In this document: positions 1 through 64,000 of the stretch, one piece after another | How the letters are laid out: every line of letters begins with the position of its first letter | How positions within the stretch are numbered: position 1 is the first letter of the stretch | Source: an uncultured cyanobacterium | GTDB taxonomy: Bacteria > Cyanobacteriota > Cyanobacteriia > PCC-9006 > JAAUQQ01 | Direction: 5' to 3' | Assembly: GCA_963718615.1 (NCBI GenBank) | Contig: OY970368.1 | Span: forward strand, 4,736,001 to 4,800,000 | DNA length: 64,000 bases | The notes under the pieces: generated by a model | What the model saw: the letters and a program-made list of their open reading frames with translations, nothing else | Told to the model about the DNA's origin: nothing | Database searches by the model: none | Made by a program: the position numbers and the translations under genes

Positions 1-146
1 CGGTAAAGCGAATTCTTCCCCTGACGGGACATAAAAACAAAGGTGTAACTCACCTTCGGGCGTCTCCAGTTCCTGAATCTCTGAGGCTTGGTTTTGACCT
101 ACCCCCGTTAAAAAATCTGGGTTGCGATTGCCGATCATGGGTGAAG

Positions 147-512
147 CTAGCCCCTCAGTAACTGCTTGACGGTCCCTACAAGTTCCGTGGGTTGGAACGG
201 CTTCGCAATGTAGGCATCTGCGCCTTGCTTGATTCCCCAGTATCGATCAAACTCCTCGCCCTTGGAGGAACACATGACCACTGGCACCCCTTGGGTTCTG
301 GGATCATTTTTTAACCGGCGACAGAGTTCGTAACCGTTCATTCTGGGCATCACAATATCCAGGATAACGATGTCAGGCTGATGACTCTTAATGCGCTCAA
401 GGGCCTCTACGCCGTCGGTGGCAACGGACACATCCAGCCCACTCCCCCTCAGGAGATCGGTAATCATTTCCCGTTGAGCAGGACTATCTTCAACCACCAA
501 GACTGTACTCAT
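147..512 (-). CDS. pilH: CheY-like single-domain response regulator (PilH/HmpB type)
   Basis: MSTVLVVEDS...ILDIVMPRMNGYE...YIAKPF receiver motifs; start moved to ATG at 512; follows a PatA-type gene. Confidence 0.85.
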   Translation of the reverse strand: MSTVLVVEDSPAQREMITDLLRGSGLDVSVATDGVEALERIKSHQPDIVILDIVMPRMNGYELCRRLKNDPRTQGVPVVMCSSKGEEFDRYWGIKQGADAYIAKPFQPTELVGTVKQLLRG

Positions 513-746
513 TGTTGACCTCTGAGATTTTCCCGTTTGGAGAGTTACTAGCATGTGCGGGAAGCAGGTGAGAAACAACTGGGTTGCACCGTTATCCAGG
601 GCTCCAGCAGACCTGTGGCAAGCCTGAGCAATAGAGTATGCTTGGAAATCGCCCTTGGGAAAGACTCATAGCCCGCACCCTAGCAAATGCACCTAATCCC
701 TATGCCTCCTGGGATGATTCGCCGGGAAACATAAGCAGGCCCTACG

Positions 747-1985
747 CTAGGTGTCGGAGCTTAATTTGGCTTCATCGTTATCATGCCCCAATTTACCCTG
801 TAAAGCATCAGCTCCGTACTCCTCTTGTACCGCATTAAACGGCTGACCGGAGGAATTACCAGGACCAATATACTTTTCCAACAACATATGCAGCTCATCC
901 GTGCTAAATGGTTTTGTTAAGTAATCCGTTGCACCCACGAGACGAGCTTGGGTTCGGTCAACAAACCCTTCTTTCCCTGTCAGCATAATAATCGGTCGCT
1001 GCTGAAAACGCTGGGTCTGTCGCAGCATGGCGCAGAGTTCATAGCCGTTGAGCTTGGGCATATCAATATCACATAAGACTAAGGCCGGGGGATCACGGAG
1101 CAGTTCTCCTACCGCCTCTAGGGGGTTGTGAAAGGCGCGCACCGTATATCCCCAGGTTTGCAGCGTTTGGCGCAGAATCTCTAGGGTGGCTAGGGCATCG
1201 TCGATACAGACGATAACGTGGGAGGTGGGCTGGGGGGGAGGGGCGATCGCCTCCGAAGTCATGGCCCTAGGCAATTGCAGCCGCATCAAATGGGCTTCGA
1301 CATAGGGGTAAATGGCCTGGGCCACAGTCACAATTGAGCGGTTCAAGCGTCTGGCCATGCGCCGCAACGACAGGGTTCCATCGGCCCAGCGAGTTAAGTT
1401 TTGAAAAACCTCGTCGCCGACTTGCTTGCGGAGGGCGATCGCATCAATCACCTGAGGACATTGTTCAGGGGACACAATGGTCGGATAAAGCTGCTTCCAG
1501 CGATGCAGTTGAAACTGTAAAGCCTTTAAGCGCGGGCCAATCTCCAGCGTCGTAATGGGAGAAGCCGGAGCATTGCCCAATTCAAAGCGAAAGGCCCCCG
1601 CATGCAGACTGAGAACATCAAACAGGGTCTCATCCACCAACCGTTGTACAAGGGCAATGCCTTGCTCACGGCTGATTTGAGCCGTTTTTAGCAATTGCCA
1701 CAGAGCATCGTACTCCGGCATATGTAGCGGGAGCTGTAATACTTCAGACCCCTCTTCTGTTCGTCCGACTTCCGAGGGTAAACGATAAAGGCAATCTTCT
1801 AGCCGTTCGCTTCTCCCCGGCATCGAAGAGACCTGAACCGAAGAAGCATGTACAATTCGACCTTGGACGACCGAAATCAGCCAAGCCTGATGGTCAGCTT
1901 GCAACCACAACTCCCCAGTGCGCTGGCCGAGCTCGATGAGCTGCAAAATGGTATAAACATCAATTTCGTGAAGCTGGCCTTGCAT
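747..1985 (-). CDS. PatA-family response regulator (PATAN + REC; PilG/HmpA type)
   Basis: N-terminal MQGQLHEID..ILQLIELGQRTGEL (PATAN/DUF4388-like); C-terminal receiver LCDIDMP...YLTKPF; divergent from hmpF as in the Nostoc hmp locus. Confidence 0.88.
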   Translation of the reverse strand: MQGQLHEIDVYTILQLIELGQRTGELWLQADHQAWLISVVQGRIVHASSVQVSSMPGRSERLEDCLYRLPSEVGRTEEGSEVLQLPLHMPEYDALWQLLKTAQISREQGIALVQRLVDETLFDVLSLHAGAFRFELGNAPASPITTLEIGPRLKALQFQLHRWKQLYPTIVSPEQCPQVIDAIALRKQVGDEVFQNLTRWADGTLSLRRMARRLNRSIVTVAQAIYPYVEAHLMRLQLPRAMTSEAIAPPPQPTSHVIVCIDDALATLEILRQTLQTWGYTVRAFHNPLEAVGELLRDPPALVLCDIDMPKLNGYELCAMLRQTQRFQQRPIIMLTGKEGFVDRTQARLVGATDYLTKPFSTDELHMLLEKYIGPGNSSGQPFNAVQEEYGADALQGKLGHDNDEAKLSSDT

Positions 1986-2069
1986 GAAGTCTAAAGAAAA
2001 AAGATAGAGACGGCCCAGCCAAGAGGGGATTTAGATCTGTAAGCTATATAAAATTTATACATTCGATCG

Positions 2070-2078
2070 GGGCACTCT
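2070..2078 (+). promoter_or_regulatory. Candidate SigF/SigJ-type extended -10 (GGGCACTCT) upstream of hmpF
   Basis: Resembles the GGGaAtacT consensus; about 170 nt before the hmpF start. Confidence 0.35.
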
Positions 2079-2248
2079 AGGACTCAGTCATGCTCAGGTC
2101 AATGTCCAGTCAAGGTCAAACCGTTGCAACGATGACTGCCGGGAGCAGTTGAGCTAAGATTTAACCGAGTTTTCTAGGATGTAAGCCGGGTGGCCTACAT
2201 CACGCCCCCATTTTTAGATTCTTTAAGCATTTTAAGAGGGTAATCGGC

Positions 2249-3964
2249 GTGCAGTATCTGGCAGAAGTGCAAAAGAAAAGCGGCGGCCTGCTAGGAGCCA
2301 GCAAAGCCGAGCTGCGTCTGATTGCCTGTCAACGCTCTGAAGACAATTGGCAGGCCATGGCAGGCAGTAACGTGATTTCCACGGATAAAGCCAGTGACTA
2401 TGGCTCTGGCACGCTGGTGATCGCCGAAATCGCGGGCAATGACGTCAAACGCGTCAGCGCTGCAACGCAACCCGTTCTCAAAATCCTTCAGCATTATTCG
2501 CGGCTTCAGGAGAAGCTAAAGGACAAAGACGATGATATTGAACAATGGAAGCAGTCGCTGACCTATCAAAGTCAGGAACTGAATCGCCGTGTCATGGAGG
2601 TTGAGGTTCGCGAGGAACAGCTCCAGCAAGCCAGCGAAGAACTCGCCCGACTCGAACAACAGCGTCAGGAAGTCACGGTTTTACGCGAAGAGATTCAGCG
2701 CAATCAGGCGGAGATTGAAACGAAGCAGCAGGAAATTACCGCAGCTTGGTCACAGCTAGAGACGGAGCGACATCATCTAGAACACCAGCTTCAGACCGGA
2801 CAAGGTGGAGGTTCGTTGGATCCCGTGCAACTTCAGTCCCTGGCGGGACAGCTCCACCAATTGGAGGCCGCTGCGCCTGCGGTGGATGAGGTTCAGGCTC
2901 GTGTGGCTCAACTGTTTGAGCAAGTTCAACAGCAGCAGCCCATATTGGACCAGTATTGGCACCAAGCCGAAGCAGGGGGCTCGGCAGCAGACATCGATAC
3001 CTCTTTGCCGACACTTCAGCAGGCTTGGGCGGCTTGGTCGGAGGGGCAAGCGGATCTAGAGCGTTTGCGGGGAGAACTGGCAGCGCTACGACGAGAGCTG
3101 AGTGTGAAGTCTCAGGCCGCAGAAACGCTTCAACGCCAGCTCAAGGCCAATAGATTGCTCAAACAGCAGTTGACCCATTTGGCGGGAGGACTGGATCCGG
3201 ATATTGCCGCTCAAATTGATTTTCCAGCTCTAGAGCAAATGTCCATAGAAGAGCTAGAGAGCAAGGTTCAGGATTTGCAGACGGACTATAAGCGCATCTT
3301 TAATTTTGTTAACGACCAAGAGGAGGAGCTGCGGTTCCAGCTCCAGGCGGTCGATGAGTTAAAGCAAAAAATTGCGGAGGCGAGTGAGTTCGATCGCCTC
3401 ACCCTAGAAACGGAGTTGGCCGATGAACAGGACAGCTACCGCATCTTAGATGAGTCCATGTTTGACCAGCGTCGTACGCTCAACGAACGCAAGACGATTT
3501 TGTCTCAGTATGAATCGATTTTGGCAAAACGTCGGGGGCAGTCTGTACCAGAGGCTGAACCCAGTATTGACCTAGGTCCTCTGCTGTCCCAATTGGCTGC
3601 GGATACGGTTCAGTACAACCAACAGCTAGAGGATCTCAAGGCACAAATTCAAACCCTCGAAGCCCAGCAACAGGATCTCGAAGTCCGGGTGAACCAGCAG
3701 ACGGCGGTTCAAATGCAGAAGCGTCAGGACCTGGATCAGCTCTCCAGAACCCTTTCGGTTAGCGGCGGGGGATTGGGGGATACTTATCGAGCGGTGCTGC
3801 ACCCTGTGCAGGAGCTAGTCAATCAACTGCGGCAACAGCTTGAAGGGCTGAAGGGGGATTGCGATCGCCTCCAGGAATCCCGTCATTATCAGCATCAGCT
3901 CCTGGCAGGGCTCCAGCAAACCCTAGCGGATCTGGGAGGGACGGTCTATTCTGACGCAGCCTAA
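2249..3964 (+). CDS. hmpF: Pilus motility/taxis coiled-coil protein HmpF
   Basis: N-terminus MQYLAEVQKK..AELRLIACQRSEDNW, then long coiled coils with IEQWKQSLTYQSQELNRR; synteny with PatA/CheY genes. Confidence 0.88.
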   Translation: MQYLAEVQKKSGGLLGASKAELRLIACQRSEDNWQAMAGSNVISTDKASDYGSGTLVIAEIAGNDVKRVSAATQPVLKILQHYSRLQEKLKDKDDDIEQWKQSLTYQSQELNRRVMEVEVREEQLQQASEELARLEQQRQEVTVLREEIQRNQAEIETKQQEITAAWSQLETERHHLEHQLQTGQGGGSLDPVQLQSLAGQLHQLEAAAPAVDEVQARVAQLFEQVQQQQPILDQYWHQAEAGGSAADIDTSLPTLQQAWAAWSEGQADLERLRGELAALRRELSVKSQAAETLQRQLKANRLLKQQLTHLAGGLDPDIAAQIDFPALEQMSIEELESKVQDLQTDYKRIFNFVNDQEEELRFQLQAVDELKQKIAEASEFDRLTLETELADEQDSYRILDESMFDQRRTLNERKTILSQYESILAKRRGQSVPEAEPSIDLGPLLSQLAADTVQYNQQLEDLKAQIQTLEAQQQDLEVRVNQQTAVQMQKRQDLDQLSRTLSVSGGGLGDTYRAVLHPVQELVNQLRQQLEGLKGDCDRLQESRHYQHQLLAGLQQTLADLGGTVYSDAA

Positions 3965-3970
3965 AGCGGC

Positions 3971-4675
3971 TCAATCCCCCAGATCATCCCTAATCGACTG
4001 TCGCAGCAGCAGTCGGCTGGGTCGTTTCCAGAAGAATTCTTCCCAGGACGGGTCGACCCGCTGAAAGCGATAGCCGAGCTGGGTGTAGAGTTGTCGCGCC
4101 GGTTGATTATTTTCCAGCACATGCAGGTATAAATCCTGATAGCCCTGGGTCTGGGCAAAGGTCCGGCAGGTAGTGAGCAACCGCCGAGCAATCCCCTGGC
4201 GTCGAACCGTGCGACAAACGGCCAGATTAGAGAGATAGGGTGAGCCGCTGGGGCCGGACACCGCCCATTGCAGCATCGCTTGTGAAAAGCAATCTGTCCC
4301 GCCTAGACCTGCTAGCCAGCGCTGGGCGCGCACGGTCAGCTCTACGGTTCCCACCAAGGTTTCTTCAAGTAAGGTTTCTTCAAATTTGGCTGGGCGCATT
4401 TCCCCTGGGGGCGAGGCGGTTCCTGCAGCTCGAACTTGCACGGCAACCCAGCAGGCATAATCCTGTGAGGGCTGTTTTAAGCGCAAACGCAGATCTTCTT
4501 GAATACTGAACCGCATCAAGGGATAAAGCCAGTCCCAGGGCATCTCCAAGGGATTGAAGCATTGAGCCAAGAGCGTCGCTAGAGCGGGCAAATCCTCGAT
4601 AACGGCTCGACGAATCTGGATGTCACCGACCTGTACGCTCGGCCTTGGCAATGAAGCTCCCTTGTCACTGGCCAT
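3971..4675 (-). CDS. GNAT-family N-acetyltransferase
   Basis: YLSNLAV...RRQGIARRLL acetyl-CoA motif and LHVLENNQPARQLY..LGY; start taken as MASDKG at 4675. Confidence 0.85.
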   Translation of the reverse strand: MASDKGASLPRPSVQVGDIQIRRAVIEDLPALATLLAQCFNPLEMPWDWLYPLMRFSIQEDLRLRLKQPSQDYACWVAVQVRAAGTASPPGEMRPAKFEETLLEETLVGTVELTVRAQRWLAGLGGTDCFSQAMLQWAVSGPSGSPYLSNLAVCRTVRRQGIARRLLTTCRTFAQTQGYQDLYLHVLENNQPARQLYTQLGYRFQRVDPSWEEFFWKRPSRLLLRQSIRDDLGD

Positions 4676-4679
4676 CAGA

Positions 4680-5513
4680 CTAATCCTGCTGGTGAGAGAA
4701 CTGATAGGCCCCGGCGGCGGAGAGGGCGATCGCCAATACCAACAGCACAACCCCATTCACCCAGGGAAACTGACTCCAGGGCTGATAGGCCGCCGCCCGC
4801 AGTCCGGTTGTGGCGTAGGTCAGGGGCAGGCAATAGACAACGATTTTGAGCAGGGGGGGCAGCGTCGAGGGGTCAAAGAATGTTGCGCCCAGAAAGGACA
4901 TCGGCACAATCAAAAAGTTGTTATAGAGGCCGACGCTCTCTAGGGACTTCACCCGCAACCCAGTCAGGACGCCAATTCCCGCAAAGACGGCGCAGTTCAA
5001 AATCAGAATCAGCCAGAACAGCGGATTGAGGAAACTCCAGGGCTGGCCGGTAAACAGGATGGCGACAAAAATAACTGAAGCGGACGTGAGCAACCCCCGC
5101 AAAATCCCGGCCATCATCTTGCCCAAATGCAAAGCCAAGGGATGAACCGGCAGGAGCAGCATTTCCTCGAAGGTTTTGGAAAACAGCCGCTCGCCACAGA
5201 TGGAAAACGTCGTGCCACCAAAGCTAATGGCCATGGAGGACAGGGCCACCATCCCCGGCAAAATAAATTCCAGGTAGCTGCCGTAGTCTGTACTGATGCT
5301 GGTGCCGGGACGAATCGAATTCCCTAACCCTAAGCCAAAGGCCACGATGTAAATCAACGGTGAAATCAGTCCTGAAGAAATCACTTGGGTAATGCGGGCA
5401 CGCAGATCCAACCAATCTCCCCAGAAGACGGTGAGGCTATCTTGCCAGAGGTATTTCAAGGGATTGCGGGGCGATCGCCCCAATTCAGCAGCATTCACAG
5501 GGGCAGAAGTCAT
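4680..5513 (-). CDS. ABC-2 type transporter permease
   Basis: About six hydrophobic segments; YLEFILPGMVA, PMSFLGATFF and LPLTY motifs. Confidence 0.85.
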   Translation of the reverse strand: MTSAPVNAAELGRSPRNPLKYLWQDSLTVFWGDWLDLRARITQVISSGLISPLIYIVAFGLGLGNSIRPGTSISTDYGSYLEFILPGMVALSSMAISFGGTTFSICGERLFSKTFEEMLLLPVHPLALHLGKMMAGILRGLLTSASVIFVAILFTGQPWSFLNPLFWLILILNCAVFAGIGVLTGLRVKSLESVGLYNNFLIVPMSFLGATFFDPSTLPPLLKIVVYCLPLTYATTGLRAAAYQPWSQFPWVNGVVLLVLAIALSAAGAYQFSHQQD

Positions 5514-5580
5514 GGCAAGGTAGGCAGCACGGACTGAAGAAAATTGTACATGGCCCGTCGTCGCGGGATGGGATCAATCT

Positions 5581-5643
5581 AGAGTCACGCACCAGAGTCA
5601 CGCACCAGAGTCACGCACCAGAGTCACGCACCAGAGTCACGCA
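5581..5643. repeat. Tandem repeat of the 13-mer AGAGTCACGCACC (4 full copies + 1 partial)
   Basis: Seen directly, just past the surE stop codon. Confidence 0.95.
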
Positions 5644-5647
5644 AGGT

Positions 5648-6433
5648 TTACGGGTGAAACGCCGGAAGTTGGGCAAAGCTATCGTAGGCCGTCCAGTCGT
5701 AATGGAGGGGGGTGAGGGTGATGTAGTTCTCCCGAATCGCTTGGACATCCGGGGGCGCCAGATCCGGGCGGGGCGGGTTAAAGGCTTCTACGTCTTCTAG
5801 AACTTCGCCTGCCAGCCAAAAATAGGTTTTGCCCCGAGGATCGACCCGGCGTTCAAAGACATCAATATAGCGGCGAATGCCCTGGCGGGTGAGCTTGACC
5901 CCGGCGATCGCCTCTTTCCCCACCGCCGGAACATTGACATTCAGCAACACCCCTGGGGGCAACGGATTTTCCTTGAGCTGGTCCACCAGGGTGCAGGCAA
6001 AATCAGCGGCCACCTGAAACTGCTGGGATTTGTAGCTCGCCAAACTAAACGCCACACTGGGAACCCCTTCGATGTTGCCCTCCATGGCGGCGGATACCGT
6101 CCCAGAGTAAATGACATCGGTGCCCAGATTAGGACCATGGTTAATCCCAGACAGGACCAAATCCGGTTTGTCCTCCAGCATGGCTCCCAGGGCTAATTTG
6201 ATACAGTCGGAGGGGGTGCCGGAACAGGCCCAAGCTTCAATGCCTTCTGCAAAAATGGCACTGACTTGCTCGGCCCGGATGGGGTCATGGATAGTGAGGC
6301 CGTGGCCCGTGGCGGAGCGTTCGCGATCGGGACAGACCACTGTGACCTGGTGACCGGCAGCGGCTAGGGTATTGGCGAGGGTGCGGATGCCGAGGGCGAA
6401 GATGCCGTCGTCGTTGCTGATCAGGAGTCGCAT
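5648..6433 (-). CDS. surE: 5'/3'-nucleotidase SurE
   Basis: [35 protein letters not shown] motifs. Confidence 0.97.
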
Positions 6434-6454
6434 GGGGGAAGAGAGGGGTAGGAG

Positions 6455-6497
6455 GTGATGGGTTGGGGGGTGATGGGTGATGGGTGATGGGGTGGGG
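6455..6497. repeat. Degenerate heptamer tandem repeat (GGTGATG; STRR-like) between surE and pheS
   Basis: GGTGATG repeated about 4 times in a G-rich tract. Confidence 0.7.
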
Positions 6498-6591
6498 CGT
6501 TTGGATTTTAGCTTGCAGCTTTGGGGTTTGGGGGTGCTGCGATCGGGTTTGTTTGCCGTGTAGGATGGTTTTGGCTTAAGTGGACAAGATT

Positions 6592-7596
6592 ATGACGACG
6601 ATTTCGGTGAGTGATCTAGAGGCTCAGCTCGATACGCTTCAGTCTGAGGCCCAGGGGGCGATCGCCGCTGCGGAATCCCTGGAGGATCTAGAAAAGTTGC
6701 GGGTTCGGTTCCTGGGGAAGAAGGGAGAACTCTCGAAGGTGTTGGGGGGGATGGGGAAGCTGGATGCGGGCGATCGCCCTCGTATCGGTAGCCGCGCCAA
6801 TGAGATTAAAACAGAACTGCAGGACGGCCTAGACGGCAAACGCGAGGCGCTCCAAGGGGCACAGCTAGCGGCCCAACTCCAGGCAGAGGTGTTGGATGTG
6901 ACGATGCCGGGGCAATATCAGCCCCAGGGACGGCGGCATCCCTTGAATAGCACCATCGATCGCATTCTCGATATCCTCGTGGGTCTGGGTTACACGGTGG
7001 CCTCGGGTCCGGAAATGGAGTCGGATTACTACAACTTCGAGGCGCTGAATACGCCCCAGGACCATCCGGCGCGGGATATGCAGGATACGTTTTACCTGCC
7101 CGATGGTAATCTGCTGCGGACCCACACTTCGTCGGTGCAAATCCGCTATATGGAAAACCATGCGCCGCCCATTCGGGTCGTGGCTCCAGGACGGGTTTAT
7201 CGCCGGGATACGGTGGATGCGACCCACTCGGCGGTGTTTCACCAGATTGAGTTGCTGGCGGTGGACCGCAATTTGACGTTCGGCGATTTGAAAGGGACCG
7301 TCAAGACGTTTCTCCAGGAGATTTTTGGAGATTTGCCGATTCGGTTCCGAGCCAGCTATTTCCCGTTCACAGAGCCCTCGGCGGAGGTGGATGTGCAGTG
7401 GCAGGGCCAGTGGCTGGAGGTCATGGGCTGCGGCATGGTGGACCCGAATGTGTTCAAATCCGTGGGCTACGACGGCGAAGAATACACAGGCTTTGCGGCG
7501 GGGATCGGGGTCGAGCGCTTCGCCATGGTCCTACACCAACTGGACGACATTCGGCGGCTCTATAGCAGTGACCTGCGCTTTCTCAAACAGTTCTAG
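6592..7596 (+). CDS. pheS: Phenylalanine-tRNA ligase alpha subunit
   Basis: [29 protein letters not shown] and [13 protein letters not shown] motifs. Confidence 0.98.
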
Positions 7597-9599
7597 GAAT
7601 GGGAATGCAACAGAACTTGCCCCCCATTGGCCAAAAAGCCGGTAGTAGCTTCGGCAGACAGGGGCGGACAGAGATAATCCCCTTGGCCTTTGGTGCAGTT
7701 GAGCTCGCGCAAAATCGCGAGCTGCTTCGCCGTTTCAATCCCCTGGGCTACGCCCATCAGGCCAAGCCCCTGGCTCAAGGCTAAGAGGGAGGAGACGATC
7801 GCCCGGTCCTGTTGGCCGGAACGGCCCGACATTAGCAAACCTTGAATCAGCCGCCGATCGATCTTGAGCATCTGAACGGGCCACTGCTTAAGATGCTCAA
7901 GACTCATACTCCCGCGACCAAAACGGTCTAAGACCAGCGGCGTCCCATGGCTGCGTAGGGCTTGCAACAGACTAATCATTTGTTGGGGATGCTTGCGCAG
8001 AGAGCTTTCGGTGACCTCTAGGGCCAACTGCTGGGGATGGATCTGGGCGATCGCCAGCGTCTGTTGAAACCGCTCCAAAAACCCTGAGGCTTGCACCTGA
8101 CGCGGCGACAAATTCACCGCAACCTGCTGAACGGAAAAACCCGCCCTTTGCCATTGCTGCAATTGATCACAGGCCGATTGCAAAATCCACTCCCCTAAAC
8201 CCACGATCATCGTGGTCGACTCGGCAAAGGAGAGAAACTGCTCCGCTGTCAATAGGCCACGACTGGGATGCTGCCAGCGGAGCAGCGCTTCCAGGCTGCA
8301 CAGTTGGCCGCTGAGTAAGTCCACACAGGGCTGGTAATAGAGCTGAAACTCTTGCTCATCCAGCGCGCGTCGCAGTTCCTTTTCCCAGGTCAACCGCTCG
8401 GACATGAGGGAGTTCATCTCAGGCCGAAAAAACTGATAATGATTGCGACCCGATTCCTTCACCCGATAGAGCGCCGTATCCGCGTTGCGCAAGAGGGTTT
8501 GTAAATCGGTGCCGTCTTGGGGATAAATGGCGATGCCAATACTGCCGGAGATTTCTAGGGTTTGATCGGCGATGGCAAAGGGCTGACGTAGCGCCGCTAA
8601 CAGCCGCTGGCAAATTTGAATCACATCTTGGCTGGATTGCAAGCTGGGTAGACAGAGCGTAAATTCGTCCCCACCCCACCGGGCCAAAATGTCCTCTTCC
8701 CGTAAACATTCCTGGAGACGCTTTGTGGCTTCGATCAAGAGCTGATCGCCCACATCATGGCCCAAGGAATCGTTGATCCCTTTGAAGCGATCGAGATCCA
8801 AAAACATCACCGCCAACTGCTCTCCCGCCCGTCGGGCATGGGCGATCGCCAAGGGCAACCGATGGTGAAACAGCATCCGATTGGGCAACCCCGTGAGCAA
8901 ATCGTGAAAGGCTTGATGCTGAATTTTTTGCTCCGTGCGCTGTCGATGAATGGCGCTTCCCAGATTTTGGGCCAACGAAGCCAGCACCGTCCGCTCTGTC
9001 ATGGACCAAACTCGAGGCTGTTGGTAGTCTTCACAGCCGATGTATCCCCACAATTCCTGCTGGTCCACCCAGATGGGCAAGAGGAGGGTGGATTGCACCC
9101 CGGCTTTTTGCAGCAGCTTCTGTTCCTCGGGGGGAAATTCGGTGGAGAGTCCGGCGATCGCCTCCTGGGCCAGAAAGCTCTCGTACCAGCGGCTTAGACC
9201 CAATTGACCATAGGACTGGGGTTTCTCCAGGCCCACGGTGGGTGCAATGCGCAGCGCAGGACCAGCAGCGGCGGACAAGCCACTATCATCAATCTGCTCG
9301 CAGCGCAGACAAAAGCCCACCTCAGACTGACCGCCCTCGTCAGACCGGACCACCCACTGATGCTCACACAAATACAGCCGCTCCACCTCTAGGGCCTGCC
9401 GCAATGACTCCAGCGCGCGGGGAAATGCCGCTGCTAGATTGGGCTGCTGCAACAATACGCAGGTTGCGTCTGCAAGCCCCTGTAAATACCGCTCTCGCCG
9501 AAGCATCATCGCCATAGTATCTTGCTTCACCTCAGGATATCCGGGAGGGGATGACTCAGGATTGGGGGATTGGTGGGTATACAGGGAAAACAAAGGCAT
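7593..9599 (-). CDS. GAF-GGDEF-EAL protein (diguanylate cyclase with degenerate EAL)
   Basis: GAF region; [10 protein letters not shown]; REED..RWGGDEF; EALLRW present, but DRFGRG and AQGIE replace DDFGTG and AEGVE. Confidence 0.92.
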
Positions 9600-10295
9600 A
9601 ATCCCAAACGCTCAAAGGCGTTTCTAGGGGAGACGCGCGATTAAATCATGCAACCATGGACCGAGGTAATTATTTACCCGAGGGGGAATCAAACTTATAA
9701 CCGTCAATAATGGCAGAGAAAGACTTCTGTGATCCCTACCAGAGGGACACAGCAATTCACCAGTAATTTGACAATCGCAAGGTCTTCATCAGATCCATCA
9801 AAATTACGCTCCTACCCCTGACTCTCATTCATTAAATCATTTAGAGCCTAACTTCCAGCAAAACCTCCAGCCCTTTTTGCAATCCTCATCAATCCTGATT
9901 TCCGCTCAAGTCTGTGGTCCCGGATCAAGATCGATACCAAGCCCCTAGAAAGCCCTTGCGGTTTCTACAAATTCCAAAGGTACTTGAAGCCCTGATTAAT
10001 TGATGTTTTATGGTAATGAATCTTCCCACGACTATTTTTCGCTGCAAAGATTTTTATTACTTTAAGCGATCAATTTTACATAGACAAAGTTCCTGGCATA
10101 AGTCTTGAAATGCTTAACATTTCTACCGATCTTCCCCTCTTTTTAGAGTTTTTAAGCCTAAAGCTCCATGGGAAAGAGAAGGCTTTCTCCTAGATTCATG
10201 GAAAATGATCATGGGAAAAGAGCCCCCAATAGCCATAGCGATTAGAGACTCTTTTAGCCTTAAGATTTGTATCAGAAACAGAGTCTAAAAGCTGC

Positions 10296-11600
<1,305 letters not shown>

Positions 11601-11743
11601 TCATAGCCCCTTGGCTGCTGCGGTAGCGTACCTGGGGAACATCGCAATGGTTGTTTACGTTTTTTTAAGCAAATGATGCCTAATCTGGCGATCTTAAAAT
11701 CAAGACATGGAAAATCAAGACAGGGCTCAATGAGGACGAAACT

Positions 11744-12139
11744 ATGCGAATGCTACACACGATGCTGCGAGTCGGGGATCTCGAGAAGTCCCTCCAGTTC
11801 TATTGCGAGGTCCTGGGGATGCAGAAGCTGCGCCAGAAGGACTATCCCGATGGGCGGTTTACGCTGGCGTTTGTGGGCTATGGGGAGGAAGCTAGCCATA
11901 CGGTGATTGAGCTGACACACAATTGGGATACGGATCACTACGACCTCGGCGATGGCTATGGTCACATTGCCTTGGGGGTTGAGGATATCTACGGGACCTG
12001 CGAGGCCATCAAGCAGCGTGGGGGCCAGGTGACGCGGGAGCCGGGGCCAATGAAACATGGCTCGACAGTAATTGCGTTTGTAGCGGATCCGGATGGCTAC
12101 AAGATTGAGTTGATTCAGTTAGGGAGTCGGCAGGGGTAA
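11744..12139 (+). CDS. gloA: Lactoylglutathione lyase (glyoxalase I)
   Basis: [34 protein letters not shown]. Confidence 0.97.
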
Positions 12140-12167
12140 GTTTTTAATCGAGGAGGGGGGCAGACAC

Positions 12168-12228
12168 CGGGTGTTTTCTCTCGGCGAGACCGACTGGCTG
12201 GCCAGTGAGCAAAACACCCGATTTTTTT
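12168..12228 (+). terminator. Stem-loop plus T-tract after gloA
   Basis: CGGGTGTTTT (12168-77) / AAAACACCCG (12211-20) followed by ATTTTTTT. Confidence 0.6.
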
Positions 12229-12536
12229 AAGTGCTAATCGTTATACTTATCAACTGGGCACTTCAATGGGACCACACAGAAATGGAGGGCTCACCAAATC
12301 GGGTATAACCAGCCTAAAACCCTGATTCTTTCGTTGATTTTTGGAATTTATGCAAAATTCTGATCACTCTCGTTATCGTAATAGCCAATTCAATCTTTTT
12401 TATATTTCTAGCTTTTCATAAAGGCATATACAACCTCACTCAAGCGTGAGCACCATTGAGTCACCACTAAGGGCGGAATGCTCCGCCAACAAGCTCTAGG
12501 CTACGTCTCCACAGAGCACTAAAGTTATATAACGCA

Positions 12537-13022
12537 TTAGGCTTTTCTTCCGGCTTCGGGCTCAGAAATATTTTCAATTTCGACAATATTCCATTTAAGC
12601 CCCTTATTTCTATAGATTCTTTTCCTTTGCAAGGGATAGTCACCCACGTCGTGGTCGAGACGCTGCCCAACGACGATGCATTTAAGAATGCGTTCACCGG
12701 TATTCTTCAATAGGTGTGCTTCGCCGCCAGCACGATAGCCAATGAAGTCACCGGCTTTTACTTGGTGTGTGGTTTCGCCAATAATTGCTTCTGCTTCGCC
12801 TTCTAAGATATATACACATTCGTCCTCGTGATAGTGCTTATGCAGCTCAGTTGATTCGTAGCCTGGCTCAATCTCTATGACGTGAAATCCAAATCCGTTC
12901 AGGCCAGTCATATCACCTAGGGATTTGTTCACTCGTCTCGCATTGGGATTAAGGAAATGAGTCTTTCGCAGACCCTCATAAGCGTCGATTTCTTCCTTCG
13001 TGACGATGTACTTTTCCATCAC
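12537..13022 (-). CDS. Cupin-domain protein in an AT-rich segment, probably acquired
   Basis: HKHYHEDECVYILEG and GDFIGYRAGGEAH cupin motifs; AT-rich codon use, no HIP1. Confidence 0.88.
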   Translation of the reverse strand: MMEKYIVTKEEIDAYEGLRKTHFLNPNARRVNKSLGDMTGLNGFGFHVIEIEPGYESTELHKHYHEDECVYILEGEAEAIIGETTHQVKAGDFIGYRAGGEAHLLKNTGERILKCIVVGQRLDHDVGDYPLQRKRIYRNKGLKWNIVEIENISEPEAGRKA

Positions 13023-13634
13023 ATTCCCTAAACAGTCTAACGAATGCAGACTAATGCAGAAAAACCAAAACCTTTAAAAGCAGAAACACCAAGCCAGGGT
13101 TGAAACTAACCATTTCCCATAAATTTATCCAGTTAAAGTGGAGATTCAAATCAACGATTTCGGGTTAATACTGCGAAATCCTGATTAGTTTGCTCCCTCG
13201 GCACTATGGATGGGAAATCCGCCGTTTCGGGCTTGGTGCTACTGCGATCGAACGAGACAGAGTCAAAATCAACAGCGCGTTTACCTCTCTGAGTAGTAAC
13301 TGTTTACGAGCTTGGCTGTTGGTATCTGCCAGACGAGGTCTTTGCCTCATGTCATTACTATAGCGCGATCGCCCCCCTCCCCTTCCCTTCGACATGAAGC
13401 GTAAACTTCAATCCACTCCCTACTCTCTGCAATATTTTCTTTCTTTAACTATCGAAACTTGTTGGTTTAGTCCCTCAGCCTTTTGGCGGAGCCCTTCCGT
13501 CTTTTCGCTGAGCTTAATTCGGCTAAGTCGTGCAAACTTAGTTGGAATTCAAACGATACTTCATCAAAAACCTATTTTGTCCATATAAATGTCTTTTTCT
13601 TGTAAAGCCTCTTGAGCCGAATTACGGTTATGTT

Positions 13635-13928
13635 CTATGGTCATTTCAGTGACTTCACCGATCATTTGGGTTCATCCGCAGGAGACCCTAAGGGACGTTT
13701 TTCCCTTGGCTAAGTCGGTTTTTGCGATCGACAGCTCTATCCTTTCGGCTATGACAAGCTCCCGTTGTAGCCTGATTGATAGCGTCGGTGCGATCGCAGT
13801 TTGAGTTGGGGGTTTTGCATCTGCCGGATAACAGCTTCAAGCGAAGCATGAGTGATGTTCAGTGCTCCTCCGGTTATTTGCAAAAGCTATACATTGGGCC
13901 TTCTCCTGGGGGAGAGGGCTTTTTATTT
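13635..13928 (+). ncRNA. Candidate structured non-coding RNA of unknown family (~290 nt)
   Basis: Nested helices that use G-U pairs on the + strand; candidate promoter TTGTAA-N17-TACGGT (13600-13628); intrinsic terminator at the 3' end. Confidence 0.5.
13896..13928 (+). terminator. Intrinsic terminator on the + strand
   Basis: GGGCCTTCTCC-TGGG-GGAGAGGGCTT followed by TTTATTT. Confidence 0.7.
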
Positions 13929-13931
13929 GCT

Positions 13932-13971
13932 CCAGTCTGATGGTCCCAGTCTGATGGTCCCAGTCTGATGG
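13932..13971. repeat. Tandem 14-mer CCAGTCTGATGGTC (about 3 copies)
   Basis: Seen directly, just past the permease stop codon. Confidence 0.9.
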
Positions 13972-13979
13972 CTCTAGTC

Positions 13980-15044
13980 TTAGCTCCAATAGAAATTGAT
14001 CAACAGCGCCCCCAAAAATACGAGCTGACTAATCAGCACCACCATATAGAAAACAGGACGCGGCTTAAAGACCGATAGCAACAGTCCGACTGCTTTCAGG
14101 TCAATCATCGGCCCATAGATCAAAAAGGCCAGGAGGGAACCGCTGGTGAATGTCCCTGCAAAGGTCAGCACAAAAAAGGCATCTACCGTCGAACAAATCG
14201 AGACGATCGCCGCTAGCAGCATCATCGCCACAATCGAGAGCACCGGACCTTGGCCCAGGCCCAAAATCAGTTCACGGGGGGCAAAAACTTGGATGGAGGC
14301 GGCGATCGCACTCCCCAAGACCAAAATAGACCCCAACTCCCGTAGCTCCTGGATCGTATTGTCCAGAAATAAACTTAGGCGATCGCCCCAGTTTTTAGGC
14401 AGGGTCATCTCGGCGGCAATGACCGACTGATAGGCCAAGGCTTCAAACCGCTGAGCCGAGCTTGCATTGCCCTTGCCTCGACTACCCAGCATGAACGTTC
14501 CCGACTGGAGCAGTGTTGAACTGCCCCCTAAATTCAGGTCACTCGGGCCACCGGCCACAGCTAGGCGACGGCTCGGTTGGGGCTCCGGTAGGGCATTGGC
14601 CAGGGTGGGTTGCAGCAGGGGGCGGAGGTCACGCTGGACACTGAAAAGCCAGCCCAAGAGGGTGGCGATCACCAACGAGCCAAGCACCCGCAACACCACA
14701 ATTTCTGGCTGATCGCGAAAGGCGGTCCAGGTGGCCCAAATCACAATAGGATTCACCGTCGGTGCGGCAAACAAAAAGCCGATCGCCACCGCTGGCGGGG
14801 CACCTTGGATCAGCAGCCGCCTAGCCACGGGGATATTGCCACATTCACAGGCGGGGAATAAAAAACCAACTAAACTTCCCGTTAAGGCTCCGAGCAAGGG
14901 ATTTTTGGGGAACCAGCGCAGGAGCTTGTCCTCATCCACAAAAAACATTAGTGCACTGGAGAACAGCACACCAATGAGCAAAAACGGAAAGGCTTCCACC
15001 AGCAAGCTCATAAAGAGGGTGAAAGCACGGGTAAGTTGTGCCAT
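13980..15044 (-). CDS. Permease, UPF0718/DUF318 (YraQ/ArsP-like) family
   Basis: LVEAFPFLLIG, FPACECGNIPVARRL, SICSTVDAF, GPMIDLK. Confidence 0.9.
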   Translation of the reverse strand: MAQLTRAFTLFMSLLVEAFPFLLIGVLFSSALMFFVDEDKLLRWFPKNPLLGALTGSLVGFLFPACECGNIPVARRLLIQGAPPAVAIGFLFAAPTVNPIVIWATWTAFRDQPEIVVLRVLGSLVIATLLGWLFSVQRDLRPLLQPTLANALPEPQPSRRLAVAGGPSDLNLGGSSTLLQSGTFMLGSRGKGNASSAQRFEALAYQSVIAAEMTLPKNWGDRLSLFLDNTIQELRELGSILVLGSAIAASIQVFAPRELILGLGQGPVLSIVAMMLLAAIVSICSTVDAFFVLTFAGTFTSGSLLAFLIYGPMIDLKAVGLLLSVFKPRPVFYMVVLISQLVFLGALLINFYWS

Positions 15045-15087
15045 AAAAACGAACTGTTAGAGCCGAGACGCGGGCCTCAAAGATAAC

Positions 15088-16191
15088 CTAGAAGCCCATG
15101 GCTTTGGCGACAGCCCCCAGGTCAGATTCGAGACCCGTATGGAAATTAGCCTGATTATAGTCAATGGCCGTGGTCGGATCCTTGAGACCATTGCCCGTGA
15201 GGACGCAGACGATGGTGGATTCGGTAGGAACGCGATCGCGCAGTTTCATCAATCCGGCCACGGAAGCGGCACTGGCAGGCTCACAGAACACCCCTTCTTT
15301 GCTAGCCAACCAGCGATAGGCCTCAATGATTTCGGCATCGGTAACCGCATTAAATTCCCCACTACTTGCCTTGCGGGCCGCGTGGGCCTGGTCCCAGCTT
15401 GCAGGATTACCAATGCGAATGGCCGTTGCCAGCGTATCCGGATTTTGGACCGGACCACCGTGGATAAATGGCGCGGCTCCAGCGGCCTGGAACCCCATCA
15501 TCTGGGGCAATTTCTGGCTGCGGCCCTGCTGATGATATTCGCTGAACCCCATCCAGTAGGCAGTAATGTTACCTGCGTTGCCCACGGGAATACAGAGCCA
15601 GTCCGGGGCCTCGCCGAGGGTATCCATAATTTCAAAGGCCCCGGTTTTTTGACCTTGAATCCGGAAGGGATTGACCGAATTGACCAGCGTCACAGGATAT
15701 TGGTCCGCCACGGCGCGAACAATGTTGAGGGCATCGTCAAAGTTCCCCTTAATCGCCAAAACCTCAGCCCCATACATCAACGCCTGGGCGAGCTTGCCCT
15801 GGGCCACATAGCCGTCGGGAATTACCACGTAGGCTCGCATGCCCCCCCGGCAGGCATAGGCCGCAGCGGCGGCGGAGGTATTGCCCGTGCTAGCGCAGAT
15901 GACGGCTGTTGCTCCGGCTTCCTTGGCCTTTGTCACCGCCATAGTCATGCCCCGATCCTTGAAGCTGCCGGTGGGGTTGAGACCGTCATACTTGACATAA
16001 ACCTGAACCCCACGACCGATGTAGGCTGAAATCGTCGGCACCGGAATCAGCGGTGTGTTGCCTTCATGGAGCGTGACCACAGGCGTGGTGTCGGTCACAG
16101 GAAGATAGGAGCGATAGGCTTCGATCAGACCAGGCCAGCCCTGATAGGTTGACTGAGCTTGGGTGCCGGGGGTGGGGAGCGTTGCAGTCAC
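15088..16191 (-). CDS. thrC: Threonine synthase
   Basis: [16 protein letters not shown] (PLP lysine), [26 protein letters not shown]. Confidence 0.97.
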
Positions 16192-16304
16192 GGGATAGGG
16201 ATAGAAGATACAGGGTTAATGCATCTTTCAGTTTAACCTGGCGGGTGTGAGGACAAGCGCAGTCCATGCGAGGAATCCAACGAGGCAAAACGAGGCAAAC
16301 AGAT

Positions 16305-17180
16305 ATGAATTCTGGGGCGATCGCCTACTTACTCATCACCCACGGCAGCCGCGATCCGCGCCCTCAGCAAGCGGTTCAGGCCCTAGCGCAAGCCTTGGCC
16401 CCCCTGCCCGTTGGGACTGCTGTCCTAGAACTGGGCGAGGCTCCGCTGCATCAGCAAATTCTGGCGTTTGTTGCCCAGGCTCAGCTTGGCTCGGGAGATA
16501 CCTTGAAACTGCTGCCGCTGTTTTTGTTACCGGGGGTGCATGTCATGGAGGACATCCCTGCCGAAGTGGCGATGGCGCGGCAAAGGATAGCGGGTTTGTT
16601 ACCCCAGGAACTCAAGTTGGCATGCCCGCTGGAACTCAAGTTGGAGATTTTGCCCTTTTTGGGGGAGAACCTGGAGGCCATGGCCCAGCTACTCCGGCAA
16701 AGTCAGCGTCGTCTGGCCAGACAAGCGAGTCACAAACAGCGTCCACCCGAGCCGCTGAGCGGCCCTTGGCAATGGCTCTTGGTGGCCCACGGTAGTCGCC
16801 GACCGGGAAGCCATCACCCTCTGGCAACCCTGGCGCGATCGCTCCCAGCCCCCGTAGCCTATTGGGCACAATCTCCTAATCTGGCGGAGCAGATGGATGG
16901 GCTGTGGCGATCGCGCCCAAACAAATCCTCCTCGCTTCCCAGGCCAATTCCCGTGGGCATTTTGCCCTACTTTTTATTTCCTGGGGGCATTACCGATGCC
17001 CTCGCTGACCAAATCCTGGCCCTGGCCCCCCAATATCCCCAATTCTCCTTGGTCCTCGGAGACCCCCTCGGCACTCAACCGGGGTTTGTCGACCTCGTGG
17101 CCCAGCGCCTTAGACCCGCTCCCCCGAGGATTGCGATCGCTGAGTCAGCAAATCAATCGTGTCCCCCAGGGCAATGCTGA
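16305..17180 (+). CDS. cbiX: Sirohydrochlorin chelatase (CbiX/SirB family, two domains)
   Basis: LITHGSRDP, LPLFLLPGVHVMEDIP; second domain LVAHGSRRP...PYFLFPGGITD; start uncertain. Confidence 0.85.
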   Translation: MNSGAIAYLLITHGSRDPRPQQAVQALAQALAPLPVGTAVLELGEAPLHQQILAFVAQAQLGSGDTLKLLPLFLLPGVHVMEDIPAEVAMARQRIAGLLPQELKLACPLELKLEILPFLGENLEAMAQLLRQSQRRLARQASHKQRPPEPLSGPWQWLLVAHGSRRPGSHHPLATLARSLPAPVAYWAQSPNLAEQMDGLWRSRPNKSSSLPRPIPVGILPYFLFPGGITDALADQILALAPQYPQFSLVLGDPLGTQPGFVDLVAQRLRPAPPRIAIAESANQSCPPGQC

Positions 17181-17574
17181 GGTTTTCGCGGGTATCTTGA
17201 TGGGCCTGGCGTTCTTCCTGGAGGGCTTGGCGCAGGCGATCGCGCTCCTGGAGCAGATTTCCCAGAAACTGTTTGAGCGCCTCAGGGGTAGTCAAGGGAC
17301 TGAGCATGTCAAGCAATTCCGCCTCTGTCTGTTCCTGTGTGGGCGTTGCGAGGCCCTGGGTCCCATAGGCTGCGTGGGCTTGGGCATCTTCGAGGGTTTC
17401 GATTTGCTGTTTGAGGAGCAGGCTTTCTCGCACCCGTAGCTGTCGCTCCGCTTCGTAGCGATCGCGCCAACTGGCGGACTCCCCGTAGGCATCATCGCGC
17501 TCCCGTTGCAGTTCGGCCATCTGGGCGCGAAGGGTTTTAATTTCGTCTAACCACTGGGTAATGTCTGAGCTCAT
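17110..17574 (-). CDS. Small coiled-coil hypothetical protein
   Basis: QWLDEIKTLRAQ...WRDRYEAE...EERQAHQDTRENLSIALGDTIDLL; start overlaps the M50 gene stop. Confidence 0.75.
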   Translation of the reverse strand: MSSDITQWLDEIKTLRAQMAELQRERDDAYGESASWRDRYEAERQLRVRESLLLKQQIETLEDAQAHAAYGTQGLATPTQEQTEAELLDMLSPLTTPEALKQFLGNLLQERDRLRQALQEERQAHQDTRENLSIALGDTIDLLTQRSQSSGERV

Positions 17575-19094
17575 AGGAAAAGATTGGCGAGCACTGGTGG
17601 CATGGGTAACACAATCAACAGCAGCAGTGCCAGGGTCAGTAGCCCCAACCCATCGCGAGCGTTATTGAGTTCGCTGACATCGTTGAGCGCAGGCTCGTCC
17701 ACTGCTGGAATAAAAAATAGCAAAATTGCCCAGACCAGCAGCTCTTTTTGCACAAAGGACAGCATCAAAACCAGTAGCCGAGCCACTTGACCAATGATTG
17801 CGCCGGTTTTTTGACCAAACATGGCGTGGACCATGTGGCCGCCGTCGAGCTGGCCAATGGGCATGAGATTGAGGGCGGTGACAATCAGTCCGAGGTAGCC
17901 GGCGATCGCCACTGGGTGCATGGCGATCGCCGCGTTCCAGGTCACATCACTCCCCAGCAGCCAACGGCTCAGGAGCATCAGCAAAATCGAAATTTGGGGA
18001 TTGAGAGCATCGAACTGGAGCAACCCCGCTTCTGTGTCTGCGGGGACCACCTGGGAATGGGCCAACCCCCAAAGTAAAAAGGGCACCGTCACCACCAAAC
18101 CGGCCAGCGGACCGGCAATCCCCACATCAAACAGAATTTTGCGGTTGGGCATGGGGGAGCGAATCTGAATAAACGCCCCAAAGGTCCCCAAGAAAGCGGG
18201 AATCGGGATGAAATAGGGCAACGAAGTCTTGAGTCGATAGCGACGCGCGGCCAGGAAATGACCCCCTTCATGAATGCCCAAAATGATCAGCAGCGGTAGG
18301 GCATAGGGCAATCCCTTCAACAGCAGGTCGGGCTGCTGGGTCAGCTCCGTCAGCGAGGTAATGGGAGATCCCACGAACCCCAACCCCACTAGCGTCGTCG
18401 TCAGCAGGGTCAGCCCCAGGAGTCCTAGGGCCAATCCATAGCGATAGGGTTGTGAATCCTCTGCCAGTTGACTTTCCAGACGTTTGGCCTGGGGATTGGG
18501 GACGAGGGCGAAAAAGGGCTTGCCGCTGAGGTCTTCTTGTAGAAGGAGGAGGAAGCGATCGCCAAAGGTGCGCTGAACATTTTGCTCGATAGCACCATAG
18601 GCTTGCTCAGGACTGGTTTTCAATTGCCCTTGGCAAATCACCGCCTGCAGTCGATATTCAATTTTGTTAAGGAAGTAGGTTGACCAAGAAAAACACTGGC
18701 GAAGCTGTGCCTCTTCCTCGGAATTGAGCGGAGGCTTGGGGGGCGTGATCTCCGGTCGTCGTTGGGGCAGCTCACCGCGCGATGTTTCCGTCTCTCTCGC
18801 ATTAACCGCAGGGAGAGGAGCCGCCGAGGATGTGTTTGGATCCTTGGGGGTTGGACGCCAGAGCGCCAGCAGGACCAAATAAATCAAGGGGCAAACCAAA
18901 AAGGGACCCAAGATCAGTAGAGGTGGAATTTGCTGCTCTCCCTGGTGAAACAGGCTCCACCCTGTCCAGATGAGGGCGGGCGTCATCATCACCAGCCAAA
19001 GCACCCAAATTCGACCCCCGACAAGCGATGGAACGCTGCGCTTCAAAATGATGTATGTCAGCCATCCCAAGACAGCTAGCCAGAACAGTGTCAT
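17571..19094 (-). CDS. Site-2 (M50) intramembrane metalloprotease
   Basis: HEGGH zinc motif, AGPLAG, NLMPIGQLDGGH. Confidence 0.93.
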   Translation of the reverse strand: MTLFWLAVLGWLTYIILKRSVPSLVGGRIWVLWLVMMTPALIWTGWSLFHQGEQQIPPLLILGPFLVCPLIYLVLLALWRPTPKDPNTSSAAPLPAVNARETETSRGELPQRRPEITPPKPPLNSEEEAQLRQCFSWSTYFLNKIEYRLQAVICQGQLKTSPEQAYGAIEQNVQRTFGDRFLLLLQEDLSGKPFFALVPNPQAKRLESQLAEDSQPYRYGLALGLLGLTLLTTTLVGLGFVGSPITSLTELTQQPDLLLKGLPYALPLLIILGIHEGGHFLAARRYRLKTSLPYFIPIPAFLGTFGAFIQIRSPMPNRKILFDVGIAGPLAGLVVTVPFLLWGLAHSQVVPADTEAGLLQFDALNPQISILLMLLSRWLLGSDVTWNAAIAMHPVAIAGYLGLIVTALNLMPIGQLDGGHMVHAMFGQKTGAIIGQVARLLVLMLSFVQKELLVWAILLFFIPAVDEPALNDVSELNNARDGLGLLTLALLLLIVLPMPPVLANLFL

Positions 19095-19217
19095 TCTTGA
19101 TAGGTTGAAATAATTGCTAAAGCGCTGTGCTTTTCTCCCATTGTCTCATTTTCAATCGGGAACAGGCATCTGCCATTAAGCCGTGTAACAAGTTCATCCT
19201 ATCCCTCGCTACCGGAT

Positions 19218-19922
19218 TTGCCCGTGCCTTTTGAGTCTCCTGATGATTTCACTCTTGCGATCGCCTCAGGCAAGCCGCCACAATTAGTATTCCCAGGCTT
19301 AATGGCATTTCCGCCGAATCGCGACACCCTCGGCGGTACAGCCTATGTGGTCGAGACCACCGCAGGTAACCTCTTAGTTGATAGTCCGCCCTGGACGGAG
19401 ACCACCCAAGCTCACCTCAAAGCCTGCGGCGTTCGCTGGTTTTTTTTGACGCAACGCAACGCTATGGCCCAGGTTAAGGCGATTCAGCAAGCCTTAGATT
19501 GCGAAGTCGTGGTGCAGGAGCAAGAAGCCTACCTACTCCCCCAGGTTACGGTGACGACCTTTGGCAGCGGCATCTCTCTCTCGGATGATTTGGAAGGCAT
19601 TTGGACCAGTGGCTATTCTCCCGGAGCGGCCTGTCTCTATTGGCGGAGTCCGGCAGGGGGCGTGCTGTTGAGCGGTCGGCATCTGCTGCCGACGGCCCAG
19701 GGCGACATCGGGCCGCTGCGGACGGCGAAGACGTTTCACTGGCCGCGCCAATTGAGGGCGGTGGGGGCGTTGCGCGATCGCTTCGCCCCAGAGACCCTAC
19801 GCTGGGTTTGCCCCGGTGCAAGCATCGGATTTTTACGGGGTCAATATGCGGTCGACCACGCCTATGAAAAACTCTTGGCCTTGGATCTCGAAGCTCTCAA
19901 AGGTCAGGAACCTGGTGTTTAG
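19218..19922 (+). CDS. Metallo-beta-lactamase-fold protein with degenerate metal motif
   Basis: AFPPNRDTLGGTAY, LLVDSP, WTSGYSPG, KTFHWPRQL; HxHxDH motif absent. Confidence 0.75.
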   Translation: MPVPFESPDDFTLAIASGKPPQLVFPGLMAFPPNRDTLGGTAYVVETTAGNLLVDSPPWTETTQAHLKACGVRWFFLTQRNAMAQVKAIQQALDCEVVVQEQEAYLLPQVTVTTFGSGISLSDDLEGIWTSGYSPGAACLYWRSPAGGVLLSGRHLLPTAQGDIGPLRTAKTFHWPRQLRAVGALRDRFAPETLRWVCPGASIGFLRGQYAVDHAYEKLLALDLEALKGQEPGV

Positions 19923-21409
19923 CGAGAGAGCAGCGGGGAGCTTGGCTCAACTTGGATGGATTGGGCGATCGCCTGCATTGAGACTTCGCTCAGCGACATA
20001 AATCCCTGGGGCATAATGCCCAAAAGTACAATCAGCAGTGACAAAGCCGCCGCTGGGACATATTCCCGCAGGGCGACGCCAGGTAGGTCAGAGAACGCTT
20101 CGGGCAGCCGACCAAAGAAGGCTCGGTTGACCAAAAGCAAAAAATAAACCGAAGTTAAACCCGTTCCCACAATGCACAGCAGGGTTTGTAAGGGAAAAAC
20201 CAAAAAACTACCCCGGAAAATGCTGAACTCGGCAACAAAGCCAATTAAACCGGGCAAACCGCTGCTGGCCATGACCCCCAAAATCATAAACGAGCCCACC
20301 AGGGGCAAACCTCGCTCTGGGGTGAGCAATCCCCGCAGAACCGATAGATCCCGCGTTCCGGTACGGCTATAGACAAAGCCCACCATCAAGAACAGCAGCG
20401 CTGAAATCAAGCCGTGGCTGACCATCTGGGCCACCGCCCCCACCAAACTCAAGGGCGTCGCCGCTGCCAAGGCCAGCAAAATATAGCCCATGTGGCCAAT
20501 CGAGCTATAGGCCACGAGCTTCTTCATGTCCTGCTGGACGATGGCATTGAGCGAGCCATAGAGCGTGCTCACCACCGCCAAAATCGCCAAAATTGGTGCA
20601 AAGACTTCCCAGGCCTGGGGCAACAGACCTAGCCCAAACCGCAACAAGCCATAGGTCCCGAGTTTGAGCAAAACCCCCGCCAGCAGCATAGAAACCGGTG
20701 TAGAGGCTTCGACGTGGGCATCGGGCAGCCAAGTGTGCAGCGGCACCATCGGAATCTTGATGCCAAACGCCACCACCAGGAGGCCCAGGAGAATCAACTG
20801 CTGCCCCAGAGTCAAGGCTTGGCCCAGGGACGAATCATAGGCAAAGGAGCCGGTGCCGCTGAGAGCAACAATTCCTAAAAAACCGAGGAGCAAAAAGATC
20901 CCAGAAACAGCGGTATAGATCAAAAACTTGGTGGCGGCGTAGCCTCGCCGCTTGCCGCCCCAAATGGCGATCAGCAAATAGAGCGGAATCAGTTCCACCT
21001 CGTAAAACAGGAAAAACAGGAGAAGATCCTGGGCGAGAAAAGCTCCGGTAACACCGCCGCTGATCAATAGCATCAAGCTGTAGTAGAGGCGGGTTCGGGG
21101 AAGGGCGCGATCGCTCGCATAAATCACCAACACCATCAGCAGTTGATTAAGCAGCACGAGGGGGAGGGATAACCCATCCACCCCCAAGCGATAGCCCAAC
21201 CCCAGGGCATCGAGCCAGGGTAACGTTTCGGTGAGCTGAAAGCCTGGATTGGACCAATCAAATTGCCAAAGCACGATCAACGCCAACCCCAAACCTAGCC
21301 CCGCTGTAATGCCAGCCCAAATCCGAGGCTGCTGAGAATCGGCGCGATCAGGCAAAAACGCAATCACTGCTGCCGCGATGATGGGAACCCAAACCAGGGC
21401 GCTGAGCAT
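19919..21409 (-). CDS. ndhD4: NDH-1 subunit 4 (NuoM/NdhD), CO2-uptake NdhD3/D4 type
   Basis: MLSALVWVP start, YEVELIPLYLLIAIWGG, PLHTWLPDAHVEAS, LLKLGTYGLLRFG; D4 rather than D3 is by resemblance only. Confidence 0.8.
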   Translation of the reverse strand: MLSALVWVPIIAAAVIAFLPDRADSQQPRIWAGITAGLGLGLALIVLWQFDWSNPGFQLTETLPWLDALGLGYRLGVDGLSLPLVLLNQLLMVLVIYASDRALPRTRLYYSLMLLISGGVTGAFLAQDLLLFFLFYEVELIPLYLLIAIWGGKRRGYAATKFLIYTAVSGIFLLLGFLGIVALSGTGSFAYDSSLGQALTLGQQLILLGLLVVAFGIKIPMVPLHTWLPDAHVEASTPVSMLLAGVLLKLGTYGLLRFGLGLLPQAWEVFAPILAILAVVSTLYGSLNAIVQQDMKKLVAYSSIGHMGYILLALAAATPLSLVGAVAQMVSHGLISALLFLMVGFVYSRTGTRDLSVLRGLLTPERGLPLVGSFMILGVMASSGLPGLIGFVAEFSIFRGSFLVFPLQTLLCIVGTGLTSVYFLLLVNRAFFGRLPEAFSDLPGVALREYVPAAALSLLIVLLGIMPQGFMSLSEVSMQAIAQSIQVEPSSPLLSR

Positions 21410-21570
21410 AATCCCTCCCTAAGGATTGCATTGGAAAAGGCGTTTATCCATCGACCCTACCGTGAAACGGGACCCAGCAAAACCCAAACCGCCATCCCCC
21501 AAGAGAATCTACCGCAAGATTCACCGCAAGATTCACCGAAAAATGGACAAATATCCCCACCCAACCCATG

Positions 21571-21592
21571 AAAAAGCCCTGCAATGCAGGGC
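21571..21592 (-). terminator. Intrinsic terminator of the hli gene
   Basis: Minus strand GCCCTGC-ATT-GCAGGGC-TTTTT. Confidence 0.75.
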
Positions 21593-21639
21593 CTATCAAA
21601 AATCTGTCTATTCCAAAAACTGTCGGTTAAGCCCAAAAA

Positions 21640-21783
21640 TTACATCAGGCCAAGCTGAGACAGAATACCTTGACCGGTCAGCAGTTCAGTCGCGAGACCG
21701 ATGATGAAGCCCAACATGGCGAGACGACCATTCCAAGTCTCAGCGAAGTTGGTGAAACCGAATTTAGTACCTTGACCTTCCAT
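21640..21783 (-). CDS. hliC: High-light-inducible protein (HLIP/SCP), 47 aa, missing from the ORF track
   Basis: Hand translation MEGQGTKFGFTNFAETWNGRLAMLGFIIGLATELLTGQGILSQLGLM*, with the ExxNGRxAMxG motif and an AGGAGG RBS. Confidence 0.93.
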   Translation of the reverse strand: MEGQGTKFGFTNFAETWNGRLAMLGFIIGLATELLTGQGILSQLGLM

Positions 21784-21824
21784 TGCAGTGTCCTCCTGTG
21801 GGAATGAACAAATGAGCGTCTTGC

Positions 21825-21842
21825 TTTGTAAATAAATGTAAC
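21825..21842 (-). promoter_or_regulatory. HLR1 element (RpaB-binding site) upstream of hli
   Basis: Minus strand GTTACATT-TA-TTTACAAA, an exact match to KTTACAWW-N2-KTTACAWW. Confidence 0.9.
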
Positions 21843-21972
21843 CTATCTGACGTCGACCTGCAATATAACTTTAGGGTGAGAAAACCGAACCTAAAACCTT
21901 GTCCTGTCAGGGCTTGAAGACTTTGGCAGGGGGATCGCTTCGTTTTAATGGCTGCAATGGAACAAAACTATG

Positions 21973-22001
21973 GTAGGGACAGGGCAATGCCCTGTCCCTA
22001 C
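21973..22001. repeat. REP-like GTAG...CTAC palindrome
   Basis: GTAGGGACAGGGCA-A-TGCCCTGTCCCTAC, a perfect 14-bp inverted repeat after the glgP stop. Confidence 0.8.
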
Positions 22002-22026
22002 GTTTTTGCAGCGATCGAGGGTGAGC

Positions 22027-24627
22027 TTAGAGATTCGGCATGGGGACCCGGAGCCCTAGGGTTGCAATATCCCCGGAATAGGAGCTGTCCGCTTCAATCG
22101 TCACGGGTTGGACCTGCCAAATCTCGTCGCAGTATTCCTGGATGGTGCGATCGGACGAGAACTTTGCCATCCGCAAAGCATTCAGGATCGACATGTGGGT
22201 CCATTTGTCGCGATCGCGATAGGTCTCACTCACCCGATCCTGACAGTCGATATAGTCCTGATAATCCGCTAGGAGCATATAAGTGTCGTCATAGACCAAG
22301 GAATCCACCAGCGGACGGAAGAGCTCCGGCTCACCTGGTGAGAACAACCCTGAGCCAATTTGATCTAGGACCAGCTTGAGGCGAGGGTTGGCTTCGTAGT
22401 AGTCGCGAGGGCAATAGCCCTGGTGCTTGAGCTTATCCACACCTTCGGCGGTGAGGCCAAACAGGAAGAAGTTTTCTTCGCCGACCTCTTCGCGGATTTC
22501 GATATTGGCTCCATCCAGGGTGCCAATGGTGAGGGCTCCATTCATCGAAAACTTCATGTTGCCTGTACCGGAGGCTTCCTTACCTGCGGTGGAAATTTGC
22601 TCCGACAGATCCGCTGCGGGGTAAATGCGGTGACCTTGGGAGACGCTAAAGTTGGGCAAAAAGACAACCTTGAGTCGTCCTCGCACATCGGGATCGCTGT
22701 TGACTAGGGCGGCGATCGCGTTAATCAGCTTAATCTGCAACTTCGCCATGAAGTAACCCGGCGCGGCTTTGCCGCTAAAGATAAATGTCCGGGGGACAAT
22801 ATCTAGCTCAGGGGTTTGCTTGAGGCGGTTGTAGAGCGTGACGATGTGAAGCGCTGCCAGGAGCTGGCGCTTGTATTCGTGAATTCGCTTGACTTGAACA
22901 TCGAACAGGGAGTTGGGATCAACTTCGATGCCGGTGTTCTTACAAATGTGTTCGGCGAGGAGCTGCTTGTTGTAGTGCTTGATCTGCCGCCAGCGATCGC
23001 AAAACGCCGAATCATCCACCATCGGCTCTAGGGCCCGCAGTTTATCCAAGTCCCGTAGCCAAGCTTCACTGCCCAGATGTTCGGTATAGAGCTGCGACAG
23101 CTCCGGATTGCTCAGGAGCAGCCAGCGGCGGGGCGTCACGCCATTGGTTTTGTTGAAGAATTTTTCGGGCCAGAGATCGTAAAAATCCTTGAGCGTAGAT
23201 TGTTTCAGTAGCTCCGTATGCAGGGCTGCCACGCCATTGATGGCATGACTCCCCACACAGGCCAAATGGGCCATCCGAATGGATTGATTCGCCCCTTCTT
23301 GGATAATCGATAGCCGAGACACGCGCTCGTCATCACCGGGATACCAGTGGCGCACATCTTCCAGGAAGCGATGGTTGATTTCGTAGACGATTTCTAGAAT
23401 GCGCGGCAGCACCCGGCCAAACAGCTCCACTGGCCAACGCTCCAGGGCTTCAGGCATCAAGGTGTGGTTGGTGTAGGCAAAGGTTTTCTGGGTGATTTTC
23501 CAGGCTTGATCCCAGTCGATGCCGTGTTCATCCACCAGCAACCGCATTAGTTCCGCGACGCCGACGGTGGGGTGCGTGTCATTGAGCTGAACCGCAAAAT
23601 GCTCGTGGAAATTGCTGAGATTGGCATTCACCTTGAGGTGGTTCCGAACCATGTCCTGCAACGAAGCCGACACAAAGAAATATTGCTGCTCTAAACGCAG
23701 TTCTCGTCCCTGGGGGGTGTTGTCGTTGGGATAAAGAACCTTGGAGATATTTTCGGAGACGAGCTTATCTTGGACGGCGCGATCGTAATTGCCCGCATTA
23801 AACGCGTCAAAATTGAATTCGTCGCTGGCTTCCGCCTTCCAGAGCCGTAGGGTGTTCACCGTATTGGTGCGATAGCCAGGCACTGCCGTATCGTAGGGAA
23901 CCGCCACGACCGTCCGTCCGGGGATCCAGGACACATGCAGCTCGCCCTTGGCATTCCGATGGACCTCGGTATAGCCCCCCAGCTTGACTCCCACCCGCTC
24001 CTCATGGCGCATCAGCTCCCAGGGGTTGCCAAACTTAAGCCATTGGTCAGGGATTTCTACCTGCCAGCCATTGCGAATAATCTGATGGAAAATCCCAAAC
24101 TCGTAGCGAATGCCATAGCCAATGGCGGGGATCTCCAGCGTTGCCAAGGAATCTAAAAAGCAAGCGGCCAACCGTCCCAAACCGCCATTGCCTAAGCCGG
24201 GATCGGCCTCCGTTTCCAGCAAATCATCAAGTTCCAGACCAGAGGCTTCTAGGGCTTGCTGAACCGTGTCATACAACCCTAGGTTGATCAGGTTATTGCC
24301 GAGATAGCGCCCCATCAAAAATTCTGCTGAAAGGTAGCAGACCACTTTGTGTTGGCTATCGATATAGACCTTTTGGGTTTTGAGCCAGCGCCGTAGGAGG
24401 CGATCGCGCACCGTATAGGCCAAAGACTCATAATAATCCGATGCCGTGGCCGTCTCTTCCGACCGACCAATCAAGAAAAACAAATGATCGACAAAGGCCC
24501 GCCGCAGCGCCTCAACGCTGGTCCCGGTGCGATCGTCCTCCACCTGAATTTGCACAGTGTTGCCCTTAGAGTCGCAAGCACCCACAGTGGTCAATTCAGT
24601 TCCGTTCGGGAAAGGGGTCTGAGTCAT
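22027..24627 (-). CDS. glgP: Glycogen phosphorylase
   Basis: GLGNGGLGRLAACF, QVKRIHEYKRQ, EASGTGNMKF (PLP lysine). Confidence 0.98.
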   Translation of the reverse strand: MTQTPFPNGTELTTVGACDSKGNTVQIQVEDDRTGTSVEALRRAFVDHLFFLIGRSEETATASDYYESLAYTVRDRLLRRWLKTQKVYIDSQHKVVCYLSAEFLMGRYLGNNLINLGLYDTVQQALEASGLELDDLLETEADPGLGNGGLGRLAACFLDSLATLEIPAIGYGIRYEFGIFHQIIRNGWQVEIPDQWLKFGNPWELMRHEERVGVKLGGYTEVHRNAKGELHVSWIPGRTVVAVPYDTAVPGYRTNTVNTLRLWKAEASDEFNFDAFNAGNYDRAVQDKLVSENISKVLYPNDNTPQGRELRLEQQYFFVSASLQDMVRNHLKVNANLSNFHEHFAVQLNDTHPTVGVAELMRLLVDEHGIDWDQAWKITQKTFAYTNHTLMPEALERWPVELFGRVLPRILEIVYEINHRFLEDVRHWYPGDDERVSRLSIIQEGANQSIRMAHLACVGSHAINGVAALHTELLKQSTLKDFYDLWPEKFFNKTNGVTPRRWLLLSNPELSQLYTEHLGSEAWLRDLDKLRALEPMVDDSAFCDRWRQIKHYNKQLLAEHICKNTGIEVDPNSLFDVQVKRIHEYKRQLLAALHIVTLYNRLKQTPELDIVPRTFIFSGKAAPGYFMAKLQIKLINAIAALVNSDPDVRGRLKVVFLPNFSVSQGHRIYPAADLSEQISTAGKEASGTGNMKFSMNGALTIGTLDGANIEIREEVGEENFFLFGLTAEGVDKLKHQGYCPRDYYEANPRLKLVLDQIGSGLFSPGEPELFRPLVDSLVYDDTYMLLADYQDYIDCQDRVSETYRDRDKWTHMSILNALRMAKFSSDRTIQEYCDEIWQVQPVTIEADSSYSGDIATLGLRVPMPNL

Positions 24628-24736
24628 AATTCCTCATCAAATGCAGTAGATACGGTAACCGGCGGCCAAGCCTGAGCTTTAACCGCCGGACAGATCTAGA
24701 GAGCAATCAAAGCAGCAAAAGCGAAAAATACAGTCG

Positions 24737-25777
24737 TTAGGCTAGGGCTAACGGAAGCTCTGCTTCGCGGGCTGCCATGCTCAACAACAGATCGATCATT
24801 CGGTTAGAGTACCCCCACTCATTGTCATACCAGGCCAATACCTTGAAAAACTGCTCATTTAAGGCCAAACCGGCCCCGGCATCAAAGATGCTGGAATGGG
24901 GATCGGAGGTAAAGTCAGTGGAGACAACTGGCTCATCGGTATAGCCCAGAATGCCTAAGAGTGGGCCTTCAGCTGCTTGGCGCATCGCTGCACAGATGTC
25001 TTCATAGCGCGTCGAGCGCGTCGTTCTAAAGGTCAGATCGACCACCGAAACATCCGGCGTGGGCACACGCAGAGCCATTCCTGTTAACCGACCTTTGAGC
25101 TCCGGCAATACCAGCGTAACGGCTTTGGCGGCTCCCGTCGACGCCGGAATAATATTCTGACCAGCCCCGCGTCCCCCGCGCAGATCCTTCTTAGAAGGAC
25201 CATCCACCGTCGGCTGAGTCGCGGTTGCCGCATGGACTGTGGTCATCAGCCCCTCTTCTAGACCAAAGTTCTCCTGAATGACTTTGGCGATGGGAGCTAG
25301 ACAATTTGTCGTACAACTCGCATTGGAGACAATCCGATGGATACGGGGATCAAAATTTTGATGGTTAACCCCCATGACAAACGTGGGAATTTTCTCCGGC
25401 TCCTTCGTGGGAGCAGACAGCAGAACGCGCTGGGCCCCAGCCTTGAGATGCTGCGATGCCCCTTCATAGTCCGTAAATAATCCAGTTGCTTCAATGACGT
25501 AATCAACGCCCAAGTCACCCCAAGGAATATGGACAGGATGACGATGATCGCAACAGGTAATGAAGCGATCGTTCACCACGATTCCGTTGGGAAGCACTTC
25601 AACTTTTCCCTTAAAACGTCCGTGAGTTGAGTCGTATTTCAGGAGATAGGCAAGATTCGCGGGAGGATAGAGGTCATTAATTGCAACAAACTCAATGTCG
25701 GGGTTTTGAATACCGGCCCGAAAGACTAGTCGTCCGATCCGGCCAAAACCATTGATGCCTACCTTGACAGCGGCCAT
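24737..25777 (-). CDS. gap1: Type I glyceraldehyde-3-phosphate dehydrogenase (Gap1-like)
   Basis: [46 protein letters not shown]; adjacent to glgP. Confidence 0.92.
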
Positions 25778-25903
25778 GGACTGAACTCCGTAGAAAAAAT
25801 AATGGAACGTATGGAAAAAACGCGGGATTTGGAGTCAGTGTATCCAGGGTCACGATGGGGATCGCAGGTCGCTCTATGTTTCTTTGGATTAGTTAGGAAT
25901 TAG

Positions 25904-27343
25904 TTAGAAATTCTCTGGGTTTTGTTTACGTGCTTGAAGTTTGAGCACGACCTCGGCATGCACTTCGCGGGTAATAGGATAAAAGTAGGCCAAAACGATC
26001 CCACAAAGCAACGAAAGCGTTGGTAATGGACCAATAGCCATGCGAATGGCCTGGAGTGCAGAGTCCGGCTGGACGGGTAGGGCCTCGCCAGGACCTGCTT
26101 TGAGAAAGCCTGCGCTCTGAAGGGAGAGACCCACGAGAAAAAGCCCTAGGGCAAGACCAAACTTTTGCAACAAAACCATAAAGCCATAGAAAACCCCTTC
26201 CCGCCGTTGCCCCGTTTTGAGTTCATCTAACTCAATAATGTCAGGAATCATGGACCAGGGCACTAAGTAAGCCGTTGAAACGCCAAACCCGGCCATCACC
26301 GCTAAGGCATACATCAGTCCCACCTGGCCAGGGCGCAATAAAAACAAACCAATTTGGGCAATAATCCACAGCCCCATCCCCATGAAATAGACCACTTTTT
26401 TGCCCAGCCGTTTGCTGACTTGGCTCCAAACAAACAGCATGAGCAAGGCTGTTCCTTGCACCGCGATCATCACAGTGGCAAAGTCCGCCTGCCGAAGACC
26501 CATGCAATTCACCACAAAATAGGGAATGATGCTAGCGGTGATCTGTACGGCGAGCCAGGAGCAAAGGTAGATGCCAATGACATAAAGAAATGGCACATTG
26601 CTAAAGGCGATTTTGAATTGCTGAAACAGGGGAATTTCCGTGTCCTGATTGGCTTGAATGCGTTTGGCCTCAAAGGCAAGCGCCCGTTTGCGAACCCCAA
26701 AGACACACCAGTAAAGGGCTAGGGTGGAGATGACACTGGCGATCGCCGCCAACACCAAATATTGCAACTCGCGCTGCTCTTCAGGTATGACGATAAAGAT
26801 GACTTGAACCAGCAGTAGAGATAAAATACTCCCCCCAATCGAAAACGCAAACCGAAAACTATTTAATTGAGTGCGCTCGTCGTAATCCTGGGTCAACTCC
26901 GGCGTCATGGCCGTATAGGGCAGGTTCACAACGGTGTAAAACGCCTGGGAAATTGCTCCGACGATCACGTAGTACCAGAACAATGCCCAAAGATTAGGCG
27001 TTCCTCCCCCAAAACGGGGCACGATCCAGAGCAAAAAAGCAGAAAAGCCAAAGGGAATGGCTCCATAGAAAAGCCATGGTAATCGTCGTCCCCATCGCCG
27101 CGACTGCGTTTTGTCTGTCAAGACCCCCACGATGGGATCATTGACGGCATCCCAGATTTTACTGATTAAAAGGATGCTGCCTGCCAATCCCGGTGGAATA
27201 CCTGCCACATTGGTAAAAAACACCAACTGCAAGAAAATGATGATGTTGGCGGTAATGGCAGGACCCAGGTCTCCAGCCCCAAAGGCCAGTTTGGTCCACA
27301 AACTGAGGGGAGGATCTATGGAATGAGAAGCAGGCTGCGTCAT
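25904..27343 (-). CDS. MFS transporter, glycoside-pentoside-hexuronide (MelB-like) family
   Basis: WDAVNDPIVG..TD, WGRRLPW, PELTQDYDERT, GQRREGVFYG. Confidence 0.92.
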   Translation of the reverse strand: MTQPASHSIDPPLSLWTKLAFGAGDLGPAITANIIIFLQLVFFTNVAGIPPGLAGSILLISKIWDAVNDPIVGVLTDKTQSRRWGRRLPWLFYGAIPFGFSAFLLWIVPRFGGGTPNLWALFWYYVIVGAISQAFYTVVNLPYTAMTPELTQDYDERTQLNSFRFAFSIGGSILSLLLVQVIFIVIPEEQRELQYLVLAAIASVISTLALYWCVFGVRKRALAFEAKRIQANQDTEIPLFQQFKIAFSNVPFLYVIGIYLCSWLAVQITASIIPYFVVNCMGLRQADFATVMIAVQGTALLMLFVWSQVSKRLGKKVVYFMGMGLWIIAQIGLFLLRPGQVGLMYALAVMAGFGVSTAYLVPWSMIPDIIELDELKTGQRREGVFYGFMVLLQKFGLALGLFLVGLSLQSAGFLKAGPGEALPVQPDSALQAIRMAIGPLPTLSLLCGIVLAYFYPITREVHAEVVLKLQARKQNPENF

Positions 27344-27436
27344 CGAAACCTCCGAGAGACCCCGCGCCTTCAGGCCGGGGAGGGATAGGAGCGCGACCGT
27401 GAGGGAGCAATAATTTAGCGGCTCTCACAGTCAATG

Positions 27437-27445
27437 TACTATAAT
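27437..27445. promoter_or_regulatory. Overlapping divergent -10 boxes inside the IS left end
   Basis: + strand TATAAT at 27440-45, 6 nt before the tnpB ATG; - strand TATAGT at 27442-37, facing the MFS gene. Confidence 0.55.
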
Positions 27446-27451
27446 GTGAGA

Positions 27452-28621
27452 ATGACACAAAAGGCATTCCGATACCGCTTTTATCCAACCGCTGAGCAGG
27501 AAGATTTGCTCAGACGGACGATGGGTTGCGCTCGTCTGGTCTACAATCGCGCCTTGGCTGAAAGAACTCAAGCTTGGTACGAACGACAGGCGCGGGTGGG
27601 GTATGCGGAAACCTCTGTCATGTTGACCCTGTGGAAGAAAGAAGAGGAACTCTCCTTTCTCAATGAGGTCAGTTGTGTGCCCCTGCAACAAGGGCTGCGG
27701 CATCTCCAGAAAGCGTTTACCAACTTCTTTGCGGGTCGGGCAAAGTACCCAAAGTTCAAAAAGAAGCGGAATGGTGGCAGTGCTGAGTTTACCAAGTCGG
27801 CGTTTAAGTTCAAGGAGGGTCAGGTGTTTCTGGCCAAATGTTCTGAACCCTTGCCGATTCGGTGGAGCAGGCAGCTTCCAGAGGGTGCTGAACCCTCTAG
27901 CATCACGGTAAAGTTGACGCCCTCGGGGAAGTGGTTTGTCAGTCTGTTGGTGGACGTGGATATTGAGCCATGGCCGGTTAGTCTCCTGAAAGTGGGGATT
28001 GATTTGGGCATCAACAGCCTGATAGCCCTGAGCACGGGTGAAAAGGTGAACAATCCCAAGTCGTTTAGAGCTAAGCACAAACGACTGAAGAAGGCTCAGA
28101 AAGCGTTGGCACGAAAGGAGAAGGGCTCGAACAACCGTTACAAAGCGCGGTTGAAAGTTGCCCAAATCCATGAAGAGATTGCTAATGCCCGCAAGGATTT
28201 CCTTCACAAGCTGACGACGCGATTGGTGCGCGAGAACCAAACGATCGCCATCGAAGACTTGGCTGTGAAGAACATGGTGAAAAACCCCAAGCTGGCGTTG
28301 TCGATTAGTGACGCGAGTTGGGGAGAATTGGTCAGGCAGCTTGAATACAAGTGCGAATGGTACGGCAGGGAACTGGTCAAGATTGACCGTTGGTTCCCCA
28401 GTTCTAAACGCTGCTCCAACTGTGGGCACGTCGTCGAAAAACTGCCGTTGAATATTCGTGCTTGGGATTGTCCGAACTGTGGTGAACATCACGACCGGGA
28501 TATCAATGCTGCTGTGAACGTATTGGCCGCAGGACTTGCGGTGTCAGTCTGTGGAGCGACTGTAAGACCCGAACAGAGTAAGTCTGTGAGGGCAGGTGCT
28601 ATGAAGCAGAAAGCCTCCTGA
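27452..28621 (+). CDS. tnpB: RNA-guided endonuclease TnpB
   Basis: KAFRYRFYPT HTH; RuvC triad GIDLG, AIEDL, DRDINAA intact; zinc ribbon CSNC/CPNC; start taken as MTQKAF. Confidence 0.96.
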   Translation: MTQKAFRYRFYPTAEQEDLLRRTMGCARLVYNRALAERTQAWYERQARVGYAETSVMLTLWKKEEELSFLNEVSCVPLQQGLRHLQKAFTNFFAGRAKYPKFKKKRNGGSAEFTKSAFKFKEGQVFLAKCSEPLPIRWSRQLPEGAEPSSITVKLTPSGKWFVSLLVDVDIEPWPVSLLKVGIDLGINSLIALSTGEKVNNPKSFRAKHKRLKKAQKALARKEKGSNNRYKARLKVAQIHEEIANARKDFLHKLTTRLVRENQTIAIEDLAVKNMVKNPKLALSISDASWGELVRQLEYKCEWYGRELVKIDRWFPSSKRCSNCGHVVEKLPLNIRAWDCPNCGEHHDRDINAAVNVLAAGLAVSVCGATVRPEQSKSVRAGAMKQKAS

Positions 28622-28684
28622 GTGATCCGGAGAATCCCCCTCCTTCAGGTGGGGGAGTAGTCAAAGGAGATCCCAATTCGCTAG
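28515..28684 (+). ncRNA. Predicted TnpB omegaRNA/reRNA (scaffold to 28664; guide from flanking 28665-~28684)
   Basis: Known TnpB layout: scaffold overlaps the tnpB 3' end and right-end hairpin, and the guide (AGGAGATCCCAATTCGCTAG) follows TCAA; 5' boundary approximate. Confidence 0.65.
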
Positions 28685-28800
28685 GGGGGAGTAAAAAAGA
28701 TGACTCGTCTCAAACAAGCCCCCTCATCGTCATTCTTCGGGCTTTGCCCCCTGTCAAGTGGCCTTAAAGTAGCCCTGAAAAAGCGTTCTCAGCGCAGCAA

Positions 28801-29241
28801 CTAACTGGGGTCACAGCGAATTTCTAACAAAAAGCCATCCGGATCATAGAAATAGATGCCGCGTCCCGTTGGTCGAGTGACTGGTCCGTGGTCGATGGGC
28901 ACTTGATTGGCTTGAAGAACGGCAACGGCTTGATCAAAGAGGGTAGGGTCAATGTCAAAAGCCAGATGATTGGCTCTTGTAAATTGTTGTGTCGGATCGG
29001 GGTGGGGAGGGTGTAAATCGGGCTCCGCAAACAGGTCTAGGATTGCACCATTGGGCAATCGAAAATTGCTGACTTTGCCCGCTGCCACTAGTGATTTAAG
29101 GGTTTCTGGGACCTCGTCTCCTTGCAGCTCATGGAGCCCCAGTAGGTCACCATAAAAGGCGCGCGAGTCATCTAGATTCGCCACATTAAGAGCCACATGG
29201 TGGAAACTGCGGAGGATTCCGGCTGCAAGGGTCGGGACCAT
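28801..29241 (-). CDS. VOC/glyoxalase-family protein
   Basis: FHHVALNV..L..SRAFY, NHLAFDI, YFYDPDGFLLEI. Confidence 0.9.
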   Translation of the reverse strand: MVPTLAAGILRSFHHVALNVANLDDSRAFYGDLLGLHELQGDEVPETLKSLVAAGKVSNFRLPNGAILDLFAEPDLHPPHPDPTQQFTRANHLAFDIDPTLFDQAVAVLQANQVPIDHGPVTRPTGRGIYFYDPDGFLLEIRCDPS

Positions 29242-29266
29242 GACGGTTTGCTGGAGATTGAAACAA

Positions 29267-29680
29267 CTAGCGGGGGATTTCTAAAACCCAATTGCGATAG
29301 CTTACCCCTCGGACATTGAAATCCTCGGCTTTGGGGGTATAGCCCGGTTGGAACTCTAGCACCACTCGCGCTGTTCCGGGTTCGAACTGGCCTAGACGAA
29401 TTTCCTTCAGCCTGCCACTAGTTTGGGGTTCGGTTCGGGGGTTTTGGATCCGAATTCCTGGCAAATCCAACACAACCCGTGTGGGGTTTTGTAGGAGCAT
29501 GGCCTTGGGAATGACGTCCTTGCTGGTTTCGACCTGAAAGGTATTAGAAGCAGGGTTAAATCGATATTGGGTCACAAAATTGGCTAAGGCGGGGCCGGAC
29601 ACCGTTATTCCTGCGGTCATCATTCCGATGCCTAGAGCACCTATTAGCGATCGCTGTAGCTGCATGGTCATATTCCTCAA
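29267..29680 (-). CDS. Secreted AMIN-domain protein
   Basis: Signal peptide; LQNPTRVVLDLPG and IRLGQFEPGTARVVLE. Confidence 0.85.
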   Translation of the reverse strand: MRNMTMQLQRSLIGALGIGMMTAGITVSGPALANFVTQYRFNPASNTFQVETSKDVIPKAMLLQNPTRVVLDLPGIRIQNPRTEPQTSGRLKEIRLGQFEPGTARVVLEFQPGYTPKAEDFNVRGVSYRNWVLEIPR

Positions 29681-29917
29681 TCGCTCAATCAGCTTCTTTC
29701 AAGGCGGTTATAGTCTCACAAAAGTTCCCGCACAAGGGGGAATGGAACCCATTTTGGTGAGAAAATTTTCAGTAGTTTCAGGGGTTTTGATCCTCCCATA
29801 AAGCCGCAGAATAAACAGAAAGTTACGGAGAATCCGTAAAGAATGCTCTTTATGGTCTCTTGTCCTGACCGCCCCCCCTTCTGGATGGAAGGAATTGTTT
29901 AGACAAGACAGCCCCCT

Positions 29918-30895
29918 ATGATGACCTTCACACTTCCTGCTGGCAAACTTCCCGCTGGCAAACTTCCTGTTGCTGGCACCTCCTCCTGGGTCTTCACCCC
30001 GACTCTTGCCCTTTGCACCCTTTGCTCTGTCTTCCTGATGACGGCTGGGCCGACGCTGGCCCAAACTCGTTTGCCTCGCCCGACCCCTGCGGGGGCTCAA
30101 ACCACCCCGCGAACGACGAATCTGACCCTGGAACAGTATTTTGTCCGGGGTTTTGAACGGGCCAATCAAGGGGATTATGCCGGGGCGATCGCCGATTTTT
30201 CGTCGGTGGTCGAAATTGTACCCCAGTTTCCCGAAGCCTATTTTAATCGCGGCTTGGCACGGGAGCTGAGTGGAAATCCTATGGGGGCGATCGCCGACTA
30301 TTCTCAAACCCTAACCCTCAACCCCCGCTACGTCCGGGCCTATGTGAATCGAGGCGCGATTTATCTGGATGAAAATAAACTGCGTCAGGCGTTGGCCGAT
30401 TTTGATCAAGCCCTGAAGCTCGACCCTGCCAGCGCCTTAGCGTTGAATAACCGGGGAAATACGTACATGGCACTGAATCGCTATGCGGAAGCCCTCGGGG
30501 ACTACAATCGGGCGATCGCCCTCAACGCCAAGGACGCCACAGCGTTGTTTAACCGGGGCAATGTCTATATGTCTTTGGGACAACGATCGAAGGCGATCGC
30601 AGATTTTAGCTTGGCCCTACGACTCAATCCTGACTACGGCAAGGCTTACACCAATCGGGGACTAGCCTATCACCTTAATGGCGAGGCCCCAAAGGCCATG
30701 GCCGACTGGCAGCAGGCGCTGCGTTTAAATCCCCAGGATGCCTATGCCTATACCAATCGGGCCAAGCTCCAGGAGGAACTGGGTCAGCGGCTGGAGGCGA
30801 TCGCCGACCTACAAAAGGCCGCCGAGATTTTCCTCAACCAAGGCCAGTCCAACCAGCGGGAGCGGATCATGCAGGCGTTGCAGGCTTTGAAATAG
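29918..30895 (+). CDS. Tetratricopeptide-repeat protein with signal peptide
   Basis: About seven AYxNRG...AIADF..AL.LNP repeats. Confidence 0.93.
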   Translation: MMTFTLPAGKLPAGKLPVAGTSSWVFTPTLALCTLCSVFLMTAGPTLAQTRLPRPTPAGAQTTPRTTNLTLEQYFVRGFERANQGDYAGAIADFSSVVEIVPQFPEAYFNRGLARELSGNPMGAIADYSQTLTLNPRYVRAYVNRGAIYLDENKLRQALADFDQALKLDPASALALNNRGNTYMALNRYAEALGDYNRAIALNAKDATALFNRGNVYMSLGQRSKAIADFSLALRLNPDYGKAYTNRGLAYHLNGEAPKAMADWQQALRLNPQDAYAYTNRAKLQEELGQRLEAIADLQKAAEIFLNQGQSNQRERIMQALQALK

Positions 30896-30969
30896 CCTAA
30901 AACAGCCCGAAACAGCCCGAAACAGCGTCGTGATATGGCCTGATATCGCTGAAAGAGGTTGAGTCGGGT

Positions 30970-32676
30970 CTAGCGCTGAATTCCGGGGATACCGCCCATG
31001 ACGATGCCTTCCTGGAAGACTGCGTATTGGTCTAGATCGCTGATCTGGGGCACGGGAAACTCCCCTAAAACCCGCCAGAGGACGGTGGACGTTCCATTTG
31101 AGCGTTCGTCGATGGGCTGAAACAGGACCAGCAGATCTTTTCCGGGCATGGCGAGGGTTTGGTCGAGGTTGCGGCGATCGCCATAGGACAGCGGTTTGCC
31201 CTGGGCGATCGCCTCCGGCACCGCAAACTGAATCGTGCGCAGTAGATAGGTATGACCCACCTGCACCGTGGATTGGGGCGACAGCAGCGTGGGCAAATTA
31301 TTCGGACCGGCTTTGGCACTGAGGAAGCGGCGGCGATCGGCCATCAAGGGTTCGAGCTTGTCCGGGACTCGGTAGTTGAGGAAAAACTCCCGCAGATCCG
31401 GGCGTAGATTGAGCTGATCCGCTGGCAGTCCGGCGCTGATGGCATTGAGGTCAGGTGGCTTGATCGGGCCGAGATCGAGCATAAAGCCGTAATCCAGTCC
31501 CGAAGTCATCAGCCGAAACTGCTCATGGTCGATTTGCATCGCCAGCCGGGGGCGAAACGAAGTCTCCTCCAGGGAAACAAAGGGATAGCGCAGTGTATCC
31601 GAGGGAGCCAGCCGCCCTTGCAGTTCACGACTCAGATCGGGTAGGGGGGGATCCGTGGGCTCGATCAAAATGGCGTAGGGATGCAGCTCACCGGGGGTCG
31701 GAGCAAGACGATTGCGCAGTTGATTGGGGTCGGGCTCAAACTCCCGTCGAGTCAGGACTTGGGTAATGCCCGTGTGGGGTTGACGGAGGAAGGCTTGGTA
31801 TTGGGTGCGATCGCTCGGAGCCACATCGTAAACATTAAAGTCTGCGCTAGAGGGCGCGCTGGCGATGAGGGTGGGGGCACTAGAAAGCTGAGGGGGGTTG
31901 AAGGTTTGCGATCGCAAGGGCAATGCCCCTTGGGCCGCATCCAGTCGGGCTTCGATTTCGTCTAAAACTTGCAGCACCGCAGGCGGAGCCGTAATCGCGG
32001 GGGGAATCGGCGGCACATAATCCCCCAAGGCTGATTTCAGGGGACGACCCAGCAATCTCGGCTCGGGAGCCGGAATATCCGGGGCTTGGGCCTGGAGCGA
32101 AGGGGCCGGATCCTTCAGGCTACCTTTCTCAAACCCCGGAATGCCGCCTGCCGTCACAGTCGGTTCGCCGCTGACCAAGGGCAGCCGTTCGACCTTGGCA
32201 ATCCCAGAAAGCATATTCAGTCGGGCGAAGAGCCTGGGCTGGAGTCCCTCGAAGGTCTTGGCATTTTGGCTGAGGGTGCAGGTGATGGCATCTTGGCTGG
32301 CGATCGCGGCAATTCCCTCACCGGTAGTCCTACCGACAGCCCCACTAGCAGAAGCACACCGAGGCCGAGCAATCAAATAATTCTCGCCGATAAAGCGATT
32401 GACTTGGGTGGCGTGAATCACGATTTGGCCATCCACCGCCCGAATAGCATTGGGGTCAGGCCCGCTCATAGCCTCCCGAATCCGGCTCGCCAAGAGGCGC
32501 TGCTCCTGGATGAGCCGCTTGGCATCGGCGTAAAACCCCTCATTAACCCCCTCATTCAGGGTTTGACTCAGCCGCTGGCCGTCAACGGTTCCCGCTTGGG
32601 CTACCAGAGGCAGCATCACGGGGACTCCAGCCATCAATAGTGAAGTGCTTGCAAGCCAGAAAGAGAAGTTGCGCAT
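30970..32676 (-). CDS. Secreted hypothetical protein
   Basis: 568-aa ORF with an N-terminal signal peptide (..LVAQA) and HIP1 sites; no family recognised. Confidence 0.75.
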   Translation of the reverse strand: MRNFSFWLASTSLLMAGVPVMLPLVAQAGTVDGQRLSQTLNEGVNEGFYADAKRLIQEQRLLASRIREAMSGPDPNAIRAVDGQIVIHATQVNRFIGENYLIARPRCASASGAVGRTTGEGIAAIASQDAITCTLSQNAKTFEGLQPRLFARLNMLSGIAKVERLPLVSGEPTVTAGGIPGFEKGSLKDPAPSLQAQAPDIPAPEPRLLGRPLKSALGDYVPPIPPAITAPPAVLQVLDEIEARLDAAQGALPLRSQTFNPPQLSSAPTLIASAPSSADFNVYDVAPSDRTQYQAFLRQPHTGITQVLTRREFEPDPNQLRNRLAPTPGELHPYAILIEPTDPPLPDLSRELQGRLAPSDTLRYPFVSLEETSFRPRLAMQIDHEQFRLMTSGLDYGFMLDLGPIKPPDLNAISAGLPADQLNLRPDLREFFLNYRVPDKLEPLMADRRRFLSAKAGPNNLPTLLSPQSTVQVGHTYLLRTIQFAVPEAIAQGKPLSYGDRRNLDQTLAMPGKDLLVLFQPIDERSNGTSTVLWRVLGEFPVPQISDLDQYAVFQEGIVMGGIPGIQR

Positions 32677-32939
32677 AATTCAATCGTCCTGAGTTCAATC
32701 GATGCAGCATGCTCATCACCCGACTAAACCCATCGGGTAGGCACCCTGAGACCTCCGTATTGACCGAAGGTTCATGTTTCCGATTATGCCTCTGCGCTCA
32801 GAAAATTGAGATCAGATCCTGAAGGCTGCGGAGACTCTTTACATTGTGGACGAAAATTTGGCTACGCCATCCTCCGTAGGCCTACAAATCCTTCATAGTT
32901 TTGAGTCTCCCTAGTTTGAATCCCTGATTGGCATCTCCC

Positions 32940-34748
32940 CTAAAACTCCACCCGAGAGTCTTCCGCATCGCTGCCCGGTCGCATCATTTGGGGTGGGCGA
33001 CGTTTGCTGAGCTGCTTGAGCCAAAAACCACCGAGGACGGCGATCGCCAAAGCCACAAACCCCGTCATCGATTTCAACAGCAGGAATCCGCCCACCGCAA
33101 ACATCGAGCCAAACAGCAGCAGACTCGCCGCCACCACCCGCTGGAGATCGAGGCCCAAATCCTGAATCGGCAGCAGTCCCGTGCGCAACTGCTGTCGCCG
33201 CCAGCCGGGACCGCCGGGCCGAACTTTGGTGTAAAAGGCATCGAGAGTTGCGTCTGATTCGGGGGGGGTCAGGACCATGGTGATCACCCAAATGACGCTG
33301 GTGATTGCAGCGGTGACGAGCAACCGCAGGCCAAAGTCCTCGATTTTAAGCACCGGCACCACGCTGGTAAACAGACCAATGACAAACCCCGCCAGCATCG
33401 ACGAGAGCTCCGCCGCCGCATTGATCCGCCACCAGAACCAGCGCAAAATCAGCACCAGCCCTGGTCCAGTGCCAATGGCGATCATCAGCCGAAACACCGT
33501 CGCCACATCCTCTGAGAAAAACGCCGCCGCCGCGCCCAAAATGGTAATCACAACCGACGCCACCCGTCCTGAAAACACGAGCTGCGCCTGACTGGCATTG
33601 GGATTGATAAACCGGCCATAGAGATCATTGGTGAGATAGGATGCGCCCCAGTTGATTAGCGTTGAGACCGTGCTCATGAACGCCGCCAACAGCGATGCCA
33701 CAACCAATCCCAGCATGGCCGGGGGCAAAAAGTCGAGCATGAGTTTGGGGTAGCCCAATTCTCGATCTTCCAGGTCTGGATAGAGCGCCACTGCGGCTAG
33801 GGCGACGATCACCCAGGGCCAAGTGCGGACCACATAATGCAAAATGTTGAAAAACCAGGCAGACTTTTCCGCTTCGGCCTCATCTTTGGATGCCGCCAAT
33901 CGCTGGATAAATTCGCCGCCCCCGTCGCTGCGTCGAAAGGCCCACCATTGCAAAAACACATACCCAAAGAAGGTGCTCGCTGTAATCCCCGCCGCTTCGC
34001 TCCAGCGGAACCTCCCTGCATCGAACTGAATGGGGACAAAACTGAGTAAGTCGGTATCGGTGGCGTTGTTGGCCAATTCGAGCAAGTTGCTCATACTACC
34101 AAAATGACTGACGGCGGCGATCGCCACCACAATCGCCCCAAACAACGCTAGAAAAAACTGAAAGAAATCCGTGGCGACCACGCCCCACAGCCCGGAAAAC
34201 CCAGCATAGAGCAAGACAAAAAAGCTAACGCCCACGACGCTCCAGAGCTTGAGATTGCCATCCCCTGGATCGACGCCCAGACTTTGCCACAGTTGTAAAG
34301 CATCGACGACCTTGACCATGGCGAGCATGGCATAGCCAATGCCGATACAATTGATTGGCACCGCGAACAAAAAGGCTTTAATCCCCCGCAGGGCCGCTGC
34401 CATCCGACCGCCGTAGCGCATTTCAGTGAGTTCCGCGTCGGTAATGATTTCGGAGCGTCGCCACATGCGCGCGAACACATAGATCATCACCACATGGGCG
34501 ATGCCAAAACTCCACCATTCCCAGTTGCCTGCGATACCGCGATTACCGACGACACCGGCCACGTAAAGGGGAGTATCAATGGAAAATGTGGTTGCGGCCA
34601 TACTGGTGCCTGCGAGCCACCAGGGGAGCGATCGCCCAGAAACAAAGAAATCAACCAGACCCCCGGAGGCTTTGCGAGACAGATAAACCCCGAGGACTAG
34701 GGTGAAGGCAAGATACGCCACCACAATGACCCAGTCAATGGTTTGCAT
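32940..34748 (-). CDS. Sodium:solute symporter family protein
   Basis: FFVSGRSLPWWLAGTSMAATTF, LLAAFMSTVST..NWGASYL.ND.Y; multiple TM helices. Confidence 0.92.
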   Translation of the reverse strand: MQTIDWVIVVAYLAFTLVLGVYLSRKASGGLVDFFVSGRSLPWWLAGTSMAATTFSIDTPLYVAGVVGNRGIAGNWEWWSFGIAHVVMIYVFARMWRRSEIITDAELTEMRYGGRMAAALRGIKAFLFAVPINCIGIGYAMLAMVKVVDALQLWQSLGVDPGDGNLKLWSVVGVSFFVLLYAGFSGLWGVVATDFFQFFLALFGAIVVAIAAVSHFGSMSNLLELANNATDTDLLSFVPIQFDAGRFRWSEAAGITASTFFGYVFLQWWAFRRSDGGGEFIQRLAASKDEAEAEKSAWFFNILHYVVRTWPWVIVALAAVALYPDLEDRELGYPKLMLDFLPPAMLGLVVASLLAAFMSTVSTLINWGASYLTNDLYGRFINPNASQAQLVFSGRVASVVITILGAAAAFFSEDVATVFRLMIAIGTGPGLVLILRWFWWRINAAAELSSMLAGFVIGLFTSVVPVLKIEDFGLRLLVTAAITSVIWVITMVLTPPESDATLDAFYTKVRPGGPGWRRQQLRTGLLPIQDLGLDLQRVVAASLLLFGSMFAVGGFLLLKSMTGFVALAIAVLGGFWLKQLSKRRPPQMMRPGSDAEDSRVEF

Positions 34749-34821
34749 GGAAGAGACCTACTAGAATGCACGGGCTGACCCAATGGCCCGCCTGTTGGGT
34801 CATATCTTCCCATAGACCGCC

Positions 34822-36072
34822 CTAGCCGTAGTAAAATCCTTGAGCCAAAATATCTAAGACATCTAGGGTTTCAGAGAAACCTTCAACGATCGCGACTAAA
34901 TCACCCGATGTTGTAGAAATCCTGAGACTGCCGCCTAGCACCTGCTGCTGATAATTTGTTGGTTGTCCAGCAAGGGTAATATAGTCATCTTCAATGTCAA
35001 AGTTTCGAATCAGCGCATAACCTTGATTACCATCACCAACATAGAACTGCTGGCCATTCGTAAAATTACCAATAATAAAGTCATCTGCGCCGTTAGTACC
35101 AATTAAAACATCCAGCTCATTAATACCAAGGCTATCAGTTGAGAAGGTTTCAGCATCAAGGTTTAAGTCCCGCACAGAAACCCCCAAAATACTGGTAGAG
35201 CCGAACAGAAAGGAATTATCCTTTTCATCTTTTCGAAAAGCCCGAACGACATCACTGCCGCTAGTTCCCGTAAAGAAGACTAGCCGTTGATCTTCAAATT
35301 GCCCAAAACGTAAGTAATGTTGTGTCCCAGAAGTGAAGAGACCCGCTTGAATCGCCTGCGTAACATCAGGCTCAAATATCCGATAAAGCTGTTCATCAAA
35401 ACTTGTTCCAGATCGCCCTTCAGCTTCACCAAAACGAGCATAGTGCTCTAAGCCTGATCTGAAAACACCCACAGCAACGGCGTTAGTAACATCTGGATTG
35501 TCTCGTAAATAGAACCCTTCATCGAAAAGAGCTGCCCCTGTGCGCTTTTCATTGAGGCCAAACTGCAAAAAATGTTGTAATCCTGAGTTAAAAGCATTCG
35601 CAGCAACGGCATTCGCGACATCTGGATATTTGTTAATATAGTATTCTTCGTTGTACAGGGCTTCGTAGCGATTCTCTTGTGAACTACTCGGTAACACAAA
35701 AGTAAGGAAATGCTCAAATCCAGACTTCAGGAAACCGGAATTGACCGCATTGGCAACATCGGGGTTAGCCTGTAGGTAAGCTTGTTCGTTATATAAGCCA
35801 TAGGCTCCCAGACGTCCCTCAGCTTCACCAAACTGAATAAAATGCTGTAATCCAGAACTGAATCCACCTGCTGCGACACTCCCTGCAACATCGGGATTCG
35901 CTTGAAGATAAAGAGACTCGCTGTAGACAGAAGAAATAGAGGTGCGGCCTTCAAAAATACCGAAACTTTGGAAGTGGGATAAACCAGATGGAAACAGGCC
36001 TTGTGCAACAGCCTGAGCTACATCAGGGTTATTAAATAGATAATACGCTTCATCAAAAACACTCAATGACAT
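34822..36072 (-). CDS. Probable secreted/surface repeat protein (six ~42-aa 'YL..NPDVA.AV..G.F.SG..HF..FG..EGR' repeats plus an RTX-like C-terminus)
   Basis: Repeats visible in the translation; C-terminal GTSGSD and DVLIGTNGADDF motifs; AT-richer DNA with no HIP1. Confidence 0.8.
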   Translation of the reverse strand: MSLSVFDEAYYLFNNPDVAQAVAQGLFPSGLSHFQSFGIFEGRTSISSVYSESLYLQANPDVAGSVAAGGFSSGLQHFIQFGEAEGRLGAYGLYNEQAYLQANPDVANAVNSGFLKSGFEHFLTFVLPSSSQENRYEALYNEEYYINKYPDVANAVAANAFNSGLQHFLQFGLNEKRTGAALFDEGFYLRDNPDVTNAVAVGVFRSGLEHYARFGEAEGRSGTSFDEQLYRIFEPDVTQAIQAGLFTSGTQHYLRFGQFEDQRLVFFTGTSGSDVVRAFRKDEKDNSFLFGSTSILGVSVRDLNLDAETFSTDSLGINELDVLIGTNGADDFIIGNFTNGQQFYVGDGNQGYALIRNFDIEDDYITLAGQPTNYQQQVLGGSLRISTTSGDLVAIVEGFSETLDVLDILAQGFYYG

Positions 36073-36175
36073 AGCCGTGTTGTCTCACCTTGCTTTCTTG
36101 TTATTATACGTATACGTCGCACTCCTTGCTACCCTCTCATCATGATATCTTCGTAGTCCATGGTTTGTGAGCATC

Positions 36176-37165
36176 ATGATGGTCTACTTTATTGGGTTAT
36201 ACCTGGGCTTTTTGCTGATGTGGCTGTTCTGCCGCGCCCTTTGGTTTGATCAATTTTGGTGGCTGGCCCTGCTCAACACAGGCGCATTTTTTCTGCTGTT
36301 GCCGATGGCGATCGCCTTCCCCCTGCTCCTTTAGCAACGCCGTTGGCGACTGCTAGCGGGGTTTGCCATTCCTCTGGCTTTTGCCATCCATCAGTACCTG
36401 CCGCTTTTTCTACCTCAACTCATGCCATCAGTTGCCAGGGGTATTCCCCTGCGAGTGATGACGTTCAATGTGCTGTGGGATAACCAGGACTATGAGGCGA
36501 TCGCCCAGGCCATCCGGAGCACAAACCCCGATGTCATTGGTTTCCAAGAACTTCGCCCGGAGCATCTCCCGGCCCTACAAGCCCAGCTTGGCCAGAATTA
36601 CCCCTATAGCATGGTTCATCCCAATCCCGATTTTCATACCGTGGGTGTGCTGAGCCGCTATCCGCTCAGCCTCGTTAAACCTTTGGCTAATCCGCCTACA
36701 GAGAGAGGGTTGCAAATGCATCTGAAAATGCAGGGACGATCGCTTTCGCTCCTGATCACCCACCTCGCGCCCAATAATATGTTGAGTTTTAGCCCACGCG
36801 AGTGGCTACCGTTGACGCGCCAACGCTATGCCCAGCGGATGGCTCAAGTGAAGGAAATCCAGGCGATCGCCCGTGAAGCAACTGAGCCCATGCTGATGTT
36901 ATGTGACTGCAATATGACCGATACCTCGCAAACCTATGGGGAACTTCGGCGAGTGTTTCACGATAGCTTTTGGGCTGTGGGCTGGGCCTTGGGGCATACC
37001 CTCTTGGGTAGAGTGCTACCGCCGTTGCAGCGGATTGATTATGTTTGGTATGGGGATTCTGTGGGAAGGTAGGGAGGCGATCGCCTACGTCCCGTTCGAG
37101 CCAGAGTGGGTCCGGAAGGCGGGTCCGATCATCTGCCGCTAGTTGTCGACTTTTGGGTGGGTTAA
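36176..37165 (+). pseudogene. Membrane-anchored endonuclease/exonuclease/phosphatase (EEP) gene with two in-frame TAG codons
   Basis: Single frame from ATG 36176 to TAA 37165; TAG at 36332-34 and 37070-72; motifs VMTFNV, DVIGFQE, CDCN, RIDYVW, with GSDHLP lying after the second stop. Confidence 0.85.
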
Positions 37166-37231
37166 GGCGGATGTCGAGTGGATCGCCCATACCAGACCTC
37201 GTTTAGTGACGATGATTATAGCCAGTCCCGA

Positions 37232-37380
37232 TTAGAGTGCTTCGGTAATTCGTTGTGCGGCTTGTTCGATCAGGAGTTTGTTTTGTTGGCAGAGGGCGAT
37301 CGCGAGTTCGATGCGCAGGTTGGGCCAAGTAATCAAACAAATTTCTCAATGCTTTCAGGTGCTGATATTGCTGTAGCCAT
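37232..37380 (-). pseudogene. Possible frameshifted UPF0175-family antitoxin-like remnant
   Basis: MATAISAPESIEKF then, in another frame, LRIELAIALCQQNKLLIEQAAQ, resembling the LRLELAIALYxxxKLSLGQAA pattern. Confidence 0.4.
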
Positions 37381-37706
37381 GGTTTAATTTATTCTTCAAA
37401 TATTCAACAGTGTGAATGTTTAGCATTGACAGATCAAGCTGTGTTTAGAGAGAAAATTATTCTCTAAACTACAAGAATAAGTAGATCGACCTTGACTTTT
37501 ACTTTCTTAGTAAACCTTTATATTGCCTATAGAATGACCTTCAGTATGTGGCCATTTCTCATCCCAACTCAAATACTTGCCATCTTTGCTCCATATAAAC
37601 GACATATAGCCATGCCCTTAAATTACTGAAAGTTCCTGACTAACCTTCCAAAGTTTTGGCGTTACGCTCATAGATGCACCTACACTTTGAAAAGAAGCAG
37701 TACACT

Positions 37707-37997
37707 ATGCGTCTCAGTCTCTTGCTGATTACAGCTGTCCTCCCCGGTCTTGCAGCGATGCTCGTCAGCGGTTATTGGGTGTTGATCGATTGGACAGCCC
37801 TAGACCAAGCCCACGATCGCCTCGACCAACTCGCCCAAGCCCCCAACCGCCCCCTCGAAGACCTCCTCATTGCCCAATCCTCCGAAAACCGCCACCGCAT
37901 CAACTGCTTTGCCGAAGGCGTCGGAGTTTTGCTGGGCGGCATTTGGATGAGCTTAGGAATCCATGGCATCTGCACCCTACCTCGGAAACCGCACTAA
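37707..37997 (+). CDS. Small two-TM hypothetical membrane protein
   Basis: Two hydrophobic segments; ENRHRINCFAEGVGVLLG. Confidence 0.7.
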   Translation: MRLSLLLITAVLPGLAAMLVSGYWVLIDWTALDQAHDRLDQLAQAPNRPLEDLLIAQSSENRHRINCFAEGVGVLLGGIWMSLGIHGICTLPRKPH

Positions 37998-38233
37998 CCC
38001 TTGGAGAAAGCCCTAGTCTGAAAAAGCTCTCGGGAGAGCCAGTCTGTCCTTCACGTCGAACTCACACCAACCTCAATTCGTGGTAAAGCTTCCGTAGATC
38101 TTCGAAGACGGTAGTGATAAAATCCAAAACCTCTCTAAGATAGACTTTAGCCTTAAATTTAATCAAGGTTGTACGCAACGTACTATTCAATGCGCCTATA
38201 CATGCGCCTATTTGATCAAAGGAGGATTGATCC

Positions 38234-39484
38234 TTGAGTCGTAAGTACTATTTCACCTCGGAATCCGTTACAGAGGGGCATCCCGATAAGATCTGTGATC
38301 AAATCTCGGATGCGATTCTTGATGCGCTGCTGGAGCAGGATCCGGCAAGCCGCGTAGCTGCTGAAGTCGTGGTGAACACTGGTTTGGTTCTGATTACCGG
38401 TGAAATTACTTCTAAAGCACAGGTTAACTATATTGACCTTGCGCGTAAGAAAATTACAGAAATTGGTTATGTCGGCGCAGACGGTGGCTTTGCCGCCAAT
38501 AGCTGCTCGGTTCTGATTGCCCTAGATGAGCAGTCCCCTGATATTGCCCAAGGTGTCAACAGCGCCCAGGAGCAGCGCCTCAAGTCCGACGACGAGTTGG
38601 ATGAAGTGGGTGCCGGGGACCAGGGCATTATGTTTGGCTTTGCCTGCAACGAGACCCCGGAACTGATGCCCCTGCCCATCAGCTTGGCCCACCGCATTTC
38701 CCGGCGGCTGGCTGCCGTGCGCAAGACCGGTGAACTGGGCTATCTGCGCCCCGATGGCAAGACCCAGGTGACGATCGCCTACGAAGATGACAAGCCCGTC
38801 AGCGTTGATACGATCCTGATTTCGACCCAGCATGCGCCCACCATTGGCGAAATTTCCGAGGAAGCGGCGGTGCGCGATCGCATCCAGCAGGATCTCTGGG
38901 AAAAGGTCGTTCAGCCGATCTTTGCAGACCTCGACATCAAACCCGACGACGCCACCAAATTCCTGGTTAACCCCACGGGCAAATTCGTCGTGGGCGGTCC
39001 CCAGGGCGATGCCGGGTTGACCGGGCGGAAGATCATCGTCGATACCTACGGCGGCTACTCTCGCCACGGTGGCGGTGCCTTCTCCGGAAAGGATCCCACC
39101 AAGGTGGACCGCAGTGCGGCCTATGCTTGTCGCTATGTGGCCAAGAACATCGTCGCTGCCGGTCTAGCGGAGAAGTGCGAAGTTCAGCTCAGTTACGCCA
39201 TCGGCGTCGCTCGGCCTACGAGCGTATTTGTGGAAACCTTCGGCACCGGAAAAGTCTCCGACGGCGAGCTGCTGGAACTGGTGAAGGCCAACTTTGAACT
39301 GCGTCCAGCGGGAATTATCCAAACCTTCAATCTGCGGGGTCTGCCCTCAGAGCGAGGCGGTCGGTTCTTCCAGGACACGGCAGCCTATGGTCACTTTGGT
39401 CGGACAGATCTGGAGTTGCCTTGGGAAGCGACCGATAAAGTCGAAACGCTGAAAGCCGCGCTGACCGCCACAGCAACGGTCTAA
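38234..39484 (+). CDS. metK: S-adenosylmethionine synthetase
   Basis: [35 protein letters not shown]; AGGAGG RBS before a TTG start. Confidence 0.99.
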
Positions 39485-39509
39485 TTACGCCAATTTCAGT
39501 CCACAAACC

Positions 39510-39533
39510 GTAGGGGCGTGCATTCCACGCCCT
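39510..39533. repeat. Degenerate REP-like GTAG hairpin after metK
   Basis: GTAG-GGGCGTG-CATTC-CACGCCC-T. Confidence 0.6.
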
Positions 39534-39578
39534 CAATGTTTATAGCGGTTTATCGGGTGATCATCAGTTGGGATTTAT

Positions 39579-40889
39579 ATGGTGATAGGTTGGGGTGAGC
39601 GACGCGCCCCTGCATTAGGCATTGATTTTGGAACCTCCGGAGCGCGAGCGATCGCCATCAACGCCGCAGGTTCCATTTTGTTTGAATATAGAATTTCCTT
39701 TGGCCAGACCTCCAGCCAGACAATCCAGTGGCAAGACGTTTTATTTGAGTTACTCACCCATTTGCCTCGAACCCTCGCCCCATCCCTTCAGGCGATTGCC
39801 ATCAACGGGACTTCGGGAACGGTTTTGTTGTGCGATCGCGCCGGAAGACCCCAGGTTGAACCGCTCCTCTACAATGATGATCGAGGCAGAGCAATGCTGG
39901 AGCAACTGAGAGCCATTGCGCCTGAACGCCATCCGGTGATCAGCGCTACCTCTAGCTTCGCGAAGCTCCTCTGGTGGCAACGGGAATTGCATTGGCGGTC
40001 ACCGCCTGTCAATTGGACACTTTTGCACCAGGCGGATTGGTTAGCATTTTTGCTCCATGGGCAGCTTGGGGTTTCCGATTATCATAATGCGCTAAAGCTT
40101 GGATATGATCCTGGGGCGTTGGCCTATCCAGACTGGTTGTTGCAGACAGAACTCGCACCGCTTTTCCCTCGGGTCGTAGCTCCGGGAACAGTCATCGGGT
40201 CAGTGACGGAGGCCATTGCTCAACGGTTTCAGATCAATCCCCATTGCGTCGTTTGTGCCGGAACCACGGACAGCATTGCAGCCTTTTTAGCCAGTGGTGT
40301 TGAGCAACCCGGAGAAGCCGTCACCTCCTTGGGCTCGACGCTAGTTTTAAAGCTCTTGAGTGAAACGAGAGTTGATGATGCAACTTTTGGGATTTATAGC
40401 CATCGATTGGATAGTCATCGCTTAGGAAGCCGCTGGCTGGTAGGTGGGGCTTCGAATACAGGAGGCGCGGTGTTGCGGCAGTTTTTTGGGGATGAGGCAT
40501 TGCGGCGGCTGAGTGGGCGGATCGATCCGGGAGCGCGATCGCCCTTGGACTATTACCCGCTGCTCCAACCCGGCGAACGCTTCCCCTTCGCAGACCCCCA
40601 GCTCCAACCTCGGCTAACCCCGCGTCCTGCTGACGAGGTTCAGTTTCTCCATGGATTGTTGGAGAGCATGGCTCGGATTGAGGCTCAGGGCTACGGACGA
40701 TTGCAAGACTTGGGGGCAACACCGTTGCGGCGCGTACGGACAGCAGGGGGCGGTGCGCAAAATCAGGCTTGGACCGCCATTCGTCAGCGGGTGCTAGGGG
40801 TTCCCGTAGAAACTGCGCCGCAACTGGAGGCGGCCTATGGGACGGCGAGGTTGGCCTCGCAGAGCGCGATCGGCAATCTCAAGCAATAA
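39579..40889 (+). CDS. FGGY-family carbohydrate kinase (D-ribulose kinase-like)
   Basis: GIDFGTSGAR, GTTDSIAAF, GGASNTGG, TAGGGAQN. Confidence 0.9.
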   Translation: MVIGWGERRAPALGIDFGTSGARAIAINAAGSILFEYRISFGQTSSQTIQWQDVLFELLTHLPRTLAPSLQAIAINGTSGTVLLCDRAGRPQVEPLLYNDDRGRAMLEQLRAIAPERHPVISATSSFAKLLWWQRELHWRSPPVNWTLLHQADWLAFLLHGQLGVSDYHNALKLGYDPGALAYPDWLLQTELAPLFPRVVAPGTVIGSVTEAIAQRFQINPHCVVCAGTTDSIAAFLASGVEQPGEAVTSLGSTLVLKLLSETRVDDATFGIYSHRLDSHRLGSRWLVGGASNTGGAVLRQFFGDEALRRLSGRIDPGARSPLDYYPLLQPGERFPFADPQLQPRLTPRPADEVQFLHGLLESMARIEAQGYGRLQDLGATPLRRVRTAGGGAQNQAWTAIRQRVLGVPVETAPQLEAAYGTARLASQSAIGNLKQ

Positions 40890-41030
40890 TCTCAAACCAG
40901 CGTGACGCTTCCTGCCGAGGGAGTGCATTAGATTAGATTAGATTTGTTTCGGTTTGGTATCGTTCGGGCCAAGTCCGGGAGGCACAATGATAGGCTGACA
41001 GAATCATCGGTAGAGAAAAGGGGCGATCGC

Positions 41031-41162
41031 ATGTCCAACCCAACCGTGCAAATTCTTCGCAATATTCTCAATGTCTCGATTACGATCCTGTTGTTGTTAT
41101 TTATCTCCGTGAATCTTTTCACCCTAGGTCGGATAGGTCTAGAAAAATTGGCCGGGATGTAG
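41031..41162 (+). CDS. Putative 43-aa single-TM small protein
   Basis: MSNPTVQILRNILNVSITILLLLFISVNLFTLGRIGLEKLAGM; purine-rich sequence before the ATG; co-oriented with its neighbours. Confidence 0.55.
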   Translation: MSNPTVQILRNILNVSITILLLLFISVNLFTLGRIGLEKLAGM

Positions 41163-41226
41163 AGCACAGAGGGAGAGCGCAACGAAATCTCAACCGTAAA
41201 TGAGCAACGGAAGCTAGCGAAAACCC

Positions 41227-41502
41227 ATGTCTGAACCCATTACCGCAGCAGTGAGCGATCGCATCTGCAAGCACATGAACAATGACCATGCCGAGGCGAT
41301 CGTCATGTACGCTGAGGTCTACGGCCACCAAACCAACGTCTCCGCAGCTCGGATGCTCAAGATCGACCATGAGGGCATGGATCTCTTGGCCCAGGTCGAT
41401 GGCGAAGAAAAGCCCGTGCGCGTCGCCTTTAAGCGGCCCCTCGCTGACGCCAAAGAGGCCCACGTTGTCCTCGTCGAAATGCTCAAGCAAGGTCGGACCT
41501 AG
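41227..41502 (+). CDS. DUF2470-domain protein
   Basis: MSEPITAAVSDRICKHMNNDHAEA...AHVVLVEM. Confidence 0.88.
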   Translation: MSEPITAAVSDRICKHMNNDHAEAIVMYAEVYGHQTNVSAARMLKIDHEGMDLLAQVDGEEKPVRVAFKRPLADAKEAHVVLVEMLKQGRT

Positions 41503-41626
41503 GTCGAGCCTAGATTTGGAACTAGGTCGGTCCTAACCCGCAGGTGGTTTCTCGTCGGTTTATGCCACAATGGCGCGGGGGTGTTCATCCTTGGCGCAAT
41601 AACGACTTAATCGAGAGAAAACGGCA

Positions 41627-42247
41627 ATGTCCGATTTAACCACCTGGATCACCAATACCATGGAAACCATGGGCTATTGGGGGATTGGATTCCTGATGTT
41701 TGCAGAGAATCTGTTTCCCCCGATCCCCTCGGAGCTGATCATGCCCCTGGCAGGGTTTACGATCGCCGAAGGCAAAATGACCTGGTTACCCGCTATTACG
41801 GCGGGGGTTGTGGGAACGATCCTGGGGGCCTTGCCCTGGTACTACATGGGCAAGATCTTTAATATCTATCGTTTGGGAGCCTGGGCCGATCGCTACGGGA
41901 AGTGGCTTGGCATCTCCAGCGGTGATCTGAATAAATCGGTTGTTTGGTTTAATCGCTACGGTACAAAAGCGGTGCTGTTCGGTCGCTTAGTCCCTGGGAT
42001 TCGCACGCTGATTTCTTTGCCTGCGGGGATTGACGGGATGCCCTTGCCAACGTTTTTAATCTATTCGACCTTAGGCACTGCAATTTGGGTGACGTTTTTG
42101 ACGTCGGCGGGGTATTTCCTGGGTGATAATTACGATCGCGTTGATCAATATTTAGGTCCGGTTTCAAAGGTTGTTTTAGCGATTCTTGTAGTGGCGTTTA
42201 TCATTTGGCTTGTGCGGAAGCAAATGGCAAAGCGGCGTGAGTTTTAG
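41627..42247 (+). CDS. DedA-family membrane protein
   Basis: ENLFPPIPSELIMPLAGF, FGRLVPGIRTLISLPAG. Confidence 0.93.
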   Translation: MSDLTTWITNTMETMGYWGIGFLMFAENLFPPIPSELIMPLAGFTIAEGKMTWLPAITAGVVGTILGALPWYYMGKIFNIYRLGAWADRYGKWLGISSGDLNKSVVWFNRYGTKAVLFGRLVPGIRTLISLPAGIDGMPLPTFLIYSTLGTAIWVTFLTSAGYFLGDNYDRVDQYLGPVSKVVLAILVVAFIIWLVRKQMAKRREF

Positions 42248-42392
42248 TGAATACCGCAGAGACAGACCCAGTGCTGGGGATGCGATTACTTTATGAATAT
42301 CGATTGCAAGTCGACGCCATTGAGGGGGATTAGTCACAGTCGAAATCCTGCCAAATGTGCGATAGGCTGAAGTTTTTGAGGAGTGCTTTGCC

Positions 42393-42794
42393 ATGTTTAA
42401 GTTTTCCGGTACCCGTCCCAGCAACTTGGGTGCTAAAGAAGGCCGTTTAGCGCCAGTGCCGAGCTCTCCCAATTGCGTGTCGAGTCAAGCGCCCGCAAGC
42501 GACAAGGAACACTACATCGAACCCTTGCGCTATGGCGGTAGTGGGGCAGAGGCGATCGCCAAAATCAAAACCCTGATCACCGCCATGGAACGCGCCGAAA
42601 TCATCACCGAAAACCCCAACTATCTCTACGCCGAATTCACCACCAAACTCATGGGCTTCGTCGATGACGTCGAGTTCTACGCCGATGACGCTAGCCAAAC
42701 CCTCCACATGCGTTCCGCCTCTCGCCTCGGCAAATCTGACCTTGGCCTCAACCGCCAGCGCATTGAAGAAATTCGTGCGCGGTTTAACAGCTAG
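42393..42794 (+). CDS. DUF1499-domain protein
   Basis: PSSPNCVSSQ, FVDDVEF, RSASRLGKSDLGLNRQRIE. Confidence 0.9.
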   Translation: MFKFSGTRPSNLGAKEGRLAPVPSSPNCVSSQAPASDKEHYIEPLRYGGSGAEAIAKIKTLITAMERAEIITENPNYLYAEFTTKLMGFVDDVEFYADDASQTLHMRSASRLGKSDLGLNRQRIEEIRARFNS

Positions 42795-42924
42795 TTGCAT
42801 TTTCTGTAACTGTTGCCATCATGGCTCACCCTCTGTGACAGATTAGAGTCATCGGAGCCATCAATTCCTGGTGAGACCTACTAGGCTCTGGCATTTTGTT
42901 TTTCCTGTGAGGAACTGCTTCACC

Positions 42925-43653
42925 ATGCTGCATTCACTTCGTCCCCTCTTGCTCCCTTGGCTAGCCCCCGTTGCTGCGATCGCCATGACGATTCCCCTGT
43001 CTGCCACACCCGCTACCACCCAAGAAATGTTGCGCACGCTCACCGTGACCGGTCGCGGCATCGAAGAAGTTGTCACGACCAAGGCCCAAGTCAATCTTGG
43101 CATCGAAGTCCAGGGCCAAACCGCTGAAGAAGCCCAAACGGAAGCCGCTAAACGCTCCAATGCGGTGGTGGATTTGCTTAAAAATCGCCGCGTGGAAAAA
43201 TTACAGACCACCGGCATCAACCTCAGCCCTCGCTATAACTACGAAAATGGCAAGCAGGAGCTAGTGGGTTTTACCGCAATCAATACCGTCAGCTTCCGGG
43301 TTCCCAATGCCCAAGCGGGAGAAATTATGGATGATGCGGTCAATGCCGGGGCGACTCGCATCGACAATATTAGTTTTGTGGCGGAAGATAACGCGATCGC
43401 CACCGCCCAAAAACAAGCCCTCAAGGAGGCCACCACCGACGCCCGCCAACAGGCCGATGCGGTCCTCGAAGCCCTGAACTTTACCGCCAAGGAAATTGTC
43501 AGCATTCAGGTCAATGGCGCAGCCACCCCCCCGCCGATCTTCCTAGCCAAAAATCAATTGATGGAAGCTAGAGCCGCCGATGCGGCCCCAACCCCTGTAA
43601 TTGGCGGAGAACAAGAGGTCCAAGCCTCCGTAACGCTCCAGATTCGTTACTAA
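42925..43653 (+). CDS. SIMPL/DUF541 periplasmic protein
   Basis: Signal peptide; RTLTVTGRG, AVNAGATRI, GGEQEVQASVTLQIRY; start uncertain. Confidence 0.88.
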   Translation: MLHSLRPLLLPWLAPVAAIAMTIPLSATPATTQEMLRTLTVTGRGIEEVVTTKAQVNLGIEVQGQTAEEAQTEAAKRSNAVVDLLKNRRVEKLQTTGINLSPRYNYENGKQELVGFTAINTVSFRVPNAQAGEIMDDAVNAGATRIDNISFVAEDNAIATAQKQALKEATTDARQQADAVLEALNFTAKEIVSIQVNGAATPPPIFLAKNQLMEARAADAAPTPVIGGEQEVQASVTLQIRY

Positions 43654-43674
43654 AGCAAAACTAGAGCACAATCC

Positions 43675-44046
43675 CTAGAACTCCTCAAAGTCCCCACCCC
43701 CCATGGCATTGGCGGCAGAGTCCGTATCCCGTTTGGAGCCGAGCAAATCCATTCGATTGACACGGATGACGGGGCTGGTGCGCTGGGCTCCCGTATTGCG
43801 ATCGCTCCAACTCTCAAACTTCAGACTGCCGCTGATCCCAATCAAGCTGCCCTTGCGCACATAGTCCGCCGCCACTTGGGCCGTCCGCCCCCAAATCTCT
43901 AAACGAAACCAGTCCGGCTCATCGTTATTCCGCGAAACGCGGTTGACCGCTAGGGAAAGATTGCAAACTACGCTACCCGATTCAAAGTACCGGACGTCAG
44001 GGTCTCCCCCCACTCTTCCAACCAAATTGACAATATTTAAGCTCAT
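43675..44046 (-). CDS. ssb: Single-stranded DNA-binding protein
   Basis: MSLNIVNLVGRVGGDPDVRYFESG...WGRTAQVAADYVRKGSLIG; acidic tail DFEEF; start at 44046. Confidence 0.95.
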   Translation of the reverse strand: MSLNIVNLVGRVGGDPDVRYFESGSVVCNLSLAVNRVSRNNDEPDWFRLEIWGRTAQVAADYVRKGSLIGISGSLKFESWSDRNTGAQRTSPVIRVNRMDLLGSKRDTDSAANAMGGGDFEEF

Positions 44047-44509
44047 GGCGTCACACGGTTGTCTGTATCGCTTGTCTATATCGCTCTTTCCATTGTGGCG
44101 AAAAGAGGACACGAATGTGGCGCGAATGTAGCAAAAAGGGGCAACAAATGCCGCAGGGCCTGAGTCACGACCGCTCACCGACTGATTATCAAGTTTGGTG
44201 AATACGACCCACCGTAGGACCCGCTCAATTTCTGTCAAATATCCTGTAGAGTGTCGGGTAAGCAGTCCTATAAAATTTGAGGATAAATTCTCAGGAAAAA
44301 AGTTTTTCTCGCATTCTTTGCAAGATCTGAGACCAAGTGAATTTTCTGAGGGATTTGTCGTCAAATATCTAGACGATTTGCCAATCAGCGTAATAAAATC
44401 CACACTCAACAAGACATTCGCGATCGCTATTCGATTGGGTCAGGGTGGGATAGGCTGTCTTGTATGAAAAATCGGTCTTCATAGGCAATTAGTAGGGGGC
44501 GAATTATCC

Positions 44510-45550
44510 GTGGCCTTTTGGAAACGCCTATCGCTAACGCGAGGCATCGGCATCGATCTGGGCACTGCCAACACCCTGGTATACGTTTCAGGCAAGGGCA
44601 TTGTTCTACAAGAACCATCCGTAGTTGCCATCGACAAAAAAACAGATGCCCCCTTGGCAGTCGGTGAAGACGCAAAAAAAATGTTGGGTCGAACCCCCGA
44701 CAGCATCGTGGCATTGCGTCCACTCCGGGATGGGGTAATTGCGGACTTTGATGTCGCAGAAATGATGCTAAAACGCTTCATTGAGCGCGTCGATGATGGC
44801 CAAGGCCTGATTCGGCCTCGGGTGGTTATTGGGATTCCTAGCGGTGTGACCGGTGTTGAGCGCCGTGCCGTCATGGAAGCTGCTTCCCAAGCCGGTGCCC
44901 GTGAGGTCTATTTGATTGATGAACCGGTGGCCGCTGCCATCGGGGCGGGCTTGCCCGTCGCTGAACCCACCGGCAACATGATTATCGACATTGGGGGGGG
45001 CACCACCGAAGTTGCGGTCCTGAGCTTGCAGGGCATCGTCCTCAGTCAATCGGTGCGGGTCGCAGGGGATGAGCTGAGCGAGTCGATTACCCAGTACATG
45101 AAAAAGGTTCACAACCTGATCATTGGGGAGCGGACCGCTGAAGAAATCAAGATTCAGATTGGTTCCGCCTATCCTTCTAAAGATGCAGACGAAGCCGCCT
45201 TAGAGGTTCGCGGTTTGCACATGCTGTCGGGATTGCCCCGAACCGTCGTGGTCAAAGGCCCGGAAATTCGCGAAAGCATGTCTGAGCCCCTGTCGGTGAT
45301 TGTGGAATCGGTCAAGCGAACCCTCGAAACCACGCCCCCGGAATTGGCTGCGGACATTATCGATCGCGGCATTATGCTGGCGGGCGGCGGTGCCTTGCTC
45401 AAGGGACTCGATACGCTGATCAGTCACGAAACCGGCATTGTCACCCATGTTGCAGCGGATCCGCTGAGCTGCGTGGTGCTGGGAACCGGACGGGTTTTAG
45501 AGAACTTCAAAGAACTCGATCGCGTCTTCAGCTCCCACAGCCGTATCTAA
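44510..45550 (+). CDS. mreB: Rod shape-determining protein MreB
   Basis: GIDLGTANTL, DIGGGTTEVA, AGGGALL. Confidence 0.98.
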   Translation: MAFWKRLSLTRGIGIDLGTANTLVYVSGKGIVLQEPSVVAIDKKTDAPLAVGEDAKKMLGRTPDSIVALRPLRDGVIADFDVAEMMLKRFIERVDDGQGLIRPRVVIGIPSGVTGVERRAVMEAASQAGAREVYLIDEPVAAAIGAGLPVAEPTGNMIIDIGGGTTEVAVLSLQGIVLSQSVRVAGDELSESITQYMKKVHNLIIGERTAEEIKIQIGSAYPSKDADEAALEVRGLHMLSGLPRTVVVKGPEIRESMSEPLSVIVESVKRTLETTPPELAADIIDRGIMLAGGGALLKGLDTLISHETGIVTHVAADPLSCVVLGTGRVLENFKELDRVFSSHSRI

Positions 45551-45721
45551 ACCGCTCAACGCAGTCTCCCTATCTCCCCCAGGCGTCAAAGGATCGAGTC
45601 AAAGGATCCTTTAGCGCTTGGGGAATTGGGGGGATTGCAAATTCAGTACAGCGCCACTTTAGCTCTAGAATACTGTCCTGGAGTTCAGCAACAGAGCTGA
45701 AAGGCGGGTGGAAGGTTTCTT

Positions 45722-46513
45722 ATGCTCAACCAGTGGTGGAATCAGTACTGGGCCAGAGCTGCCCTTGTGGGTAGTTTGTTAGGAATGGCCTGGTTTTTGC
45801 GACAGACCCAAGGGGCTGCCCTGGAGGAGCTGTATTTTTATGCAACCGAGCCGCTGCGGTTTCGCTCGGGGCCGCCTGCCGAATGGTTGGCGGATGCACG
45901 CACGATGGAATTGCAGGAACGCTTGCTTGAGCTAGAAGTCCAAAATGAGCGTTTGCAAGAACTGCTCGATACCGTTGAGCAGGCCAAGAAAAAAGGCAAT
46001 ATCCTGATTCCGGCTCCCATTATTGGTCGTTCTGCGGATCAGTGGTGGCAGCAGGTGCGACTTGGGCGAGGCAGCAGTCACGGTTTGGGAAAAGGGTCCG
46101 CGATTACCGCCGCTGGCGGCTTAGTCGGCTATGTTGTCCAGGCGACCCCGAACACGAGTAAGGTTTTATTAATCAGTGACCCCAGCAGTAGCGTAGGAGC
46201 GATGGTCGTCCGCAATCGCAGCCAAGGCTATATTCGGGGTCTATCCACCGATGAAGTGGAAATGAGCTTTTTTGATAAGGATCCGGGCGTGCAAAAGGGA
46301 GATGTGATTGTGACGTCGGCCTCCAGTACCTTGTTTGCCCCTGGAATTCCTATCGGGATTGTGCAGGAGGTGCAGCTCAATGCCAGTCCCGTTCCCAAGG
46401 CAGTGATTCGCTTAAATGCACCGATTGGGCGCTTGGAATGGGTTACGGCCTCTCCTCCCCGCTCCTTTGCGGTGCCTGCTTCCTCGCCCCCTACGGAACC
46501 TTCAGCGCCATGA
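45722..46513 (+). CDS. mreC: Rod shape-determining protein MreC
   Basis: TM plus coiled coil, GLVGYV, GDVIVTS, PGIPIG; synteny with mreB. Confidence 0.92.
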   Translation: MLNQWWNQYWARAALVGSLLGMAWFLRQTQGAALEELYFYATEPLRFRSGPPAEWLADARTMELQERLLELEVQNERLQELLDTVEQAKKKGNILIPAPIIGRSADQWWQQVRLGRGSSHGLGKGSAITAAGGLVGYVVQATPNTSKVLLISDPSSSVGAMVVRNRSQGYIRGLSTDEVEMSFFDKDPGVQKGDVIVTSASSTLFAPGIPIGIVQEVQLNASPVPKAVIRLNAPIGRLEWVTASPPRSFAVPASSPPTEPSAP

Positions 46514-47211
46514 TGTCAGCGATGATGTTTCTGCACCGACTGCGGGTGCCTAAATTTCTTCAGCCTCAACCGCCGGCTTTAAATGGATTGATTGTGGCAG
46601 GGTCGGTTTTAGTGCTCCTCCTGCTCCTGCCGATGCGGTTGCCCGGTACGCAAATTGCGGGGGTGGGGGCCAATTGGCTGCTGATTTGGGTGGTCGCTTG
46701 GAGTATTCGGCGGAATGCAGTTCAGGGGGCGATCGCCGGTGTGGTTCTCGGACTCATTCAAGATGCCATGACCGGCCCCGACCCCAGCCATGTGCTTAGC
46801 TTGGCATTGGTGGGGGCGCTGACGGCGATGCTGCAAAAACAGCGCTACATCCAAGAAGATTTTATTTCCGTCGCAATGATTGTCTTTGGCATGGCAATTT
46901 TGGCGGAAACGGTTTTGGCGCTTCAGCTCACGCTGATTGCCCAGGATACAAGCTGGACAGATTTGGCGGGAATTAATTCGGAGGTGGGCAATTTTTCCGT
47001 GGGCGACAGCTTGCTCCAGTCCGAAATTAATACTTCTAGTACCACAGACCAGGTGGTCCGAGCCGGTTATACCCCGGCTGAAATTTGGACCCGCCACCAA
47101 CGGATTGCCCTCAGCTCTGCCATTGTCAGCAGCCTCTGGGCTCCGGTGATTTCCTATCCGCTCAATCGCTGGTGGGAATGGTTTGGGCGGTTTCAGGAAA
47201 CCGCTCGCTAG
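46510..47211 (+). CDS. mreD: Rod shape-determining protein MreD
   Basis: NWLLIWVVAWS, GLIQDAMT, QEDFISVA; ATGA overlap with mreC. Confidence 0.9.
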   Translation: MMSAMMFLHRLRVPKFLQPQPPALNGLIVAGSVLVLLLLLPMRLPGTQIAGVGANWLLIWVVAWSIRRNAVQGAIAGVVLGLIQDAMTGPDPSHVLSLALVGALTAMLQKQRYIQEDFISVAMIVFGMAILAETVLALQLTLIAQDTSWTDLAGINSEVGNFSVGDSLLQSEINTSSTTDQVVRAGYTPAEIWTRHQRIALSSAIVSSLWAPVISYPLNRWWEWFGRFQETAR

Positions 47212-47240
47212 TGACCGCTCGCTAGTGACCGTTTGCTAGT
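47200..47240. repeat. Tandem 14-mer ACCGCTCGCTAGTG (about 3 copies) spanning the mreD stop codon
   Basis: Seen directly; third copy degenerate. Confidence 0.88.
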
Positions 47241-47249
47241 AGCAGACGG

Positions 47250-48128
47250 CTAGTTACAATCGCGGGCGATCGCCATCACTGCTGAAATGTCCTGGGTGAG
47301 CGTTGTCAAATTGGGATGCACGGCATGGGGCTGGAGATCTTCCAGATAGGTGCTGCTGCGGATGCCGCAGGTAAGGGCGATCGCCGGAATACCCAAACGC
47401 TGCGCCGCAATCACATCCGCCTCCGTATCACCAATCATCCAAGCAGACTTGCCCTTCCCTGAGCCCAATTGTTGCTGCTGGTCTGCCAACGCCCGTTCTA
47501 GCAGAACTGTTTTCAGGTCCGTGTAGTTCTGGTAGGCCGCTTGAATATCCTGAGTGCCATAGATCCCGTCAAAACAGTCCTGCAACCCATGGGTATGGAG
47601 AAACTGGTGAACCTGGGATTCGTGCCGTAGGGTAACGAGGACAATGCGCAACCCTTCCTGCTGGAGTTGCAGTAGCGCTTGGGCCACCTCGGGCTGGGGT
47701 AAATCGCGGCGGAGCAACGCTGGGCAACAATTTACCAATTCCTTGACCTGCTCCAGGAACACCTGGATTTGCTCGCCCCGTAAGCCCGACCGTAGGGCAA
47801 TTTCCCCGTCTGGAATTCGAGCCTGCTTCATGCGCCAAAATTCTGCTTTGCCCATGGGGGTCAACCGCAACCCCACCCCGGTTTGGGCATATCGACGACG
47901 GGTGCGGGCCAGCGCCAGCAGATAGGTACTGTGGTAGCGACCGGAAACATCCACAATAGGGCCATCAAAATCACAGAAGAGCGTTGTTCCGGTTTCAATG
48001 GGGGGAAGCCTGGTGCCCGTAGGTTTACTGTATGATTCCGTCGAACCCTTGCGACACCATCGCCCAAATGCAGCAGAGGGTCGGAGCATCCACAAATCCA
48101 AAGGCGTCCAATACACAGGTAAGCCCAA
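47250..48128 (-). CDS. HAD-family hydrolase
   Basis: FCDFDGPIVD motif I, LVTLR motif II, WMIGDTEAD motif IV; start uncertain. Confidence 0.88.
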   Translation of the reverse strand: MGLPVYWTPLDLWMLRPSAAFGRWCRKGSTESYSKPTGTRLPPIETGTTLFCDFDGPIVDVSGRYHSTYLLALARTRRRYAQTGVGLRLTPMGKAEFWRMKQARIPDGEIALRSGLRGEQIQVFLEQVKELVNCCPALLRRDLPQPEVAQALLQLQQEGLRIVLVTLRHESQVHQFLHTHGLQDCFDGIYGTQDIQAAYQNYTDLKTVLLERALADQQQQLGSGKGKSAWMIGDTEADVIAAQRLGIPAIALTCGIRSSTYLEDLQPHAVHPNLTTLTQDISAVMAIARDCN

Positions 48129-48411
48129 AATCTTTAACTTTTCTTAATATAGCCGATTGATGACCCTATGGTCATGGATTCCGGAGGGGTGAGGCCCAGC
48201 GGACTAGGCAGATTTGAAAAAATGGGGTAATAATGTAGGGTAGCAGAGCATCGAAACACGCCTCACATCCTGTGAGTTCGCTGATGGCTCACCATTCAAG
48301 GGTTTGCCAAAGTGTGGATTCGAACCAGTTTGCGTTTCAGGCTGGGTTCTGTATTTACGGAAGGGTGATACGGCCAATTGAAGCCGTTGGTCTAAAAACC
48401 GACTCAATGAC

Positions 48412-48439
48412 TTGACAGTCCGAAATAGCCTGCTAGGCT
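48412..48439 (+). promoter_or_regulatory. Sigma70-type promoter inside inverted repeats
   Basis: TTGACA (48412-17), N16, TAGGCT (48434-39) with an extended TG; flanked by AATGACTTG/CAAGTCATT. Confidence 0.6.
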
Positions 48440-48626
48440 ACCTAGCAAGTCATTAACCGCTCATTCAACTGATTTCGTGGATTAGGAATTGGGATCGCTT
48501 CTATCCATGGCGTCGGCTGACGATTCCATCAGTTTGGGTTGAATTGAACCGGTTGTTTGGAGATGATCGCGACGGTTGATGGGGCTGTTTATGCCCGGTC
48601 ACTCAATGTTGATTTTTTAGTTATTT

Positions 48627-48824
48627 ATGCGTGAAACCACTTCGAGGGAAAACCTCTTTGATCTTGACTCCTTAGCCAAAAGCCACTGGCGTTCTCGAAT
48701 TAATCAATTTAAGCGTGAACTGCGGGCCTCGCAAGGTCGTCCTGTTGTTACTTCGGTCGGCCCTCGCCGTCGATTTTCGCCCAAACGGCAGCCCGGTCGC
48801 CCCATTGCTCAGTCGCTCCCCTAG
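48627..48824 (+). CDS. Putative 65-aa basic small protein
   Basis: ATG ORF downstream of a promoter and structured leader, in an otherwise empty gap. Confidence 0.5.
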   Translation: MRETTSRENLFDLDSLAKSHWRSRINQFKRELRASQGRPVVTSVGPRRRFSPKRQPGRPIAQSLP

Positions 48825-48836
48825 ATTTTCCGTCGT

Positions 48837-49772
48837 CTAGCTCTGGACTATCCCTTGAACAAAGGGTTGAAAGCGGTCAAAGAGCTGAGGCGTTGCAAGA
48901 ACAAGGGTTGGATAAGAAACCGTTCGATAGTTTTGATAGGGAATGAGCGGAAAGGGAGACGGCTCGTTCGCGCAATTGGATATTGCTGCCTCAGCGCTTC
49001 TGCCTTCGGCGCTTTTGTCTTCAGAGATTCCATAGGGTTGAGTCAGGGAAACCCAGGTTGCACCGGCAGCTTGGGCGATCGCCCACACCGCAGCAATATC
49101 CCAAACTTTAGGCGTTGCCTCCACACCCCCTAGGGTTGCTCCCCTCGCAACACTCAACATGTTGTAAGTTGCTACGCCAAGCATTCGAATCTTGCAGGGA
49201 AAAGAAACGTCCCGCACAGAGTCCTGCTGTAGTGATGAAATGCTCCTGGTGCAAAAACTGAATAAGCAATTGGCATTCAGATCATCGCGATAGGTCTGGA
49301 TGCTTTTTTGCGGGGCTTGGCCCAGACGGATATAGGCTCCTTGGGGACCTTGCAGAGCCAGGGGAAGTGTACTGTTTTGATACCAATACCCATAAAAGGC
49401 TTCGTTTAGCGGCGGAATTGCCACATAGCCAAACACTGGCGTTCCGCGATAGAGCAGCCCCAGGGAAATGCCCCACAGCGGGATACCTTGGGCAAAGTTG
49501 GTTGTGCCATCGAGGGGGTCAATCACCCAGCACCAGTCATTGTTGGGAAAGACGTGGGTGGTTTCTTCGCTGAGGATGCCGTGGTCGGGAAATTGCTGGG
49601 CGATCGCCCCTCGAATCCTCTCGTCGGACCACTGGTCGGCCTGGGTGACCAAACTACCATCGCTTTTTTCTTGGGCCTGAACCTGGCCAAAATCCGCCAG
49701 CAGTCGCTGACCGACTTCATCGGCCAGGGTTTGGGAAAACGTCAGAACCGCAGGCCAAAAAGATGGGGACAT
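48837..49772 (-). CDS. Inositol monophosphatase family protein
   Basis: GILSEE, WVIDPLDGTTNF, WDIAA. Confidence 0.93.
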   Translation of the reverse strand: MSPSFWPAVLTFSQTLADEVGQRLLADFGQVQAQEKSDGSLVTQADQWSDERIRGAIAQQFPDHGILSEETTHVFPNNDWCWVIDPLDGTTNFAQGIPLWGISLGLLYRGTPVFGYVAIPPLNEAFYGYWYQNSTLPLALQGPQGAYIRLGQAPQKSIQTYRDDLNANCLFSFCTRSISSLQQDSVRDVSFPCKIRMLGVATYNMLSVARGATLGGVEATPKVWDIAAVWAIAQAAGATWVSLTQPYGISEDKSAEGRSAEAAISNCANEPSPFPLIPYQNYRTVSYPTLVLATPQLFDRFQPFVQGIVQS

Positions 49773-49846
49773 CGTTGTACTCGGGAATAAAATCCAGGGA
49801 ATAAAATTTGGGAGATGAAAGCCAGAAGATGAAAGAAACCGTCGCG

Positions 49847-51343
49847 CTAGCCGTCTAATTCTCCTTCTAAAGCTGCCGCGATCGCCGCTTTGGCCGTCAT
49901 CTGAAACTCATGGACATTCACCCGGTTGATCAGGGCGATCGCCACCAACATCCCCACTGCCTGAGTCACAAAAACCAGAGCATAGGCGGGCAACAGTTGG
50001 GACTCTGGAATCGGCTGACCGCCGGAAAACAGCCCCATCAGCCGTTTACCGAGATCTAAGAGACCACCACCCAGGACCGTGGCGCTGCCTCGGGCGATCG
50101 CCTGGGCGAGTCCCCAGGCCCCAATAAACGTTCCGGCGGTGGCGGTAGCCGTGAGGTCGAGCATTAAGACAATCGAACCGGTGGTCAGCACGCCAGAAGC
50201 TAAACCAAATAACAACACCGCGACCATCAGCATGGCGGGGTTAGCCGTGGTCCCTGCCAGGATAATCAGCAGGAGGCAGACCGCAGCGGCTAAACAGCCC
50301 ACTTTAATCGTGCGTTTTTTACCCAGTCGAGGCGCTAGAAAAAAGCCCGTTAAAATAATGCCCGCCAGGGTTCCGAGGCCAAAATAGGCGTTGATTTTGG
50401 TGGTTTCAGCAATTTTCATGCCAAAGACCTGGCCCCCGTAGGGCTCTAGGACCGCATCTTGCATGAATAGGCTCAAACTCAGGACAAGCAAAAAGACAAA
50501 AAACAGCCCCGTTTGACGACTCGCCGTCAAAACCCGCAGGGATTGGCGCAGGGTAATGCTGTCTTCTCGACCACTGGCTTGAACGCGGCGGATGAGTCGG
50601 GAGTATTTTTTTTCGATACCGAAGGTGCTGGCGATCGCCAATCCACAAACGATCGCGGGTGCCACAATGAAAAGCCGATTGATCGAAGCCTGTAGCTCAG
50701 CAAAGGAAGGGGTATCCCCCAAGGATTTGAGCACCGTGGCGGTAATAATCACACCGGTAATAATTCCGACCATCAGCATCGCCCAGCCAATGCCCACGAG
50801 TTTGGGCCGGGTCTCTTCATCGGAAACATCCACCATCAGCGCTGTGAAGGGGGTTGAGGTGGCGCTTAGGGCCAAGCCATAGCCTGCAAATACCAATCCC
50901 AGGAGACCCACCCAAGGATAGGCCGCAGGCCCCCAACCCTGGGTTGCCACCACGGCACCGATTTGCCATACGACCTGAACTGCCGTAAACGCTAAAACGG
51001 CGACGGATAAAATACCGCACCAGATGTAGCCGCTGCGATGATGCCCGAGTAGGGGGGTGGCATCGGACATTTGGCCAAACCAGACGCGGGCTGGAGCCAT
51101 AAACTGATGGACCGCGATCGCCCCCGCCGCCACCAGAGCCGGAATCTTGAGTTCATCAATCATCACCCGATTGAGCACCCCCAGTGTCAGCAGGGACATG
51201 ATGCCCAATCCCATGTTGAAGACGCCCAAGCGCAGCATCGTCAGGAGGCTGAGTTTAGGGAGACCCGGAGAGTCTATCCCCAAGGCGGGGTTAGGCGTAG
51301 CACTGGAAAAATCAGAATTTTCCATGGGTTTAGCAACAAGCAA
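49847..51343 (-). CDS. BCD-family (PucC-like) MFS transporter
   Basis: LTLGVLNRVMI.EL, FMQDAVLEPYGG, AGTFIGAWGLAQA. Confidence 0.92.
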   Translation of the reverse strand: MLVAKPMENSDFSSATPNPALGIDSPGLPKLSLLTMLRLGVFNMGLGIMSLLTLGVLNRVMIDELKIPALVAAGAIAVHQFMAPARVWFGQMSDATPLLGHHRSGYIWCGILSVAVLAFTAVQVVWQIGAVVATQGWGPAAYPWVGLLGLVFAGYGLALSATSTPFTALMVDVSDEETRPKLVGIGWAMLMVGIITGVIITATVLKSLGDTPSFAELQASINRLFIVAPAIVCGLAIASTFGIEKKYSRLIRRVQASGREDSITLRQSLRVLTASRQTGLFFVFLLVLSLSLFMQDAVLEPYGGQVFGMKIAETTKINAYFGLGTLAGIILTGFFLAPRLGKKRTIKVGCLAAAVCLLLIILAGTTANPAMLMVAVLLFGLASGVLTTGSIVLMLDLTATATAGTFIGAWGLAQAIARGSATVLGGGLLDLGKRLMGLFSGGQPIPESQLLPAYALVFVTQAVGMLVAIALINRVNVHEFQMTAKAAIAAALEGELDG

Positions 51344-51423
51344 GTTTCTTAATGGCTTGTTTTCACTATAAACCGCTACCTCACCCGTTCTCTTTCCTGG
51401 TTATGGTCAAGGGATCCCAAGGG

Positions 51424-53364
51424 CTACTGGGACGATGATGTTTTCTCTGGCGCTTCATACACCGGGGATTCATAGGGCGGCGGCGTCAGGGATTCACCCA
51501 CGGCACGCTGCATTTGTACCAGGGCCAAGTTGTAATTAAGGATGGCGCTGACCCGATTCCCCCTGGCCGTGGTCAGATCCCGTTCTGCATCCACGACCTC
51601 GGTTTGGGTGCCAACCCCCGCCTGGAACCGGAGACGCGCTAAGCGCAAGGCATCCTCCGCCTGGGTTACCCCCTTTTCCGAGGTAGCAATGTTGTTGAAG
51701 TTGGACTGTAAATCATAGAAGGCGTTTTCTACCTCCTGCCGGACGCCATCACGTACGTTTTCAAACTGTTCTTCAGCAATGGACTTATCCAATTCCCGCT
51801 GCCGCGCACTGGCCTTGGCGGCCCCACCATCAAAGAACTGCCACTGGAAATTGACACCTAAGGTGTAATCCAACTGGGGGCTAAACGTTCCACTCTTCGC
51901 GACGCTTTCTGTTCCTTGACGATTGGTCGTCGCGGTCCGACTAAACTGCCGACTAAACTGAAACCCTGCAGATGGACCCGCCTGGGCAAAGAGACTAACC
52001 GTGGGCTTATTTGCTGCTAAGGCAATCTCTCGCCGAGCATCGCTAATCTCTCGCTGGAGTAACTGATTGTCGAGCTCTACGCGATTTTGATAGGCCAAGA
52101 CGATGCTGTCTTGAAGCGACGTAGCCCACTGTCCAGCCACGCGCACCGGATCCGCCGCTGTGACATTGACCATTTGCTCAACGCTCAACTGTTGGGATAA
52201 GGCCCGCTGGGCTTTTTGCTGATTGCTGATATTGGTGATCAGCTGCTGCTGGGTATTGGCCAACTGCACTTCCGCCTGCAACACCGCAAACCGAGTCCCG
52301 ACCCCTGCCCGTTCTAGGGATTGGGCATCTTTTAAGCTTTGCTGAGCACTCCGAACGGATTCGCGGGCAATTTCAACCTGCTCATCGGCGTTTTGCAGGG
52401 CATAGTAGCTTTGGCTCACATCCAGACGGAGCTGGGCCAGCGCTTGATTCAAGGATAATTCTGCCTGGGCCTTTTGCTTTTCTGCGGCCCGAATAGCCGC
52501 TGCTCGACCGGGGGCTATTAAATTGTAATCGACCCGCACATTCCCACTCCCGGTCAGGTCAGCCTGCCGAGAGGTTTGATAGTCGGTGGTAGTTGGCGGT
52601 TCATTATAGATAACATCTGTACGAGACATGGTGCCGGTTTGGCGTCCCTGGGCGTTGACCGAGGCTTGGGGCGATCGCGCCGCTTTTGCTTGATCGACGG
52701 CGGCTTGGCTCTGATCAACCTGAAGCTGTTGAATCCGGATGGTGGGGTTGTTTTGACGGGCGATGGCGATCGCCTCCTCCAACGAAATCGCCTCCACCTG
52801 CTGAATCACCACATCATCCGCATTGGTGGGCCGAGTCAGATTGGGTTGCTGGTCCGTGAGCGGCGGCAAGGCCACCGGGGGGGGCGGGGCTGGAGCGGTT
52901 GAGCCATCCACCGGAGTCATCTCATCCGGGGTTGCTGGGGGCACCGGTTGGGTAGGCGAAGTTTGCGCCGGCGTGACCGGCTGCGGCGTCGTCGGTTCAC
53001 CTAAAAACTCCTGCTCCACCGGATCCGAGGTTGTGTCGATCGGAACTTGGCTGGCAGGGGGTTGAGCCACTTGGGCGACTTCGGGTTCAGCGGTTGTAGC
53101 CTGAGCCACAACTACTGGGGCTAGATCCTGGGTTTCCATCACCAAGCCTGAAACCGACTGGGCGATTTGAGAGAGCTGATTCGATGAGGCAGTGGAGGAT
53201 GGGGTGGGAGCAGCAACATCTTGCGTTTCCTCAGCTTCCACTTCAACCGCAGGCGCGGATTCCACCGTTGCCTGGGCTCGAACGATCGGTGGGAGCACCG
53301 CTGCCTCACCCAAAGAAACCGCAGCCCCAAGACCCAGAGCTGTTAGATAATGAAAAGCTTTCAT
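51424..53364 (-). CDS. tolC: TolC-family outer membrane efflux protein (HgdD-like)
   Basis: Signal peptide and Pro/Thr-rich linker; two OEP repeats (ISLEEAI, AGVGTRFAVL, ARLRFQAGVGTQ). Confidence 0.9.
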   Translation of the reverse strand: MKAFHYLTALGLGAAVSLGEAAVLPPIVRAQATVESAPAVEVEAEETQDVAAPTPSSTASSNQLSQIAQSVSGLVMETQDLAPVVVAQATTAEPEVAQVAQPPASQVPIDTTSDPVEQEFLGEPTTPQPVTPAQTSPTQPVPPATPDEMTPVDGSTAPAPPPPVALPPLTDQQPNLTRPTNADDVVIQQVEAISLEEAIAIARQNNPTIRIQQLQVDQSQAAVDQAKAARSPQASVNAQGRQTGTMSRTDVIYNEPPTTTDYQTSRQADLTGSGNVRVDYNLIAPGRAAAIRAAEKQKAQAELSLNQALAQLRLDVSQSYYALQNADEQVEIARESVRSAQQSLKDAQSLERAGVGTRFAVLQAEVQLANTQQQLITNISNQQKAQRALSQQLSVEQMVNVTAADPVRVAGQWATSLQDSIVLAYQNRVELDNQLLQREISDARREIALAANKPTVSLFAQAGPSAGFQFSRQFSRTATTNRQGTESVAKSGTFSPQLDYTLGVNFQWQFFDGGAAKASARQRELDKSIAEEQFENVRDGVRQEVENAFYDLQSNFNNIATSEKGVTQAEDALRLARLRFQAGVGTQTEVVDAERDLTTARGNRVSAILNYNLALVQMQRAVGESLTPPPYESPVYEAPEKTSSSQ

Positions 53365-53553
53365 AGTCCAGTAGAAATACGACGAGCAGGCTTAATCGGC
53401 AAAAAAGGGACCTAGACCGGTAAACATTCTATGCCATCCCTCTTTATTCAAGGGATAATCCACTGGATCTGCACGATTATGCTGAGCATATGTAAGGTTT
53501 GCGACAAGGTTTAGCGGATCAGCGAAGACAAAAGAAAGGGGCTTTTTCTCAAG

Positions 53554-55038
53554 CTATGGGACGAGACAGGGAGATCCGTCGTCTTGTAGGCAAGCCGCGA
53601 GGAGGCCCTCAAGACCTTGAGCCACACGAATGGGGGTATTCAGCGCAAGCGCCACATCTTCAATGCGCAGATCATCCAGAAAACAGGTGTCACCCTGTTT
53701 CAGCATGACGGAGGGAAGAATTAAGGCATCGCCCAGGGATTCTCCCGCCAGACCTTGTATTAAGTCTTCCCCGGTTAATAATCCAGTTACCGTTAGCGAT
53801 TGGCCCCAATACTGACTGGCTAAGCCTTTGAGCTTAATTTCTAGACCTTGGACCGAATTGAGACGGTCTTGCAGGGGCTGAAAGGCTTTTTCGACCACAT
53901 TGCCCACAACCCAGGTAAACCTGCGGGGCTGCGGCAGGGCTGGAGGAAGCTGCTGGGCGGCGGCTTGAAACTGCTCGATAAAGGCGCGAATCGAGCCCAC
54001 ACCATTTTCGAGCTGGGGGTAATCTTCGTAGTCGGCGGTGGAGGGCAGGTCGCGCCCCGCAATCAAAAACCATTCGTCGGCCAACCAGGCAAACCGGGAG
54101 CCCAGCTGCGTCTGAAAGTCTTGCTGAAGGGATTGCACTAACGCGATGACGGCATCGGCATCGGCAGGGTCCACGGGGCGCAGCTCATCCTGGTCTGGCC
54201 GGAACCGCGTTAGGCCGACGGGCACCACCGCTGCGGAAAGAACGGCGGCGTTGTCGGGGTCGGTGTGAAACTGCGCCAGATCGAGCAGGGTACGGCGGAG
54301 GTGCTCACCATCATTGATACCGGGACAGACGACCACTTGGGCGTGGATTTGCAATTGACGATCCTGAAACCACTGGAGCTGGTTAAGGATTTGCCCTGCT
54401 CGTTCATTTTTGAGCAATCGACGCCGAATCTCGGGCTCGGTGGCATGGACTGAAACAAATAGCGGCGAGAGCCGCAGCCGCTCGATGCGGTCCCATTCTC
54501 GTTGGGAGAGATTGGTTAGCGTCAAATAGGAGCCGTAGAGAAAGCTGAGGCGATAGTCGTCGTCTTTGAGATACAGGGTTTCCCGTTTGCCGGGTGGCTG
54601 CTGGTCAATGAAACAAAAGGGACAGCGATTATTGCACTGGATCAGCCCATCAAACAGGGCGCTGGCAAATTCGAGGCCGAGGTCGTCATCGTAGTCTTTT
54701 TCGATTTCGACGTGATGGGATTGACCTTGGCGATCGATCACTTCCAGTTCCAGCCATTCATCCGCACAGAGAAAGCGATAGTCGATCAGGTCGCGGGGAT
54801 ATTCGCCGTTGATGGAGAGGATGCGATCGCCCACCTCAAAGCCAATCTCCTCCGCAATCGATCCGGGTACGACCCGAGTAATTTGGGCGGGTTGAACGGT
54901 GCTGGGCGGCATTACGGGCAGCTCGTAGGCCTTTCCGGGAACGGTTTCGGTCGTCGTTCCAGTGGTGCTAGGTCCAGTAGTGCTAGGTCCAGTGGTGGAT
55001 ATCCCCATAAAAAACGCGGGCTTAGGATCACGGTGCAT
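53554..55038 (-). CDS. TIGR03279-family PDZ/radical-SAM (DUF512) protein
   Basis: PDZ-like PGSIAEEIG; CNNRCPFC; KDDDYRLSFLYGSY; YPQLENGVG. Confidence 0.9.
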   Translation of the reverse strand: MHRDPKPAFFMGISTTGPSTTGPSTTGTTTETVPGKAYELPVMPPSTVQPAQITRVVPGSIAEEIGFEVGDRILSINGEYPRDLIDYRFLCADEWLELEVIDRQGQSHHVEIEKDYDDDLGLEFASALFDGLIQCNNRCPFCFIDQQPPGKRETLYLKDDDYRLSFLYGSYLTLTNLSQREWDRIERLRLSPLFVSVHATEPEIRRRLLKNERAGQILNQLQWFQDRQLQIHAQVVVCPGINDGEHLRRTLLDLAQFHTDPDNAAVLSAAVVPVGLTRFRPDQDELRPVDPADADAVIALVQSLQQDFQTQLGSRFAWLADEWFLIAGRDLPSTADYEDYPQLENGVGSIRAFIEQFQAAAQQLPPALPQPRRFTWVVGNVVEKAFQPLQDRLNSVQGLEIKLKGLASQYWGQSLTVTGLLTGEDLIQGLAGESLGDALILPSVMLKQGDTCFLDDLRIEDVALALNTPIRVAQGLEGLLAACLQDDGSPCLVP

Positions 55039-55093
55039 TCCTCTATCCTAAGCCCCTCTCAGCCCCGCTTCTTAGCATTGAGTCGCCAACCGC

Positions 55094-55960
55094 TTAAGCC
55101 TTGAGCAGTCCCCCGCCGATCGCCGCCAGCAGTGCTGCCCCGAGGGCCAAGCGGTACCAAACAAACACCCAACTGCTGTTTTGTCGCAGAAATTTGAGCA
55201 ACCAGGCGATCGACAGATAGGAAAATACAAAGGCTGAGGCGGTCCCCACTAGCAATGGAACCAGCATGCTGCCATGGTTTAAGGCATCTTTGGCCTGAAC
55301 TAAAGTGGCGATGGTCAGTGTCGGAATGCCAAGCAGAAAGGAAAACCGGGCCGCCGTATCGCGCTTGAGCCCTAGAAAAAGTGCTGTTGTGAGCGTGGAG
55401 CCGGAGCGGGATGCCCCCGGCAAGAGGGCCAGCATTTGGCCGAAACCCACCAAAACCCCATCGGAAATTTTCAGCTGGTCAAAATCGCGCAGGCGGCGAC
55501 CGTAGCGCTCCGCCAAGCCCAGCAACACCGCCATGACGAGAGACATCACCGCAATGATGGAGGCCCGATCCACATCAACATTGAGCAGCTTAAGGACTAA
55601 TCCCCCGGCTAGGGCGGGCACCGTACCGATGGCAATGCCAATAAAAATTTTCCATTCTTCTCGCTGCCAATCCCGGTCTCGAAAAGCCGACCAGGCTCCC
55701 CCAAAAATAGTTTTGAGGTCTTGGCGGAAATAGCCGATCACCGCCAGAACACTGCCAAACTGAATAGCATCGGTGGCAGCTTTATCCCAGGTGTCTTTCC
55801 ATCCCAAAATATCGGAGAAAATTAGAAGATGCGCCGTGCTGCTAATCGGCAAGAATTCCGTAATCCCCTGGACTAAACCCAGAATAATGGCTTGAAACCA
55901 TTGGGTTGGTGCGCCAGTTACTGCGCAGGTCCAGGCCACAGGGGGCAACAACCCACTCAT
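55094..55960 (-). CDS. uppP: Undecaprenyl-diphosphate phosphatase
   Basis: LGLVQGITEFLPISSTAHL, PGASRSGST, AARFSFLL. Confidence 0.96.
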   Translation of the reverse strand: MSGLLPPVAWTCAVTGAPTQWFQAIILGLVQGITEFLPISSTAHLLIFSDILGWKDTWDKAATDAIQFGSVLAVIGYFRQDLKTIFGGAWSAFRDRDWQREEWKIFIGIAIGTVPALAGGLVLKLLNVDVDRASIIAVMSLVMAVLLGLAERYGRRLRDFDQLKISDGVLVGFGQMLALLPGASRSGSTLTTALFLGLKRDTAARFSFLLGIPTLTIATLVQAKDALNHGSMLVPLLVGTASAFVFSYLSIAWLLKFLRQNSSWVFVWYRLALGAALLAAIGGGLLKA

Positions 55961-56036
55961 CTTGTTCTCCTTAGTTATGCAAATTCGTCCGGTTAACCCA
56001 CCAATCTTAGAGCGCGATCGCCTTAATGAAACACGC

Positions 56037-58454
56037 CTAAATCAAGCATGCCCGCAAGACCTTATCCACTCGCTGCTGCTCCGCCACCAGGGACTGCAAA
56101 AGCCAAGTGAAGTGAGTGAAATTCACCGTTTCTGGATGGTCGTGACCCGATTGGGCGAGGGCTTCCAACTGCTGACAAAGGCCAGCTAGCCGCTGGGCTC
56201 CCAGGGTCGTGCAAGCGGGACCTAGGCTATGGCCCAAATCCGCTAACTGTAACCAAGCTTGAGCCTTGAGGGCCGCCTGCATCGCCTCAATTTGCTGCTC
56301 GGCCTCCTCTAAAAAGGTGTGGATGAGGTCTTCTAGAAAGCACGAATCCTGATCCGACCAGGTTTGAATATCTTGAAGGGCAGTCAGATCAAGGGTTAAG
56401 GCCGCCGGATCGAGCATAAAAGGCGCAGGAATCAAGGGCAGGGTAAAGTGAAATCGAGTCCCTGGACTGGCCATAGCCACCTGCCAGCCGGGAGGGGGAT
56501 TGCCGCCAATTTGGCCATCGCTTTCGAACCAAATTTGCCCTCCCATGAGCTGGGTCAGGCGATCGCAAATCGCTAGCCCCAATCCCGTACCGCCGTAGCG
56601 TCGAGTAATCGAGCGATTGGCTTGGCTAAAGGGCTGAAACAGGTGGGCGATCGCCGCCGCCTCAATGCCAATTCCCGTATCTTCTACCGTAACGTGTAAA
56701 TAGCGTCCTGCTTGGGGTCCCGCTTGTCCTTGACCCCCTTGCACCCGTACCGTCACGCTGCCCTCTTCGGTGAATTTGATGGCATTGCTGATCAAATTGC
56801 AGAGAATCTGCCGGACGCGAGTCACGTCTGCCAGCAGGGTCACCGGAATCTCGATCTCTAGAACCGCACCGAGTTTGAGGCCCTTGTCTTTGGCTATGGG
56901 CTCAAACAAACCCAGGAGTTCGTATAGGATCTGGGGGAGATCGAAGGGCTGGAGTTCAAGACTGATTTTGTGGGATTCAATTTTGGAAAAGTCCAGCAAA
57001 TCGTTCAGAATCGTCAATAAATCTTCCCCCCCTGACCGAATTGCCTCGGCATGGGTGCGTTGTTCTGCGCCCAGGGGGCCATCGAGCAGCAGACTGGTCA
57101 TGCCAATCACGGCATTGAGGGGGGTGCGGATTTCATGGCTCATGATCGCCAAAAATTCGCTTTTGGCTTGGTTAGCTGCTTGGGCCTCTTGGGTCGCTTG
57201 GCGCAGGGCAATTTCGGCGCGGTGGCGATCGCTAATATCCTCAGCAATCCCCGCGATCCGATAAACCTGACCCGCTTCGTCCAAAACCGGAAAGCCCCGA
57301 GAGCAAATCCAGCGAATTTCACCATCGGGACGAATAATTCGATAGGTCAAATCGATACTCAACCCCGCCGTGCGCCGCCGCAAAATTTCGGCTTCAACCC
57401 GCTCCTTATCCTCGGGATGAACACTGCCCAGCCAAATATCGGGATTTTCGTAGAGGGTTTGATGGGGCACGCCCCAAATGTCTTCGTAGGCCGGACTGAT
57501 ATACAGCAGTTGATAGGGCTGGGCCTGATAGATAAAAAAAACTTGGTTGAGATTGGCCGCGAGCTGTTGAAACCGCTCCTCGCTTTCCCGTAGGGCTGCT
57601 TCTGCCAGTTTGCGATCGTGAATGTCCTGCACCACACAGATGGTATAGAGCGGAATGCGGCTGGGATCCCGAATCAGAGAAACCGTCGCGGTAATCCAAC
57701 GGAAATCCCCTTGGGACCGAATCAAACGCTTTTCCTGGGTAAAGCCAGCCCGTTCTCCAGCCAGCATTTCCCCATTGACCCCAGTGAGTTCCGCCGCCAC
57801 ATCCTCTGGATGAAAGAGGTCTTGCCAGCGCATCTGCATCAGCTCGTTTTCTGCATAGCCTGCAATCTCGCAAAACCGCTGATTGACCTGGAGATAGCGC
57901 CCGGAGCAGGCATCGGTCATGGTAATCCCCACGGCGGCTTGGTCAAAGATCGACCGATAGCGGGCCTCACTATCTTCCAAGGCTCGGACGAGGAGCTGCT
58001 GCCGGGTATAGGTAACGGCATTGATGCCGGAGAGCGGAAAGGCTTCGACGGTTTCTAGCAAAAAAGCTTGGATCGAGGCAACGCGCACCACGCCTAGGGG
58101 CTTTTGCTCCCAGTCCAGCACCGGCAAGCAGAGAAACTGCCCGCGCTCAAACCGATCTAGGAGTGACCAGGGTTTTTGGCAATCGCTAGGTGTTAAACAA
58201 GGTAGGTCAAATTGGGCCACGTCTGCTAAGTATATCTCGGTCGGATTGCTCTCCCTGCCCGATATCGCTTGGGTTGCCAAGGCCCGCAGAATGTCCCGAT
58301 GGGTACAAACCCCCAGCTTTCCTAGGATTTCGGAACGCACCAAAATACAATCTTCAGCAATTTCATTGAGAATGGCGATCGCCTCTGCCAGGGACTGATG
58401 GTCAGACAAAATCGGGGGACAGGGGCAAAGAATTCGCTGCAGAGAAATTTGCAT
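56037..58454 (-). CDS. Sensor histidine kinase, CBS-PAS-PAS-HisKA-HATPase-Hpt
   Basis: FLAIMSHEIRTPLN, NLISNAIKFT, DTGIGI, GGTGLGL; C-terminal Hpt-like GHSLGPACTTLGA; no receiver domain. Confidence 0.9.
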   Translation of the reverse strand: MQISLQRILCPCPPILSDHQSLAEAIAILNEIAEDCILVRSEILGKLGVCTHRDILRALATQAISGRESNPTEIYLADVAQFDLPCLTPSDCQKPWSLLDRFERGQFLCLPVLDWEQKPLGVVRVASIQAFLLETVEAFPLSGINAVTYTRQQLLVRALEDSEARYRSIFDQAAVGITMTDACSGRYLQVNQRFCEIAGYAENELMQMRWQDLFHPEDVAAELTGVNGEMLAGERAGFTQEKRLIRSQGDFRWITATVSLIRDPSRIPLYTICVVQDIHDRKLAEAALRESEERFQQLAANLNQVFFIYQAQPYQLLYISPAYEDIWGVPHQTLYENPDIWLGSVHPEDKERVEAEILRRRTAGLSIDLTYRIIRPDGEIRWICSRGFPVLDEAGQVYRIAGIAEDISDRHRAEIALRQATQEAQAANQAKSEFLAIMSHEIRTPLNAVIGMTSLLLDGPLGAEQRTHAEAIRSGGEDLLTILNDLLDFSKIESHKISLELQPFDLPQILYELLGLFEPIAKDKGLKLGAVLEIEIPVTLLADVTRVRQILCNLISNAIKFTEEGSVTVRVQGGQGQAGPQAGRYLHVTVEDTGIGIEAAAIAHLFQPFSQANRSITRRYGGTGLGLAICDRLTQLMGGQIWFESDGQIGGNPPPGWQVAMASPGTRFHFTLPLIPAPFMLDPAALTLDLTALQDIQTWSDQDSCFLEDLIHTFLEEAEQQIEAMQAALKAQAWLQLADLGHSLGPACTTLGAQRLAGLCQQLEALAQSGHDHPETVNFTHFTWLLQSLVAEQQRVDKVLRACLI

Positions 58455-58664
58455 AGGTTACAAAGGCACACCCGAAGCAGCTATTTTATCCCGTTCTACC
58501 TAGTTTATACCGTTCCACCTAGTCTTTTAGCATAGAGCGCCCCTTGCCATGACTGGGTTTAGGATGAACAGTTCTGAAACAGGGGGTCCCAAGATGGAGG
58601 TTAAAGCATAGGTTGATTCCGTAAAACTCTTTAAGTACAAATGAACTATAATTAATTTATTCCT

Positions 58665-59792
58665 TTGCTCAACTGGATGCCTCCGATGAATCAGTCTTTG
58701 CCTGTTGCGGTTTTAGCTGCCCCAAATTCAGCCGCTCCAAATTTAGCTGCTCCAAATTCAGTCGCTCTAAATTCGGCATCCTCGTTCTGGGTTCGTTGTG
58801 TTCAGGGGTTAACCCATCATGTCAAGCAGCTCTGCCGGCGGGTGTCGCTCTTCGGTGTGGCGGGACTGGCCAGTGTTGCGATTGGCTCCCGGTCTCCGGT
58901 GCAAGCGGCGGAGAGTCTCGCCCTGTCCTTTGATTTGCCTGTGACGGCGGCCAAGGTTGAACCCCAAGCGCCCCCTGTCGGTGTTGAGCAAGCATCTACG
59001 CGCAAGCAGCACCCCTTAAATCCGATTCCAGAGGTTTGGTGGCATCAAGGGAGCGCTTCGCCCATTGCGATCGCCATCGGTTGCGCAGAGGGAACACGGC
59101 AGGCCAATGGGGAAAAAACAGCGGCCTATTACTGGCACGCGGACCCTGGCAATGGGGCCGATAATTTCGGAACATTTAGCTATCAGCATTTACCGGCGGC
59201 GCTCAAGTATCCGGTGCAACGCCAAACCCAAACCCAGGCGAAGCGGGAGGCCGCAGCCCTGGCCCAGTTGCCCGAAATCGCCGATGGCGAACAGCTCAAA
59301 CGCCTACGACAGTTTCAGTCGCAACTACAAGCCCAGGCCCAGCAGCACAATCTGGCTTTAACTCAGCTAGAGTTGCTCAATGGTCTGGACCTCGCCAATC
59401 AAAGCGAAGCCGCCGCGCTTTCGATCCAGGGCTATGTGGATCGCCTCGCCCAAATGAAACATCTCAGCCTTGACCCCCTGGAGCAAATTCGCGAAGCTCG
59501 GGTCTGGTCCTACTGGCACCCTGACCGGCAAGACTGGGATGCCCCCGGTTTGGGCAATACCTATGAGGATATTCGGCGGGACCAGGTTCGTCGTCTGGAG
59601 GCCATTCAAGCGGCGATCGCCTCCTATAAAGCTCAACCGGAAACTCAAACCCAACCGGAAACGGTTGCCCAAAAAACTGATGTGAAACAGCCTGCCGTGA
59701 AACAGCCTTTAACAGAAGAATTTCGCGTTTCTCAAAGGGTCTCCAGCCATCGGAGTCCGGAGGCGATCGCAGACCAAATCATTTTCTTCTAA
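58665..59792 (+). CDS. Hypothetical protein, possibly lysozyme-like fold
   Basis: AIGCAEGTR...YYWHADPGNGADNFGTFSYQH block; N-terminal AAPNS/L repeats and a hydrophobic segment; start uncertain. Confidence 0.7.
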   Translation: MLNWMPPMNQSLPVAVLAAPNSAAPNLAAPNSVALNSASSFWVRCVQGLTHHVKQLCRRVSLFGVAGLASVAIGSRSPVQAAESLALSFDLPVTAAKVEPQAPPVGVEQASTRKQHPLNPIPEVWWHQGSASPIAIAIGCAEGTRQANGEKTAAYYWHADPGNGADNFGTFSYQHLPAALKYPVQRQTQTQAKREAAALAQLPEIADGEQLKRLRQFQSQLQAQAQQHNLALTQLELLNGLDLANQSEAAALSIQGYVDRLAQMKHLSLDPLEQIREARVWSYWHPDRQDWDAPGLGNTYEDIRRDQVRRLEAIQAAIASYKAQPETQTQPETVAQKTDVKQPAVKQPLTEEFRVSQRVSSHRSPEAIADQIIFF

Positions 59793-59801
59793 CGACGGCT
59801 C

Positions 59802-62021
59802 TTAACGACGGCCCAGGGGTTGATAGTCATCGGCATAGTCGCTGCTATAGGCGGCCTCAAACTCATCATCTTCGAGCACATCCAAGTCGCCAAACTCGTC
59901 TTCAATCGTGGTTTCCTGCACCGTAATATCTGCGCCATTGATGACCACACCAAAGAAGGGAATTTGGGCCTCGCTAATCATTTCCAGCGCCTCGTTCAGC
60001 ATGCTTTCTTGGGTCTGGCCAGGGCGCGTCACCACCATAAAGCCGTCAACGGAGGGCTCCATTAACAGCGCGTCGTTGTACCGCAAAATCGACGGCGTAT
60101 CGATGACCACAAAATCAAAGCGACCGCGACAGTCATCGAGTAAGCGTTTCATCTCGCTGGATTCGAGAATGGCAGCGGGTTGGCGTTGCGGACCCGTACT
60201 GGGAACGATATAGAGATTTTCTAGACTGGGGACCAGCCGAATACAGTCGCTAGGGCTACCGTAATATTGCAGCGGCTCTAGGGTCGCTCCCAGGTCAGGG
60301 GCTACGCCCAGGCATTCGATCAGCGAGGATTTGCGCAGATCGGCTTCTACGAGAACGGTACGTTTACCGGCACGGGCGGAGGCGATCGCCAAGTTGTAGG
60401 CACAATGGGTCTTGCCTTCGCTCTGTCCAGCGCTAGTCACCAGAATCACCTTCGCTCCCTTACCGCCCATGCGTCTGAGATTACCCCGCAGTCGTTCATA
60501 GGCATTGAGATAGGGCGAGCCTTCTTCGGTAATCAACGAAACACCGCGATCGTCCTGGAGCAAGGGCGGTGGCAACAGGGCTTCGTCGATTAAGGGCAGC
60601 ATTTCCAGCAGGGGTGCCGTCTGCTGACGCAGGGCATTTTGCAGCTCTTCCTTGGTGTAGTAACGCCCTTCGAGGGTGCTCATTAAGAAGACTAAGGCTC
60701 CCCCCACAATGAGACCCGCTCCAGCACCGCCTAGCATCAACACCACAGGGCTGAGGGGACCCGAAACCTCCAACGGTTCGACGCCAGCCGGACGCTCAAT
60801 CCGCAAACTGGTTGAGGTTTCTGCTTCTGCGGCCTGGGCATCAATCAGGGCTGCTTGGACGCGATCGAAGAGGGCTTTTTTGAGGGCAACCCGCTGGGCC
60901 AGTCGCTGTTGTTCGAGCTGCTTGTTGGGAATCGTGGCATATTCCTGCCGCAGTTGCTGCTCAGTTTGAAGGGCCGCTTGAACCTGTTGTTGCAGCGTAT
61001 CTCGCTGGGTTTGCAGGCTCACGAGCGTATTGGCCAATTGCTGACGGGTGGGGTCGAGGCTACTCCGCTGCCGTAGTTCCGACATGGCTCCTGCTGTGGC
61101 GAGGGGGGCCGCAATGCCATTGCCCCCCAATACTTCTTGGGCGCGCTCGTTGAGTAGGGTTTTATAGGAATCCAGTTGATTTTGCAAAGCGATGACATCG
61201 GGGTGTTCGCCGCGTAAATCCCGGCGTAAAATTTCAAGCTGCGATTCGGCTTGGTAAATCTGGGCTCGCAGATTGGCGATGATCGGATCTGCGCTCAGGG
61301 CCGATGACACATAGGCTTGGTCCGCACTCAGACCCAAACGCCCTTCCAAGCTGCGAATTTGGGCATTGACCCCTTCGAGGGTGAGGCGGATTTGACGCTG
61401 TTGTTCTTTGGCTCCGGCGATCGCCCCCACCAAACTCCCCGTCCGCGCCGACAAAATATCCGCTTCCTCCCGCCGATTGTAAACCTCTAGCTCCTGCTCG
61501 GCGGCGCGCAGTTCTTCGGTAATGCTGGGTAACCGTTTGCTAATTTCTTCAATCCGAGCCCGCAACCGCGCTGAGTTAATCAGTTGGCTCTGCTGCACCA
61601 TGCCCTGCATCAGGGCCAGCACGACGGTTTTAGCCTCTTCCTCGTTGCCGCTGACGTAGTTAATCCCTATCAAAAAGGGGGTTTTGAGCGTTTCGTCTGC
61701 CTGCTGTACCGAAACCTGAAGCTTCTCTGCCATCATCTCTGGCTTGAGACCGGCTTGGCGTGCTGTCGCCTCAATGACATTATCCGCCAGCAACATCTCG
61801 CGGGTGATCACCTGCCCCGCCTGTTGAATTTGGCTGCCGGTCTCCGAAAAAAGCGCCGCTGGTTGATTGAGCGTCAGCGCCCCTTGGCCTCGATACTGGG
61901 GAGCCGGTGCCGTTTGCGTCAGGCTGATTAGCCCTGCGGCGGTGGTGGTGGCAGCCACACTCACCAAGGGAATCCATTTGTATTTGCCGAGGGCAATCAG
62001 GTAGCGCTTTAGAAAAGACAT
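59802..62021 (-). CDS. wzc: Polysaccharide co-polymerase / BY-kinase (Wzc/GumC-like)
   Basis: Two TMs around coiled coils; Walker A SAGQSEGKT, EADLR, Walker B VVIDTP; C-terminal Tyr cluster YSSDYADDY. Confidence 0.88.
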   Translation of the reverse strand: MSFLKRYLIALGKYKWIPLVSVAATTTAAGLISLTQTAPAPQYRGQGALTLNQPAALFSETGSQIQQAGQVITREMLLADNVIEATARQAGLKPEMMAEKLQVSVQQADETLKTPFLIGINYVSGNEEEAKTVVLALMQGMVQQSQLINSARLRARIEEISKRLPSITEELRAAEQELEVYNRREEADILSARTGSLVGAIAGAKEQQRQIRLTLEGVNAQIRSLEGRLGLSADQAYVSSALSADPIIANLRAQIYQAESQLEILRRDLRGEHPDVIALQNQLDSYKTLLNERAQEVLGGNGIAAPLATAGAMSELRQRSSLDPTRQQLANTLVSLQTQRDTLQQQVQAALQTEQQLRQEYATIPNKQLEQQRLAQRVALKKALFDRVQAALIDAQAAEAETSTSLRIERPAGVEPLEVSGPLSPVVLMLGGAGAGLIVGGALVFLMSTLEGRYYTKEELQNALRQQTAPLLEMLPLIDEALLPPPLLQDDRGVSLITEEGSPYLNAYERLRGNLRRMGGKGAKVILVTSAGQSEGKTHCAYNLAIASARAGKRTVLVEADLRKSSLIECLGVAPDLGATLEPLQYYGSPSDCIRLVPSLENLYIVPSTGPQRQPAAILESSEMKRLLDDCRGRFDFVVIDTPSILRYNDALLMEPSVDGFMVVTRPGQTQESMLNEALEMISEAQIPFFGVVINGADITVQETTIEDEFGDLDVLEDDEFEAAYSSDYADDYQPLGRR

Positions 62022-62071
62022 GGCAGAGGGCTTAAAGGGCTCAAAGGGCTCAGAAACAAGGCGTAGAAAAC

Positions 62072-63736
62072 TTAGCGCCCATTAGGCTGAAAGAGATTGG
62101 ATGCACTTTGGCTCAATGAGTCAAAGAATAACAGGAAGCCCAAAATGTCGCGGAAGGGCTGGGTGAAGATATTGAGAGCGTGGCTAATCCGGGCAACCAA
62201 TCCCCGACCGACCACGACCACATCGTTGTCCTGGAGGGGGACATCAGCGCTGGGGTCACCCATGAGGGCATTTTTGCCGTTGATGGTTTGGGCGATCGCC
62301 TTACCGCTTTGGGGGTCATACCGCACCAGGGCAATGCCGGAGAGATTGGCGGCATCCAGGGGAATCCCATTGAGGGCATCCCGGAAGGTGCTGCCACTGG
62401 GAAGATTGAGCGTGGTTGCACCGCCAGCGGCATAGCTCAAGAGCCGAACCTGAATATTGGGTTTGGAGACATTGGATTTGGCGATCAGGCGGCTGTCATA
62501 GTTGGCTTTATCGGCTTCGGTGAGCTTGGGAATACTCACCACATCGCCTTCCTCCAGCCGCAAATTGGGCAGCGACGCGCCGGTCGCCAAGGGCGAGTAC
62601 AAATCTACGGATTCACTGGCCACAGACCCATCGGAGAAATTACGGCGGACTTCCACCTTGCGCAAATCGGCGGAGTTGAGGCTGCCCCCGGCGACCAGTA
62701 GCGCTTCGCCCACCCGCCCGGTGGAGAGGCCATAGAATCCTGGTTTGGCGACTTCGCCAATGACGGTGACCTGGACAGGGCGCTGGGATGCCAAGGTCGA
62801 GTTGGAAATCAGCGTGCGATCGTAGTTGCCGAGGTCCTGGGCTTGGAGTTGGGGGACGGTGATGGTGTCGCCGTCTTCTAACCGCAAATCGGGGAAGGAC
62901 AATCCTTGGACGAGGGGGGAATAGAGATCGACCTGTTGTTCGATGACGCCGCGATCGCGCACCGTTCGACGAATCTGGACCCGTCGCAAATCCGCAGAGG
63001 CCAAGGTTCCCCCCGCTGTGCGCAGGGCTTCAGCAATTTCAGCGGTTTGGAGGGGATAAAACCCAGGGCTGGCCACTCGACCCACGACGGTAACCCGCAC
63101 AGGACGCTGGGATAATAGCGAAATATCAACAACGGGATTGACGATGTAGCGATCATAGGCGGCGCGAACCCGCTCTCGTGCTTCCCCAACGGTTAATCCA
63201 TCCAAAATCACAGAACCGACTAAGGGCAAAACAATGGTCCCCTCCGGCGAAATCGGTCCCTGAAAATTCAAATTCGGAAACCGCTGCACATTGATAAAAA
63301 TGACATCGCTGGGACCCAGGCGATACCGGCCAAATTTGTTATCCAGAAACGGAGGCTGAAGCGTGGGATTGAGGGGCGGTAGCTCAGGCCGAAACGATGG
63401 ATTGGCAAAGGTGCCTAAGCCGGGACGGACGGGCGGACGCAGTTCTAGGGAATTGAACTCTTGATTGATTTGTTCGTTGGCGTCCGAGTTGCCATTGAGC
63501 TGTTGACGAATTTGTTCAAGCCGCTGTTGATAGCGGACCGAATTCTCTAGGTCTGTATTCTCTAGGTCTGTCGTGGACTGAGCCAGCTTCTCAGGGGCTG
63601 AGGTCGCCACGGCAGGCTCCATGGCCAGAGTTGCCAAAAGTACAACGGTGGCAGAGGTTCCCAGTTGCAGCCCCGTAAGACCCAAGGCCGTTGCTCGCTG
63701 AAGGAAGGAAAGCGCAGAATCCATACACCGATTCAT
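62072..63736 (-). CDS. wza: Polysaccharide export protein (Wza/KpsD-like) with SLBB repeats
   Basis: YRLGPSDVI...PEGTIVLPLVG; duplicated SQRPV.VTV.G.VA.PGFY SLBB units. Confidence 0.88.
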   Translation of the reverse strand: MNRCMDSALSFLQRATALGLTGLQLGTSATVVLLATLAMEPAVATSAPEKLAQSTTDLENTDLENSVRYQQRLEQIRQQLNGNSDANEQINQEFNSLELRPPVRPGLGTFANPSFRPELPPLNPTLQPPFLDNKFGRYRLGPSDVIFINVQRFPNLNFQGPISPEGTIVLPLVGSVILDGLTVGEARERVRAAYDRYIVNPVVDISLLSQRPVRVTVVGRVASPGFYPLQTAEIAEALRTAGGTLASADLRRVQIRRTVRDRGVIEQQVDLYSPLVQGLSFPDLRLEDGDTITVPQLQAQDLGNYDRTLISNSTLASQRPVQVTVIGEVAKPGFYGLSTGRVGEALLVAGGSLNSADLRKVEVRRNFSDGSVASESVDLYSPLATGASLPNLRLEEGDVVSIPKLTEADKANYDSRLIAKSNVSKPNIQVRLLSYAAGGATTLNLPSGSTFRDALNGIPLDAANLSGIALVRYDPQSGKAIAQTINGKNALMGDPSADVPLQDNDVVVVGRGLVARISHALNIFTQPFRDILGFLLFFDSLSQSASNLFQPNGR

Positions 63737-63905
63737 CCGACCGTCTGTGTCATAAACGTCTTACCCAGAAGTGACGGAGGCAAAGGGCCACGAGTTGCAG
63801 CTTTACTTTCCCCTCATTTGGCTTCTGTTAATACCTACAAAAACCGGACAAATCTCCCCGGAGATTTCCTGTATTTTTTGTTACTCAGTGCTTGTGACTT
63901 CTTTT

Positions 63906-63914
63906 AGAGTACCC
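63906..63914 (-). promoter_or_regulatory. Candidate SigF/SigJ-type extended -10 (GGGTACTCT) upstream of wza
   Basis: Near-identical to the motif before hmpF; about 170 nt before the ORF start. Confidence 0.35.
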
Positions 63915-64000
63915 TGAGGGCGCACAATCTCTCTCAGGAGAATTTTGCATGACGGAGTTTGGTACTGGGGCGTTGCAGAGAACGGAATCCTGCATGGGGT

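Follow-up and report, generated by a model that had tools for sequence, protein, structure and literature searches.

A hairpin-rich, terminator-bounded segment beside an ArsP-type permease gene as a candidate lineage-specific small RNA of a cyanobacterium

Small RNAs that are encoded between genes and end at Rho-independent terminators include cyanobacterial Yfr1, PsrR1, IsaR1 and NsiR4, and a length of about 280 nt is longer than that of most such intergenic sRNAs. Among the structured non-coding RNAs of a few hundred nucleotides, 6S RNA forms a long irregular rod with a central bubble. Here we analyze a segment of a cyanobacterial chromosome (roughly 13648-13928, + strand) that was predicted to form several stable hairpins followed by an intrinsic terminator, and that might encode a non-coding RNA of about 280 nt, independent of the neighbouring genes and specific to the lineage. 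Unless stated otherwise, positions refer to the window, i.e., the whole 64,000-nt stretch of DNA that was analyzed.

The locus and its history

The source chromosome is complete (6.10 Mb, GC 52%) and cyanobacterial, and it carries 8832 copies of the palindrome GCGATCGC, which we take to be the cyanobacterial HIP1 element. The segment lies in a gap in which no recognisable gene was found on either strand. Its farther neighbours encode enolase, glyoxalase, a PLP-dependent enzyme and CbiX, while the features that matter for the following analysis are these:

12537-13022, - strand: cupin gene (Pfam Cupin_2)
13023-13979, 957 bp: gap between the cupin gene and the permease gene
13932-13980: 14-nt tandem repeat CCAGTCTGATGGTC, 3.5 copies, from just past the terminator to the permease stop codon
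13980-15044, - strand: ArsP_1-type permease gene, convergent to the candidate RNA
27434-28621, + strand: TnpB gene (IS605 OrfB / Cas12f-like TNB), 13.5 kb from the segment

The order of genes at this locus differs from that in other cyanobacteria (loci L090 and L068), where a TIGR03943/DUF1980 partner stands directly after the permease gene. In the present genome the partner is located at 2370996-2371643 of the chromosome, 2.4 Mb from the permease gene. The gap shows no sign of a decayed TIGR03943 gene: the family model has no match in it, and the real gene is present at 2.37 Mb. As well, the full CCAGTCTGATGGTC unit of the tandem repeat has no other occurrence in the genome.

A low-GC stretch extends from about 12200 to 13600. 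The GC content of the cupin gene is about 44-49% and that of the gap 0.385-0.525 (200-nt windows starting at 13000-13800), compared with 52% for the genome. The closest relatives of the cupin (70-79% at the amino acid level) belong to marine gammaproteobacteria and a few scattered, marine cyanobacteria, while genomes of the same family contain only matches of 33-38%. Judged from these sequences, the cupin gene was probably acquired horizontally, and the segment sits in a rearranged and probably partly acquired stretch. Such a locus would be compatible with a young lineage-specific RNA gene and with leftover sequence alike.

Predicted fold, terminator and promoter

The preliminary description of this DNA, made from its letters alone, had proposed a multi-branch structured RNA with its own promoter and terminator. 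The helices, hairpins, second domain, terminator, promoter hexamers and open reading frame that it named are all present where it had placed them, and together with the elements added here they are as follows:

13600-28, + strand: candidate promoter of the preliminary description, TTGTAA-N17-TACGGT (4/6 and 3/6 matches)
13612-41, + strand: candidate promoter from a relaxed scan, TTGAGC-N18-TATGGT (4/6 and 4/6 matches; weak)
13637-13804, + strand: 55-codon ORF with ATG start, overlapping domain 1, judged non-coding
13656-13790, + strand: domain 1, a four-hairpin multiloop when folded by itself
13656-61 / 13785-90, + strand: closing helix CACCGA/TCGGTG (in the standalone fold 13656-62/13784-90, CACCGAU/GUCGGUG)
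13668-88, 13689-708, 13709-35 and 13737-82, + strand: hairpins 1 to 4 of domain 1
13737-13782, + strand: hairpin 4, the most stable local hairpin (16 pairs with bulges)
13811-13887, + strand: domain 2 (13813-85 in the preliminary description), enclosing GCTTC/GAAGC
13896-13928, + strand: intrinsic terminator, an 11-pair stem (13896-13921) with a 4-nt loop, then TTTTTATTT

Folded by itself, domain 1 reaches -51.2 kcal/mol on the + strand (z -3.72, with 1 of 200 shuffles equally good) and adopts exactly the multiloop of four hairpins that had been described. However, this arrangement does not survive in the full-length ensemble (13648-13930), where the closing helix and hairpin 3 (13714-32) each have a mean pair probability of 0.01, because two HIP1-type palindromes (GCGATCG type), 13722-32 and 13789-99, form a helix in their place (p 0.79), which prolongs hairpin 4 into a rod. 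The elements that are robust in this ensemble include hairpin 2 (13689-708; 0.96), domain 2 (0.73-0.97) and the terminator (0.89), as well as hairpin 4 (p about 1.0), which is also the element with the lowest z-score (-4.46, none of 200 shuffles equally good). The apical loop of hairpin 4, AAGCUCCC (13756-63, 8 nt), is C-rich and predicted to be unpaired and accessible. Domain 2 consists of an outer stem UUUUGCA/UGCAAAA, a middle stem GCCGGA/UCCGGU and two small inner hairpins. According to the folding model, the predicted structure owes part of its pairing to HIP1-type palindromes, which are able to pair mutually anywhere.

The complete 301-nt stretch is also more stable than its shuffled versions on the + strand (z -3.32). 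Four control pieces of 135 nt from the same gap (13100-13639, + strand) gave z-scores of -1.82, +0.86, +0.02 and -0.68; these controls are unstructured, and the structure therefore forms a discrete block directly upstream of the terminator (13650-13930).

The terminator hairpin has a free energy of -17.6 kcal/mol on the + strand (z -3.30), and no gene of that strand needs it, in agreement with the preliminary description. The closest co-oriented stop codon is 1781 nt upstream, with a - strand gene between, and the stop codon of the convergent permease gene is 60 nt off. The hexamers of the promoter proposed along with it are sub-threshold, and a standard consensus scan detected 0 promoter-like sites in 12900-14100. 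The alternative from the relaxed scan, TTGAGC-N18-TATGGT, agrees with the consensus at 8 of 12 positions and would place the 5' end of the RNA near 13648, some 8 nt ahead of domain 1.

Coding potential, homologues and known RNA families

The 55-codon ORF had been said to resemble nothing known, and the searches agree with this: it has 0 matches among 1.84 billion representative proteins and no Pfam match. Its codon score of -0.014 per codon is below that of 97% of genuine in-frame 55-codon segments and within the wrong-frame distribution, in comparison with 0.14-0.23 for the genes of the cupin, the permease and the glyoxalase. None of the six further small ORFs in the gap has a better codon score, and all 7 tested fall in the wrong-frame range. 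Moreover, inspection by eye revealed neither a Shine-Dalgarno sequence ahead of the 55-codon ORF nor a clear transmembrane segment in it, and a read-through of the most open + frame, with stops written as X, has no homologue among proteins of 112-357 residues.

A blastn search of the own genome found the segment at its own locus only, i.e., as a single copy, and a DNA search of 40 relatives found 0 homologues. The same DNA search detected the 6S RNA of this genome in 34 of the 40 relatives, with 82-87% identity in 6 of 7 family members, and the candidate accordingly does not belong to the broadly conserved RNAs. Two single-sequence covariance models, one of 135 nt (R1) and one of 77 nt (R2), matched only the own locus within the genome, and among 150 genomes of cyanobacteria, with all 7 family members covered, their best per-genome E-values (0.25 and 0.02, respectively) are at chance level. 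In genome and metagenome collections, no homologue was found beside 160 permease loci (80 + 80; blastn, nhmmer and tblastx) or beside 80 cupin loci, and plasmids and phages gave none either. On 56 of 240 fetched loci, R1 gave one match at E 3.1 and R2 none, and stem-pattern scans of collections of genome contigs and viral contigs gave 0.

A conserved structured RNA family is accordingly not supported, with nothing to align, no orthologous gap and hence no covariation support. These negative searches weigh little against a lineage-specific sRNA, since the genus has a single genome in the set, since the genomes of the family have no permease gene (0/7) and only 33-38% matches to the cupin, and since synteny with the family genome G001 ends right past the glyoxalase gene. 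Of the remaining 47 window ORFs, none has a counterpart nearby in G001.

The segment had not been recognized as tmRNA, RNase P, SRP, 6S, a Cas12k tracrRNA or a riboswitch, and Rfam 15 (4227 models) agrees with this, with 0 matches at gathering thresholds in the whole window. At E up to 10, only sub-threshold alignments appear, namely RF02278 with 17.0 bits (gathering 50) and RF00519 with 13.3 bits (gathering 41), both of which come from the 3' part (13860-13928), where GCUCCUCC is followed by the terminator; no riboswitch or leader family scores at the segment even at this setting. A divergent housekeeping RNA can be rejected, as canonical copies lie elsewhere in the genome, above the cut-offs (6S 95.7 bits, at chromosome positions 1378711-1378894; RNase P 250; tmRNA 128; SRP 57.2). 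A riboswitch or attenuator leader of a present gene was also ruled out, given that no co-oriented gene lies beyond the terminator and the permease gene is convergent.

Mobile elements were considered as well. A TnpB omega-RNA, an IS end or a MITE was ruled out by the single copy, the lack of terminal inverted repeats and the distance of 13.5 kb to tnpB, and no transposase gene is present among the ORFs scanned against Pfam in 5648-27343. The consensus of integron attC sites comprises RYYYAAC ... GTTRRRY core sites 40-130 nt apart; an attC site was ruled out, as no such core pair occurs on either strand of 12100-14060.

Weighing the explanations and comparison with known RNAs

At this locus, stable hairpins are confined to one block, a canonical + strand terminator follows them without a + strand gene to serve, and no coding signal was detected. 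The best explanation, which we hold tentatively and with somewhat less than even confidence, is that the segment (roughly 13648-13928, + strand) represents a stand-alone RNA of about 280 nt that is non-coding and specific to its lineage. Transcription as such, its start site and the function of the product are inferred under this explanation. Three sequencing runs aligned nothing to 12400-15200, which weighs neither for nor against expression.

A functionless relic, although doubtful, is nearly as likely as the small RNA. According to this explanation, the gap would be junk from rearrangement and gene acquisition, the hairpins would be due to chance and HIP1 palindromes, and the terminator would be the leftover of a lost gene or a chance product as well. 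The parting of the permease gene from its TIGR03943/DUF1980 partner, the low GC of the cupin gene and the gap, the relatives of the cupin outside its own family, the stop of G001 synteny and a single-copy segment without a homologue in any search are all consistent with a relic. The ranking of structure also favours it. When the minimum free energies of 300-nt windows of the 64 kb (100-nt steps, both strands) were regressed on dinucleotide content, the candidate window had a composition-adjusted rank of only 19 out of 1276, with several coding regions and the mreB-mreC spacer scoring better. The excess stability of the segment over shuffled sequence is genuine yet moderate and unexceptional.

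The terminator can be read in the same direction. A census of the genome, which counted hairpins at or below -15 kcal/mol with a T-run behind them and used crude ORF calls that make its classes rough, yielded 488 sites, including 166 within 200 nt past a co-oriented stop, 46 at 201-500 nt, 168 within gene bodies and 108 orphans, the candidate's terminator being one of the latter. With so many intragenic and orphan sites, a terminator-like site alone is weak evidence for a transcript end. Against a relic, however, the hairpins cluster immediately before the terminator and the remaining 540 nt of the gap lack structure. Moreover, the terminator is a good one that faces the right way for the structured block, and the searches detected no remnant of an earlier gene in the gap.

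Two other places of the window are recorded here as observations in their own right. The mreB-mreC spacer (45551-45721, + strand) contains a long GC-rich hairpin, and its 300-nt windows are the most structured in the 64 kb, with composition-adjusted z-scores of -3.9 and -3.8. The - strand at 27401-27601, at the TnpB gene (27434-28621, + strand), is also among the most structured windows.

An origin on the opposite strand is unlikely. In that case, the hairpins would belong to the 3' UTR of the permease mRNA or to a permease-cupin intercistronic spacer, where they would act as stabilisers or processing sites, and the hairpin at 13896-13921 would be an imperfect terminator of the permease gene. 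Both flanking genes are indeed on the - strand, the hairpin is about 60 nt past the permease stop, and a spacer between two cistrons (mreB-mreC) also provides the most structured window of the 64 kb. Moreover, the - strand beats its shuffles too, with z -3.16 for the 301 nt, nearly equal to the + strand, and z -4.38 for the terminator hairpin. However, the - strand version of the terminator stem is weaker (-12.1 kcal/mol), and the U-run adjoins the stem on the + strand only. Every domain is also more stable on the + strand and has a better z-score there (-3.72 vs. -2.53 on the - strand for domain 1, and -2.53 vs. -1.99 for domain 2). The preliminary description had pointed to many G-U pairs that work on the + strand only. 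Of the 74 pairs, 13 are of the G-U type, which turns into a C-A mismatch on the - strand, so that the G-U pairs and the per-domain z-scores do favour the + strand, but moderately and less than had been implied.

An orphaned cis-regulatory leader, similar to a riboswitch or an attenuator, whose downstream gene was lost at a junction marked by the 14-nt tandem repeat, is highly improbable. An aptamer-like block that is followed by a second hairpin domain and a terminator is laid out like a transcription-attenuating leader, and the locus is rearranged, with the unique tandem repeat directly after the terminator. However, the segment has no co-oriented gene downstream, none of the riboswitch or leader families scored even at E up to 10, and the covariance models found no homologous leader in 150 cyanobacteria. 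The least probable explanation by our estimate, an mRNA of a small protein that is encoded by the 55-codon ORF or by one of the other small ORFs and perhaps resembles a type I toxin, can draw on an ATG-initiated ORF within the putative transcript and on the length and structure of type I toxin mRNAs, which are similarly long and structured, but it is contradicted by the empty protein and Pfam searches, the codon score, the lack of a Shine-Dalgarno sequence and of a clear transmembrane segment, and the empty whole-frame read-through.

If the segment is a lineage-specific small RNA, the predicted transcript would run toward the 3' end of the permease gene and stop at its own intrinsic terminator, and its most likely action would be base pairing, in cis or in trans. 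In cis, read-through transcripts of the permease gene would be fully complementary to the predicted RNA, because no recognisable terminator separates the permease gene from the cupin gene on the - strand (the scan found no - strand terminator-like site between the permease stop and the cupin start). Convergent transcription or the resulting duplex might then insulate the cupin gene or trigger processing. In trans, the exposed C-rich loop AAGCUCCC may pair with GGAG-type ribosome-binding sites, to which it is complementary. We consider it improbable that the segment is a new lineage-restricted two-domain RNA of about 280 nt that is larger and folded more elaborately than ordinary base-pairing sRNAs and works as a switch, in which domain 1 would adopt either the multiloop or the rod held together by the HIP1-type palindromes.

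The segment falls within the ordinary class of unverified, species-specific sRNA predictions, which sRNA finders yield in large numbers, and it opens no long-standing question. If transcribed, it would add one more species-specific sRNA candidate for a poorly sampled cyanobacterial lineage, and might account for the insulation between a permease gene that has been parted from its usual partner and a cupin gene of probably foreign origin.

Compared with known systems, the candidate is similar to 6S RNA (RF00013) in being a structured non-coding RNA of a few hundred nucleotides; however, it has no RF00013 score, and the true 6S RNA of the genome is encoded elsewhere and conserved in 34 of 40 relatives. 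The Betaproteobacteria toxic sRNA (RF02278) and mmgR/suhB (RF00519) share with it a C/U-rich, anti-Shine-Dalgarno-type GCUCCUCC followed by a terminator, and the candidate carries a second C-rich motif, AAGCUCCC, in an exposed loop. With 17.0 and 13.3 bits against gathering thresholds of 50 and 41, respectively, it is not a member of either family, which are from another phylum, and its CUCCUCC is mostly paired (unpaired probability <=0.16 at 8 of 9 positions). Stabiliser hairpins of intercistronic spacers or 3' UTRs are likewise stable hairpins between co-oriented genes, such as the one in the mreB-mreC spacer of the window, whereas here the flanking genes are not on the strand that the T-run, the G-U pairs and the better z-scores favour. 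Finally, unlike the intergenic sRNAs Yfr1, PsrR1, IsaR1 and NsiR4, the candidate is predicted from sequence, has no Rfam score and is unconserved even within its family, but it resembles them in being stand-alone, non-coding and single-copy, and in its hairpins followed by an intrinsic terminator.

Follow-up and report, generated by a model that had tools for sequence, protein, structure and literature searches.

The locus and the inserted element

The window, that is, the whole 64,000-nucleotide stretch of cyanobacterial DNA analysed here, contains a gene for an MFS_2 transporter whose upstream neighbour, a glyoxalase-family gene, is separated from it by a transposable element (Table 1). The MFS protein matches the Pfam family MFS_2 with an E-value of 2.6e-102 (profile positions 2-427 on residues 21-459), and its orthologues in five genomes of the same family are 74-76% identical to it over the full length and share its start. 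As the orthologous genes open with ATGAC (encoding MTQPA.. or MTSADF..) and carry no insertion there, the ATG at 27343-27341, which abuts the element, is the native start codon of the MFS gene. The empty site, which the sequence-only reading had proposed to look for in sister strains, has its counterpart in these five genomes, where the glyoxalase gene lies upstream of the MFS gene in an IS-free arrangement; contigs of four metagenome runs included no piece bridging either junction and no empty allele, although they did contain related elements in other flanks, likewise located after TCAT. The sequence that natively precedes the MFS gene has been displaced to the far side of the element. It retains the block CTTGACAGG, which is common to the intergenic regions of the relatives, a promoter-like TTGACA (28757-28752) that is now 1.4 kb upstream of the MFS gene and a weak terminator-like hairpin (28720-28702).

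Table 1. Features at and around the insertion, with window positions, strand and basis of assignment.
Feature	Position	Strand	Basis
MFS_2 transporter gene, 479 aa, intact	25904..27343	-	ORF, Pfam, orthologues
Target tetranucleotide TCAT, expected TnpB TAM	27340..27343	+	Precedes 5/5 left ends in the genome
IS200/IS605 TnpB-only element, 1321 bp	27344..28664	+	Second copy 99% over 1-1321, flanks differ
Left end: outer helix, guide, inner hairpin	27344..27451	+	DNA folds, covariation
Reverse-strand open frame, 370 codons	27434..28543	-	ORF list, codon counts
tnpB, 389 aa, RuvC D-E-D motifs	27452..28621	+	Pfam, ISDra2 TnpB match
Right end, presumed 3' part of omega RNA	28622..28664	+	Sequence, DNA fold, relatives
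Displaced native MFS upstream region, presumed omega RNA guide region	28665..28800	-	Relatives' intergenic comparison
Glyoxalase-family gene, conserved upstream neighbour of the MFS gene	28801..29241	-	Pfam, synteny in 5 relatives

The element is an insertion sequence of the IS200/IS605 family. A second copy in the same genome (G000:C1:1852035-1853355(-)) is 99% identical to it over query positions 1-1321 and shows no identity beyond them; the flanks of the two full copies are unrelated, and the target site is not duplicated. Because this copy, with the same ends, fixes the boundaries at 27344 and 28664, the GGAGG next to the MFS start codon is transposon DNA and not host DNA, and the left boundary lies right behind TCAT, as had been read from the sequence alone. 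The tnpB product matches the Pfam families OrfB_IS605, Cas12f1-like_TNB and HTH_OrfB_IS605 and possesses HTH, OrfB_IS605 (RuvC) and zinc-ribbon domains with an intact D-E-D triad. It matches ISDra2 TnpB (8bf8, 8h1j) with an E-value of 2.4e-86 over residues 3-366, and the motifs GIDLGI, IAIEDL and HDRDINAA are visible in the alignment to the top hit, 9yyg. A further in-frame ATG for tnpB is found at 27434. The element is non-autonomous: no Y1 transposase gene is found inside 27344-28664, where the only long ORFs are tnpB and an open frame on the reverse strand. Elsewhere in the genome, Y1_Tnp genes are represented by at least seven strong matches, and the right-end design GAAT...TCAA is also that of the resident IS605. 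Searches of Rfam (cmscan, E up to 1) with the element, one short derivative and one left-end relic (L001, L004 and L006) returned no match, a group I intron included. A strict left-end pattern, which proved too narrow, had no match outside this genome among 400 other genomes of the phylum.

Target site and guide

Both ends of the element contain subterminal imperfect hairpins on the same strand and lack terminal inverted repeats. At the left end, the guide GAGA (27356-27359) is located immediately 5' of a hairpin at 27360-27380; at the right end, the guide GAAT (28632-28635) is located 5' of a hairpin at 28636-28657, and TCAA (28661-28664) forms the final four bases, a right-end design also found in the relatives. 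Among the 65 relatives with a mapped left end, the preceding tetranucleotide is TCAT in 54, TTAT in 10 and TAAT in one; where a relative has a single copy, its boundaries follow a T[CT]AT rule combined with visual alignment, and the relatives, as in all counts given here, are not independent of one another. An automatic hairpin-plus-guide detector overlooked many imperfect left ends. The first guide base varies with the target: among distinct motif-bearing left ends it is G in 42 of 42 after TCAT and A in 9 of 10 after TTAT. This covariation upholds the IS608-style pairing rule by which TCxT had been predicted from GAGA, and comparison of the left ends indicates that the element is inserted 3' of TCAT at a site chosen by the GAGA guide beside the left hairpin. 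Since TCAT (27340-27343) is the complement of the host ATGA, every insertion leaves an outward-facing ATG at the left end, and the host reading frame stays whole wherever the target was a start codon.

Insertion at start codons

Both full copies in this genome (2/2) are located on a start codon, one of the MFS_2 gene and one of a GUN4-like gene, and both genes are intact. None of the three further left ends in the genome, two of them in 434-bp derivatives and the third in a relic, is located at a gene start. Among the 48 testable TCAT relatives, for which genes were called by crude ORF rules, 10 insertions are at a start codon, 24 are intergenic and 14 are intragenic. The sequence-only reading had proposed to count such insertions against the background rate. 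Compared with all ATGA sites in the same flanks, of which 69 of 1692 (4.1%) are start-like, such an enrichment is evident (10/48, p=2e-5), and intragenic insertions are depleted (14/48 versus a background of 67%, p=9e-8). Compared with non-genic ATGA sites only, it is weak (10/34 versus 12.4%, p=0.007) or, with the non-genic baseline of 19.4% from this genome, not significant (p=0.11). Many insertions lie between divergent genes. The counts do not support a preference for start codons over other TCAT sites at which insertion is not lethal. We infer that start-codon docking is chiefly a by-product of the TCAT motif and the loss of gene-breaking insertions; target motif and selection may together be sufficient for it.

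The docking statistics also fit plain tolerance. The MFS gene and the GUN4-like paralogue may simply have been cut from their promoters by young insertions, leaving null or weak alleles that are tolerated. The displacement of the promoter-like TTGACA block agrees with such silencing, and with a divergence of only about 1% between the two copies, decay would not show yet. In five of the 10 start-codon insertions among the relatives, however, the insertion lies inside an apparent operon, preceded by an ORF of the same direction that ends no more than 56 nt upstream, where a polar null allele would strike the downstream genes too, and the docked host genes include those with NadE-like, GpsA-like and MobA-like N-termini, as judged by eye. 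We regard silencing as unlikely, though as the most probable of the alternatives considered.

A reverse-strand frame with few stop codons

The open frame on the reverse strand, which comprises 353 codons when counted from a GTG at 28492, shares its codon boundaries with tnpB and lies in the reading frame of the MFS ATG. In this element it is closed by a TGA at 27433-27431 and again by a TGA at 27427-27425, ending 88 nt short of the MFS ATG, and no convincing start signal for it was found. The tnpB codons that would place stops in this frame are TTA, CTA and TCA, and tnpB here contains one of them against an expectation of 10.0 (P about 5e-4), a scarcity matched by only 6 of 2273 long ORFs. Thirty-eight relatives contain 0-3 of them, while 10-30 are expected from their flanks (2.2 at one locus). 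In the pooled relatives, TTA occurs 14 times and TTG 612 times, CTA 15 times and CTT 292 times, and TCA 5 times and TCT 304 times. The pooled stop counts in the three reverse frames are 34, 308 and 1188, stops thus being plentiful in the other two frames. The avoidance persists on both sides of deep splits in the TnpB tree, which was built as a quick IQ-TREE analysis. On these codon counts, the element belongs to lineages in which tnpB avoids all three codons that become stops when the opposite strand is read.

Three other causes of this bias were considered and rejected. A general avoidance of TA or of A-ending codons is excluded by the control codons ATA, GTA, ACA, CCA and GCA, which are at normal levels. 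Host codon usage is excluded by the eight further full-length tnpB genes identified in the genome, which are normal in containing 9-13 TTA, CTA and TCA codons. A high-GC origin is excluded by relatives whose tnpB genes have 42-45% GC and none of these codons.

In 11 distinct elements the reverse frame is open to the left boundary, and in 9 of these 11 it ends on the TGA of the target ATGA. Several of the through-frames open right after the TGA within the terminal TTGA. The frame could instead be a genuine second, protein-coding gene of the element rather than a device for passing ribosomes. The frame specificity of the avoidance and its persistence across the TnpB tree would be expected of such a gene, as would a methionine codon that many relatives have towards the right-end side of the frame; moreover, the neighbouring genes show no orientation bias toward transcription of the reverse strand, the upstream neighbour in the low-stop group being co-directional in 10 cases and opposite in 11. 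The reverse-strand protein, in contrast, has no Pfam match, most through-frames take their stop from the target site and thus from outside the element, several begin directly at the terminal TTGA, and in this element two stops interrupt the frame, which lacks a clear start. A second gene is an improbable reading. The idea that the element avoids harming its host survives, but in a changed form, with the stop-free reverse strand in place of a translation signal.

The GGAGG at the left end

Reading the reverse complement of 27341-27353 gives GGAGG, five bases and ATG, exactly as first noted. The complementary CCTCC (27349-27353) had been taken to supply a replacement ribosome-binding site, with its conservation at left-end positions 6-10 proposed as a test. 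Such conservation is not found. These bases are part of the 5' arm of a freely changing outer helix, in which CTCC (27350-27353) pairs with GGAG (27388-27391) and encloses the guide and the inner hairpin, and whose arms vary among relatives yet remain complementary through compensating 3' changes. CCTCC is present in both 434-bp derivatives, and the relic has TCTCC. Nor could a binding site have been replaced, as the native leader held no Shine-Dalgarno sequence. The covariation indicates that GGAGG is a structural helix arm of the left end rather than a conserved ribosome-binding site, and the apparent donation of such a site is probably a by-product.

That the element evolved a portable ribosome-binding site to seize the translation of docked genes would agree with the ideal sequence and spacing of GGAGG, its origin in element DNA, the start-codon position of both full copies, the lack of a Shine-Dalgarno sequence in the native leader, the actinobacterial relative L079, which carries CCTCC at a nearly identical left-end position and is docked on the ATG of an open frame of 658 codons, and partial motifs in L025 and L022. 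Most relatives, however, carry other bases there that covary with their 3' partner, start-codon copies among the relatives mostly lack a Shine-Dalgarno-like end, the predicted RNA fold pairs the would-be Shine-Dalgarno sequence, GGAG included, and the ORFs next to the three remaining left ends of the genome have 9, 12 and 28 codons. This is the least probable of the explanations.

Proposed explanation

Based on these results, we consider it fairly probable that the locus reflects docking directed by TCAT, a GGAGG that is structural and read-through over a stop-free reverse strand. In this model, Y1 transposases encoded by the IS605 copies resident in the genome would move the element in trans, and TnpB with its omega RNA (TAM TCAT, guide from 28665 onward) would cut empty alleles, by which the copy would be retained. 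The MFS gene would be transcribed from its own promoter 1.4 kb away by read-through across the reverse strand of the element, ribosomes would cover the read-through RNA thanks to the stop-free frame, and GGAGG would aid initiation incidentally at most. No terminator-like site was found on the minus strand within the element. A promoter scan found no outward-facing promoter in the left end; its one match, located within tnpB on the plus strand, does not exceed shuffled sequences. Counting against the model are the modest start-codon excess over non-genic ATGA sites, the early end of the reverse frame in this element and its lack of a convincing start signal, the pairing of GGAGG in the predicted fold, the balanced orientation of the neighbouring genes and the many insertions between divergent genes.

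A more specific version of this explanation, which we put forward only tentatively and hold to be somewhat doubtful, is that a widespread lineage of TCAT-targeting TnpB elements is built to be translationally transparent. The entire reverse strand would form a single stop-free frame, in many members running from the TGA of the terminal TTGA to the TGA of the target ATGA, such that ribosomes could cross the 1.3-kb insertion and be handed to the host start codon. If so, start codons and ATGA gene junctions would be safe harbours, and the copy described here would be a variant, with a frame 88 nt short and GGAGG before the ATG.

TnpB proteins are encoded by some of the most abundant prokaryotic genes and are the ancestors of Cas12. 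The results bear on how TnpB elements are maintained without harm to their hosts: if the combination of the TCAT/ATGA target and the stop-free reverse strand allows insertion at start codons and operon junctions free of polarity, it would constitute a new cost-avoidance strategy of transposons and would explain the strong codon-usage signature of tnpB. For annotation, a gene bordered by such an element need not be broken. For genome editing with TnpB, the elements add a family with a likely TCAT TAM.

Comparison with known systems

The element resembles ISDra2 TnpB/omega RNA (8bf8, 8exa, 8h1j) in its TnpB catalytic motifs and subterminal-hairpin architecture. ISDra2 carries tnpA and targets TTGAT, whereas the element described here has no tnpA and targets TCAT. 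In IS608 of Helicobacter pylori, each cleavage site is recognised by pairing with a guide of four bases that lies 5' of the hairpin, the guide/cleavage pairs being GAAT/TCAA and AAAG/TTAC. The right-end pair here is the first of these, while the left target differs and the outer helix around guide and hairpin is an extra feature. IStrons, which are IS605-type elements fused to group I introns, sit in or near genes with little harm. Their route is splicing; the route proposed here would be translational and distinct from it, and the Rfam search detected no intron. Literature searches returned no report of IS605 elements docking on start codons, nor of a reverse-strand frame beneath tnpB.

A close counterpart is IS605B-1_MA of Microcystis aeruginosa, together with related ISC elements; it is likewise a cyanobacterial, TnpB-only element of the IS605 type and is inserted without duplication at N|ATGA, a published target of such IS605B elements (Kapitonov et al., 2016; PMC4810608). 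The term "start codon" does not occur in that paper, the passages compared make no mention of a reverse-strand frame, and its supplements may show insertion sites; the likeness concerns gene content, target and termini. The reverse-strand termini given there for IS605B-1_MA, 5'-TT...CG-3', are those of the element described here, TTGAC...TTTCG/ATGA (PMC4810608).

The element and its copies in the genome

The element is a TnpB-only IS200/IS605-type insertion sequence whose left end abuts the ATG of a host MFS transporter gene, and the letters quoted for it in the sequence-only reading are all found in place, including those of the left end, which reads outward as GGAGG, five bases and ATG. Its TnpB matches that of ISDra2 (8bf8, 8h1j) at E 2.4e-86, and three RuvC motifs are visible in the alignment to the top match, 9yyg.

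Features of the element and of the adjoining host genes (window positions)
Feature	Position	Strand	Description
Host transporter ORF	25904-27343	-	479 aa; MFS_2 sugar/cation transporter, E 2.6e-102, profile 2-427 on residues 21-459
TCAT	27340-27343		directly before the left end; sequence check
GAGA	27356-27359		precedes left hairpin; sequence check
tnpB ORF	27434-28621	+	395 aa; TnpB with HTH_OrfB_IS605, OrfB_IS605 and Cas12f1-like_TNB domains
Reverse frame	28543-27434	-	370 codons, in phase with the MFS ATG
GAAT	28632-28635		precedes right hairpin; sequence check
TCAA			final four bases of the element; sequence check
Glyoxalase gene	28801-29241		upstream neighbour, same arrangement as in five relatives

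The window's own genome contains a second full copy (C1:1852035-1853355, minus strand) that is 99% identical over exactly positions 1-1321, with flanks unrelated to those in the window and without duplication. TCAT precedes all five left ends in this genome. The ORFs faced by the two full copies have 479 and 254 codons, the latter encoding a GUN4-like protein, and those faced by the three short left ends have 28, 12 and 9; in-silico deletion of the element leaves no more than 15 and 3 in-frame codons between the two host ATGs next to the full copies and the next upstream stop. Two gene-less 434-bp derivatives (G000:C1:4958519-4958952, L004/L007; G000:C1:637246-637679, L005/L008), both with TCAT before and TCAA at the end, have only their ends in common with the element (left ~66 nt, 88%; right ~65 nt, 77%), and no Rfam family matches their ~300-nt interior; one lies 16 nt upstream of an opposite-strand gene start. 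Older copies seem to have left behind a left-end relic that stands alone after TCAT (G000:C1:4121453-4121525, L006) and a 163-nt tnpB fragment (G000:C1:332396-332558, L003), which matches positions 804-966 at 82% identity.

Strong Y1 transposase matches number at least seven in the genome and fall within a 1.79-kb IS605 of about six copies (e.g., G000:C1:4881727-4883516; L105-L110) that are 96-99% identical, carry divergent tnpA and tnpB and have left flanks other than TCAT. Because this resident IS605 has the same GAAT...TCAA right end as the element and a 12-base block in common with its left end, we infer that mobilization of the element in trans by the resident Y1 transposases is plausible. 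One resident copy shows an apparent 84-nt tandem repeat of its left end.

Relatives, target motif and guide

One genome per species was scanned, which yielded 80 loci, mostly cyanobacterial, whose TnpBs are 53-84% identical. Four are truncated at the 5' end and in 11 (L016, L026, L039, L065, L072, L078, L081, L082, L085, L089 and L090) the left end was not recognized; for the remaining 65 the left boundary was set by a T[CT]AT rule and an inspected alignment, and the preceding tetranucleotide is TCAT in 54, TTAT in 10 and TAAT in one. Right ends have the order GAAT, hairpin, TCAA. The guide-target pairing rule applied in the sequence-only reading holds among these relatives: the guide motif begins with G in all 42 distinct TCAT left ends that carry it (six do not) and with A in nine of the 10 TTAT left ends.

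In L030 of Crocosphaera watsonii WH 8501 the left-end hairpin loop is replaced by a long near-perfect palindrome (28-bp stem, fold energy -40.9), which resembles a small palindromic element lodged inside the hairpin. In L016 of Spirulina subsalsa a right-end-like sequence (GAAT, hairpin, TCAA), rather than a left end, directly precedes tnpB, 157 nt upstream, which suggests tandem or nested elements. L043, L066, L071 and L077 have extra GC-rich palindromic inserts of ~40-60 nt in the tnpB 3' region and are thus 1381-1519 bp long.

Insertion at start codons

Empty sites were rebuilt by script for 48 TCAT loci whose two ends are present and whose flanks reach 300 nt or more, which left out L025, L032, L035, L041, L075 and L084; a site was scored as start-like if its ATG opens at least 100 codons with at most 20 open codons upstream in frame. 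By these crude gene calls, and among loci that are mutually related, 10 insertions are start-like, 24 intergenic and 14 intragenic. In the flanks of these loci 69 of 1692 other ATGA sites (4.1%) are start-like and 67% are intragenic; in the own genome 1861 of all 43081 ATGA sites (4.3%) are start-like. The docking on start codons suggested earlier is therefore in clear excess over all ATGA sites (p=2e-5), with intragenic copies depleted (p=9e-8), but the excess is modest over non-genic ATGA sites: 10 of the 34 non-genic insertions are start-like, against baselines of 12.4% in the same flanks (p=0.007) and 19.4% in the own genome (p=0.11). L088 and L079 sit by eye at true N-termini, yet are scored intragenic by the rule. 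We read the docking habit as real, with the target motif and the loss of harmful insertions so far enough to account for it.

Half of the start-codon copies, five of 10, sit within apparent operons, since a co-directional ORF of 100 codons or more ends no further than 56 nt upstream. A TTAT-flanked relative in Pleurocapsa sp. CCALA 161 (L059), with a tnpB free of reverse-strand stops, has landed two codons into an open frame of 740 codons, so docking at gene 5' ends is not confined to ATGA sites.

The native start of the MFS gene and the GGAGG motif

The MFS orthologue is found in seven same-family genomes (~71% DNA identity), and five of these have the glyoxalase gene as the next gene upstream, across a gap of 83-382 nt without insertion. 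The MFS genes of these five open with ATGAC (MTQPA.. or MTSADF..), and their leaders have a CTTGACAGG block in common with window positions 28757-28749. The MFS ATG is therefore the native start, and the element has left the native promoter region on the far side of its right end. A Shine-Dalgarno sequence was sought in the five leaders and is absent from all, so the element's GGAGG, taken earlier for a replacement ribosome-binding site, had nothing native to replace. Between the element and the TTGACA block the displaced leader has a weak hairpin and T run that resemble a terminator (28702-28720, minus strand); they could terminate the glyoxalase transcript or be a structure of the MFS leader.

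Nor is the notion of a portable ribosome-binding site supported by the test set for it, motif conservation. When each distinct left end was folded, a design common to the element's group emerged: an outer helix from ~7 nt in, a guide-bearing loop of 5-6 nt, an inner hairpin and a return arm. The outer arms vary between elements with complementarity kept; in the element CTCC (27350-27353) pairs with GGAG (27388-27391), and the same pairing covers GGAG in the reverse-strand RNA fold. The GGAGG bases are thus explained by structure, as a covarying helix arm, and show no conservation of a ribosome-binding site. In the predicted RNA GGAGG may be partly hidden, and it could help initiation by accident.

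Avoidance of stops on the reverse strand

A minus-strand ORF of 353 aa under tnpB is codon-aligned with it and is therefore open only if tnpB is without TTA, CTA and TCA. Of the 390 codons of the element's tnpB, which include 38 for Leu and 26 for Ser, just one is of this kind, whereas the codon usage of the genome would give 10.0 (P about 5e-4). Six of 2273 long ORFs of the genome, and no more, are equally poor, and the eight other full-length tnpB genes found there have 9-13. Among 71 relatives that gave 300 codons or more, counted from where the match begins, 38 (tnpB GC below 0.56) have 0-3 where 10-30 (2.2 in one locus) would be predicted from their flanks, 11 are intermediate and 18 have 19-32. 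Pooled over the low group, TTA counts 14 vs. TTG 612, CTA 15 vs. CTT 292 and TCA 5 vs. TCT 304, with the control codons ATA, GTA, ACA, CCA and GCA normal; stops per reverse frame are 34, 308 and 1188. The low-stop state is present in several deep clades of a quick tree.

In several elements the reverse frame starts right behind the TGA of the terminal TTGA, and in 11 distinct elements it is open as far as the left boundary, where nine take their stop from the TGA within the target ATGA, one continues to the host ATG without a change of frame and one is in the third phase. The element's own frame is shut by two TGA codons 88 nt before the MFS ATG. In L066 the frame is open across the GC-rich insert. 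A simple reading in which ribosomes would pass through the reverse strand has against it that neighboring genes are without orientation bias and that the frame is without a clear start signal. The stop avoidance is strong and unexplained; judged from sequence, it would fit a translational harm-avoidance device, short of proving one.

Comparison with known elements

A literature search over article main texts turned up no printed account of docking on start codons or of a reverse frame under tnpB. An N|ATGA target with reverse-strand termini TT...CG has been published for cyanobacterial TnpB-only IS605B elements, in an account of the target that does not mention start codons (PMC4810608). As a transposon the element is ordinary and its family known, and the site it occupies is predicted by the family's published target.
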